A stretch of DNA of 63,790 bases, counting the filler, from Stramenopiles sp. TOSAG23-2 (lineage: Eukaryota): NCBI GenBank assembly GCA_900128395.1. It is 5 parts of 5 records of this genome, joined end to end, with 100 filler letters (N's around TTAATTAATTAA, not from the genome) between each part and the next. Parts side by side here need not be neighbours in the genome. Positions count along the whole stretch, not along the records: positions 29,381 to 58,657 come from LT649392.1; 4 more parts are not named here. One strand, given 5' to 3'. How positions within the stretch are numbered: position 1 is the first letter of the stretch; every line of letters begins with the position of its first letter. The translations under genes were made by a program, and so were the position numbers. Below are positions 1 through 63,790 of the stretch, piece after piece. Below the pieces are notes generated by a model. The model ran no database searches, was not told where the DNA came from, and saw only the letters and a list, made by a program, of their open reading frames with translations.

Positions 1-300
1 CACTAATTAGGCCGCAATAGCAGGTAATTTTTCGTCAAAATAGTGCTGTGACGGCGTAAAAAAGTCTTAACATAGACATAGCATTAAAAATGAATGAAAA
101 GGGGCGTGTTTTCCAATAGAGTTGAAATTACTTTGGAGGCTGCTATGTACCTGTTAGTGAAAATACAAGAAACAGCAAAATTCATGATATCGTAATGCAA
201 AGTCACTTAAAACACTCATAAATCTCCTTTATTGTACGCCTTTTGGTTAAGGAAAAAAATTAGTAGCAAACATTTATTGTCAAGAAAAGGTGTACACTTC

Positions 301-378
301 CACCGAAAAACCCGATTCTCACATAACAAAAAAACAAATCACCGTAAAAACCGATTCTCACATAAGAAAAAAACAAAT
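301..378. repeat. Two-copy 39-bp tandem repeat
   Basis: CACCGAAAAACCCGATTCTCACATAACAAAAAAACAAAT followed directly by CACCGTAAAAACCGATTCTCACATAAGAAAAAAACAAAT. Confidence 0.85.
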
Positions 379-691
379 CTCCGCCTTTTGGATACTCCTA
401 ATGAACTTATCACCCTGCTATATCGCACTTCTAGCCACACTACAATTTCATTAACACCGGTCAAAATTTATCCTTCGAGTGTTAATGAAATGCACTTAAA
501 TTTCTCCTTCTTTAACGACATTTCTATCGTTTCATCATCATTCAGGGCAGGGGTCCTTGCCTTTCACGGCACTTGGCACTTATAATTAGACCAATAATAT
601 ATAGTAATAGAAGACACGGATAAATATTCCACTTTACAAACTTCTTCAAGATCATATATATAATATAAATAATAACAATTGTTTAAAGAGT

Positions 692-2482
692 ATGATTTCA
701 TATCGTATAATATCTTACATTACATGCACGTTTATGCTACTACTATGCGCGATACAAGTAGAGATCGAAGAGGCTACGCCGAGTGAAAAAACAATTGACA
801 TTAATGATGACGGTGACTATATTAAGAGTTATTATAATTTAAAAATACCTTCAATGTATCCAGCATACTATATACCAGTTGCATTGGATAACGTTATCGC
901 TTCATATATTCCATTGTGGCCAGAGTATACTTTAAACGAAAATATTTACTCATTTGCAACTTCGATGGGAGCCAAAGCATTACATGACCAATTCGATCGT
1001 GGCAATAAAGAAGATACATTTTTAACCATTTTGCAGCGTTTAAAAGATACTTGTACAGCATTGAATACTTCAAAGTTCATATCAACCCCATCATCCTTAA
1101 CAACTTTAACTAACGAAAAATCATACGAAAATCATAATGCGAACCAGTACAAACCACACGTGGTAACACCGATGTTAATAGACGGGGCAGCAGCATTGGC
1201 TTTGCATCCTTACACCCAGTTTCAAAATGATGATGATCATATAAAAAATACAGCAAAAACATTTTTGAAAAAACATTTACAGTTGACAGACACTAATCCT
1301 AGTAATATAAATAATAATAATAATAATAATAATAAAAAGAAAGAAGATGACGACACTAAATCATCATCGTCTTCCCCAGCATTAGATCATTTTCTACACT
1401 TATTATCGTCGCAAATCAAATTAGCAAAAAATAGACAGACTAGTTCCAAATTGATTTTTGAAAACGCAATGCAAAAGAAAAACATTGTTAATTTAAAACC
1501 TACTGTAGGCGCCCCGAGTACATTAGATAACATTGTCAAAGATTCAAACCAACGAATTTTAAATTATAAGAAACAAGACAATTATGATAGAAAAACATTA
1601 AAAAAGGATGACGTGAAGCAAATACAACATGGAATGACTATTGTAGGTAAATATATGTTATCAAATAATCGTTTAGATATATTTGTAATAAATTTAATGT
1701 CTAGTCCATATCGACGTATGTACATACAAAGTGAATTAAAACGAGCGGGTATGGATTTTAAATACATACATTATATGCCAGCTGTAGATGGAATGATGGT
1801 GCCTTTGGAAGATTTGAAAGAAGTTTTAGTGGATTCAAGAGATACGATTATACATCAAGGTGCAATTGGTTGTTCCTTGAGTCATATATCTATATGGCGA
1901 GACATTGTAAAATTAGGCTTACCTTATGCGTTGGTATTAGAAGATGATGCAGTTATATTGCCAAATGCGAAGGAACATATAAATGTAGGGATAAATGCGA
2001 TATATGATACAATTGGTAATGATTGGGATGTAATCGTAACAGATTTTGGATCTTCACCGTATGTAGGAATGGAAAGTCTGCGACAACATGGTGTACCTCA
2101 TGATTGTATTCATGCATTTTATAATACTAGTGGTGGATTATTTGTTGATATTACAGGTACACCATGTGCACACATTAACTCTGTGAGTTATATTGTATCT
2201 TATCAAGGCGCGAAAAAAATGCTGCAACATTTAATACCCTTTGAACTTCCTATTGATGTTGAAATGTTACGTTTGGTTGAAAAGGGGATACTTCGAACAT
2301 TTGTATTGTTGCCATTTGTCTCTGGACAGTTATTTCAAGAAAGTAAAAGTGGAACAGATATGATTGAACGATTTATGACGATGGAAAACGGTGAAGCAAA
2401 ATATACGTTTAAATCCATGAAGGAACGGAGCTGTATAAATGAACGTTGTGTTTTACGGGTGTATAGCAAAAGACAAAAATAA
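692..2482 (+). CDS. Glycosyltransferase family 25 protein with N-terminal signal/anchor
   Basis: Hydrophobic N-terminus; C-terminal GT25 motifs FVINL..S..RR, PAVDG, GAIGCSLSH.SIW, ALVLEDDA, SYIVS..GAKK, PID. Confidence 0.85.
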   Translation: MISYRIISYITCTFMLLLCAIQVEIEEATPSEKTIDINDDGDYIKSYYNLKIPSMYPAYYIPVALDNVIASYIPLWPEYTLNENIYSFATSMGAKALHDQFDRGNKEDTFLTILQRLKDTCTALNTSKFISTPSSLTTLTNEKSYENHNANQYKPHVVTPMLIDGAAALALHPYTQFQNDDDHIKNTAKTFLKKHLQLTDTNPSNINNNNNNNNKKKEDDDTKSSSSSPALDHFLHLLSSQIKLAKNRQTSSKLIFENAMQKKNIVNLKPTVGAPSTLDNIVKDSNQRILNYKKQDNYDRKTLKKDDVKQIQHGMTIVGKYMLSNNRLDIFVINLMSSPYRRMYIQSELKRAGMDFKYIHYMPAVDGMMVPLEDLKEVLVDSRDTIIHQGAIGCSLSHISIWRDIVKLGLPYALVLEDDAVILPNAKEHINVGINAIYDTIGNDWDVIVTDFGSSPYVGMESLRQHGVPHDCIHAFYNTSGGLFVDITGTPCAHINSVSYIVSYQGAKKMLQHLIPFELPIDVEMLRLVEKGILRTFVLLPFVSGQLFQESKSGTDMIERFMTMENGEAKYTFKSMKERSCINERCVLRVYSKRQK

Positions 2483-3031
2483 TTATGGCATGATTCGTAT
2501 TTTATATGATAAGGAGAACGTTACGTGCGAACTTCATTATGCTTCTCAGTGTATGCATATATTTTAAAAGGACTTTTATTGTAAATATTTTAAAGACCCG
2601 GTTTATCTGTTAAATATATCTGTGTACTCTGACACGACGATTTTTTAGCTATTTTCTTTTGTTTAATTGTACGGTATTATTATTTTAAAAAATATAGATC
2701 AATATTATATTATTTCTGTATAAAAATATTTTTAAAATCAAATCATCATATCACGCACACGCTCACAGATCATGCACATCTCTTAGTTCTAGAGATTAAA
2801 TAATACATTATGTGGATTTAGTAAGACAAATATTGATAAATAAACGCAGAGGAGGCAAAATATTGTTTCTCTCTGTATCAATATTAAATAAAAAAGTAAA
2901 ACTCCATAATGATATCTCTTGACTGCATACATATCTACAATAACTAAGTGTGTATATATATATACGACGCTTTTGTCTAAAAAAACAATCATCTTAATAT
3001 TATGAAACGAATCTATTAATTATGTATGTAT

Positions 3032-3388
3032 TTACTTGAAATGACTATCGCGTCTGTGTGAAGCCCAAGCTTTTGCAGATGCTGCATCTCTGTCATTTTC
3101 ACAATAATCCAAAGTTCCACGATCGCCTTTGCCAATGTGTACAGATGGTGCATTTAAACCATGGCCCCATTCGAAAACCATAACACACAATGCAAAGCCA
3201 ATTACAACAATGATTGGGTATGTACCTGGATCTTGTCCCCACTGTTTCATTAAGTTTGCTTCGTCAGCTACTCTGTTAGGTGGCAATTTTTTTGCAACTC
3301 CCATATTACGTTTTTGTACCGTTCTTCCCATGGTAGCACGTTGTTTGGTTGCAACTCTTTGTGCTGATGTCAATAAATTTCGGAACAT
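3032..3388 (-). CDS. NDUFA4/B12D-family small mitochondrial membrane protein
   Basis: Arg-rich presequence-like N-terminus, W..DPGTYPI + single TM + P.V.I.K..R pattern typical of B12D/NDUFA4. Confidence 0.7.
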   Translation of the reverse strand: MFRNLLTSAQRVATKQRATMGRTVQKRNMGVAKKLPPNRVADEANLMKQWGQDPGTYPIIVVIGFALCVMVFEWGHGLNAPSVHIGKGDRGTLDYCENDRDAASAKAWASHRRDSHFK

Positions 3389-4148
3389 TCTTATATATAT
3401 ATATATATATGTTATATATTATGTACGATCAAAAATATAAAAATAAATAATGTATAAACTATTTTGTAATATATATGTGATGTATATGATGATCTCTCTC
3501 TCTCTCATCAATCTATATATCCTATTAATGGTTTTCTTGGTCTCCAAAACTGCTTGCCAGCTTGCTTTTGCCTTTCTTGCTTGGCCAAAAAAACAATGAT
3601 GACAATCCTCCTATTTGTTGTACTATACCGGGTAGAGAATATTCAAAATCATATAGGGATAAGACATTTCCAGAAAAAATAAATGGAAATCAATGTAGGT
3701 GCATTTAGGTGCAAATGTAGGTGCATTCAACTAGATATCACTACTATTACTATTTATATGAAATTATATATTATAAAAATTACCGAGTTTGCATTATATA
3801 AATAATATACATATACAATAAGATATACTTTGAAATGTAGGGATAGTTTTTGCAATATATCCTATTAACACTATACAGCATTGATATAACCCTCCTCCCA
3901 AAATAAAATAATAATTGTCATTCTTCTTCATCATCAATTTATTAATAAAAATAATGAATGGATCCAAAATATATACATATTATGAATATATATAATAGGT
4001 GATTGGAGATGATATAAGGGTGGAACAAGAGTATTACATTAAATAATATTGGTGGTATATATACGTGATCATCATCCAGACGTAAGAATATATTAGAAGA
4101 GAGCGAGCGAGTGAAATTTGGCGCATACAAATATAAATACATACCAAG

Positions 4149-6593
4149 ATGAGTATACAATTACGTGAATTGATACGTAATGTAAGAGCCTGTAAAACAA
4201 TGTCGGAGGAAAGGGCTACAATTACAAAAGAATGTGCATTAATACGTACAGCGTTTAAAGATGAAAAATCAAATTTAAGACATAGGAATGTAGCCAAGTT
4301 GTTGTTCATACATATGCTTGGTTATCCATCACACTTTGGTCAAATGGAATGTTTAAAATTAATCGCTGGTTCAAAATTTTCTGAAAAAAGAATTGGATAT
4401 TTAGGTTTAATGCTTTTAATGACGGAGACGGAGGAGACACTTATGTTGGTAACAAATAGTGTAAAAAACGATGTTATTGATAAAAATCAATATGTTGTTG
4501 GTTTAGCATTGACTGCAATTGGCAACATCGCTAGCGAAGATATGTGTCGCGATTTGTTCCCAGAGGTTGACAAAGCTATGAGAAACTCGAATTCATATAT
4601 TCGAAAAAAAGCAGCGTTAGCATGTGTTCGTATATTGCAAAAAGTACCAGATTTAATCGAAGATTGTGTTGATCGTATAGCAAGCTTGATGTCAGATCGT
4701 AACCATGCGGTATTATTAACCGGCGCAACTTTGTTGCAAACGGCTATGGAGGAAGATCCATCAATGGTTGACACATTCCGTAGATTAGTGCCAACACTTG
4801 TACGTGTGTTAAAAAATTTAGTGGTGAATAATTTCTCCCCGGAACATGATGTCGGTGGCATTACAGATCCATTTTTACAAGTACGCTTATTGAAAATCCT
4901 AGCTGTACTTGGTAATGGGGATGAGGATGCATCGGATGAAATGAATGATGTATTGGCACAAGTAGCTACCAATACGGAATCAAATAAAAATGCTGGAAAT
5001 GCGATTTTATATGCATGCGTAAATACTATCATGGAAATTGAAAGTGAAAGTGGTTTGAAAGTACTTGCAATTAATATATTAGGACGATTCTTATTACATC
5101 GTGATAATAATACACGATATATTGCATTGACCATGTTAGCACGTGTTGTGAAAAGTGACATGGATGCAGTACAACGCCATCGTTCAACTATTGTGGATTG
5201 TTTAAAAGATCCAGATGTTTCCATACGTCGTCGTGCATTGGAATTACTGTATGCATTGGTAAATTCGAAAAATGTCAAAGCATTGGCACGTGAAATGTTA
5301 AATTATTTAGTTGTTGCAGATGATGATGTAAAAGCTGATTTATGTCAACGTACTGCATCCGTGGTGAATGATTTCAGTCCAGATCGTGCATGGCATATTG
5401 ATACAATGATTTCCATGTTGCAATTAGCAGGAAACACGTGTGGGGATGATATTGTCTCGCAAACAATTTCCTTGATTGGCCAGGATGATGAATACAAACA
5501 GTATGGTGTCACTAAATTATATGCTGCATTGGACGAGGACCAATCCCAAATTGGCTTGAATCATGCTGCCATATGGTGCCTAGGTGAATATGGTGACAAA
5601 GTGGAAATGGATGGAAAATCCCAAGATGAAATAGAAGACGAGATTGTTCAAATGTTTAATAAATTGTTGAAATTGCATAATTCAACATTATTAACCAAAT
5701 CGTATATTCTTAGTGCCAGTTTGAAATTAACGACTAGGTTTTCAAGTGGGGATACAATACAAGCATTGAAAAAGATTGTTGGTATGTATTCCACATCAAT
5801 GAACATGGAGCTTCAAGCACGTTCATGTGAATATTCCAATTTATTGAAACCTCAGATGGAAAGTGTAAGGCCAAATACGTTGAAACCAATGCCAGTTCCT
5901 GATCAAACGAAGCAACAACAGCGCAGCCGATTAGAAAGTGTCCAAAGCAACGGTAACAAAAGCAAGGAGGAAAACATCATTGCTGATCAAAATGGTGGAG
6001 AAAATGGTAGTGACAGTGATGATTTATTAGATTTAGCTGATATTTTTGGCTCTGGTGGTGGTGGTGGTCAGCAACAAGCAAATGGCAACAATAGTAACAA
6101 CAATAATAACAATAGTAACAATAACGATATACTAGATATCTTTGGTGGTGGAGGTGGCAACAATCCACCAGCTCCACAAAATAACAATTCGAATGATAAT
6201 ATCTTAGGACTTTTTGGGGGCGATAATAGCTCACCATCATTCCCAGATATAACAGCATTCCAAAAAAATGGATTGCGTATAAATTTTTCTTTTGATAAGC
6301 CAGGTTCGCCAGAGCAAACACGTGTGACTGCGACCTTTTATAATGAAAGCAATAGTGGAGATATTTCAAATTTATCTTTTCAAGTTGCTGTCCCTAAATT
6401 TTTAAAATTAAATATTCAGCCAGCAAGTAGTACCGTCGTTTCTATGGGTGGTAATGCAACGCAAGTATTGAATTTAATTAATGCTGCACAAGGTAAAAAG
6501 AAGATTGCAATGAAATGTAAAGTTCAATTTAGTGTCGGTGGGAATAATATTACAGAAATGGTAGTTGTGAATCAATTTCCTGAGGGTTTGTAG
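4149..6593 (+). CDS. AP1G1: AP-1 adaptor complex gamma subunit
   Basis: LRELIRNVRACKT..EER, HMLGYPSHFGQMECLKLIA, HDVGGITDPFLQV; low-complexity hinge and C-terminal ear (FQVAVPK). Confidence 0.97.
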   Translation: MSIQLRELIRNVRACKTMSEERATITKECALIRTAFKDEKSNLRHRNVAKLLFIHMLGYPSHFGQMECLKLIAGSKFSEKRIGYLGLMLLMTETEETLMLVTNSVKNDVIDKNQYVVGLALTAIGNIASEDMCRDLFPEVDKAMRNSNSYIRKKAALACVRILQKVPDLIEDCVDRIASLMSDRNHAVLLTGATLLQTAMEEDPSMVDTFRRLVPTLVRVLKNLVVNNFSPEHDVGGITDPFLQVRLLKILAVLGNGDEDASDEMNDVLAQVATNTESNKNAGNAILYACVNTIMEIESESGLKVLAINILGRFLLHRDNNTRYIALTMLARVVKSDMDAVQRHRSTIVDCLKDPDVSIRRRALELLYALVNSKNVKALAREMLNYLVVADDDVKADLCQRTASVVNDFSPDRAWHIDTMISMLQLAGNTCGDDIVSQTISLIGQDDEYKQYGVTKLYAALDEDQSQIGLNHAAIWCLGEYGDKVEMDGKSQDEIEDEIVQMFNKLLKLHNSTLLTKSYILSASLKLTTRFSSGDTIQALKKIVGMYSTSMNMELQARSCEYSNLLKPQMESVRPNTLKPMPVPDQTKQQQRSRLESVQSNGNKSKEENIIADQNGGENGSDSDDLLDLADIFGSGGGGGQQQANGNNSNNNNNNSNNNDILDIFGGGGGNNPPAPQNNNSNDNILGLFGGDNSSPSFPDITAFQKNGLRINFSFDKPGSPEQTRVTATFYNESNSGDISNLSFQVAVPKFLKLNIQPASSTVVSMGGNATQVLNLINAAQGKKKIAMKCKVQFSVGGNNITEMVVVNQFPEGL

Positions 6594-7193
6594 TGTTGTA
6601 TGATATATATACATCATATATATTATTTTAAATGAATATATATATATATGAGATATGCATATCTCTGCTTATTTAAAATATATGATATTTAATTAATGCA
6701 TAACTGCTTATTTAATAAATAAATAAAAACGCGTATAAATTAAAAGAAGAGGTAAAGTACGAGTAGACATATGTGGAGAGTACACACGCAACAACGAACC
6801 AAACGCATTCTTTTTATATTTGTGCATCATAATAATTTTAAATAAAAATATAATATTAAATAATTAAACAATATTTTAAATATTTTATACCTTGTTGCTC
6901 TGTTTCTTTTATTATCATACACTCTAAATCACAACAAAAGAGATTATGTTCCCCTATGTTCCACATCTCTCTCTTCGACACACGTATATTTTGTGTAATT
7001 TTTACTTTTTTTTTTGTAATTTTTTTGTTTCTTTTTTTTTTTTTTTGAAAATTTTAAATATTATGTACATGGCACGCATATATTTGGCATGCTATTATTT
7101 CTCTAACTTTCTGTTTTTGTACACATTAATAACATTGAATGTATGTATGTATATACATACGTACGTCTATGTTTCTCTATAAAATTGCGTGAC

Positions 7194-8669
7194 TTATTCT
7201 TCCTCGTCACTTTCACTATCATCTGATTCAGATTCAGAATCATCATCATCATCTGTATCTTCCTCCTCCGAACTGGATTCTTCTTCTTCATCCGATTCTG
7301 ATTCACTTGCATCATCTTCTTCCTCATCATCATCATAATTAATAGTCGTTTTTGTTGTAGTAGTTGTTGTAATGGAAAGTTGTTGTGTCTTCTTTTTACC
7401 ACCTTTCGTTTTCCTCGGTCGAATACCCATCATGCTCCCAATTAAAACTTGCACAGCTGACAATTCTTCATTATCTAATATACTCAAATTTTCACGTGCA
7501 ATTGGTGATAAGGCCATATATAACATTTCTGCATTTTGATAACTTAACTCTGCCGCTTTTGCATTAGCAACTTCTAAATTGATTCTCTTCCAATCTTTTA
7601 AAAGAACCGTGCTTTGTGGTGTTGAATATTGCCCATTTTTCTCATACGAGCGTTGAAATATATTCAACATCTTTTGACGAACAGTTAAACATATGTAACT
7701 GTTACCATTTCCTACTTCTTTCTCTTGTTGATTTCTACAATGAAAAATTAATTTTGGTTCTCCACAAATACATGGTGCAGTACATGCTGAATCAATGACA
7801 TCTATAATTTTTTTATCGACTTTGATTAACTCATCTCGTCGATTTAAACGTTCGCGTATACGTGATACTTCACGTTCGTTTTCTGGTATGTTCAAAGGCG
7901 ATAAACGTGGTGTCACGACTAAATCATCATGTGGTGCAACTCCTGTTGTACTAGTTGGAAACACGTTTATTGTTGTGTTGGCCGTCATCCCTAAATTAGC
8001 GCCTTTTGTAAAACCAGATACTTTTTTCCGTTTACTTAGTAACGTTCGAAGTTTCTGCTCCCATGATTGAACTAGTTTCTTTTTAGTTGCTATTGTTTGT
8101 ACAAAGTTTCGTGTCACGAAAGGTGATGTGAATGAAGAGGTTGACGTTCGCGATGGAGATGATATAATAGCAGTCGCATCACCATATGCTGAGTGTAAGG
8201 ACAAAGAAGCATCCATAACTTTTGGACTTGCTCGTGTTTTTTGTACAGGTGAAAATCTTCCTCCTCCATATGTATTAACAGGTTTTGATACAAAGTTTGG
8301 CGATACCGGCCTTTGCTTTTGCTTCTTCGAATATGCAGCATTCAAGCTCTTTCCTTTCATTTTTCGTTTCTTCTTTATCAAAGTCTTATCTCCCGTATTA
8401 GATGCTTTTTTCTTATTACTTTTATCTAGAACTACGTGAGAACCATGTAAAGCAGCAGCACCGCCGTGTAAACCAGCTTTTCTCTCTTTTGATAGTTTTT
8501 GAAAATATTTCTGTGCATGGCTACGAATTTGTGCAGATGATCTAGTCTTGATTTTCTTCGCCACTTTCTTCCATTCTCTACCATATTCATTTAATGCTTT
8601 TAAAAACAATTCATGTTCCTCTCTTGTCCACCTACCGTTGATAGCTTTTCCACTGCCATGACCAGACAT
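7194..8669 (-). CDS. MYB-related SHAQKYF-class transcription factor
   Basis: GRWTREEHELFLKALNEYGREWKKVAKKIKTRSSAQIRSHAQKYF; acidic tail. Start placed at MSGHGSG (ORF extends to 8720). Confidence 0.9.
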   Translation of the reverse strand: MSGHGSGKAINGRWTREEHELFLKALNEYGREWKKVAKKIKTRSSAQIRSHAQKYFQKLSKERKAGLHGGAAALHGSHVVLDKSNKKKASNTGDKTLIKKKRKMKGKSLNAAYSKKQKQRPVSPNFVSKPVNTYGGGRFSPVQKTRASPKVMDASLSLHSAYGDATAIISSPSRTSTSSFTSPFVTRNFVQTIATKKKLVQSWEQKLRTLLSKRKKVSGFTKGANLGMTANTTINVFPTSTTGVAPHDDLVVTPRLSPLNIPENEREVSRIRERLNRRDELIKVDKKIIDVIDSACTAPCICGEPKLIFHCRNQQEKEVGNGNSYICLTVRQKMLNIFQRSYEKNGQYSTPQSTVLLKDWKRINLEVANAKAAELSYQNAEMLYMALSPIARENLSILDNEELSAVQVLIGSMMGIRPRKTKGGKKKTQQLSITTTTTTKTTINYDDDEEEDDASESESDEEEESSSEEEDTDDDDDSESESDDSESDEEE

Positions 8670-9335
8670 TTTACCAGTTGTTTTCATCAACATATTGAAA
8701 TATATATATATATATGACAATTAAACTTTCAAAGTTTTACAACGGGTATGATAAACGAATATTATTATTTATAAATCTACGTGCTGTTCTACACTGAAAT
8801 TATTTTTGTTGTTGTTTTGATCTATATACGTTGTTGTCTCTTCGTTCTCCCCACAGTTCAACATATCTAATTCTACGTATGTTCTATGTTCGAGCATATC
8901 CATTTTCATGACTACGCACGAAATCAAATCTTTTCCAATGGTATTGACCTGTTATTTTCAAAAATCGACCAACAAAATTTGGTTTTGAGAACTGGTTTCC
9001 AGTGGGAATTCGTGGTAGACTTACGCGTTGACCACAGCACATAATATGGGAATAGCATTGTGACTCAATCGAAGAAAGGTCTTTTCTCTTCCGCCATATT
9101 TCACCTTATTCGAATAATGCTATTTACATGCTATCGTGCCGTGGTTACTGTTGATTTTTTTGAATCGGATTTCCAGATTTCTTCCTTCTAAAAAATAACC
9201 GTCCTCCCTTTTCTGAGCCAACCAAACCACTTCACCTTCCGAGAAATTGTACTTGGTAGTATACATGATCTCCCGTAGGAGTTGATAATGCTATCTCCAT
9301 GCTATAGTTCGAGCTAGCCAGCTAGCCCGCTAGCT

Positions 9336-10680
9336 CTAGTGCAAGCTGGCAAGGTATCCCATGACATTATACTCTGATTTGGACACTTTTTTAAAAAGTC
9401 CCATATCTGGCGCATATACTTCATTTCCATACATGCCCATACGGGCCTGAGTCATTTCTTTTTGACCAAACTCACTCGTTTTTATTTTCTCAAGGCCATG
9501 TAGCCAAATCAAACGATACACTGGTTCCATTTGGGTAACCATTACAATCTTTTTAATACCATCAAATACCTTTTGTATTTCTTTTTCCATTTCCATTTCC
9601 ATTTCTATTTCCATTTCTTCTGACATTTTCTTTCTTCTATAAATACAAATATATTACAAAGAATGTATTCAAAAAGTAAGTGCTTGTCCTATTTGCCGTA
9701 CGCATATTGTTCACAAGATTAGAGTTTATGAACATAAGATTACTTAAAATATTTAGAATTTAAAGAGCTAAAAAAACACTTTCCCATCTTTGACTTTTGT
9801 AAAAACTTCTCGTTCTGCTTATTGTACCACGGTGCTATACTGCCATTCTTGTACCAATCCGGGCGCAGCTTTTGGTTGCAACTTAAGTTGTAAACTATGT
9901 AGCCAAATGATTCACAGAACCCAATAAAGCCCAAACGATGAGCAACATCACTTGTTCTCCAGGGAATATCAATGCTTTTACAAAATTTTTTCCAAAATTT
10001 CCAAAATTTTTCCGGTGTTTTCAAGAGTTTAAATTTTTCCATAACCCATCTGCAGACATTTCTACCTGGTAATTGAACAACAAATTATCCTTCATCATAC
10101 ATTGTCTGATTTCATGTATTTCAAGCTCATTATCAATTGTTTCTATTGGAATATTTGTTGTTCCCATCCACTTTTTTCTCTCAGCAGTAGGTACATAGAG
10201 TTTTATATTCAATACCTTTCTTAGGTTTTCCAAATGTAAGTTGTCATATGCATTGTTGCTGTAGATTTCAGTAGCTGATGCTATTCCAGTTGGCTTCTGC
10301 CTTGATCCGCTCGTCTTTGCTGTTAAAGCAATAACCGCATTTGGCTTGTACAAACACACATGTATGACCATTGCAGAATGCATGCAGGTATTGAAGAGAA
10401 CTTTGGATAATGAAAAAATTAAAACACTGTAAAATTTAGGCAAAGAATTTTATTTGATACCATCAGTTCAAAAAGAAACGTTGACATAGGATGTGGCTGT
10501 ACCATCAATTGGGAACGATTGTGCAATTGCTGCAGTCACTGTAGGATATTTGTTATACACTGGGTTCAATCCAAGTGTTGTTGCTGCTAATTGTGGAGCT
10601 GTGGCTTTCAACGGCAGCCTGCTAACAGAAATCAGAAGAAAAATGTTTACCTCTGGAGTACCTTAGGCAGCTTAAGCCGT
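9336..10680. pseudogene. Degenerate coding-like island (broken frames, possible TE/viral remnant)
   Basis: Chain of short, nearly collinear minus-strand ORFs (10021-10443, 9740-10042, 9336-9626) separated by frameshifts and stops; less AT-rich than normal intergenic DNA. Confidence 0.35.
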
Positions 10681-11014
10681 GCTGTTTTTCCATTTTCATG
10701 TTATCAAGTAGGGTTATTTTTGGTAATAGCATGATAGTAACATTAGTCGGAACACACGACGCTCACAGATAGTAGTAGCACATAGTATGTAGTAGTATCT
10801 ATGTATAGTAAGAAATAATGAATGGAAAGAAATACAAAATTTATATATAGATCTATGTTTTTAGATATATTTTTAGACCATATCATCTATCAATGTATAT
10901 ATATATATATATACACAATCATCATCAACGGTAAAGTGACAATCTTTTACCTTTAAACTTAAGTAATTTTCTAGTCTATTTTATATTAATAATTATAATT
11001 TTTTTTCTGCAAAA

Positions 11015-12961
11015 ATGAAATATTCCATCATCATCATATTACTATTTTTAACTATCATCCCAATCACCGTATCCACTGACTTAGGAAATGAATGTGAAAT
11101 ACAAGGTGAATATCTTACAACAACAACAACAACAAACAACAAATTAAAAGTAATAATTACTGGAACGACATTAACATTTCAAGATGGTGAATTAATATTA
11201 CCTGGATTTTTCAATGTATCATCCACCTCTAATCCAATAACAACATTAACAACCTATTCAAAATTTATATCAAATGGTAATTATATTATTATATCACCAA
11301 CTATATGTTTTTCAATAAGTTTAATTGAATATAAAGAGTTAAAAATATATAAACCCGTAAAAAATGAGAATAATAATTGCGATACGTATATAACAGATGG
11401 TGAGAAAGACAATACAGATAATACAATCTTTGATGGTGAATTAATAGAAGGTACGTCAACATTTTGTTCGTATTTCATATTAGGTGCATTGGTAGCATCA
11501 ATTGGTAGTTTCTGTGCAACGTTAGGGATGAACCTACAAAAATTAACTCATGATAAACTTGAACAACAGAAAGATCGAACAAGTAGTTATTATACCCAGC
11601 CATTGTGGATCATCGGTATGAGTTTAATTGTTTTAGATGGTATTTTAGATGTTTTAACGTTTGGTATGGCGCCAGCAGCGATGTTGGCACCATTGGCTTC
11701 GTTAGTTTTGGTTCATAATGTTATTATTGCACCATGTTTATTAAAGGAAAAATTAGATAAAAAATCATTAATTGCAACTGTAATTATAATTAGTGGCAGT
11801 TTATTAGCAACTGTATTTGCACCGAAAAAAACACCAATCTTATCTCCTGATTATTTTTTTCAACGATGGACATCACTTGGTATGATTATATTTGAATCAT
11901 GTGTTGTTGTCATTTTTTTCACATTTTATTTTTATGTTACAAGTATTGTAAAAAGACGTACGGTAACAAAAAGTTGTTTGGATGTGAATGTTGAACTATT
12001 ACGAAAAATGTCAAATAAAGAAAAAGATTTTTCATCAATTGATGATGCAATTGATGATGCAATTAATACAAAAGATATACAATTAATTGCAAGTAAAAGT
12101 AGTAGTAGTAATAGTAACGATGATGGTAAAGAAGAAGAAACCTATGAAGATTTAGAGTTAGTAGAAGGTGAATATGATTATGCTGTTGTACGATTTGGTT
12201 ATTCTTTTTTATCTGGTTTATTAGGCGGTCAATCTATTATATTTGCAAAAACAGTTATTGAATTAGTCAAAGTAACTTTTTTTGGGAAAAACCAAGGTAT
12301 TGATTATATGTGCTTTGCAAATATTGATTTCTATGTCTATTTAATTGCAATGATTTTAGTATTAGTAGCACAAACAAATATATTAAATCTAGGATTAAAA
12401 TATTTCGAAGCATTGAAAATTGTACCTGTCTTTATAACATTTTATCAAATATTTGGCGTTATTGGTGGTGGTTTATATTATAAAGAATTTGATGAATTTA
12501 CTACTGCAAATTGGATTTTATTTCCAGTTGGTTGTATTGTATCATTTTGTGGTATTTATATATTAAGTATGAAACCTGGTTCATTATTTAAAGATGGAAA
12601 TAATAACGATGATGATGATACAGATAATTTAAATGATGATGGCACTAGTAATGATCGTGTCGATCGATTAAGTAGGCATTTTAGAACAAGCGTACATTTA
12701 CCATTATTAAGAAAGGATGATTCAGAATCAATTGAAATATCAAAAGGTCGAAAATCAATCAATTCAAAGTTAAGATGGTCATTAACAAGTGATGATATCT
12801 TATTAATTAATAAACAAAGCAGTAATGGTAATAATGTAGACGGTAATAATCGGAAAAGTCAGGTACGTTCATCGTTATCCGCTAAATCAAGAACCATTTC
12901 CGATCCAACTGGTATATCAATCTCACAAATCAATAAGGAAAAACAAGAAAGTGGCCCGTAA
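11015..12961 (+). CDS. NIPA-family (DMT superfamily) Mg2+ transporter with N-terminal signal peptide and ectodomain
   Basis: LGMNLQKL.H, PLWIIG, FGMAPAAMLAPLASL.LV.N, L.KE.L, LN.GL..FEA..IVP.F, GGLYYKEF; about 9 TM helices. Confidence 0.88.
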   Translation: MKYSIIIILLFLTIIPITVSTDLGNECEIQGEYLTTTTTTNNKLKVIITGTTLTFQDGELILPGFFNVSSTSNPITTLTTYSKFISNGNYIIISPTICFSISLIEYKELKIYKPVKNENNNCDTYITDGEKDNTDNTIFDGELIEGTSTFCSYFILGALVASIGSFCATLGMNLQKLTHDKLEQQKDRTSSYYTQPLWIIGMSLIVLDGILDVLTFGMAPAAMLAPLASLVLVHNVIIAPCLLKEKLDKKSLIATVIIISGSLLATVFAPKKTPILSPDYFFQRWTSLGMIIFESCVVVIFFTFYFYVTSIVKRRTVTKSCLDVNVELLRKMSNKEKDFSSIDDAIDDAINTKDIQLIASKSSSSNSNDDGKEEETYEDLELVEGEYDYAVVRFGYSFLSGLLGGQSIIFAKTVIELVKVTFFGKNQGIDYMCFANIDFYVYLIAMILVLVAQTNILNLGLKYFEALKIVPVFITFYQIFGVIGGGLYYKEFDEFTTANWILFPVGCIVSFCGIYILSMKPGSLFKDGNNNDDDDTDNLNDDGTSNDRVDRLSRHFRTSVHLPLLRKDDSESIEISKGRKSINSKLRWSLTSDDILLINKQSSNGNNVDGNNRKSQVRSSLSAKSRTISDPTGISISQINKEKQESGP

Positions 12962-13152
12962 AAATGTGGCCGTAAAAATGAAAATCGTATGTATATATAT
13001 AAAGGTAAAGGATAGAAGAAGTATTATCATAATGTGAATGATATTTTCGTATGTATCAAATTATGCATTTTTTATAATATTATAAAACAAAATATTTTTA
13101 ACTTCCTCTCTCTAAACATGAACATACACACGCAGACATTCAATATCTACAT

Positions 13153-13605
13153 TTAATCCGTCTTCTTCTTCTTCTCATCACTTACATCACTATTCACTGT
13201 TTTACCTTTTTGTACAAAATATACACCAAGAAAAATGAAAACTGCTCCAATCCACCATGTTATTGATAAATGTTCATTAAATAATAAATAAGCAAAAATT
13301 GCGGTAGCTAGAAAATTAACAGACGTAGTCATAACAGTAGATTTCAATGAACCATCTGAATGTAATGCTCGCACCATAGAACTCAACATGATGCCATTAA
13401 CAGTCATCATAATAAAAAACATCAATGCTCGAAATGCATAAATTATATACGAACAATATACTTCCCCAGAAGTTGTTGTTTCAAATTGCATATGACACTT
13501 TGTACTAATATATTTCACTGCTATCGAATCAGAACTAAATGCTAATTTACCAAATACGGATGCAAATGCACCAAATATACCAGCTATTATACTATATAAT
13601 GGCAT
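13153..13605 (-). CDS. TMEM42: TMEM42-like small DMT/EamA membrane protein
   Basis: AG.FGA.ASVFGKLAF, NFL.TA...YLLF.E.LS..WW.G..FI..GV; 4 TM helices, C-terminal KKKKTD. Confidence 0.75.
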   Translation of the reverse strand: MPLYSIIAGIFGAFASVFGKLAFSSDSIAVKYISTKCHMQFETTTSGEVYCSYIIYAFRALMFFIMMTVNGIMLSSMVRALHSDGSLKSTVMTTSVNFLATAIFAYLLFNEHLSITWWIGAVFIFLGVYFVQKGKTVNSDVSDEKKKKTD

Positions 13606-13850
13606 GCCGTGTTGTGTACGTAATATTTTTAATGTAATAAAGATAATATAACTACTCTAATAGTGTTGGATGACATATATTATATATATATGTATCTTTA
13701 TCTACATAAGGGTACTATCTTGAAAATGAAAAATATATGGATATTATTATTTATAGACCCGAACCATCTGTGGACAAATAATGTGCAAATCGAGAGCTTT
13801 TTTTGGCTGAGCGCGTAATAAAAAAATATAAATAATACATATATTATATA

Positions 13851-13945
13851 TAGGTAAATATTTCTAGTATACAACTACTCTGTACTGAGACCAGAGATTT
13901 CAACCAATATTATTTGAGGGGAAAAATAAATAATTATAAAAAATA
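13851..13945. repeat. Dispersed ~90-bp repeat, copy 1 (copy 2 at ~31371-31460 on another contig)
   Basis: TAGGTAAATATTTCTAGTATACAACTAC..GTACT.AGACC.AGATT.CAACCAATATT.TTTGAGGGGAAAAATA.ATAATT at both loci. Confidence 0.85.
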
Positions 13946-15252
13946 AAAAACAAACATGTATCTTTTGGATGTCACAAATATTAAAAGTTTTTTATCTAAT
14001 TTATATAATATTTGAAGAAAGTAGGAATTATTATGGGAGTAAATTAAAAAATAAATTATGCGTAAACTTAATTATTAAGATGATATATGATAAATTGTGT
14101 GTGTGTGTGTGTGTTTTCGTAATGACCTTTATTAATGTTCGCCACAATAAGCATTGCTGCATGGATTCAAACTGGACTGGAACATCTGAAAAGAGTTATA
14201 AAATCCAAACACTCCAAAAAAACAGAAAAATGCGATTGTCATTCGCACACGCTGTCCTATTGTCACTTTCTTATTTCTTTCAATATATTTTTTTTTGTTG
14301 TATGCGGTCATAAATTTAAAGAATCTGGGAGTGCCCTCACCAAATTTACATGTTACGGTATTGATCCATTTGTTTGTTTTAAAAATGGATGGCCAATGAC
14401 ATTTTCAGGATGACAGAAACCGTCCTCTTTTGCCGAACGAAATTCTTCTTCAATGATATCTTCATTTGGAGAGACATTTTGTGCCCATGCATAAGCAGCG
14501 TGACTAAGAGCACAAATTATATGTTGATCTTTACAACATTGGTGAAAGGTATGACCTGATTCTGCATAAAGGAACGTGTTAAGTTTATGTTTATTTTTAA
14601 TTCTTATTCTCAAGATATTAATGTATTCACTCACTGTCTCACTGTTTTAAAAACTTTTTAAAGTGTCAATATGTCTATACAGTATTATATGCTAGAGTGT
14701 TTTTATATATGCAAGAGCATAAATTCGAAATAAATATATAATATATGATATATAATACGGATCGTATATATTATCTAATAATACAGTCATGTATCATGCA
14801 ACTCATATGTATATTGCACTGCTACATGCATACAGTGTATCCCACTCTCTGGCGAATTCTTGGCTTGTTATATTCCTGTCGGCTGTTATGTTTCGTGTGT
14901 AGGGTCGTATTTACCTGCTAAAGTTAAGATCGGGAATATCATTGGTGCTGTGCTGATGACGAATGTGCGAATGTGCGAATGCACGAATGGATAATATATC
15001 AATCTACGTAATTATGGCTATGTTTGGGTATGAACACATGAAGGATAACAAAAACTAATACTCAGATCTAGAAATAATGTTTGATAGTAATATACGCGGG
15101 TAAATTGTACTTAAAGTATATGAAATTAGTTATTTGGCACACCGAAGCTCACGACTCACGACACTAACACGGTGGTTCGGGTCATTAACAAATATAGTTT
15201 TCTTCGATTATCCTGCAGTATAGTGTAACAAGTATAAAAACTATTAATCATC

Positions 15253-17028
15253 TTATTTATGTTGAAATTGTTGTTGATCATTGTTTTCTTTCATTGCATC
15301 ATCATCATCATTAACAATTGATGTAGTATTAGTAGATGAGGTAGCATCTGCTTCTACTACCTCCTTCTCCTCCTGTACATCATGTTTATTTAATACATCA
15401 TTCACATATTGTTCCCATTCAGCTTTATTTGGTTGTTTACTACTGCGCTGTATTGTCATCAATTTATAACCAGCCCAACCAATATAGGTTGATCGTAACT
15501 CTTTCCAATCAATCCATGCACTTGGTCTTTGTCCTTTACGTGCAGTTAATACTTGACGAACATGAACTTTAGTAGTTGGTGGTATCGGTACATTTGTCAT
15601 TGCGTTTTCTTCTCCCTCTTTTGACGTTTCTTGTTGTTGTTGCTCGTTTTTTACTGATACGGTTTCCGTCCATTCACGAATTGCATAAATCAATGCATAA
15701 TGATTTTTATGATGTGATAATAAAATAGTATCGTCTCTGGTAAACATAGCACGTAATTGTAACCATTGCATGTAAATATCTTCTTCTTTGTCCATTGTAG
15801 ATAATGGACAACGTAGTTTTGAACCACGTACTCGTTTTCCCATAAACATAGAACAACGCAAATCCATTAAACCCAATGATTCAGATGATATCCAATTCAC
15901 TTGCGATGTAATACCCCAATTACCAAATGCTGCTGTACTTGGTCGTTTTCGCTCTAATTTACGTAATCCACCCATACGATTAAATAATTCACTAAATTCT
16001 TTTACCCAACTTATTTTTTTCGTTTTCACTTTTACCGTCGTCTCAACAATAATTGGTTGCTCTTCGTCTTCTTCTGTTCGTCGTGGAATTGTATCACTAT
16101 CATTGTTCAACTCATTTTCAGAAGCAGATGTTATTTTTGCCATGCTGTTGCCATTCGCGTTGCTATTTGTGGATGATTGAAATGGTTGTATTGTAAAATC
16201 TGGATCTTGACCAATATTAGATTTAGTTTCAAATGGATTACCACCTTCCATAATTTGCTCTGCTAATAATGCTTCTTGTTGTTTTCTAGCTTCTACTTTT
16301 TCTTGTTTTCGCCTTTTCACTTCTTCTGGATCTTCCATATCTTCTCTTAATATTTGAAAAACAGGATCAGCGTAAACATATGTTTTTTCATCATCTCCTT
16401 CCAGTTGAAACGATTCAAATACGACTTTTTTAAATGTGTCTTTCATCAATTTTTTACTTGCACTAGTTGCTTTATTTTCACCACCAATAAATTTACCATC
16501 ATGCTTCTCTTTTAAGACTTTTTTCACTGCATCCAATACAGGTTCAATATTTAAATTACCCAATAAACGTTCGATTCTACCGCGTGTGTTATTCACGCGA
16601 TCTTTCTGTATTTGTATCAATACATTGATATTGTCATCCATGGTTCTAGCACCTTTATCTTGTCGTTTTAAACCACCTAATGCATTCCACGCACCAGCAA
16701 CAGATGCTGCTGCACAACCAGGTGACCGTTGCTTGACCCATGCTGATAATGCGTTGTTTGAATATGCGATAAAGAAATTAGATTTATTTGAATTTGATCC
16801 TGGAAACGATCCATCTGGTAATAATAATTCCATCAATTTTGCCGATGACAATTCTTCAGATACATCCGTATCACGTTCATAATCATCAATACCTTTATCA
16901 ACCGTCGTCGTTGCATTATTAGTATTTTTTATTGAAGCATTTTTTACGTTATTATTAACATCAATATTTTTCTTCGTATTTAATTGTTGTGTAGAATCTT
17001 GTATTCCACTTTCTGATAATATTTCCAT
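15253..17028 (-). CDS. Uncharacterised protein with putative papain-fold (C39/BIVM-like) catalytic motifs
   Basis: KQRSPGCAAASVAGAWNAL (Q-x4-C) near the N-terminus and LSHHKNHYALIYA...QVLTARKGQRP.AWIDW near the C-terminus; long intact ORF. Confidence 0.55.
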   Translation of the reverse strand: MEILSESGIQDSTQQLNTKKNIDVNNNVKNASIKNTNNATTTVDKGIDDYERDTDVSEELSSAKLMELLLPDGSFPGSNSNKSNFFIAYSNNALSAWVKQRSPGCAAASVAGAWNALGGLKRQDKGARTMDDNINVLIQIQKDRVNNTRGRIERLLGNLNIEPVLDAVKKVLKEKHDGKFIGGENKATSASKKLMKDTFKKVVFESFQLEGDDEKTYVYADPVFQILREDMEDPEEVKRRKQEKVEARKQQEALLAEQIMEGGNPFETKSNIGQDPDFTIQPFQSSTNSNANGNSMAKITSASENELNNDSDTIPRRTEEDEEQPIIVETTVKVKTKKISWVKEFSELFNRMGGLRKLERKRPSTAAFGNWGITSQVNWISSESLGLMDLRCSMFMGKRVRGSKLRCPLSTMDKEEDIYMQWLQLRAMFTRDDTILLSHHKNHYALIYAIREWTETVSVKNEQQQQETSKEGEENAMTNVPIPPTTKVHVRQVLTARKGQRPSAWIDWKELRSTYIGWAGYKLMTIQRSSKQPNKAEWEQYVNDVLNKHDVQEEKEVVEADATSSTNTTSIVNDDDDAMKENNDQQQFQHK

Positions 17029-17504
17029 TTTCAAATTTTAGTCCTGGGAGTCTTCTTATAATGAATTTCGTACTTTATTTGATTTAAACAAACAAAAACC
17101 ATATAATATTGTTTAAATTCTCTTGTCGTTGTTTTCTTTTTCTCTTTTTTTCCCTAGAAACAACATATTTTGAAATATATATATATATTTTATATAGTAT
17201 ATTTCTAATATAGTAGCACCAACAAAAAACTAACTGCCAGAAAATATTGTTATTACCGCCTGACCCAATTTTTAGTACCTGGTACAGTACCTGGTATAGT
17301 AAAATGATACATAGTATAGGAAGAGGTACTCAAAACACGACTGACGACTTGAATCTTAAATGACGAATTCATTCAGACGACTCTGTGTGCGATGGATTAT
17401 GACAATAATACATATTACGAAGTATATTATGTAGTATAGTAGTAGCGATGATGGTAAAATATTTATGGTAATAATGTAAAATATCTGTGACACATTTTAA
17501 TAGT

Positions 17505-20066
17505 TTATTTTTCCTTCCATGGGCATTGCCATGGACTTGGCAACCAGTTCCCAAATTCTTGCAATGTAAACTCTTCGGATAAAACATTTGAATTATGATG
17601 AAGAAATACTTTGACGAAAAACGTCTCACCGGAACCAGTTGGGTCTGCAATTGCTATTTTTGGAGCATTTTTTACTAGTTTTATATTGTGTGGCGTAGAT
17701 GCCATACATGCTATTTCAAATTTTAAACCTTCCTTACGTTCATAACCTTTCATTTTTTTCCCGTTTCTTGTTATATCTTGAACACGTTTTAAGCAAATTT
17801 TCCATATTTCAGGATCCAATACCCAACAATCAGGACAACGTTTTAAATCCCCACATATTTGATTCCAGTGTGGGAAAAATATTGCTTTATCTTTTTTTCT
17901 ATTCACATTCATAATACATTTCACTTTACTTTTTTTAAAATCAACACCAGCTTCTTTTCCACATTTAATATCATGAATATGAAATCCACTTTTTGGACCT
18001 CTATCTTTTACGAGGGTTAATATTTTTCTACATTTACTTTGTAATTTAGATGGCGAAGATTCCCTGAAAGGCAAATCCATTATAAAATCCAAATCCATAT
18101 CGAACTCCCATGGCGGCAGGCTTCCTACCTTCATCGGCGTTAATAGCGAACCGTATACTGCATTAAATGAATTTTTCTCATATGTTAATTCGTTTTCTGT
18201 TGATACAATATCATTTATTGTCTTGGAGACATCATACAACAACGACGGTCGTGTGCGTGCATCCCTTCCAGTAAAACATAATGAATCTTTTTTCCATAAT
18301 TTGTATGCTGTATTCTTAAAGGAAACATATTTATCAACTTGAAAATTGTTTTCAGATGAAGTGAAGTATGGCAAAAAACCAAAGCTTCCTGATTTTTGGC
18401 CTAAATATTTCGTATTTAACATCTTTCTTGCTTTTGGTGCTGCAAGGTGGCCATGCCCTGTAAACGCTGCCGAAACAAGGATGGAAATCGTCTCCTCTGT
18501 TTTCTTGTATGGATTTACACTTAATGGCATTTCAACTAAATCGCATATGCCAAATGATTCTCCATTTATATGTTTCCCATCATCAATTTGCCCAGCATCT
18601 ATGTTCTTTTTATACACACGTACTAACTCAGGTAATTGTTGCTCTTTTTGTCTTGGCATTTGAGTAAAACACGGTAAGCCTACTTTTTTATCTTTTCCAA
18701 TTTTATATCCTCCAATTGCATATATGGTGTTGAAATGTTCAAAACGTTTTTCATGTTGTATGAGATATCCATTTGTCAATCTATCAAATCCTGTTGGATC
18801 ATAATATTTACAACAACATGCTTTGAAACAATTTGAATTATCGTTTATACAACTTTTATGGGATTTTGCCCATGAACAATGGCACCCATGTTGTTTAGTA
18901 AATGATTTTACATTAGCACAATTATTTATATTACTATTGCCCAGTTTATGCTCCATGAATCTTGTGTGAACGGAAGTGACAATTATTTTTTTTTTCAACG
19001 AGTCAAATATTTTTAAATATGGTCGTACCGAGTTTCGTATTTCTTTTTCCATAGTGTTATGGTTTGATTTATCTTTTTCTGTACATGTTAAAAATGTTAT
19101 GTGCACATTTTTATATTTGTCAGGATTAAGTAGTATTGAAGTGACAGTATGTTTCAACATATCTAAAATTTTTAATGTCTTTGGATTAATTTTAGTAAGT
19201 GCAAAGTTCCATATAAAAATTATATGGTAGACATGTGCATTTAAAGGCTTTACAAACTGTTTTGCAAAGTCACTATGAAGCTTCTCCACATTGTTACCAG
19301 CATTTCTTATATCTTCTTCAGGAATTGGTACAATGATTAATGTTGAAATTTTTGTTTCAATCAACATTGTACTTCCTACAGACATGCATTCATCGGGTGG
19401 ATCTTCTACTGTAGTTGAATCATCGTTATTGTTTATGTTATTTTTTTTTGTTTCTCCTATTTCATTCACTGTGTTGTCATTATTCGTGTTAGTAGAGGTT
19501 GATGATGATTTTGATTTTTCTTGCTTCTTGTTGCTATTACTATTATTATTCTTATTTTTCTTTTTCGTCAATATTTTCGCAAATATTTTCGCAGCAATTT
19601 TTTTTACAGATGATGGTTTTGTTGAAGATATTTTCTTCGGTGGTTCTTTTTTCGATGGTGCTTCCTGCTTTGGGGTATTTTCAAGTTGACGCCATAATGC
19701 CTTTATTGATCCAGCCAAAATTAGTTTTTTGAACGACTTTGTATTACTAGTTTTTATCTTGTCTACTTTTGGTTTTTCTAAAGTATCAATTAATGATTTT
19801 ATTGAGGATGACAACTTTAATTGTTGAGTTGAGGTTGGTTTGTTTATTGTAATATTTGTTTTTCGTTTTTTTCCTAAAATGATTGTATCATGTTTTTCAT
19901 TATCGAATTCAGATAAAAATCCATCCAGATTTCTGTAAGCATATTGTAATGATTTTCGTGATAGTGAGATATAACTATTATGAGTATGCCATTGAAGTAT
20001 TACTAGACAAAACAAAGACAAAAGTGACATTCCAAAACAGAATCGTACATTATATATTGACTGCAT
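17505..20066 (-). CDS. Type II membrane protein with C-terminal LicD/fukutin-related nucleotidyltransferase-like domain
   Basis: N-terminal signal anchor (MQSIYNVRFCFGMSLLSLFCLVIL), Lys/Ser/Asn stem, motif AVYGSLL.PMKVGSLPPWEFDMDLDF resembling LicD GTLLG..R..G.IPWD.D.D. Confidence 0.65.
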   Translation of the reverse strand: MQSIYNVRFCFGMSLLSLFCLVILQWHTHNSYISLSRKSLQYAYRNLDGFLSEFDNEKHDTIILGKKRKTNITINKPTSTQQLKLSSSIKSLIDTLEKPKVDKIKTSNTKSFKKLILAGSIKALWRQLENTPKQEAPSKKEPPKKISSTKPSSVKKIAAKIFAKILTKKKNKNNNSNSNKKQEKSKSSSTSTNTNNDNTVNEIGETKKNNINNNDDSTTVEDPPDECMSVGSTMLIETKISTLIIVPIPEEDIRNAGNNVEKLHSDFAKQFVKPLNAHVYHIIFIWNFALTKINPKTLKILDMLKHTVTSILLNPDKYKNVHITFLTCTEKDKSNHNTMEKEIRNSVRPYLKIFDSLKKKIIVTSVHTRFMEHKLGNSNINNCANVKSFTKQHGCHCSWAKSHKSCINDNSNCFKACCCKYYDPTGFDRLTNGYLIQHEKRFEHFNTIYAIGGYKIGKDKKVGLPCFTQMPRQKEQQLPELVRVYKKNIDAGQIDDGKHINGESFGICDLVEMPLSVNPYKKTEETISILVSAAFTGHGHLAAPKARKMLNTKYLGQKSGSFGFLPYFTSSENNFQVDKYVSFKNTAYKLWKKDSLCFTGRDARTRPSLLYDVSKTINDIVSTENELTYEKNSFNAVYGSLLTPMKVGSLPPWEFDMDLDFIMDLPFRESSPSKLQSKCRKILTLVKDRGPKSGFHIHDIKCGKEAGVDFKKSKVKCIMNVNRKKDKAIFFPHWNQICGDLKRCPDCWVLDPEIWKICLKRVQDITRNGKKMKGYERKEGLKFEIACMASTPHNIKLVKNAPKIAIADPTGSGETFFVKVFLHHNSNVLSEEFTLQEFGNWLPSPWQCPWKEK

Positions 20067-21119
20067 TTCGTGTGAAACTGAATTGAAAATATATATATAT
20101 ATAGTAACGAACAACAAAAACCGTAAGGTACGTATTAATTTTAGTATAGCTGCTTGTAAACACGTGTGTGCCCACTTTAACGTTTTCTAGTAATACTAAA
20201 TTATTATTTTATGAAACGAATATATTATTTGATGTGTATATATTAATAATAATATACGAGAAGAAGAATGAGAGATACTTATTATGGGCTGATGATATGT
20301 TATTAATGTGTGCTATAGCTGCTGCTCTTTTGACTGGAATAGGCTGCATATTATATTGTACTTTTAATAGGTATATTACAGTATTTAATATTAATATTAG
20401 TAATGCTGTAATCTGGAATATTGTGTCTGTGCCCTGTGCCACCACATTTTTTTTTATCTCGTTTCCCAGCCCAAAAAGGCCACATACGTAGCAGCTATCG
20501 CAGTGCAACAAGTTAGTACAGTAGTGAACTAATAATAAAGTATGCACGTATCAAAATTAAACTACTTCTCTCTTTTTTTTGAAGAATTTTCCTCCGGCCG
20601 TGCTATTCCCTGCTATATTACAACTTGTAATTTGGATAGTTTGTCTGTTAATATTTCTACGTATAGGATATTTATTGTATTTAACATTACAATCAAGTAC
20701 AGCAATATCGATCTAAACTATTTACACTATTTATTATATATTTTAAAATACAACAAGAACGACTACCTGGACTACCTGGACTAATAAATGAATAATGAAC
20801 AGATTATAAACATAGTTGGAACAAGGTGAAAGTAAAACAATCAAAGAACAATAGTATAAAAGTATTGAGAAATACTTTGATTTAAATTTTAGTTGATTAT
20901 TTGTGTAAAGTGTACAAACGTTCTTTTTGTATATATTTATATTATATTAATTATTATTTTTTTTCAATAATAATTATATATTTTTTGATAAGAAAATATA
21001 AACAAATTATTTTTAACTGGAAAAAAAAATAACGATAAATAATATAACATAAATTTTGTATAGTTGTGTATTTATTTATATTGTTTTTTTGAATTATTAT
21101 AAATATATTTTTGAACAAC

Positions 21120-21836
21120 ATGTTAGGTACAAAACGTAATGCTGGAGAAATGATGGTATGCTCGCCACAACGATATCCATTATTAACGGATGTCAATAAT
21201 AATATGATGGGACAACAAGGAGACCCACATAATAATATGGAAAGATTACAAGGGCGTGTTCGACGCAAAAAGTTAAAACTATATAACAACAACAATAGTA
21301 ACAATACCAACAACGATAATAATAACAGGAATCGCTTAAAAAGGCGCTCCGCGATATACGATGAAAATGGCACAAACATGCTTATGGGGCGTGGCAGTTA
21401 TTACCACAATGTAGAGCAAACCAGTGGTAACTGTGTAACATATAAAAAAGTACGACAAGAAGATTCCAAGGATGTTATTAAATTTACTCAACGACATTTA
21501 GAACTTTTGAGCAACCAACACGCACATAAAGTAAATGAACTTGAAACAGTAGTAAATAAACAACAAGAAATATTGACACATAAGGCGAAGGAACTTGAGG
21601 CTGTAAAATCGGAGAATGGTATTTTAAAACGTGGTGTAATTATACAAGAAACGAAGAATAAACAATTAACAGTTGAAGCCAACTCGTATAAAACATTAAT
21701 TTCGCAAATGAAAGATCATATCATGAAATTGGAGCAACGAAACTATTCATTACAAACACAATTGTCGCAACGTGATGGCATGGAGCCATTTCATTCAAAT
21801 AATAATTGTGCTAGTTTTTCTAATCATGGCTTTTAA
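21120..21836 (+). CDS. Coiled-coil protein resembling the C-terminus of plant 'ubiquitin system component CUE' family proteins
   Basis: ENGILKRGV.IQ...LEQRNYSL..QL resembles the EN.ILKRAV.IQ...LE.NNY.L motif; basic NLS-like N-terminus. Confidence 0.55.
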   Translation: MLGTKRNAGEMMVCSPQRYPLLTDVNNNMMGQQGDPHNNMERLQGRVRRKKLKLYNNNNSNNTNNDNNNRNRLKRRSAIYDENGTNMLMGRGSYYHNVEQTSGNCVTYKKVRQEDSKDVIKFTQRHLELLSNQHAHKVNELETVVNKQQEILTHKAKELEAVKSENGILKRGVIIQETKNKQLTVEANSYKTLISQMKDHIMKLEQRNYSLQTQLSQRDGMEPFHSNNNCASFSNHGF

Positions 21837-22242
21837 AAGAAAGTGAAGAAATAAAGACAGAAAAATATACATGGGTCACAAACTACAAAATAATAAGAAA
21901 AAAAAATAGAAATGTTGTATATATATAGATTATTTAAAAAATGAGGCCCATGAGCTGTTTATCAATTCTAATAATGTGCAAGTATCAAAATATGCACATT
22001 TTATGATATTCAAAAAAATAACATGCATTTTACACACACACGAACACACCGTGGACGAAATAAATTTTTGGGGAGAGGTGAGAGTTTATCATTAACAAAC
22101 TACTAGGCGTAATGTACTCTTATTATATTATTTTATTTACTACGAATCGCGTATCTGCCATCATCACGCTCACATATTAATCTACACACAGCAACCAGTT
22201 TTTATTATTTTAAAAAATGTTTTTTTTTTTCATATCGATATA

Positions 22243-23334
22243 TTATTCTTTATTACTTCCAGAGTCATCACTGTTCTTCTTCTTTATATTATTATTATCA
22301 TCCGAATTGGTTTCTTCACCAGTTCGTTCTTCTCCTTCATCTTTCTCTCCTAATACCGTCGGTGTTTTTTTTAACATTATGCCTTTCTTTTTAATAAATG
22401 TACCTTGTTGATATTCTTTAAATGCAATTAATAATTCCTCGCGAGTATTCATAACGAATGGGCCATGTCTTTCAATTGGTTCTTTCAGAGGTTTACCTGC
22501 AAGAAACAAAAATCGTAAATCTTCCGTGTATAATTTTTTATTCCTATTATCTAATTTAGTGACACATTTAAAACGCAAGGAATCTCCTGGTCCCAATAAT
22601 ATGGTGTCTCCATCTGTACATTCTATATCATTAGCACCAAATAGACCAGTGCCATGATACACAAAAACTATACCAGTAGTCATTTTCTCTGGCACTATAT
22701 GTGTATATTCCAAGCCATCGCTACTTTTGCCTTCTAACGTTATTTGAAAATCCAAATATTGACATTCGACTTGTGTTTGAATGATTGCATTTATTCTATG
22801 ACATGTGCCGGCCAATATTTTAGCTTTAAGACCATCTTTAATTTCTACTACAGGTATATCATCACTTGGAATATCTTGATATGATGGATCTGACATTTTT
22901 AAATGACTTGGTAAATTGATCCACATTTGAAAACCATGCAAAATTCCACCAGGATGGTCTCTACCCTCGTCGTGTTCAATTCCAGATCCAGCCGTCATCC
23001 ATTGTACATCCCCAGCTCTTAATATCCCCGAATTTCCCATAGAATCTTGATGCTTCCCTTCACCCTGTAACATATACATAACGGTGTCAAAACCACGGTG
23101 TGGATGCCATGGTGCTCCAGGAAATTCACCTTTGGCATATGATACAGGACCTAGTTCATCTAATAATAAAAATGGATCTGCTTCTTCATCTGATAATGTA
23201 CGTCCAATTGGCCTTCGAATTACAAATCCAGCACCTTCACTTTGTGATTGTGCTTTAAATTTTTTAATCACCGGCTTAACTACATATCCACCAAGACCTT
23301 CGACACGTTCGCCGGGTGTTATCAACGTTGCCAT
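22243..23334 (-). CDS. Pirin-family (bicupin) protein
   Basis: DPFLLLDE, HPHRGFDTV.Y, H.DS.GN.G....GDVQWMTAGSGI.H.E, GFQMWINLP, EPI..HGPFVMNT. Confidence 0.95.
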   Translation of the reverse strand: MATLITPGERVEGLGGYVVKPVIKKFKAQSQSEGAGFVIRRPIGRTLSDEEADPFLLLDELGPVSYAKGEFPGAPWHPHRGFDTVMYMLQGEGKHQDSMGNSGILRAGDVQWMTAGSGIEHDEGRDHPGGILHGFQMWINLPSHLKMSDPSYQDIPSDDIPVVEIKDGLKAKILAGTCHRINAIIQTQVECQYLDFQITLEGKSSDGLEYTHIVPEKMTTGIVFVYHGTGLFGANDIECTDGDTILLGPGDSLRFKCVTKLDNRNKKLYTEDLRFLFLAGKPLKEPIERHGPFVMNTREELLIAFKEYQQGTFIKKKGIMLKKTPTVLGEKDEGEERTGEETNSDDNNNIKKKNSDDSGSNKE

Positions 23335-23889
23335 TGTAGATTTATCAAATTTATCTATCCCTCTGTTTCATTAATCTCTTTTGTCTTTGTATAATTTATT
23401 TTCAACAACTAAAAACTAAAAACTAACAACTTGCGCAAAAAAAAGAAAAAGCCAGAAGAAGATATATTTTAATCGTCTTCTTCTTTGTTGTGGAAAAACT
23501 TTTGTTGGGCATTGATGAAAATGAAGCCGGACGCCAAAACTCAATGCTAAAATGGTGGTAGTAATGGCGGTGGGCGTTTGTATACTAGTATGTAATAATT
23601 TCCTATATCGTGGTTGCCCAGAGTTTTTTTTTGGTAAAAAATACTTTGTTGTTGTTGTTTGCCATATTGTACCAGCATAGGCATAGCCAGTTTGGCAATT
23701 TGTTGTTGTATTATTTTTTGTTGTTGTTGTTGTTTGTTTGTTGTTGTGTTACTATTAATACATATACTTTATAATATATATATATATATATTAGACGGAC
23801 AAACCATGATCAAAATATTTTTAATCTCTATATATATTAGAACAAGCCTTCGTTGTATTACATATATGTAAACATACACACGACATACG

Positions 23890-24531
23890 ATGCAAAATGT
23901 CAAAGTAAAAGTAGATAAATTCAGGGTGAGTCGCCAAGTCGAAATAAATTGGAAAAAAGGGTATGTGAAAAGAACAACTAAACCACCAGAAAAGAAACGA
24001 CCAATGGATCCGAAAGAAATATTTGATAAATTTGATTTAGACGGACAAGGCAGATTGGAGCTGGAAGAGTTTAGAGAATTTTTAAGGGCAGTTGGATTAG
24101 ATAAACGTGACAATGAAAGTGAATTGGAGTATGATGAATGGGTCTATTCAGAGTTTAATAAGGCGGACACAGATGACAGGAAATTTTTGAACTTTAAACG
24201 GTTTCTAGACTGTTACAATCACTTTAAGAGTACAACGTATATTAAAACTTTGTACACAGAAGAACAGAAACCAAAATTACTAAGAATAGTTTACGCTAAT
24301 GGTAAAATTGAATTTATCAATAAAAAGCTTGAAAAAGTTGTACATACAGTGAAAGGTCCAGAGCTTGAAAAATTGGAATTTATAAATTATGAACAAGGTA
24401 GAGATTGGCATGTAGAGTATGATCCAGATAATGGAAATGTGCCGTTGTACAAATGTAATAAAACAAAGGAAACGACCTATACACATCCATTAAGTTTTGC
24501 AGATATTAGACGAATGAAACATTCTGGGTGA
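23890..24531 (+). CDS. EF-hand pair plus C-terminal WW-like domain protein
   Basis: FDKFDLDGQGRLELEEF and F.KADTDDRKFLNF EF-hands; DWHVEYDPDNG..LY....TKETTYTHP WW-like. Confidence 0.7.
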   Translation: MQNVKVKVDKFRVSRQVEINWKKGYVKRTTKPPEKKRPMDPKEIFDKFDLDGQGRLELEEFREFLRAVGLDKRDNESELEYDEWVYSEFNKADTDDRKFLNFKRFLDCYNHFKSTTYIKTLYTEEQKPKLLRIVYANGKIEFINKKLEKVVHTVKGPELEKLEFINYEQGRDWHVEYDPDNGNVPLYKCNKTKETTYTHPLSFADIRRMKHSG

Positions 24532-24592
24532 ATAAAATGATATGTGCACTATAAATATATATATATAATACTTTTATAATTAGCGTTAATAC

Positions 24593-27500
24593 TTAATCCT
24601 CCTCTCCTCTCTCTTCTATATCCACGCCATCATCTTCTTTTTCTACTTCTATCATTACCATCATTTCATTTACAATATGATTTCCAAAAAAGTTGACAAC
24701 TGCATTATATTCTATTTCATTCATCCATTTCTTACATATTGGAAATACATTCCAACAATCTATCGTTCTTGAAAATGTTGCAAATAACAATTGTGTATAT
24801 ATATGAAACCCATTCTTTTCCAACCATTTATCATGAGCCAATTTGAAGTTTTCAAATAATGTTTCCAAAACTTTAGATGTTATCCATGCAGCATTTGTAG
24901 ACAAATATGCGCGTAAATTTGTAATACTTATTATAGCAAGTTCCGTAAATTTATCAATCATTGCTCCTGAAATATTGTCAATCGAATTTAATTTTATTGA
25001 CGGGTATGTACCAGGATATCGGCGATTAAATGGATGTAACTTACATGAAGGAAAACATGCTTCATTCATTGGATGATTATGTTCGCAAATTTCCTCCAAA
25101 ATTTCTACAGTGCTTCTGAAGGCATTTAATTTGTCCCTATTTAATGTACAATTATGATCTAATAAATTATTTTTCTCATGTAAATCAAGTGGTTTATCTT
25201 TTGAAACGCGTTTTTCCATTTTATGATAATGTATAGTGTTATCATTTTCTTTAATAAAACCGTTTAATTCATTTACATTCATTGCTTGGAGCATTTTATC
25301 CATAGTACCCAAATCAACAATCGTCTTCTCAGGTACGTCGTTGACTTCCTCGTTATATGTATTATCGTGATATGGTATAGCTATTAAATCAAAAATCATC
25401 GTACCACGTTGTGGTAATGAGTTTACGAAAAATGATTCATTGTTTAACTTGCCCGTATAATCCACACCTTCTACTGTGGCATTACGAAAGAGCCGTTCTT
25501 TAAATGATATGTTTGTATCTTTAAAAGAAGATATCAACATATTCAAAGCTTTGCGATCAAAATGATTTTCTAGACTAAGGACATACTGCCCAGTCGGATT
25601 ATTTGGAAATATACCATGATACTTATTGATTTCATCTAAGACTAGCTCCACATCAACATCTCTCGAATATTTATCAATAAATGATGGAATCAAGCTTTTA
25701 TTATTATCATCGGTCGTGTTTTGATTGTCGAGTGATAATAATATGCTTACCAAAGCTGCACATTTACAGTTGTTTACTTCGTATATACCACGTGTTCGTT
25801 TAACTTCAGCATTGTTTAAAATTAAACTAAGAATATCATGTCCTTGATTTTCACTAATTTGATAATTTTTACAGATGGAAGCAATCAATTTTAATTTGGA
25901 TTGTGATAACATTGCTTTATTTGGATCTATAATTTCTTCCTCTATTTTCTTCTCCGTGGGTTTTTTCTTTATTTTACGATTTCTACGGCTTCTAGTGGAA
26001 GAAAGGAAATCTAACTCATCGGCTGTTGGCTTTTTATGAGCTGGTGCTGGGCGTTTTATAATCTTTTTAAAATATCTCACAGATACTCTATGTTCTGGAT
26101 TTTGAATTTCATCTTTCAATGTGTCAAATGTGATATTGGCCAATGGCATCTTATCTTTCGAAAATATTGCTTTGCATTGTTCAAAATATACTGATCTTTG
26201 CGATTTAAATTTTGTTTGGTTTGTTTGAACCTGTCCATTGAACATACAAGGTTGCAATTGAAATTCTATGTAACCGTGTGTGGGTAATTTTTTCTTTCCT
26301 TCTATGTAAGCAACCATTGTTTTTTTGTCAAGTTGACGTCCACTAATTGATATGGTTGTATTTTCTAATCGAGCAGTTAATGCAGCTGCACTACCATCCC
26401 CTTGATTCAGAAAGTAAGTTTCATTGCTATATTTCAAAGCTTCAAGAATATCCAATGCAATAAATACTTCTCGCTTAATTCGCAGATCTAAATTGTAATA
26501 GGATATTGGCTCTGTAGATTTCCAAATATCACACCAATATGTAGAATATTCAACCTTTAATTTTGATACAATACCTTCCAATCCTAATTTTCTAATAAAT
26601 GATGTGTTTGGCTTAAAACTTTGCAAGATCATATTCATTGCGTCTGATTCATGAATCGGGTTGTTATCTAAACGTAGTGTCTTCAACGTGTCGTTTTGCT
26701 TTAAGCTTTTTGATATCGATTTACACGCTCTTGACGGTATTTGATTATGTTCTAAGTTCAACACATTTAATGTAGTATTAGTGATTAATGCACTGATTAA
26801 TATCGCCGCACTTTCTCCAAGCGAATTCCATGACAAATCTAAAACTTTTAAGCTCGTGTTTCCACCAGCTGATAAACATTTTGACAAAATCGGTACAGCT
26901 TTTGCATCAAAATTATTCCAACTTAAATTTAAATGCAAGATTCGTAGATTTGGTGAAAATAAATTACCTAGCATTTTACAGCATTTCTGGCTCGTGCCCA
27001 ATTTATTATAACTAAGATTTAAATACAATAACGAATCGCCACTGTATCTTACTAATTCCTTATCCTTTTCATTGTCATCATCATCATCTTGATCCATATC
27101 AAACTTATCAACAATTTTACCATCCTTCTTTAATATACGCCATCGACTGAAGAAAACGGAAACAAATTCTTTATATTGTATCGTTCCGTTTTTATCTATG
27201 TCTAAATGTGCCGTTAGAGCAACGGACTCATCTCGTGTTAATTTGCATCCTAATTTATATAAAAACTTCTTCAATCTTGAAGCATCAACATGTTGCCCAC
27301 GAAAGTCATGAAGGTCGATATTTCCCCTATGTTTTAGCGCAAGTTGATCCAATTTTGAAAGTGCGTGTTTTAAGTTAATTTGTGCTTTCTCCTCCTTCGT
27401 AAGAACTTTCTTCTTCTTTTTTTTTACATATTTTGTTCGTAAAAATTTTTGTATCGTACGTGGATATTTGTCTAAACTAATAGTTTGAAAATACCCATCC

Positions 27501-28774
27501 TTTTCAATCAAAGTTGAAATAGAACTTAATAAAATAGTGGCGACATTATCATTCAGGCGAACGTTTGATAAATTTAAATATTCAACCCTGCATTTTTTTC
27601 TATTTAACATGAACATTAAATAATATGCGGAGCGAAATCCAAATCTATTATCACTAATATCTATTTTGTTTATACTCCATTTATTGACACAGCGTTTTAT
27701 TATATCACCAAGGTAGACATCAATCAATCCACAATTTCTCATATTTATTTCCTTTACCCCATTAAATATGGCTCGGTTTTTTACAAGTGCTTCTACGTAA
27801 TCGCTGTCTAATGAAATTTCATTTGCAATAACTGCTTGGTCTAAGGAATGTTTATATTTTGCTTTACTTTCGTTATTATCTTTATTATTATTATTATTAT
27901 TGATGTTGCTGTAATAATTCTTCAGAAAAATATGCTTCGTCGTTGGTAAATTATTGAAAAGCATTGATTTAACGAAATGCACACGTTTATATTTTTCTAA
28001 ATTCTTCTTCAATAGTTTTATTTCTCGTTTTGTTTTTTTTCCCCGTTTATCTTTAACTTTATTATTTTGTGATAAATACTCAAAGTCCAGTTTAAAATCA
28101 CTATACAAGTTTAATAACTCATCTGTATCTACAGGTTCTACATATTCATTTTGTTCATTAATATCTTCAACGGTATCAATTACATCTTCCATAATACTGC
28201 CAACCAATGATATGTTATGTTGTTTTCGAATTTGTGTGTCATGTAGTTGACGAAAATCATTTGATACTTTCACGTTAAATTTTTCTAACTCTACAGCATT
28301 TTTTTTATTTATTAAATCATCTTCATATGGTGGGTCCCAATCTATTGGTAAGTGGTGTTTTACAGAATTAGCAGTTTCAATTGGATCTAATCTTAGCTTT
28401 ATTTTATTCATTCGACGATGCCGCCTTTTACGGTTTTTAGACAACTTTTTTGTACTGATAGGACTTATACTTTTTGGATGCTTTACAATTTTTTTATCAT
28501 TACTTTTATTGTATTTTTCAGCAATTTTTTTCCTCTTTAAATGTTGTTTTTTTAAACTACCGAAAAAATCAGAGTCATTAGCCATGTCATCCTCGTCACT
28601 ATCTGATAATAAAAACATATCTAACGAACCAACATCTTGACGCCCGACTGGTTTTATTTTTCCAATTAATTTAGCAAACATTTTACATTTGTATATATTA
28701 TTTTGAATGGATACTCTCTCGTTTCTATTTGGTGGTTGGTGGTATGTTGTAGGTTTTACCATATTGAAATACAT
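24593..28774 (-). CDS. Large RI-type leucine-rich-repeat protein with an inserted EF-hand (NLRC3-like LRR)
   Basis: Repeats LNLSYNKLG, LNLSWNNF, LDLSWNSLG, LNLEHNQI, LRLDNNPI; EF-hand DIDKNGTIQYKEF; twice-occurring Y.L.L.....R unit (NPTGQYVLSL...DR). Start uncertain. Confidence 0.8.
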   Translation of the reverse strand: MYFNMVKPTTYHQPPNRNERVSIQNNIYKCKMFAKLIGKIKPVGRQDVGSLDMFLLSDSDEDDMANDSDFFGSLKKQHLKRKKIAEKYNKSNDKKIVKHPKSISPISTKKLSKNRKRRHRRMNKIKLRLDPIETANSVKHHLPIDWDPPYEDDLINKKNAVELEKFNVKVSNDFRQLHDTQIRKQHNISLVGSIMEDVIDTVEDINEQNEYVEPVDTDELLNLYSDFKLDFEYLSQNNKVKDKRGKKTKREIKLLKKNLEKYKRVHFVKSMLFNNLPTTKHIFLKNYYSNINNNNNNKDNNESKAKYKHSLDQAVIANEISLDSDYVEALVKNRAIFNGVKEINMRNCGLIDVYLGDIIKRCVNKWSINKIDISDNRFGFRSAYYLMFMLNRKKCRVEYLNLSNVRLNDNVATILLSSISTLIEKDGYFQTISLDKYPRTIQKFLRTKYVKKKKKKVLTKEEKAQINLKHALSKLDQLALKHRGNIDLHDFRGQHVDASRLKKFLYKLGCKLTRDESVALTAHLDIDKNGTIQYKEFVSVFFSRWRILKKDGKIVDKFDMDQDDDDDNEKDKELVRYSGDSLLYLNLSYNKLGTSQKCCKMLGNLFSPNLRILHLNLSWNNFDAKAVPILSKCLSAGGNTSLKVLDLSWNSLGESAAILISALITNTTLNVLNLEHNQIPSRACKSISKSLKQNDTLKTLRLDNNPIHESDAMNMILQSFKPNTSFIRKLGLEGIVSKLKVEYSTYWCDIWKSTEPISYYNLDLRIKREVFIALDILEALKYSNETYFLNQGDGSAAALTARLENTTISISGRQLDKKTMVAYIEGKKKLPTHGYIEFQLQPCMFNGQVQTNQTKFKSQRSVYFEQCKAIFSKDKMPLANITFDTLKDEIQNPEHRVSVRYFKKIIKRPAPAHKKPTADELDFLSSTRSRRNRKIKKKPTEKKIEEEIIDPNKAMLSQSKLKLIASICKNYQISENQGHDILSLILNNAEVKRTRGIYEVNNCKCAALVSILLSLDNQNTTDDNNKSLIPSFIDKYSRDVDVELVLDEINKYHGIFPNNPTGQYVLSLENHFDRKALNMLISSFKDTNISFKERLFRNATVEGVDYTGKLNNESFFVNSLPQRGTMIFDLIAIPYHDNTYNEEVNDVPEKTIVDLGTMDKMLQAMNVNELNGFIKENDNTIHYHKMEKRVSKDKPLDLHEKNNLLDHNCTLNRDKLNAFRSTVEILEEICEHNHPMNEACFPSCKLHPFNRRYPGTYPSIKLNSIDNISGAMIDKFTELAIISITNLRAYLSTNAAWITSKVLETLFENFKLAHDKWLEKNGFHIYTQLLFATFSRTIDCWNVFPICKKWMNEIEYNAVVNFFGNHIVNEMMVMIEVEKEDDGVDIEERGEED

Positions 28775-29280
28775 ACTATAGTTCTACTGTATGTGTAATA
28801 CGAAAAATAATAAGCATATAATACCAGGCATAATAATAAGCAAAACATAACATACATACCAGCATACAAAAAAAAATAATAACAGTATTAATAATATTAT
28901 AGTTATAGTTATTATATTGTTGTTGTTCATTAGTCTATTATATCTATAGTAGAGGAGAGCTATTTAAATATCATAGTACATAATATATTTATTAGCATGA
29001 TGGTGAGCATGTGACAACAATAGACTTTTTGGTAAAAAAAAAAGCTGTTGTGTTAAGGCATTTAATACGATACCTGGTATTCTGTACTTGATAGTGCATT
29101 ATTTTGTATAAAATAAATAGGACGGTGATGTGAGCCCTCAAATATAAAAAATGTCTGCTGTAAAATTCTCTTGTTGCACTCTTCTATTAATACTAACCTA
29201 TAGGGGTTCAAAAACCTGGGTCACAGTATTCACCTGCTATAGTGGTATATACACTACATAGCATTGTAATGGTATTACTA

Positions 29281-29380
29281 NNNNNNNNNNNNNNNNNNNN
29301 NNNNNNNNNNNNNNNNNNNNNNNNTTAATTAATTAANNNNNNNNNNNNNNNNNNNNNNNNNNNNNNNNNNNNNNNNNNNN
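29281..29380. other. Artificial contig-joining spacer
   Basis: N44-TTAATTAATTAA-N44 (stops in all six frames). Confidence 0.99.
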
Positions 29381-29960
29381 TAATAAGCTTGACTCTGTTG
29401 CACAGTATTAACTTGTGTGTCTACATAAATGGTATCATCGGGATCAGGTGGTTTCGCGTCAGATATTAAAATATCATTTGCGGATGACTCAATGACGTCT
29501 GGTGTGGCCGCTTCATCAGACAAAATATTATAGGCGATTTCAATATTAATGCCAAGTGATGACTTGCCAGTGGTGGTGTTTTGATTAATGTCCGGAGCAT
29601 CAGAACGGCGATTACAATATATAATATTTATTTATTATATAAAAATGGTGGTATGTATGCATACAATATAGATAGATTGATAATTAATAATAATTGTAGA
29701 TTTTTGGATCTAAAAATAGATAATTATTGATGATCTACTCGATCTTAATGCTAATCGCATTGTAGAAGATGGAGTACGAGTTTAGCTGAGTTTATAAATA
29801 GTAACTATAAAGTAAACTATTGTTATCCAATACATAGCGGCGAAATGCCGCTATAACTCTCAATGTATTCAAATAAATGGCGTATATAGAAATTTGTATA
29901 AACGATATTACCATTTTGAAGCTGCAGGTGTTTGAATGAGCAATGCACTACAATTTATGC

Positions 29961-31049
29961 TCAATCGCCTTGTATCATATTCCAAGCCAAAGGTTCCCCC
30001 ATTTCAATATCCCTAGTAGCCGTAAGGCCAACAATCTCTTCCATATGACGCGAATGCAAGCCATTACCTGGTCTAATAGACCTAACATTTATATTTTCAA
30101 GAAAATTTTCACCTTTCTTCATGTCCTTGACAACAAATATCGATCGTCGAAACATTCTAACTTCACCACCGACACCCCCATAATGCACACTACCAAGGCT
30201 CTTCTCAATAGTGCGCACTTCCTCGACCATCTGCTTAAATTCATGCGGTTCAAGGGAAAACGTTGCATCTGGACCACCATCTTTTTCGCGACTTAAAATA
30301 AAATGTTTTTCGATAATTCTACCACCTAAGGCTACAGATGCAATAGGCACACAAGTTGTCAATGTGTGGTCAGATAAACCAACAACGGTATTGAAAGTAG
30401 ACGCTAAATTACGGATGGTATTCAAATGGGCATCCTCCGGTCTAGCGGGATAAGCACTAGTGCACTTCAAAATAGCAAGTTCTTTACAACCATTTGACTT
30501 TAATGTTCTCACAGCTTCTTCGATTTCCCCTATTGTTGCCATTCCTGTTGACATTATAACAGGTTTCCCTGTCTTGGCAACTTTTTTAAGTAAAGGAATG
30601 TCTACGCATTCCATTGACGCAACTTTTAAGATTGGTGTATCCAGTTGTTCAAGAAAATCAACAGCCGTATGATCAAAGGGCGACGAGAAGAAATCGATAT
30701 TTAGGCTATGTGCCAATGCTTGTAACTTGGGGAACCATTCCCAAGGTGTATGAGCGCCTTCAAACAATTTCCATAACGTTTGTGTTCCCCACTGGGTTTT
30801 TACCCCGTCGTGGCCTAATACAAAATGTGGCTTATCACAGTTTAAAGTGATAGTGTCACCAGTGTAAGTTTGCAATTTAATAGCATCACAACCAGTAGCA
30901 GCCGCTGCACGAACTATAGCTTCTGCTCTTTCGTATGATCCTAAGTGATTACACGACATTTCCGCAATTATATAGGTTGGAAAACCAACGCCTATTGTTC
31001 TTTTTCCATATATTTTGCTGTTAATAGTAAATGTTGGTTGGGTTGACAT
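29961..31049 (-). CDS. pseI: Pseudaminic acid synthase (NeuB family, PseI-like) with C-terminal SAF domain
   Basis: IIAEMSCNH.G, KLQTYTGDTITL, AHTPWEW, FSSPFD, STGMAT, LKCTSAYPA, GLSDHT, IIEKHF.LSR..GGPD.FSLEP, FRRS.FVVKD.KKGE, NVRSIRPG.GL. Confidence 0.88.
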   Translation of the reverse strand: MSTQPTFTINSKIYGKRTIGVGFPTYIIAEMSCNHLGSYERAEAIVRAAAATGCDAIKLQTYTGDTITLNCDKPHFVLGHDGVKTQWGTQTLWKLFEGAHTPWEWFPKLQALAHSLNIDFFSSPFDHTAVDFLEQLDTPILKVASMECVDIPLLKKVAKTGKPVIMSTGMATIGEIEEAVRTLKSNGCKELAILKCTSAYPARPEDAHLNTIRNLASTFNTVVGLSDHTLTTCVPIASVALGGRIIEKHFILSREKDGGPDATFSLEPHEFKQMVEEVRTIEKSLGSVHYGGVGGEVRMFRRSIFVVKDMKKGENFLENINVRSIRPGNGLHSRHMEEIVGLTATRDIEMGEPLAWNMIQGD

Positions 31050-31370
31050 AATTTATACGAGTTGCTGCTGTAGTTGTAGGAGAAAGGTTGCTGTTGTGAT
31101 TTTTAAGTAGGAGCAGTCGTTTATGTGTATCAAGGCACACATAATCCAGCATCGCACCATCTTGGTGTTCGGTAGTTATATACAATGCACAAAGTATTAC
31201 ACCACACGGAAATAGGCGAAGTCGAAGTTTATAAATATATAAATTCTGGTATAAAAACATTATCTCTTTTTTTATATACTTATAAGTACTGTAGACTATC
31301 GCGCAGTTATAAAATTTAATAATTTTTAAAAAAGTATGGACCCTTTTGATTTTTTCTCCTTGCGTAAGAA

Positions 31371-31460
31371 TAGGTAAATATTTCTAGTATACAACTACCC
31401 CGTACTTAGACCTAGATTACAACCAATATTTGAGGGGAAAAATACATAATTAAAAAATAT
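31371..31460. repeat. Dispersed ~90-bp repeat, copy 2
   Basis: Close match to 13851-13945 (first 28 bp identical). Confidence 0.85.
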
Positions 31461-31902
31461 AAAAGAAAGATATAATGGGAAAATGTAAAAACTTGACATT
31501 TTGTAATTTATGTGTGATAGATTACTTAAAAAGATGTACAACTTCACCACTGTGCCATTTCACTTTCTGTTGATCAAAAAAAATATTCTTTATATGTATA
31601 AAATCACCATCGTGCCCTTTATAAAAATGCTCAATTCCCAGAGTGCGTTTATAACATCTTCTTGGATTAAAAATATAAATGTTACCAAGTTTTCCAAAAT
31701 TCATGATTTTTTGGGAGATCTAGGAATTATAATGCACGAGGTTTGATAGTAAAATATGTGTATTTTGTACTTTTTAGTATACTAAATATTTATTTGACAA
31801 CTGGAAAGTCTCTCTCAGAAAAATCGGGTCATATATGATTTAAATATTAAACTTAAGATTTTAACCATCAATTAAATATATCATATGATATCATAATATC
31901 AT

Positions 31903-31987
31903 ATATATTTAAAATTACACATCCTGATGCTGCGTAATTACATTAATCAGCGTATCGCAACTATTAAATAATATAATATATTACTCG
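31903..31987. repeat. 85-bp exact repeat, copy 1 (copy 2 at 45324-45408)
   Basis: ATATATTTAAAATTACACATCCTGATGCTGCGTAATTACATTAATCAGCGTATCGCAACTATTAAATAATATAATATATTACTCG identical at both sites. Confidence 0.92.
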
Positions 31988-31992
31988 TATGT

Positions 31993-32922
31993 TTAAGAAT
32001 CATTACTACCCTTATCCACAATTTTCTTTATACTCCAGCGGCGATGAAAATACCATATTTTTGAATTTTCTAGCTTGATTGGAGGAAGATCTAATTCTGG
32101 GTCACGTTTCAAGATATGCTCTATAGTTTCCATGTTCCAACCACGTGCTTTTGTTTCCACTTCAACCACACACACTTCCTTTGATGGTAACATCGGGATT
32201 TCAATTATAATCTTCTTTCTTCTCATCCTGTATGATCCTTTATGTACATTTCGATTTTGTAAATTGAATTTTCTTTCAAATTGTTCCGGTGGAGATGGAC
32301 TACAACAATAAAGTACTTCGCCATTATTATTAAAATATAAATAACGATAGTATCTACACCACAATACTTGACCAGCAGGGACTTCATCCCACATCGAAGG
32401 CGCTTGTCTTCTACGAACATATTTGTATTCTTGGCAGTAATATCCATTCAATTTTGCATATGGGCGTTGCATGAAAACACTTCTCCAAGAATTATGCGAA
32501 GACGGCAATATTTCTGGAAGATAATATTGCGGCGGTTTGAAAATAATTTTACATACAAACTTCCAGAAAAAATCATTGTCTTTGTGTTCAATAATTCGTT
32601 GCAGACTTTTGGACGTATACATCAATCTCCCAGCCATATCCACCGGCAACAATTTAACAATGATTAAAAACAAACCAACTTCGGCTAAACAAAAATTAAT
32701 GAATAAATTATTCTCTTCATTACTATTATTAACAAGATGACTTACAATATTAGCATTAATATTATCATCTTCCGTTGCATATGATGTATTGTTCTTATTA
32801 GCATTGCTATTATCATTATTATTATTATTATTATTATTACCAGTAGCAATAGCAGCAGCAGCAGCAGCAGTGGTCGCAGCAGTGGTCGCGGCAGTGGTCG
32901 CGGCAGTAGTAATGCTTGCCAT
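31993..32922 (-). CDS. FBXO9: F-box protein 9-like
   Basis: Degenerate F-box followed by SWR.VF.QRP..KLNG.Y.....YVR and YYRYL.F...G.V, characteristic of FBXO9/Hrt3. Start placed at MASITT. Confidence 0.75.
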   Translation of the reverse strand: MASITTAATTAATTAATTAAAAAAIATGNNNNNNNNDNSNANKNNTSYATEDDNINANIVSHLVNNSNEENNLFINFCLAEVGLFLIIVKLLPVDMAGRLMYTSKSLQRIIEHKDNDFFWKFVCKIIFKPPQYYLPEILPSSHNSWRSVFMQRPYAKLNGYYCQEYKYVRRRQAPSMWDEVPAGQVLWCRYYRYLYFNNNGEVLYCCSPSPPEQFERKFNLQNRNVHKGSYRMRRKKIIIEIPMLPSKEVCVVEVETKARGWNMETIEHILKRDPELDLPPIKLENSKIWYFHRRWSIKKIVDKGSNDS

Positions 32923-33169
32923 TGTTTGATTGCAGTATTCCTCTTTCTCTCTCTCTCTCTTCTCAGTACATTTCACATGCTTACCTTTTCTCCTATTGTT
33001 TTTGTAATATTTTATTATTGAAATAATAAAAATCAGATGCATGTACCAGGTAGCTCATATAATAATAATAATAAGTAGAAGTATCCTATAGATAATATAA
33101 AAGAAGTTGTTCGAATTGGACGAAGAAGAATGCCAGGTGGAATGCCAGGAATGCCGGAAGCCGGAAGTA

Positions 33170-33448
33170 CAGAAGGAAAAATTTCTGAAAAAATCCGTCA
33201 TACTTTTTTTAAAATATATTAAGTATATATATTTGTAGACTAATAGAATAATCGTCCTAACAAATAAAGCAGGGATACTAGTATACAAATATATATACTT
33301 AATATTTTTAAAAAAGTATGACAGTATGACAGTATGATGACAGTATGACGGATTTCAGAATTTTTTATAGGAACCCTATAGAATACAAATATATATACTT
33401 AATATATTTTAAAAAAAGTATGACGGATTCCAGAAATTTTTCCTTATG
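33170..33448. mobile_element. Putative MITE with ~65-bp terminal inverted repeats flanked by TA
   Basis: Left TA|CAGAAGGAAAAATTTCTG...TCCGTCATACTTTTTTTAAAATATATTAAGTATATATATTTGTA is nearly the reverse complement of 33384-33448 ending CCTTATG|TA; an extra internal TIR copy lies at ~33284-33365. Confidence 0.7.
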
Positions 33449-43307: not shown

Positions 43308-44915
43308 TCAGTTTAAGGCATCGCTAACTACAACACCACAACCAGCAAAACACGCAGAGCATGATAATAAACATTTAATCAGTGATTTACAACTTTGACA
43401 TGTACAACCAGCATAACACAATTTACATGCTTGATATTCACCAATGCCACGAAATCTATACGAATTTCCAGCACCATCGTCCGAGATTAATAATAAACCT
43501 TCCTCACATCCCAAACAATCATTGCCGCATTCTTCTTCAACAAATCCTTCGTTTTGTACATGAAAGTATTTCTCTTGGCCATTTTCAACATTTGGATCTT
43601 TTACTTTTAATATAGCAACTTCTCCAATCTTCATTGATAATAAACCTTCTTCAAGATGGCGATATGTTAGTTGACCAGTATCTCCAATTATACTGTTGCC
43701 TTCACCACCACCAACATCATTTTTGCCGTTTCCAGTACTACTATTATTGTTACTATTATTATTTGCCATGTTTCTTTTTTTCTTTTCATTTAGTTCTTTC
43801 AATGCCGTTACATCCGCCACATCATAATCGTAATGACTGTTTTTAACACTTTTATGCAATGACATTGGTTGAAGTGCTTGTTCAACGTCCCAACTTTTTG
43901 GAAGGCATTGAAGTTTCATTTCATTTTTTCCACTCCATTCTTTATGTTTTGGCAATGATAAATCATTATAGCTAAATGCAGCCCTACAATGTGGGCCAAT
44001 AACACGTTTATGAGCTTTCCCTTTTCTCAAAGTATATTTTTCCACTTTTCGTGGAGATAAAACTAAAAATGGCTCAATATTGCCACTTACTGGATTTGAT
44101 AAAATAACTTTTGTTGTTTTAGGGCAAAATCCAAGAAAGCTAGTAATTCTATCTTTATTTGCAACAACCGCATCAGTAATTTTATATACATATTGGACCT
44201 CGTTTTTCCCTACATTATTAAAATTTTTTGCTATTATCTTACTAACTGATTCGCCTAATTGTTCTAATAGATGGCGATGGCACCTACCAATTTGAATCTG
44301 TATAAAACCATTCGCCTTCGCCTTATCTGCATCTGTATCGTATATATACACAAAAATGTCCAGCAACATGTCCAATAAAGCTAAAACTTCCAATTTATGT
44401 TCTCCTTTAGAATATACGATTGTACCTAATTGATATCCATTCATATAGGTTTGAAGAAATTTTTGTAAATTACTACAGTTTTGTTCAACCCACTCTTCCC
44501 CATTACCATCCATTTGCTTCGGTCCTTTACTATAAATTTTAAATTCACTTTCCACTAAATCTAACTTTTTCTTCATGTCAACATTTAATGATTCATACAC
44601 TTTAGCTTTGATGGGAGCTAAACATTTTTGATAGATTTCAGCTAAGCACGGAGTAATTTGAGTAATATATTTTTTAGAAAAATCATCCCCTTCAAATCGA
44701 TATTCGTTGTTAAATGATATATCAATAACAGCGCGTGCACAAACATTTTGCGTTTCTGCTATCTCCCATACTTTTTGTTCTCTTAAGTCTACGCTCTTCC
44801 AACCTTTCATATCTCTAGAATTTGCACCTACATGAGCTTCTTTATAATCATCATTATCATCACCAGAAGAAGAAGAGGCATCCTCGTTTAAAATTACTTG
44901 ATTCGTAGATGACAT
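43308..44915 (-). CDS. Hypothetical protein with degenerate FKBP-like domain and Cys-rich C-terminus (paralogue B)
   Basis: VEKYTLRKG, LPKSWD, HLEEGLLSMKIGEVAILKV, KYFHVQNEGF; Cys-rich tail; motifs collinear with 39970-41304. Confidence 0.55.
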   Translation of the reverse strand: MSSTNQVILNEDASSSSGDDNDDYKEAHVGANSRDMKGWKSVDLREQKVWEIAETQNVCARAVIDISFNNEYRFEGDDFSKKYITQITPCLAEIYQKCLAPIKAKVYESLNVDMKKKLDLVESEFKIYSKGPKQMDGNGEEWVEQNCSNLQKFLQTYMNGYQLGTIVYSKGEHKLEVLALLDMLLDIFVYIYDTDADKAKANGFIQIQIGRCHRHLLEQLGESVSKIIAKNFNNVGKNEVQYVYKITDAVVANKDRITSFLGFCPKTTKVILSNPVSGNIEPFLVLSPRKVEKYTLRKGKAHKRVIGPHCRAAFSYNDLSLPKHKEWSGKNEMKLQCLPKSWDVEQALQPMSLHKSVKNSHYDYDVADVTALKELNEKKKRNMANNNSNNNSSTGNGKNDVGGGEGNSIIGDTGQLTYRHLEEGLLSMKIGEVAILKVKDPNVENGQEKYFHVQNEGFVEEECGNDCLGCEEGLLLISDDGAGNSYRFRGIGEYQACKLCYAGCTCQSCKSLIKCLLSCSACFAGCGVVVSDALN

Positions 44916-45323
44916 TATTATTATTATGATTTATAAATATAATATTTATATATATATATACTATTACTTCTACGACATAAACAAACTATATTTTTTATCC
45001 TTTTAATATATTGTTGTTGTTATACCTACTGATAAATATTAACAGAATGTTTCGTATTATCTTTTTTTTGCAGTTGTTGTGCTCTTTGCCTTTCTTGTTT
45101 TGGATATATGTACATATTTCATTCATCTCTCCTTGTATTTCATGTGTATTAATTGTTGTTTTTTCTTCCGTTGTTGTTGTTCGATGGCGGCGATATGATA
45201 GGTAATAAGATAGGGAAACTATACTATCACAACGTGTTAAGTATACTTTTATTGCAAAGATATATCATTTGACCGCCGAGAAGAAAATTGAGGCACAGAA
45301 TAAGAAAACAGTAAATTCATATC

Positions 45324-45408
45324 ATATATTTAAAATTACACATCCTGATGCTGCGTAATTACATTAATCAGCGTATCGCAACTATTAAATAATATAATAT
45401 ATTACTCG
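45324..45408. repeat. 85-bp exact repeat, copy 2
   Basis: Identical to 31903-31987; abuts the 0.84-kb duplication. Confidence 0.92.
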
Positions 45409-46249
45409 ATATTATATTGTGTTTTATATTATAAATTATCAAAAGTATATACATAATACACGCACATACATGTATACATATACTCCGTATATTGTATATA
45501 TATTATATATATACGTGTGAACATTTTATGTAATTTTCAAAAAAACGAGGGAAAAAATGGTTCCTTCGTATTTTGATATTTATAAACATGACAAAACAAG
45601 AAGGATTTGATGACGTGATTCGTTCCCGAAAAAAATATCATATATATATATATATACAATCATCATGTCTGTGATTCAATAGTATGGACTGTATCGTAAT
45701 TTGCTTTTGCTTTAGCAACCCATTCTTTATACGTTGCTTCAGATATGGCTTTATTATCAAGTAAGCTTTTAAATTCCATAATTTCCTTTGAAAATAATGT
45801 TAATGCTTCCTTTTTATTTGAATATTTAAGTTGTATCTTATTTTTGTGTCTTTTTATTTCTTTTTGGTTTATTTTTGGTGTACTACTAGTAGTAGTACGG
45901 GTAGTAGTTTTAGTTGTCGTTGTTGATGAATTACTCGAGCTAGCACGACTACCAATACTAGAGCTACTAGAACTAGCAATAATTGTCATACCATTTAAAA
46001 TCGTAGTTTCACTATCATGATTCAGATCCATTACTTGTGTTTGTTTACATGTTGTTGATAAAGAGTTTTTACCTGATGGAGTTGAATTAGGTGTTATCAA
46101 TAATTGTTCTTCATCATCATTTTCTTCTATCGATGAATCATCCGCAGTATTTTCCTCTTCTGAAGAATCTTCCTCTTCTTCTTCTGCTTCCTCCTCCACA
46201 GATTCACTCCCTTCATCAGGCCATACATCAATTGCCTTCACATGTGTTG
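45408..46249. repeat. 0.84-kb direct duplication, copy A
   Basis: Nearly identical to 47189-48029 (only a few substitutions/indels). Confidence 0.95.
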
Positions 46250-46679
46250 GTGATGATGATGATGTATCTTCAATAATAATGTTGTTCTGCTGGCATGTTG
46301 CAGTTACCAATGCCTCCCTGTTATTGCTATTTATCTTCCGTTTCTTACTACGTCGTTCTTGTTTTTTGTTTGTCCGAAAATGTGTTCCAACATGCGTTTG
46401 TATGAAGTGTCGACGTAAATTTACATTTTTCTTGTTAAATTTACCTCTTTTTGTAGAATCCAGTAGCTCCCAGAAAACAATTTTTCCAACATCAAATGAA
46501 GGATTGTCTTTACCTGTGTGTTTATAGTATACATCATTTTGTCGTGTTTTGTCATCGACCATCAAGTGTGACTTGATGCCTCTTGGTCCATCCAGGTTTT
46601 TAACCTCTACATATTTGACTGCAGCAATATCCGGTTTTATTGCCAATGCTGTTGGTATATCAATATATGTCGATGACAT
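45663..46679 (-). CDS. Hypothetical protein; unique N-terminus plus duplicated acidic/SHOCT-like C-terminus
   Basis: Intact 338-aa ORF; last ~195 aa identical to 47440-48564; EIMEFKSLLDNKAISEATY resembles SHOCT. Confidence 0.6.
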   Translation of the reverse strand: MSSTYIDIPTALAIKPDIAAVKYVEVKNLDGPRGIKSHLMVDDKTRQNDVYYKHTGKDNPSFDVGKIVFWELLDSTKRGKFNKKNVNLRRHFIQTHVGTHFRTNKKQERRSKKRKINSNNREALVTATCQQNNIIIEDTSSSSPTHVKAIDVWPDEGSESVEEEAEEEEEDSSEEENTADDSSIEENDDEEQLLITPNSTPSGKNSLSTTCKQTQVMDLNHDSETTILNGMTIIASSSSSSIGSRASSSNSSTTTTKTTTRTTTSSTPKINQKEIKRHKNKIQLKYSNKKEALTLFSKEIMEFKSLLDNKAISEATYKEWVAKAKANYDTVHTIESQT

Positions 46680-47188
46680 GCTGAATTCTTTAGTATAAGA
46701 TATATACAGTTAGAGATGATATATAGACGGACGTACACAGTAAGTAGCCACAATGCTGACAAGAAACTGCAATAATTAATACAATCAATAAATAAGTATC
46801 TTATGTTATTGTATTTTTTGAAAAACGCAATATACAAAATAAACAAGAAGAAAAAAACCCTGGGTAGGAAAATACTTATGTGATGGTACGAATCTGGATC
46901 AAAATGTAAAAATAAAAATAAAATTGTAATATAATAATTTTCTATACAACATTATTTATATGTATATATGTATATGTAAGTATGCATATGTCCTTATGCA
47001 TATGGATATGTCGTCTTGCGATTTTATACCCTGGTGTTTTATACAGGTACCACGTACAGTGTAGTATAAGTAAAATATTTATATAGCTATACCAGCGGAA
47101 ATAGAGAATATTATTATTATTATTGAATTAATCTTCTTAAAATAGATTTAAGCATGCCCGGCATGGTGAGCTATATAGATATTATATA

Positions 47189-48029
47189 GATATTATATTG
47201 TGTTTTATTTTATAAATTATCAAAAGTATATACATATACACGCACATACATGTATACATATACTCCGTATATTGTATATATATTATATATATACGTGTGA
47301 ACATTTTATGTAATATTCAAAAAAACGAGGGAAAAAATGGTTCCTTCGTATTTTGATATTTATAAACATGACAAAACAAGAAGGATTTGATGACGTGATT
47401 CGTTCCCGAAAAAAATATCATATATATATATATATACAATCATCGTGTCTGTGATTCAATAGTATGGACTGTATCGTAATTTGCTTTTGCTTTAGCAACC
47501 CATTCTTTATACGTTGCTTCAGATATGGCTTTATTATCAAGTAAGCTTTTAAATTCCATAATTTCCTTTGAAAATAATGTTAATGCTTCCTTTTTATTTG
47601 AATATTTAAGTTGTATCTTATTTTTGTGTCTTTTTATTTCTTTTTGGTTTATTTTTGGTGTACTACTAGTAGTAGTACGGGTAGTAGTTTTAGTTGTCGT
47701 TGTTGATGAATTACTCGAGCTAGCACGACTACCAATACTAGAGCTACTAGAACTTGCAATAATTGTCATACCATTTAAAATCGTAGTCTCACTATCATGA
47801 TTCAGATCCATTACTTGTGTTTGTTTACATGTTGTTGATAAAGAGTTTTTACCTGATGGAGTTGAATTAGGTGTTATCAATAATTGTTCTTCATCATCAT
47901 TTTCTTCTATCGATGAATCATCCGCAGTATTTTCCTCTTCTGAAGAATCTTCCTCTTCTTCTTCTGCTTCCTCCTCCACAGATTCACTCCCTTCATCAGG
48001 CCATACATCAATTGCCTTCACATGTGTTG
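47189..48029. repeat. 0.84-kb direct duplication, copy B
   Basis: Nearly identical to 45408-46249. Confidence 0.95.
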
Positions 48030-48564
48030 AAAATACACCGTTGTGTTTGTATCTATACAATCTATCAACCCCTTCAAATTTTACTTGCCATACATTATTG
48101 GTAATAATTTTTGCTACTTGGCATCTATAGTAATGATGCGACCACCAGACCCAATACCAGCTGCCTTTCACAGCTTCAGATGGTAATGGTGAATTCGGCA
48201 TTGTAAATACTTTTGTTGCACTTTCCAATAATGTCGAGGATGAGGAGGGTGAGGTAGAAGAAGATGATGAATTTCCTGCGGTTGCATTTTCCACTATGCA
48301 TTTAACAACTTTGTCATTTACTTCAATTACTTTTAATTCTTTACCATGGTAAACCCCTGTTGTGCCTATCTTTGCTTCTAATAACCACTTTGCAAGACTC
48401 TCAATTTTATCATATTTATAATTAATTTTTCGTCGTCGTTTTGTGGATTTCAGTGTATTTTTCTCTGCTAGTTCCTTCCATCGTTTTTTATTATCCTCTG
48501 TAGCATCTCCACTTTCATATCGCACGGGCGGTTTAATTTTACGTTTATTTCTTCTTTTTGGCAT
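47440..48564 (-). CDS. Putative nuclear protein with Tudor-like domain and acidic/SHOCT-like C-terminus
   Basis: Basic NLS-like MPKRRNKRKIKPPVRY; GSWYWVWWSHHYYRCQV..I....WQVKFEG resembles a Tudor/Agenet aromatic cage. Confidence 0.6.
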   Translation of the reverse strand: MPKRRNKRKIKPPVRYESGDATEDNKKRWKELAEKNTLKSTKRRRKINYKYDKIESLAKWLLEAKIGTTGVYHGKELKVIEVNDKVVKCIVENATAGNSSSSSTSPSSSSTLLESATKVFTMPNSPLPSEAVKGSWYWVWWSHHYYRCQVAKIITNNVWQVKFEGVDRLYRYKHNGVFSTHVKAIDVWPDEGSESVEEEAEEEEEDSSEEENTADDSSIEENDDEEQLLITPNSTPSGKNSLSTTCKQTQVMDLNHDSETTILNGMTIIASSSSSSIGSRASSSNSSTTTTKTTTRTTTSSTPKINQKEIKRHKNKIQLKYSNKKEALTLFSKEIMEFKSLLDNKAISEATYKEWVAKAKANYDTVHTIESQTR

Positions 48565-49149
48565 TATTTTGTTTTTATAAATATTTTACACTACGACGGT
48601 ATATGCCTTTGTGTATGTGTATATATATATATATATATGATACTAATATATTTTCTATTTTGAAAAATTACAACAACCAATAAAGTAATATTGGATGATC
48701 AAGGTAGAGGGATGATGTTTACATATATACTACCTGTATCCCGACACATTTTGAATTTCTTTCTATACATGGATTGATTTTTAATATTGAAATATATATA
48801 TATATCTATGCCAACATCAATTATTGATTTATTATTAGCAGGGTAGTATCATAGGCGGTATTGATTATTGGAATAGTGTCTAGAAGATCAAATCGTCTAT
48901 GATGTGCACATGTAACATAATTATCCTAATTAGATATTTATAGATAGAAGGCTAATTATAGTAGAACTTTCTAGCTACGTATTTTACAATGCTACTGCTA
49001 TGTTATTTGTTATAGCATTGCACAGCATAGATATTAACTATTCTGGATACTATAATTTCAATAATGGCCTGCCCCCCAAAAAAAATGGATCTATAAGGTG
49101 CTAAGTACAGATTTAGTATACCACCTATGTGGTTCAAAAAGGTGGTTCC

Positions 49150-49240
49150 CAGTATTCACCTGCTATAGAGGTTTATCTTACACTCACTTCATACTTTATT
49201 CTATACTAATCCTATCAAATACAATAGCAGGTGAATACTG
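49150..49240. repeat. Perfect 17-bp inverted repeat (57-bp spacer); arm also present at 29224-29240
   Basis: CAGTATTCACCTGCTAT (49150-49166) / ATAGCAGGTGAATACTG (49224-49240). Confidence 0.85.
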
Positions 49241-49588
49241 TGGACCTAGGAATAATTTCCTCCGTCTCTTCAGCAGGCAGCAGGAGAATGGAGATCTCTT
49301 CTGCTCTTGTTGGACTGAACGAAGAAATACAAACCACTGACATGAACGATGAACGAATAATAATTGACAATGTACATGAATGATGCAGAGTGTGTGTGTT
49401 GAATTGTGTGTGTATACATATATATATATATGTATATGTGTGTGTGTGTGTGTGTGTGGTATCCATAGATAAGTAGAAGCGACGGAGCGTTGAAAGAGAA
49501 GATAATAGTTATATATGTGTGGCAGTTGTATGTACATATATAATATAATAGAACAATAATACAGTTGAAACCATTATTATTAAATATC

Positions 49589-52351
49589 ATGGCAGATAGT
49601 AAGTTATCAAAGAAAGAGGAAGCGGAAGATAACGCACCTTTTTTATCACGTTTATTAACTGCTGGGACATTAGCTATATTCTTATATAATAGTAAAAGTT
49701 TATGGCGTATAGCACCCAAAACAGCAAAAGCATCATGTACATTATCTTTTTTAACCACGTTGTATCATATATGGAAACGGTATTATATGAAACAAGATAG
49801 TTTCAGCCCACCTCCATGGACAACATCTGCATTATGTGTGGCATTAATAGCCGGACATGCATCAAAGCAGTTAGCAGGTATAGCCTCATCTTTGTCGCGT
49901 TTATTAATATTTTTATGTCTACCTTCTTTTGCATTAGATGCATTCGAGTCGTTAAAGGAGGCAGATACATGTGCAATATTTGCGATGGGAATTGGATCAT
50001 TATACCCTGGTAACAATAGTTCATTAGCTGCTACGATGATTTTATTAATGCTTACCGGTGGTGAAGCATTGGAGGAATATGCGATATATCGTGCCGGTCG
50101 TGATTTGGAAACATTAATTAAAAATTTAAGACTGGAAAAAATGGTTCGTAGAGTCATTATTAAAAATACGGAGAAATACAATCAACAAGAACAATTTCAA
50201 TTGGAAGAAGATCATGATAGTACTGATTTATCATCAGTTGGTGCAATTTCTCCATTACGTACACCACCAGTTAGAAGATCACCTACTAATCAAAGATATC
50301 CTGATACGGAAACGTTAGCAACAGAATTGGTGGAACCTGGTGATATCATTTTATTAAAAGAATCTGAAATTGTACCAGTTGATGGCATAGCAATATCACT
50401 ATGGTCCATTGAAAACAATACATATCAAAATTATATAAACAATAGTAACAACAGTCCAAGTCCTTTGAGACAAAAGGAAAGAGCCGAAACTGGTGGTGGT
50501 GGTGGTGGTGATAACGACGATAATAATAATAACAACACGTATGGCATACCACCACCATCATCATTATCATCATCGTCGCAAAAACAAAATAATAATCGCA
50601 TTCCAATAGTGGATGCAAGTAATGTGACTGGGGAAAGTTATCGTAGGCAACGTTGTACAGAAGGTGAAAAAGTATATTCAGGTTCAATTGTTATGCCTGG
50701 ACCACCATTACTATTAAAAGCTACTAAACCAGCTGGTGAAAGTGTACTTGCATTGTTAAAGAAAGAATTGCAAGATGCACTAGGACAAGAGCGTTCATCT
50801 CATATGGAAGATGTTTGTGCAGCAATCGCAGTTTATTTTACTCCATTCGCATTATGTCTATCCGTTTTTACACTTTTACAAAGGCAAGCATATGCAAATA
50901 GAAGACCTAGGCGACTCGCAAAACAATTAGCAAGTGGTAGAAATTTTGCATGGGAAGCTGCACTTGGTGTCTTGATGGGTGCAACACCATGTCCATTAAG
51001 CATTGGCGTTCCTGTATCGTTTTTATCTGGAACATCATCAGCAGCAAAAAAATACATAACAGTTAAAAGCGGCAGTGCCATTGAACAAATATCAAAAACA
51101 ACTGTGTGTGTTTTTGATAAGACTGGGACATTGACATTTGGTCGTTTAAATGCGAAAAATATTCAATACTTGTGTACAACTTTAAAAAACAATCGGATAG
51201 TAATTAGCAAAGAAGGAATTGATGATGATGATGATAATAATAATAATACCGAGAGTGTGTTGAAAAACACTTGGACAAAATCTAAAATATTATCCATATT
51301 ATCGACGATTGAAGAAAGTAGTGGCAGTGTACATCCAATTGCTAAAGCATTAGTTCAAGCTGAAAATTATGAGAATTCTAGTGAAATGTCTTTGATACAA
51401 GATTTGTTTGACGATACAAGTAGTAATTGGCTATGCGATGATGCTAAAATATGCCCAGGACAAGGTGTTGAAGGCACAATAATTCAAGAAATACTTTTAA
51501 GTGACAATATGAAAACGCCAACAAAACAAGGGAGGGGGAGGGAAAACAGATACAAATATGACCATAGCACTAAATATGATGTTGTTGTTGGGAAAAAAGA
51601 ATTTGTTAATCATAAAATAGCAAAATTAAAAAAAGACTTGTCCTTGTCATTTAACAACGGTAGCACATCAAGCACTACATCCATGCCTTTAGAAGGTGAT
51701 GATTCCGTTCTTACAATTTACTTTGCACTTTCTAGACAGTATTATGATAAGGACGAGGATAAGAACAAAAGTAATAATTCATTGAATACATTTATATTGT
51801 ATGGCTCTATTGATCTAGTTGATAGTATTAGGCCAGGAGCGAAGGAACTAATTGATGAATTACAAAATAAAATTGGTATAAGGACAATGATATTAAGTGG
51901 TGATAGTAGCGATGGTCTTAGAAGTGTTGCAGAGAGAATTGGTATCAAGGAATATCATACTTGTTTACCACATGAAAAATCAAATATGGTAAAGAAATTA
52001 ATGGAAGGTAGTAATGAAACAGTAATGATGGTTGGTGATGGAGTAAATGACGCAGCTGCATTAGCAATGGCAAATGTTGGTGTTTGTATTGGTTTAAATG
52101 ATTTATCAAGTGCAAGTGCTGATATTGTTATCACAGGTGGTCAAGAATTACAAAAAGTTGCATATCTAATTAATTTATGTCGAAAAACAGTTAATGTTGC
52201 AAGGGATGGCGTACGTGTCGGTATGTCTATAAGTGTTTTACAAATGTGTTTAGCTGCTGCTGGTATTGTACCTCCATTTGTAAATGCAATATTACAAGAA
52301 TTTGTAGATTTAGGTGCAATATTAAATGGTTTACGTGTGTTGGCATATTGA
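49589..52351 (+). CDS. P1B-type heavy-metal ATPase with P1B-5 signature motifs
   Basis: GGEALE, E.VPVDG, VTGES, ATPCPL, FDKTGTLT, HP, SGD, MVGDGVNDAAALA; TM motifs G-x3-S-x3-M and P-x6-QE-x2-D-x5-N. Start placed at MADSK. Confidence 0.9.
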   Translation: MADSKLSKKEEAEDNAPFLSRLLTAGTLAIFLYNSKSLWRIAPKTAKASCTLSFLTTLYHIWKRYYMKQDSFSPPPWTTSALCVALIAGHASKQLAGIASSLSRLLIFLCLPSFALDAFESLKEADTCAIFAMGIGSLYPGNNSSLAATMILLMLTGGEALEEYAIYRAGRDLETLIKNLRLEKMVRRVIIKNTEKYNQQEQFQLEEDHDSTDLSSVGAISPLRTPPVRRSPTNQRYPDTETLATELVEPGDIILLKESEIVPVDGIAISLWSIENNTYQNYINNSNNSPSPLRQKERAETGGGGGGDNDDNNNNNTYGIPPPSSLSSSSQKQNNNRIPIVDASNVTGESYRRQRCTEGEKVYSGSIVMPGPPLLLKATKPAGESVLALLKKELQDALGQERSSHMEDVCAAIAVYFTPFALCLSVFTLLQRQAYANRRPRRLAKQLASGRNFAWEAALGVLMGATPCPLSIGVPVSFLSGTSSAAKKYITVKSGSAIEQISKTTVCVFDKTGTLTFGRLNAKNIQYLCTTLKNNRIVISKEGIDDDDDNNNNTESVLKNTWTKSKILSILSTIEESSGSVHPIAKALVQAENYENSSEMSLIQDLFDDTSSNWLCDDAKICPGQGVEGTIIQEILLSDNMKTPTKQGRGRENRYKYDHSTKYDVVVGKKEFVNHKIAKLKKDLSLSFNNGSTSSTTSMPLEGDDSVLTIYFALSRQYYDKDEDKNKSNNSLNTFILYGSIDLVDSIRPGAKELIDELQNKIGIRTMILSGDSSDGLRSVAERIGIKEYHTCLPHEKSNMVKKLMEGSNETVMMVGDGVNDAAALAMANVGVCIGLNDLSSASADIVITGGQELQKVAYLINLCRKTVNVARDGVRVGMSISVLQMCLAAAGIVPPFVNAILQEFVDLGAILNGLRVLAY

Positions 52352-52487
52352 GAGAGAGAGAGAAGTGTGTTTGGTGTTGTTTGTGTGTGAAACATCTCCT
52401 CCTGGTGTAGATTTTAATTTTTTTTTTATTAAAAAAGAGTTATAAAAATTACATGTGGGACATTTTAATAATACACAGATATACAGA

Positions 52488-54503
52488 TCAATCCTCAAAA
52501 AAAATTTGCGGTAATCCATTACTAAAAATACTTTCTATTTTTTCACTTTGAATACGCTTACGAGTATTTGGAAATAATTCAGAATTAGAATCTGCCCAAA
52601 TATATGCATCGTGTATCGTTGAACCTGCATTAGCTAATGTTTGTAATGCACGTACATTTTTATTATTATTTGTAGCGTTTGTCAATGAAATTTTAGATAT
52701 TCCATGTGAATAATTTTCAACATCAGTTTTCAATTGCATATGTTTCTTCATATTCTCCTCTTTTTCCAAACGTTTTGTTTCACTGCGTATTAAACGCTCA
52801 TATGCATTTGGCCCTTCCATGGTATATAATAAACACATTGTAGCTGCTACTACTATAGAGCCATAAATTATATTTTCAGGATTTGCCCGTTGCAAAACTC
52901 CTAAGACACATGTCAAAGCATTCATATCCACTAAATGTTCTGGTGTATATTTTTCTTTACGCCAATGTGTATATAATTGCATAAATATATGTGGGTCAGA
53001 TCGATTAAATTCCAATACACGTACAATTTCATAATCAATTACATATTGCCCATCTTCTTTCTCGCTATTATTATTCTTTAATGAAGTATCTCGAATGTCG
53101 TCATTATTATTATCCTGTTCATCATCAAAATCATCATCAACAGATGCTTTTTGTTGCTTAATATCGGCACGTAAACGGTTGTATAAATCTTGCGATGCGT
53201 TAATTTGCTTTTCATATGTTTCTAAAGCATTATTTTCTATCAGACCATCATCATCGTTGTTTCCATGCGTCTTCTTATCATCGTTGTTGTTATTGTTAAC
53301 GTCATCTTTATTAGTTGGTGATGGAGGTATTGATAATACTTTTGATGTTTCTATATTTTGTTTATCATTTGCTAACCATTGCATAGCCCAATTATATATA
53401 TGATCCAAGACTGCCTCTTTCGATATATCACCTTTACTATGATTTTCATTGTATTTTGTATCACGATATAAAGTTGAATAATGTATATTAAATATATATC
53501 GATTGACTATATATGTATGCAATAATGTACGTATAATGGATAAGCCGCTTTTGTCTTTCATCTTGTCATTGGAAGTTAAATATCCATAACATAATTTAAT
53601 AAAGCTTTTTTGTCGTTGGCCGTTATTATTGCTATTATTGTCACCCTGCTGTTGCTGTTGTTTTTCCTCCTCTTCCTTCTCCATTATTGTTAATCCATGG
53701 TATGTTGTACATAAAAATAATGAATATATTGCACATGATTGTGCACTTGTAAATGCAAAAAATGCTGCATCATTACCATAAAATGCAGCGACAATAGTAT
53801 CGATCAACGTAAATATGTCAGCTTTTATTTTTATCATACGTATTAAATTCAAACAAATGGATCGCCATACAATTTTATGTAAAAACAAATTATCTTCGTT
53901 TTCATTTAATAGTTTAACGGCTGATTCCAATACTCTTCCACCACCTTGTTGCCCATACAACATCATGGCTTCGTGACGTTCCTCATCGTGAGTTATTTCA
54001 TCATCACTCATTGGTCCTAATTGATATCGTAATTTTTTATACAATTTTTCTAAGCGGTTAATAACACTGAAGGGTTTGCTGGGTGTGAAGACTAATGCTG
54101 GCGATGTTGGAGATTGGCTTCCATTTCCATCGCTATTGCTGTTATTGTTGGGACTGTTATTATTGTTAGGATTATTATTATGACTTAGACTGTCAGCCTT
54201 TTTCACAGACAATAAAGAAGTTTCTTTTATTTTCATTGGCGAACTTGGTGGAGATAAAAAAGTTCCTTTATCGGCTAAATATAGTAATTGTTTCTTTTTC
54301 TCTTTAATGGTTGGTGTCGAGTCAGGGTGTAAACGATAGACCGTAGAGGTAATTTTAGATGTATTTAATGAATTATCTGGTTTACTTTTTTTTTCTAACT
54401 GTGCTTTTCGTATATTTTCCTTTCGCTGATACAATTTCTTATTAGGTACACGTGGTGCATTTGAAACTTTAGACGAGGAGGAGGAGGATGCAACACAACC
54501 CAT
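52488..54503 (-). CDS. Hypothetical protein with N-myristoylation/palmitoylation-type N-terminus
   Basis: MGCVASS start, long intact ORF with helical regions and poly-Asn tracts; no recognised catalytic motif. Confidence 0.65.
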   Translation of the reverse strand: MGCVASSSSSSKVSNAPRVPNKKLYQRKENIRKAQLEKKSKPDNSLNTSKITSTVYRLHPDSTPTIKEKKKQLLYLADKGTFLSPPSSPMKIKETSLLSVKKADSLSHNNNPNNNNSPNNNSNSDGNGSQSPTSPALVFTPSKPFSVINRLEKLYKKLRYQLGPMSDDEITHDEERHEAMMLYGQQGGGRVLESAVKLLNENEDNLFLHKIVWRSICLNLIRMIKIKADIFTLIDTIVAAFYGNDAAFFAFTSAQSCAIYSLFLCTTYHGLTIMEKEEEEKQQQQQGDNNSNNNGQRQKSFIKLCYGYLTSNDKMKDKSGLSIIRTLLHTYIVNRYIFNIHYSTLYRDTKYNENHSKGDISKEAVLDHIYNWAMQWLANDKQNIETSKVLSIPPSPTNKDDVNNNNNDDKKTHGNNDDDGLIENNALETYEKQINASQDLYNRLRADIKQQKASVDDDFDDEQDNNNDDIRDTSLKNNNSEKEDGQYVIDYEIVRVLEFNRSDPHIFMQLYTHWRKEKYTPEHLVDMNALTCVLGVLQRANPENIIYGSIVVAATMCLLYTMEGPNAYERLIRSETKRLEKEENMKKHMQLKTDVENYSHGISKISLTNATNNNKNVRALQTLANAGSTIHDAYIWADSNSELFPNTRKRIQSEKIESIFSNGLPQIFFED

Positions 54504-55077
54504 AATAATAATAATGACAACGATTAATCGTGTTTTATAATCGATGGGAATGGCGTTGTTATTCTGTTTTGTGGATTGATTGTTGTTGTTGTTGTTTCGA
54601 TGGTATGGTATATATGCGTTCAGGTATTTGTAATTACGTGTATATTCAATTATTTGATGTGTTGGTTGGATTTATAGTATTATAGTTATTATTATTAGCA
54701 GTATTTATTATTATTATTTATTATCAGAATATAGCTGGATAGTATAGGAAGTTATTGTGGAATTTAAATTGCAACAATTATGAGGTATTATTAAAGCTAG
54801 TTATAGCAGTTAGTAGCATTAAATAGTTTCTCCCTCCTGCCTGCTGCTGCCTGGTAAATAGGTACCTTACATCAGTAAGAAGAAATAGTTGGTCTTACCG
54901 AAAATATATATACTTATTATTTCATTAATACAATATATATACATATATATTCCAGTATTCAACAGACATAAATACACAATCGCACAATTCATCAAGAATC
55001 CATTCACAAATATAATATATTGCATATTCTAATACTACAAATTATATACAGAAACAATACAATAAAAACCAAAACAT

Positions 55078-56034
55078 ATGTCAGGTAGAAACAACAAAAA
55101 TATACGTAATAATAATAAACGTCCATCACATACGAAACAATTAGGAAATGATAATGATAGATTATTGCAATTTTTTAATGTAGAAGGAACGAAACGAAAA
55201 TATTTAAATAATGAACAAGTTGAACAATATAATAATATGGGATATGTTTTTCCAATTGATATATTTTCAACAAATGAAATTAAGAAACATAAATCATATT
55301 TTGATCTATTAGTAGAAAAGGCTATGGAAAAAGGCCATGATGCATATTCAATTATGAATTGGCATAATATTTGTACTGGATTATATGATTTAGCATATAA
55401 CCCAAAAATATTAGATATTGTTGAAGATTTACTTGGACCTAATTTAGTATTATTTCGTGCACATTATTTTTGTAAATTACCAGCAGGGCAAGATGATCGT
55501 GTTGTTACATTTCATCAAGATGCACCATATTGGCCAATAACACCATCAAAATGTGTCACAGTGTGGCTCGCGATTACAGATGTAAATGAAGAAAATGGTG
55601 CAATGACATTTGTTGATGGTACACATAAATTAGGATTGATACCATACAGTAAAAGTAAAAAAGAGGAAAGAAATGTTTTAAATTTAACAGTCCATGATCC
55701 AGAAAAATATGGTTCAAATAATAAAAAAGTTTGTTTAAAAGCTGGACAAGCATCGTTACATTCTGATTTATTATTACATGGTTCTGGTATTAATGAAAGC
55801 AATCAACCACGTATTGGTTTAGCCTTAAGTTATCATCCACCAGATGTACGTGCTGTTGTTAATGGTAGGCGTGGTTTTGGTTTTCTATGTCGTGGTATTG
55901 ATATTGATAATTATTGGAATTTAAAACCAAAACGACCTATTGTTGATAGGATACCAAAATTTCATGGTGTTGGTGGTAATATGCCACGGCAAAAAAAAAA
56001 GAAGAAGAATGATCAAAAAAAGGCAAAGTTATGA
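55078..56034 (+). CDS. Phytanoyl-CoA dioxygenase (PhyH)-family enzyme, peroxisomal
   Basis: FHQD..YW, TVWLAI.D...ENG.M..V.G.H, L.AG..S.H...L.HGS..N.S..PR; C-terminal PTS1 AKL. Confidence 0.88.
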   Translation: MSGRNNKNIRNNNKRPSHTKQLGNDNDRLLQFFNVEGTKRKYLNNEQVEQYNNMGYVFPIDIFSTNEIKKHKSYFDLLVEKAMEKGHDAYSIMNWHNICTGLYDLAYNPKILDIVEDLLGPNLVLFRAHYFCKLPAGQDDRVVTFHQDAPYWPITPSKCVTVWLAITDVNEENGAMTFVDGTHKLGLIPYSKSKKEERNVLNLTVHDPEKYGSNNKKVCLKAGQASLHSDLLLHGSGINESNQPRIGLALSYHPPDVRAVVNGRRGFGFLCRGIDIDNYWNLKPKRPIVDRIPKFHGVGGNMPRQKKKKKNDQKKAKL

Positions 56035-56531
56035 AAGGATTGTGTCGTTGTATTGTCTCATGTATATATATATATATTTGCAATATATCATATATATTAA
56101 TAGTTGTACACACAAAATGGTATATATATACGTTTTTTTTTTGAAGAGTTTTAAGTCCTCTATGTGTTGTGTGTGCTGTTTTTTATTACGACGTACGTCG
56201 TACGTCAGAGAGTATTGTTACGAACAGTTTAAAATAAAATATTTTTTTTATAAAAGATATTTTTAATGTACTATCCAGATAATATAATCATAAAAATATA
56301 ATAATGTTTTTTATAAATCTATCATCACATGTAAAAAATAAATAAAATGTTACGCGCGCTTCATATAATTTACTAGATTTCATTTTAATATTATCATCTC
56401 TACTCTCGGACAGAAAAATATGTATATACGCGTATGCCATATATATTTTTGATCGACGTATATTTTGTTAAACATTTTGTATCTCCTCCAGCTTCCTCGC
56501 CTATTAATCCCCCCTCGCTCCACAAACTTCC

Positions 56532-57725
56532 TCACAACTTGGACGATGGTTGCTTTGGCTTTTTTCTTCTCGTATCATTGTAACTTGCTGGACCAGGCCA
56601 AAATGCATCATCACGTACACTTCTAAATGCTTTTACAATTTCATCACGTTGTGGTTTAGGTGGTGGTGTACGTCCATATGCAGGTAAATTATTATGATCT
56701 GCTATGTACATTTCATTTTTCAATGATGATGCACCATCAACTTTAATAGTTTCCCCAGTTGTAAATGCAGATGCAGGCGATAATAAGAAACAAACTGCTG
56801 CTGATACTTCTTCCACTGTACCAATTCGTTTTGCTGGACAACGTAGCCATTGACTTGATAATAAAATTTCACCACCACTTGCATTTTTATAATTTTCACC
56901 AGCAGTTGCACTCCATATAATTCCAGGTGCAACTGAATTGACACGTACACCATTTTGTGCCCATTCGACAGATAATGATTTTGTTAAATTAATAATACCA
57001 GCTCTAGCAGCACCTGTATGTGACATACCAGGAAAACCTGTGCGTAAATATAAATATTATAGATGTATTATTTGTTAGTGTCTACGTCTGGATGATGTGT
57101 ACATCGGAGTAATATATATATTTATATTCCCATATAATACATTTTTATATTATTGGAGAAAAAAAAGTAATAAAAACTTACCTTTCCATACATCTGCAAC
57201 AATATTCACAATGGCACCACCATTATTTCGCATCCATTGTGTAAATGCTTCTCTACAACAAACAAATGTCCCATTTAAATTTAAGCTGATTACACTTTCC
57301 CATCCTTTTGTTTTTATTCGACCAGCACTACTTGGAAATTGACCACCAGAATTATTTATTAAAAAATCAATACGATGGTGTTTTTCAAGTACGGTTGACA
57401 TTAAATGTTTAATTTCTTCTTCTTTTTTAATATCACATTGTACATAAGAGACATTTTGATTTGTTGGAACAAGTGATTTTAATTCAATGACTGCATCGTT
57501 TAATTTGTCTACTTTTCTAGATGCAATGACGACAGTGCACGATAATTCTAACAATTCACGTGCAATTTGTTTACCAATACCAGTGCCACCACCTGTTACT
57601 ATTGCAACTTTATGTTGAAATAAATTATGACGAAAGATGGATTTATTATCTTGTAATAATGGGGAAAAGGAGGGTGGTGGTGGTGCTTGTTGGGAGGAAG
57701 CATTTGTATTGTTGTTTTGTAACAT
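56532..57725 (-). CDS. PECR: Peroxisomal trans-2-enoyl-CoA reductase (two exons: 57725-57182, 57037-56532)
   Basis: VAIVTGGGTGIG, NNSGGQF.S, spliced junction gives ADVWKG-FPGMSHTGAARAG, EWA..GVRVN.VAPG, PAKR.G..EE; C-terminal SKL. Confidence 0.92.
57038..57181 (-). other. Spliceosomal intron in PECR (144 nt)
   Basis: GTAAGT donor at 57181, ACTAAC branch site near 57075-57079, CACAG acceptor at 57038; removal restores the conserved reading frame. Confidence 0.9.
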
Positions 57726-58441
57726 GGTATGTGTTGTATCTGGTTGATTTAATATAATATATGACGATTTAAAAATGTTTTTGTAGTTTCGATGACAATA
57801 TGTCTTGTTTTGTGTTTTTTTTTTACGTTTGAAATAATATGTATGTGTGTATTGTGTGATATATGTTTTTATCGATCAAAGATATATCTTTTTTTTTTGT
57901 TGTTCAAGTGTTGTTTTCAACAAAAAAATTCATTAATTTTATTGGCTAATTTTTAATTTTATTTTTTTATATATTTAAATATTTTTATAATTATTTTATC
58001 TATAAATATGCATAACAAATGAACAATAAGTATTAAATTGGATTTAGATTTAATTTTTAAAATAACATATAATTCAATTTAACATTATTATTTACATAGA
58101 TAATAAGTAATTAACTATAAAAATATGATAAAAACATTAAAACGCTATTTATAATATTTGATGTTTTAATACTATTTTTATCAAGAAAAATAGTTATCTG
58201 CCTTAAATAAAATATAAAATAGGATTAAAATAAAAATAAAGTATAAAAAATAACGAGATTTGTTCCAAGCTAGAACAGAGAGATGATGTTACTATACCAG
58301 GAGCACCAGATATTATTACACTGTATAATATATATCCAAATATCAAAATCAAAATGTGTAATTACAAAAAATACAAGTCCAAAATCCCAATCTCCTTTCC
58401 CCGCACAAAACAAAACAAAAAACTACATCATCACACTCACA

Positions 58442-58657
58442 ATGGGTTGTAATCAAAGTAAATCTACAACGACTATCACCAACAATCATCAACAACAATC
58501 AATAACAGAACAAACAACATCTACCAATTCATATGTCTATCAAACACCAACAATTAATAATAATAATAAAAAAAAACAATACTTGATAAAAGGCATACCA
58601 GTAAAATGACGCCAATGTCAAATGTTTGTTGGGTGTTGAACAATTATAGCATGGGTA
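58442..58657 (+). CDS. 5' fragment of an N-acylated protein (MGCNQSK), truncated at contig end
   Basis: MGC..S acylation motif; the annotated frame stops at 58609, but one extra A in the A9 run at 58568-58576 gives an open frame to the contig end (…VLNNYSMG). Confidence 0.4.
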
Positions 58658-58757
58658 NNNNNNNNNNNNNNNNNNNNNNNNNNNNNNNNNNNNNNNNNNN
58701 NTTAATTAATTAANNNNNNNNNNNNNNNNNNNNNNNNNNNNNNNNNNNNNNNNNNNN
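58658..58757. other. Artificial contig-joining spacer
   Basis: N44-TTAATTAATTAA-N44. Confidence 0.99.
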
Positions 58758-58851
58758 TAATGTCTACTAATACATCACTAGGGCATAATAATTCGCAAAA
58801 TGCAGCAGCGTCGTTTGTACCACCAAAATATACACCTGGGACTCTCTCTGG

Positions 58852-58972
58852 CTCTTGATCAATACAGCAGAGATTATATATCCAAATAAAACACAAACAC
58901 ACACGCAGCAGAAACCTTCTCTTGCCGTCTCTCTACAGTATCTCTTGATCAATACAGCAGAGATTATATATC
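58852..58972. repeat. 31-bp exact direct repeat x2 (58852-58882, 58942-58972)
   Basis: CTCTTGATCAATACAGCAGAGATTATATATC twice. Confidence 0.9.
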
Positions 58973-59146
58973 GTGTGCTTTATGATGATCCTTAGACGAC
59001 CCTCATCACTTTGCCAATTGCTATTTAGATCATTTCATTAGCATATATATACCAGGTATAAATATATATAAGCTTAATGTGCACATATTATTTTGTATTT
59101 TTAACTTTTAACGGAACATTTTCAGTATTCTAATATACCTTTCAAG

Positions 59147-59425
59147 TACATATTATGAGTCATGTGATAGGAAAACCAATTGGATGTTGTATACTAAGAT
59201 ACCGTTTAAGTACAAATATAATAATGAAAATCTTAAGACCTGCTGTATACCTACTATTTTATGGTGATTTGTGACATATATAACACCTGCTGTGTACCTG
59301 GGAAATTTGGAGAAATATCGCCTGCTGTGCTGCTGTGTATACATATTATGAGTCATTTGATAGGAAAACCCTTGGGATGTTGTATACTAAGATACCATTT
59401 AAGTACATATATAATAGTGAAAATC
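59147..59425. repeat. 86-bp imperfect direct repeat x2 (59147-59232, 59340-59425)
   Basis: TACATATTATGAGTCAT.TGATAGGAAAACC...GGATGTTGTATACTAAGATACC.TTTAAGTACA.ATATAATA.TGAAAATC. Confidence 0.88.
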
Positions 59426-60022
59426 GAAAATCTGAGAAAAAAAAACACAAAAACTGTCGAAAATCTTTGTGATGATCTTTCGATTTTCGATCTTTCCAGC
59501 TTTTTTTTGACGACAGCATTTTTTATCATAATAAACATAGCACCACAGCACCACCACATCTTATTTTCATACAGAATAATATTACAACATATTTCGGATT
59601 TTGAGCATATTTATGATAAATTTTATACTAATTATACTACATATATTTCGTTTTATAAATAAAAGTTTACGAAACTTATTTAGATTTACCAATTCTAGTT
59701 AGTACCAAGGAAAAAGTAAAAAAAATTAGATTCGTTTAAAAAAAATTTGTAAGAAAGATGATTAGCTATTAAATTGCCAAGTTACATGCCATGTATGCCA
59801 TTTATTTAGTACGTATAATTAAAATTTCCATTTAAATTATCAATTTATTTTACTTCATACCAATATATAATAAAGTATTTAATTTAATTTACTTGTTTCA
59901 TAATACATACAATAACTCCATCTTATCAGTTGAAAAATCTTATAGTATTTGCAACTTATATATTTTTTATTTATATTATTTATTATTATTATTATAATTT
60001 AAATTATTATTAGAAACTCACA

Positions 60023-60058
<36 letters not shown>

Positions 60059-60369
60059 TTAACAATCATAAATATACATAAACATATATAAACAAGAGTG
60101 ACAATACAACATATACATACACAACGTAATACGTGTATACATAGATATCCGAGTAAAGTATATTACTATCACACACACACACACATAGACACACACACAC
60201 ACACACACATACACACACAAATAGGTATATACAAATTAATAGTTTTAATATACGTATATATAATATATAGACACAATCTTCTCTAAATTTATATATATTT
60301 ATATAGACTTAAAAAAATATACTATGGCAGATCATGTAACTAAATTTCAAGATGAAGCATATGCTGATT

Positions 60370-60469
60370 NNNNNNNNNNNNNNNNNNNNNNNNNNNNNNN
60401 NNNNNNNNNNNNNTTAATTAATTAANNNNNNNNNNNNNNNNNNNNNNNNNNNNNNNNNNNNNNNNNNNN
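60370..60469. other. Artificial contig-joining spacer
   Basis: N44-TTAATTAATTAA-N44. Confidence 0.99.
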
Positions 60470-61226
60470 TATTAATTCACATAACAATTCACCTTGTTGC
60501 TTCCCTTTAAAATCAATAATAGGCGTACCTTCCTCAATTTCCAATAAAAAAGACAATGAATCCATGTAAATTAATGCTTTACCAATAATTTGTGCTTCTG
60601 GTGGATCCCAAAATGGATCGTTTTCTGGCTCATATGCATTTGCCAATTGCTCTAATTCACGATCGTACATATACACAAATGCATTGTACATATCTCTCAT
60701 GATGTACAATCGATTGTCAAATTTCGCCAATTGCCAAACTACAGGTGGTTGCCGATTATCCGTAAATTCTACATTAATACCGATATTACTATCCAAAATA
60801 TTTGTCATGCTACCTTTTCTAGATGGGCTTTTGCCCATTTTCTTCTTCTTTTTTTTCGGTGATACCTTCTTTCAAACGATCACCAGTAGCACCAGTAGAA
60901 CTAGCTCTTTCACTTCCTGCTAAATCTATTAAATTAATTAATGCGACTTTTTGTGTTTTTTTACCCGCATCATTTTTGCTAACTTGTACAAATGAAACTT
61001 GAAATACTGTATGTGCTCTTGAACTTGTAGCATTCATATTTGTCGAAGCAACTGTCCTTGCAGCTGCGCCACGCTCCATCCATTCTTCTACTTGTTCAAA
61101 TGAACTAACAGCATTTTTACTTAAATTACCTACATACGGTCCACGTTTTGGATCTTGACGAATTTTTAAACCACCTTTTGGTGGTGCAGTAGAACTGAAT
61201 AAATCCCTAATTTGTTCATTGTAAAG
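60470..61226 (-). pseudogene. Kinesin-3 (KIF28/KLP-6-like) fragment with internal deletion and frameshift
   Basis: Motor motifs YNEQIRDL, RTVASTNMNATSSRAH, INLIDLAGSER, GATGDRLKEG, joined out of frame to the tail region W...KF.NRLY.MRDMY...DPFWDPPE..IG.A. Confidence 0.8.
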
Positions 61227-62080
61227 CTAAATTGGTGGAAACAAATAAAGACTAACGTAAAGAGAAATATACGGAAACATATCTTGAAATATCTGTGGAA
61301 ACCATCACCAATGGAAGATGGAAGATATGGATTTAAATGTAGATATTTGAAAGATGCCATTGTTAAGACATATGCATGTTGTTTAGATTGCTAAATAAAT
61401 AATTTTCAATCAAACTACGGGTGCTACGTAAAAAAGGTAAAAGGAAAAAGGTGTGAGATCTGGGTGGGATCTGGGAGATGTACATTATAGTGCTATGCCT
61501 ATAATACATAATACCTGTGTCATATTGCTGCAAATCCTATTTCTTTTGTAGTCTAAGCACGGAAGAACTTTGAAATTTATAATTCTGAAAAAAAAATGTG
61601 ACTTTAAAATAAAAAATACTGCTCGTTATCGTGTGGGTTTTGTCAGAAATCGTTAAAAGAAAAATAATGGATAAATAAGGAGGATAAAAAAATATATATA
61701 CAATGTATGATATAATGAATGTTTTAGGTAAGTTGGTTATTATGAAAAATAATATCGGATATTTGATATTGTATGCATAATTTCTTCTTGTCGTTCTTCA
61801 TCAAAAATATTATTTTTTAATTTAAATTATAGTTGCAGTGCATATACACATACTAAAGAAAGAAATACAATAACTGAGAGACACAATTTTAAATATTTAT
61901 CTCACTAAACTCTAGTAATGTTATAATATATAATATATATTTTTCATTAAAATAGAATTTTATTACTACTGAGACGTGTATGATATTTTATTTTATAAAA
62001 ATTAACATGATAAAAATCTCATCTTTTCTTCTCTGGTGATTTGTTCTGTACCTGTGTTTCATTTTTTCAATCCTTGTTGC

Positions 62081-62180
62081 NNNNNNNNNNNNNNNNNNNN
62101 NNNNNNNNNNNNNNNNNNNNNNNNTTAATTAATTAANNNNNNNNNNNNNNNNNNNNNNNNNNNNNNNNNNNNNNNNNNNN
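62081..62180. other. Artificial contig-joining spacer
   Basis: N44-TTAATTAATTAA-N44. Confidence 0.99.
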
Positions 62181-62338
62181 TTTGTAAAAATATATATATA
62201 TTACTCCAATTATTGCTATTCTTGTTTCTGTTTTTCTTTATTCCGATTGTATTTTTTTTGATATAGAGAGATTAGATAGAATGAACGACACCTTGTACAA
62301 TAACACGGAATAACGTATATTACAACATTACAAAAAAA

Positions 62339-63718
62339 ATGTCGTCGTTAACATCTGCATCAAAAATTGCTACTAAAAATGTAGCTATCACATGCATAGT
62401 TGGAGATGAAACTGGATTATTAAAATCAGTACATTTTCCAAATGTATTTGCAAAAAAAAGCGATATTGTAAATGATAATAATAATAATAATAACAACAAC
62501 AACAATCATCAACATGATTCTAAAAGGCGAAAAATGAACAATGGTGATAGGCATAATGACATAGAGGACGAGGGAGAGGAAGATGTAATAATTGATGAAC
62601 AAGATCGTATCGATCAACAGCGAGAAAAAGAAAGAAAGAAAAAATTAATGGAAGCAATTAAACCGAAAACAATTCGAATTAATGGCTCAACGACGCAGGA
62701 AAGAAATAACGGTATAGATGCATTATGCATTGATCGCAATGCTAGGAATGACACCATCGTATCAATCGCAACTAGAAGTGGCATAGTGCAAGAATGGTCA
62801 ACGGAAAGGAAAAAAATTATTGCTCAAACAAAGTTACAACATTTTAATGTACCAAATGCAATGACAAAAACGAAAAGTCCAACGAAAAAAGGGACACATA
62901 TTAGTAAAAAAAATCGTAATGCACACTTATCATTGTATTCGAAATTAAATGGTATTGAAAAAGTTGTTGGAATATGTAATGTTGGTAATAGTGATGGTGG
63001 CGAAATTAAGAATGTTGCTACCTGTTCCAATTTCGGTAATTTGCGCATAAGCAGTTTGCCATCGAATGACAATAAAGAGTTACACATGTCAGTTGGGGAA
63101 CCAATTAGTAAGATGAGGCAATCACCTTTTAATCGGGATGTGATTGCAGTTGGTGGAAAGCAATTAGATTTACGATTGTATAGCTTGAATGAAAAGAAAC
63201 AAATTTGGAAAGCAAAAAATGTACCAAATGATTGGTTAAACATGCCAGTTCCAGTATGGGTATGTGATATGGATTTTTTTAAAGAAGAAAACGGTGATAT
63301 GCCATCTTCTTCGTCTGCTAATCATCACAAATTAGTTGTCGGCACTGGTTTTAGTGAAATAAGAATATACGATACAAGAGCAGGGCAAAAACCTGTGCAT
63401 TTTTATGAATTACCAAATGTTGAAAACAAAGATAAGCCACCTTTCATGTCTGTTTGCGCATCCCCTGATGGTAAATCTGTTTTTGCTGGTGATACACAAG
63501 GTCGTGTATTACGTGTTGATGTTGGTACTGGTAAAGTTATCTGTAAATATAAAAGTTTTACCGGGTCTGTACGAAGATTACAAGTACATCCAAAGTTGAA
63601 CAATGTTCTATTGTCTATATCAATTGACCGAATTTTACGGGTACATCATATAGAATCACGGAAATTATTGATGCGGATGTATTTAAAGCAGAGGTTAAAT
63701 GCAATGGAAGTGTATTAA
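62339..63718 (+). CDS. WDR74: WD-repeat ribosome biogenesis factor Nsa1/WDR74
   Basis: VGDETGLLK, A.GG...L..Y.L....IWKAKNVPNDWL...VPVW..D..F, IRIYD.R...KPV, GSVR....HP, S.S.DR.LRVH, YLKQRL. Confidence 0.92.
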   Translation: MSSLTSASKIATKNVAITCIVGDETGLLKSVHFPNVFAKKSDIVNDNNNNNNNNNNHQHDSKRRKMNNGDRHNDIEDEGEEDVIIDEQDRIDQQREKERKKKLMEAIKPKTIRINGSTTQERNNGIDALCIDRNARNDTIVSIATRSGIVQEWSTERKKIIAQTKLQHFNVPNAMTKTKSPTKKGTHISKKNRNAHLSLYSKLNGIEKVVGICNVGNSDGGEIKNVATCSNFGNLRISSLPSNDNKELHMSVGEPISKMRQSPFNRDVIAVGGKQLDLRLYSLNEKKQIWKAKNVPNDWLNMPVPVWVCDMDFFKEENGDMPSSSSANHHKLVVGTGFSEIRIYDTRAGQKPVHFYELPNVENKDKPPFMSVCASPDGKSVFAGDTQGRVLRVDVGTGKVICKYKSFTGSVRRLQVHPKLNNVLLSISIDRILRVHHIESRKLLMRMYLKQRLNAMEVY

Positions 63719-63790
63719 AAGGGGGGAAAAAAGGAAATAAAATAATACGTTTGTGTTTTTATTCTTTCGTGTACGCTCCTTAGGAAAAGT

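Follow-up and report, generated by a model that had tools for sequence, protein, structure and literature searches.

Described nonulosonic acid pathways and the MAST-4 gene set

In Helicobacter and Campylobacter, CMP-pseudaminic acid (CMP-Pse) is made from UDP-GlcNAc by the successive action of PseB, PseC, PseH and PseG, followed by condensation with PEP by PseI and CMP activation. The genes described here from a MAST-4 stramenopile resemble that system (PseB, C, H, G, I, F) in that PseB, PseC and PseI pass curated models; candidate PseG-like and PseH-like sequences, both below cut-off, are present too. They differ in several features, including: (i) an apparently nuclear location, spread across six contigs, (ii) an SpsF-type enzyme in place of PseF, (iii) fusion of PseC to an intact class-III aminotransferase and of the cytidylyltransferase to a lysine-less copy, (iv) a PseG frame that ends in BolA, and (v) a GT29 enzyme as the likely transferase.

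The Sps pathway to Leg in B. subtilis (SpsM, C, D, G, E, F), in which SpsF is the Leg-activating step according to the available text of PMC7439481, shares the UDP-linked route and SpsF-type activation; unlike it, the MAST-4 synthase is nearer PseI (260 bits) than SpsE (180 bits), and the MAST-4 dehydratase passes the PseB model. Among eukaryotes, the NANS/Kdn synthase plus CMAS route of animals and Prymnesium (Kdn is reported in this alga in the available portion of PMC6200933) likewise combines a NeuB-family synthase, CMP activation and GT29, whereas the MAST-4 synthase falls in the PseI clade by models and PDB rank (NANS being in no tree) and would use a 6-deoxy diamino precursor. Petit et al. 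2018 (PMC5811610) list single PseS hits, as sequence hits alone, in assemblies of Hydra, Nematostella, Bankia and Condylostoma. These too are PseI-clade sequences from eukaryote assemblies; unlike the present set, each is an isolated gene with ties to a different bacterium or symbiont, with no pathway claimed in the available text, and five motifs of the MAST-4-clade PseI gave 0 matches in the supplement file of that paper.

There is a further likeness to pse clusters on giant-virus contigs (IMG/VR; L130, L128 and L218), which form the sister group for PseI, PseC and PseB and in some cases carry SpsF-aminotransferase fusions; they differ in that their genes are clustered, that PseG is fused to PseH or PseH to PseI, and that one of them has a reductase. 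According to the available text of PMC8157484, Pse and Leg are exclusive to prokaryotes, and a mass-spectrometric survey found none in several algae. Neither a eukaryotic nor a giant-virus Pse pathway turned up in the literature searched (mostly open-access), and nor did the giant-virus pse clusters themselves. What is new here, as read from the genes, would be the occurrence of a known pathway among eukaryotes, which are said to lack Pse: the PseI ORF probably supplies the synthase for a CMP-pseudaminic-acid-type pathway that is nuclear, complete and dispersed in MAST-4, and it is likewise probable that the product is of the Pse type, plain or modified.

The synthase gene and its surroundings

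MAST-4 is a common and abundant marine bacterivorous protist. The host is a MAST-4 stramenopile: the single 18S found in the assembly contains the exact MAST-4 probe site (probe sequence as listed in the available part of PMC4234645), and EukProt proteins labelled Stramenopile-MAST_4 fall in one cluster with a relative of the PseC fusion. The window, by which we mean the whole stretch of 63,790 nucleotides analysed, consists of contigs chained with N spacers; the PseI ORF lies on contig G000:C768 (29,277 bp, starting at window position 29381), 581 bp from its left end. Features of this region are as follows.

29281..29380, no strand: artificial spacer between contigs C767 and C768; C768 begins at 29381
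29381..29616, no strand: host repeat, stopped by the contig end; 93% to C663, 95% to C2569
29613..29861, no strand: host repeat family with a short hairpin at its end; copies on C6106 and C2286
29961..31049, minus strand: PseI-type nonulosonic acid synthase, 362 aa (NeuB and SAF, TIGR03586)
31317..31369, no strand: short repeat of the host; resembles the arms of the 33192-33429 element at about 77%
31370..31854 (end approximate), no strand: dispersed repeat of the host, about 485 bp long; full-length copies on further contigs are 85-89% identical
31896..31987, no strand: 92-bp repeat, 98% to window 45319-45408
31993..33054, minus strand: eukaryotic neighbour gene, FBO_C domain, FBXO9-like (domain match)

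An earlier note on this DNA had described an intact, intronless NeuB-family ORF with five motifs typical of PseI (e.g. AHTPWEW, GGPD.FSLEP, FRRS.FVVKD, NVRSIRPG.GL), and this stands: translation of the minus strand at 29961..31049 gives an unbroken, stop-free frame of 362 aa, with NeuB and SAF domains (Pfam) and all five motifs. Its assignment to the PseI clade was likewise upheld, the NCBIfam PseI model TIGR03586 scoring 440.2 bits (cut-off 340.25) and the NeuB_NnaB model 299.2 bits (below its cut-off of 399.65). The best of eight PDB matches was the pseudaminic acid synthase 8h2c (260 bits), with SpsE (180 bits) and meningococcal NeuB (155 bits) lower. In a 77-row tree the ORF fell within a 72-row PseI side (99 SH-aLRT) against five NeuB-type outgroups. 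Together, the models, PDB rank and tree position argue for the PseI clade rather than NANS, no NANS sequence being among the rows of any PseI tree. Residues H228, E247 and H249 align with H215, E234 and H236 of 1xuu (meningococcal NeuB), and S226, D261 and R326 with its S213, D247 and R314, which we take to be the metal and catalytic positions. No other NeuB-family match occurs in the assembly (32.8 Mb, 9,146 contigs).

As the earlier note had it, the ORF shares its 29-kb contig with genes resembling FBXO9, G-beta and PECR: by Pfam, C768 also encodes a protein with an FBO_C domain, a pair of G-beta proteins and an SDR split in two. The two G-beta paralogues are adjacent and divergently oriented (window 36030-39543). 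The repeats that the note had placed at 31318-31460 are real; they prove larger than described (a short repeat at 31317-31369 and a dispersed one at 31370-~31854) and are ordinary host repeats. A 301-bp upstream query gave at least 46 assembly matches, self included, with 40 of 63 candidates scored, and the query 29381-31369 gave 32, confined to about 29381-29868 and 31317-31369. Host repeats thus enclose the gene on each side, leaving about 1.45 kb of unique DNA between them. At window 33192-33429 lies a MITE-like element whose inverted arms, 51 nt each, are 96% complementary. Repeats and eukaryotic genes alike indicate, indirectly, that the PseI ORF sits in nuclear host DNA.

One copy of the 29613-29861 repeat adjoins a GT29 gene on C6106 (97% over 140 bp), and two copies on C2286 lie near a GDP-mannose dehydratase and a GNAT; these genes have similarly raised GC3. 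This hints at a variable compartment of glycan genes, although the repeat common to these three surroundings also adjoins unrelated genes. C2286 (L279) encodes a GDP-mannose 4,6-dehydratase, a carrier protein and a GNAT (GC3 0.31-0.34), the last of which resembles accessory GNATs of nonulosonic acid loci.

The codon usage of PseI is slightly outside the host range. GC3 was 0.32, compared with 0.12-0.29 for 22 other window ORFs, and CAI was 0.58, compared with 0.61-0.83 for 21 host ORFs; on the same host scale, 79 of 80 bacterial PseI genes scored 0.56 or less. Since all 23 long window ORFs examined are single open frames, the lack of introns is uninformative on origin. Nineteen marine sequencing runs contain 0.05-0.21 of the query words, of which the repeats alone make up about 14%; for the seven RNA runs among them the share was 0.05-0.12. 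These shares are no sign of the gene's presence or expression.

Partner genes of the predicted pathway

Partner genes were sought by profile searches of all contigs of the same genome, using NCBIfam curated cut-offs. The search for PseB, PseC, PseH, PseG and PseF yielded PseB and PseC above cut-off, PseG-like and PseH-like sequences below it, and an SpsF-type enzyme instead of PseF. PseB, on C801, scored 457 (cut-off 407.75) and was the only one of five PseB matches above threshold, the four weak matches being other family members. PseC, on C636, scored 440 (cut-off 423.5) and was the only one of six above threshold; those on C1039, C8722, C7474, C699 and C620 were set aside as other family members. 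PseB, PseC and PseI pass Pse-specific models and miss the Leg/Neu ones. The C636 frame spans 874 aa and joins the PseC domain to a class-III aminotransferase half (PRK06209, 490 versus 486) that keeps its PLP lysine, and the fusion is conserved in six clusters at 61-100%.

The PseG-like frame on C1918 scored 109 bits (cut-off 153.55), retains the GxGH motif, and matched the solved UDP-sugar hydrolase 3hbm weakly (E 0.002). Along this contig (L015 1462-2988), the PseG-like frame is followed by a low-complexity stretch and a BolA domain, as a fusion or as two genes. The PseH model TIGR03585 gave four weak matches in the assembly, a GNAT on C1880 reaching 28 bits (cut-off 93). On a profile trained with 56 PseH domains from pse loci, however, this GNAT scored 113 bits, compared with 77-205 for 28 held-out members, 105 for the annotated B. 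cereus PseH and 21-37 for three other host GNATs. It matched 76 ORFs in pse loci, compared with two for each of two control GNATs, and had no PDB match at E 0.01.

Only two CTP_transf_3 matches occur in the assembly, a KdsB-like one on C1806 and an SpsF-type one on C1476; neither is a PseF (TIGR03584) or a CMAS-type gene. The SpsF-type cytidylyltransferase (L025 1648-3804) is conserved in relatives and is joined in one frame to a fold of the class-III aminotransferase type in which the PLP lysine is missing, as it also is in the relatives P0302 and P0303; this fold may tether the cytidylyltransferase to the live copy on PseC. The KdsB-like CMP-Kdo synthetase (L013 1375-2229) adjoins PAN2, and CMP-Kdo could be an alternative GT29 donor. 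Seven GT29 matches were found on five contigs, of which C8254 is host-like and C3505 and C6106 are intermediate; C7208 and C8808 (GC 0.54 and 0.50) were set aside as likely foreign. On C3505 (L257 1-1263; also L258), tandem GT29 domains in one frame adjoin a DUF4116 repeat protein; the N-terminus may lie on C6106.

Each of the six genes (PseI, PseB, PseC, PseG-like, PseH-like and SpsF-type) lies on a separate contig, with eukaryotic genes around it. Neighbours were PDZ-PA, SprT and TPX2 for PseB; RPC25, PI31 and DnaJ-ankyrin for PseC; a kinase and ankyrin for the PseG-like gene; and DRC7 for the C1880 GNAT, while ORFs adjoining the SpsF-type gene gave a beta-helix match only. CAI of PseB, PseC, the SpsF-type and the PseG-like gene was 0.68-0.82 (host 0.61-0.83). 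In 46 GTDB loci of at least 20 kb around the nearest bacterial PseI, PseB was present in 41, PseC in 40, an SpsF-type transferase in 40 and a class-III aminotransferase in 11, and the protist set therefore mirrors that operon type. Across 35 prokaryote and virus loci, the class-III aminotransferase was accompanied by SpsF in 32 and by a pse-locus-type aldo-keto reductase (AKR) in 11. A direct search of the assembly did not find that reductase, and the 20 of 35 host AKR loci that were scored reached at most 61, compared with 175-409 for the pse-locus type. Two further long frames were observed in the assembly, one of 1,419 aa with kinase, ADP-ribosyltransferase-like and ankyrin domains (L278 841-5097, C3596) and one NRPS-like, with condensation, adenylation and carrier domains (L281 1-6603, C1317).

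From the genes, families, contexts and trees observed, we infer the reactions, product, transferase and surface role as follows: (i) PseB would convert UDP-GlcNAc to a 4-keto-6-deoxy-L-sugar, (ii) the PseC domain of the fusion would aminate C4, (iii) the PseH-like GNAT would acetylate the amino sugar, (iv) the PseG-like hydrolase would remove UDP, (v) PseI would condense the sugar with PEP at its two-histidine metal site, (vi) the SpsF-type cytidylyltransferase would form the CMP-sugar, and (vii) a GT29 enzyme would most likely transfer it onto surface glycans. A further amino group may come from the class-III aminotransferase half of the PseC fusion, in which case the product is possibly a derivative rather than plain Pse5Ac7Ac.

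Relatives, alternative readings and significance

Among the best 120 of 8,000 PseI relatives, the top was a cluster at 77-78%, followed by sequences on contigs of transcript size and an AT-rich group, at 58-65%, with bacteria at 57-60%. A FastTree of 290 PseI rows recovered a clade (0.996) with 45 members, 16 of them eukaryote-type and 29 unplaced, and two motifs occurred in 45/45 of these and 0/245 others, the clade being defined on the same data. The term eukaryote-type is partly inferred, the direct labels being the PseC MAST-4 and Pfiesteria EukProt records and the insert of clade member L070 (96 nt, GC-AG, with stops, as expected of a retained intron). In IQ-TREE analyses (77 rows, quick, LG+C20; 37 rows, bootstrap run), the eukaryote-type clade had 95.5/99 support, its union with the unplaced AT-rich group 98.7/100, and the union of both with giant-virus genes 99.9/99 (values for 37 rows; the groupings were the same in 77). 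The last join had almost no support (0.137) in the 290-row FastTree. AT-richness common to the viral and unplaced groups could help join them, but the L030, L034 and L070 contigs, at 48-58% GC, run counter to a grouping by AT-richness purely. Midpoint-rooted FastTrees gave a eukaryote-type clade at 0.999 and a join to the virus clade at 0.988 for PseC (74 rows), and 0.985 and 0.926 for PseB (90 rows). Bacteria lie outside the eukaryote-type and giant-virus groups in all three trees, and the same pattern for PseI, PseB and PseC points to an old shared pathway rather than a recent one-gene transfer. Our view, drawn from these trees, is that the Pse pathway is of bacterial ancestry, appears old in protists and is also carried by giant viruses.

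Genes on the contigs bear out the viral label of L130/L112 (major capsid), L128/L110 (P4B core) and L218 (C48 protease, YqaJ). For L113 and L219 we follow the IMG/VR assignment, whereas L086 and L108 are taken as viral by inference. L131 also carries a giant-virus label but falls with a Nitrospirota gene, and it was kept out of the virus group. In the giant-virus loci, pseI, C, G and H adjoin a major capsid gene or core protein. The clusters (L130 4544-14480, L128 1934-11005, L218 6346-11843; also L113 and L219) comprise PseC, PseG-PseH and PseI, with an SpsF-aminotransferase and a reductase added in L128 and PseB in L218; in L130 the cluster is 1.9 kb from the major capsid gene. None of the 29 AT-rich PseI members appeared in five viral-contig scans (P0011, P0005, clade alignment, P0266 and motif pattern), cluster look-ups yielded no organism for them, an Atlas search returned bacterial PseI clusters only and no members of this group, and a phage collection gave three matches, all distant; that the group comes from giant viruses is a guess. 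One of its members, P0286, is a 760-aa DUF218-(unknown)-PseI fusion. Pfiesteria and P0164 carry a PseF-PseC fusion (P0164 above both cut-offs), so that protists differ in the activating enzyme. The fusions P0152 and P0164, from Pfiesteria and a relative, have a basic K/R-rich C-terminal tail, and the PseI homologues P0004 and P0066 also end in one.

In 90% clusters, PseI has one member, compared with 60 for PseB and 44 for the PseC-aminotransferase; the latter two have graded relatives, PseI a single sister cluster. Seven of the ten members of that sister cluster are truncated, with the same frameshift in three records and the same stop in two, possibly through assembly errors, and assembly breaks at repeats, or near-identical records missing from the cluster data, could likewise explain the rarity of PseI. 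Given this rarity, the deviant codon usage and the truncated sister alleles, PseI is possibly an accessory gene, and its presence or absence may switch the end product on. One could go further and suppose that in most MAST-4 cells the main role of PseB, PseC and PseH is to produce a UDP-diamino-6-deoxy sugar or to supply a different synthase, with this PseI a rare copy, recently moved or decaying, that does little. The cluster sizes, the repeated truncations, the repeats on both sides and the codon usage all suit this reading, which we nevertheless judge unlikely: the ORF is intact with every aligned active-site residue present, its 77% identity to the sister cluster equals that of PseB among MAST-4-like clusters (74-80%), as vertical descent predicts, and a nonulosonic acid is the one product that would explain PseG and the conserved cytidylyltransferase. 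A weightier possibility, credible although not the one we favour, is that the same genes make another nonulosonic acid (with an extra amino group, another acyl group, or a Leg-type isomer), so that the end product alone differs. The aminotransferase, with its model score, intact PLP lysine, fusion in six clusters and association with SpsF in 32/35 loci, speaks for it, as does the making of Leg by B. subtilis with SpsC/D/G/E/F homologues (available text of PMC7439481); the Pse-specific model scores of PseB, PseC and PseI and the failure to find a matching reductase, by direct search or among the 20 of 35 AKR loci scored, speak against it, and no paper on an extra aminotransferase step was found in the literature searched.

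Two further explanations concern the origin of the gene. The earlier note had proposed a horizontally acquired route; bacterial-type nonulosonic acid genes in a nuclear setting are indeed present, but the PseI, PseB and PseC trees do not fit a recent lone bacterial transfer. We hold a recent single transfer from prey or a symbiont into the host lineage to be very unlikely, even though prokaryotes make up the overwhelming bulk of the family, its bacterial members come as close as 57-60% and the GC3 of PseI is a little high: among the GTDB matches listed, no bacterial genome sequence falls inside the clade in any tree, the two clade motifs are absent outside it (for a clade set on the same data, with 29 of its 45 members unplaced), and three genes repeat the eukaryote and virus pattern. 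Contamination or an amplification chimera, joining a foreign ORF to a host contig, is likewise very unlikely; the ORF does lie close to a contig end (581 bp) and is flanked by repeats, and some of the 9,146 contigs of the assembly look foreign, yet the repeats on both sides are those of the host, five partner genes are on other host contigs, and the nearest relative is a eukaryote-type sister sequence rather than a bacterial one.

With a nuclear Pse-type pathway as the preferred reading, a broader and more doubtful proposal can be put forward tentatively: that MAST-4, dinoflagellates and others make a Pse-type sugar from nuclear genes passed between protists and giant viruses, that GT29 displays it at the surface, that the synthase is an on/off gene, polymorphic in wild populations, that sets a glycan type under virus or predator selection, and that the MAST-4 sugar is an undescribed amino derivative. 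Relatives of the pathway occur in a culturable dinoflagellate (Pfiesteria) and in giant viruses. If true, the pathway would break the prokaryote-only rule for Pse/Leg-type nonulosonic acids, would make Pse weaker as a bacterial marker in marine samples, and would offer both a new donor sugar for protist GT29 enzymes and a concrete surface-sugar pathway common to hosts and their viruses.
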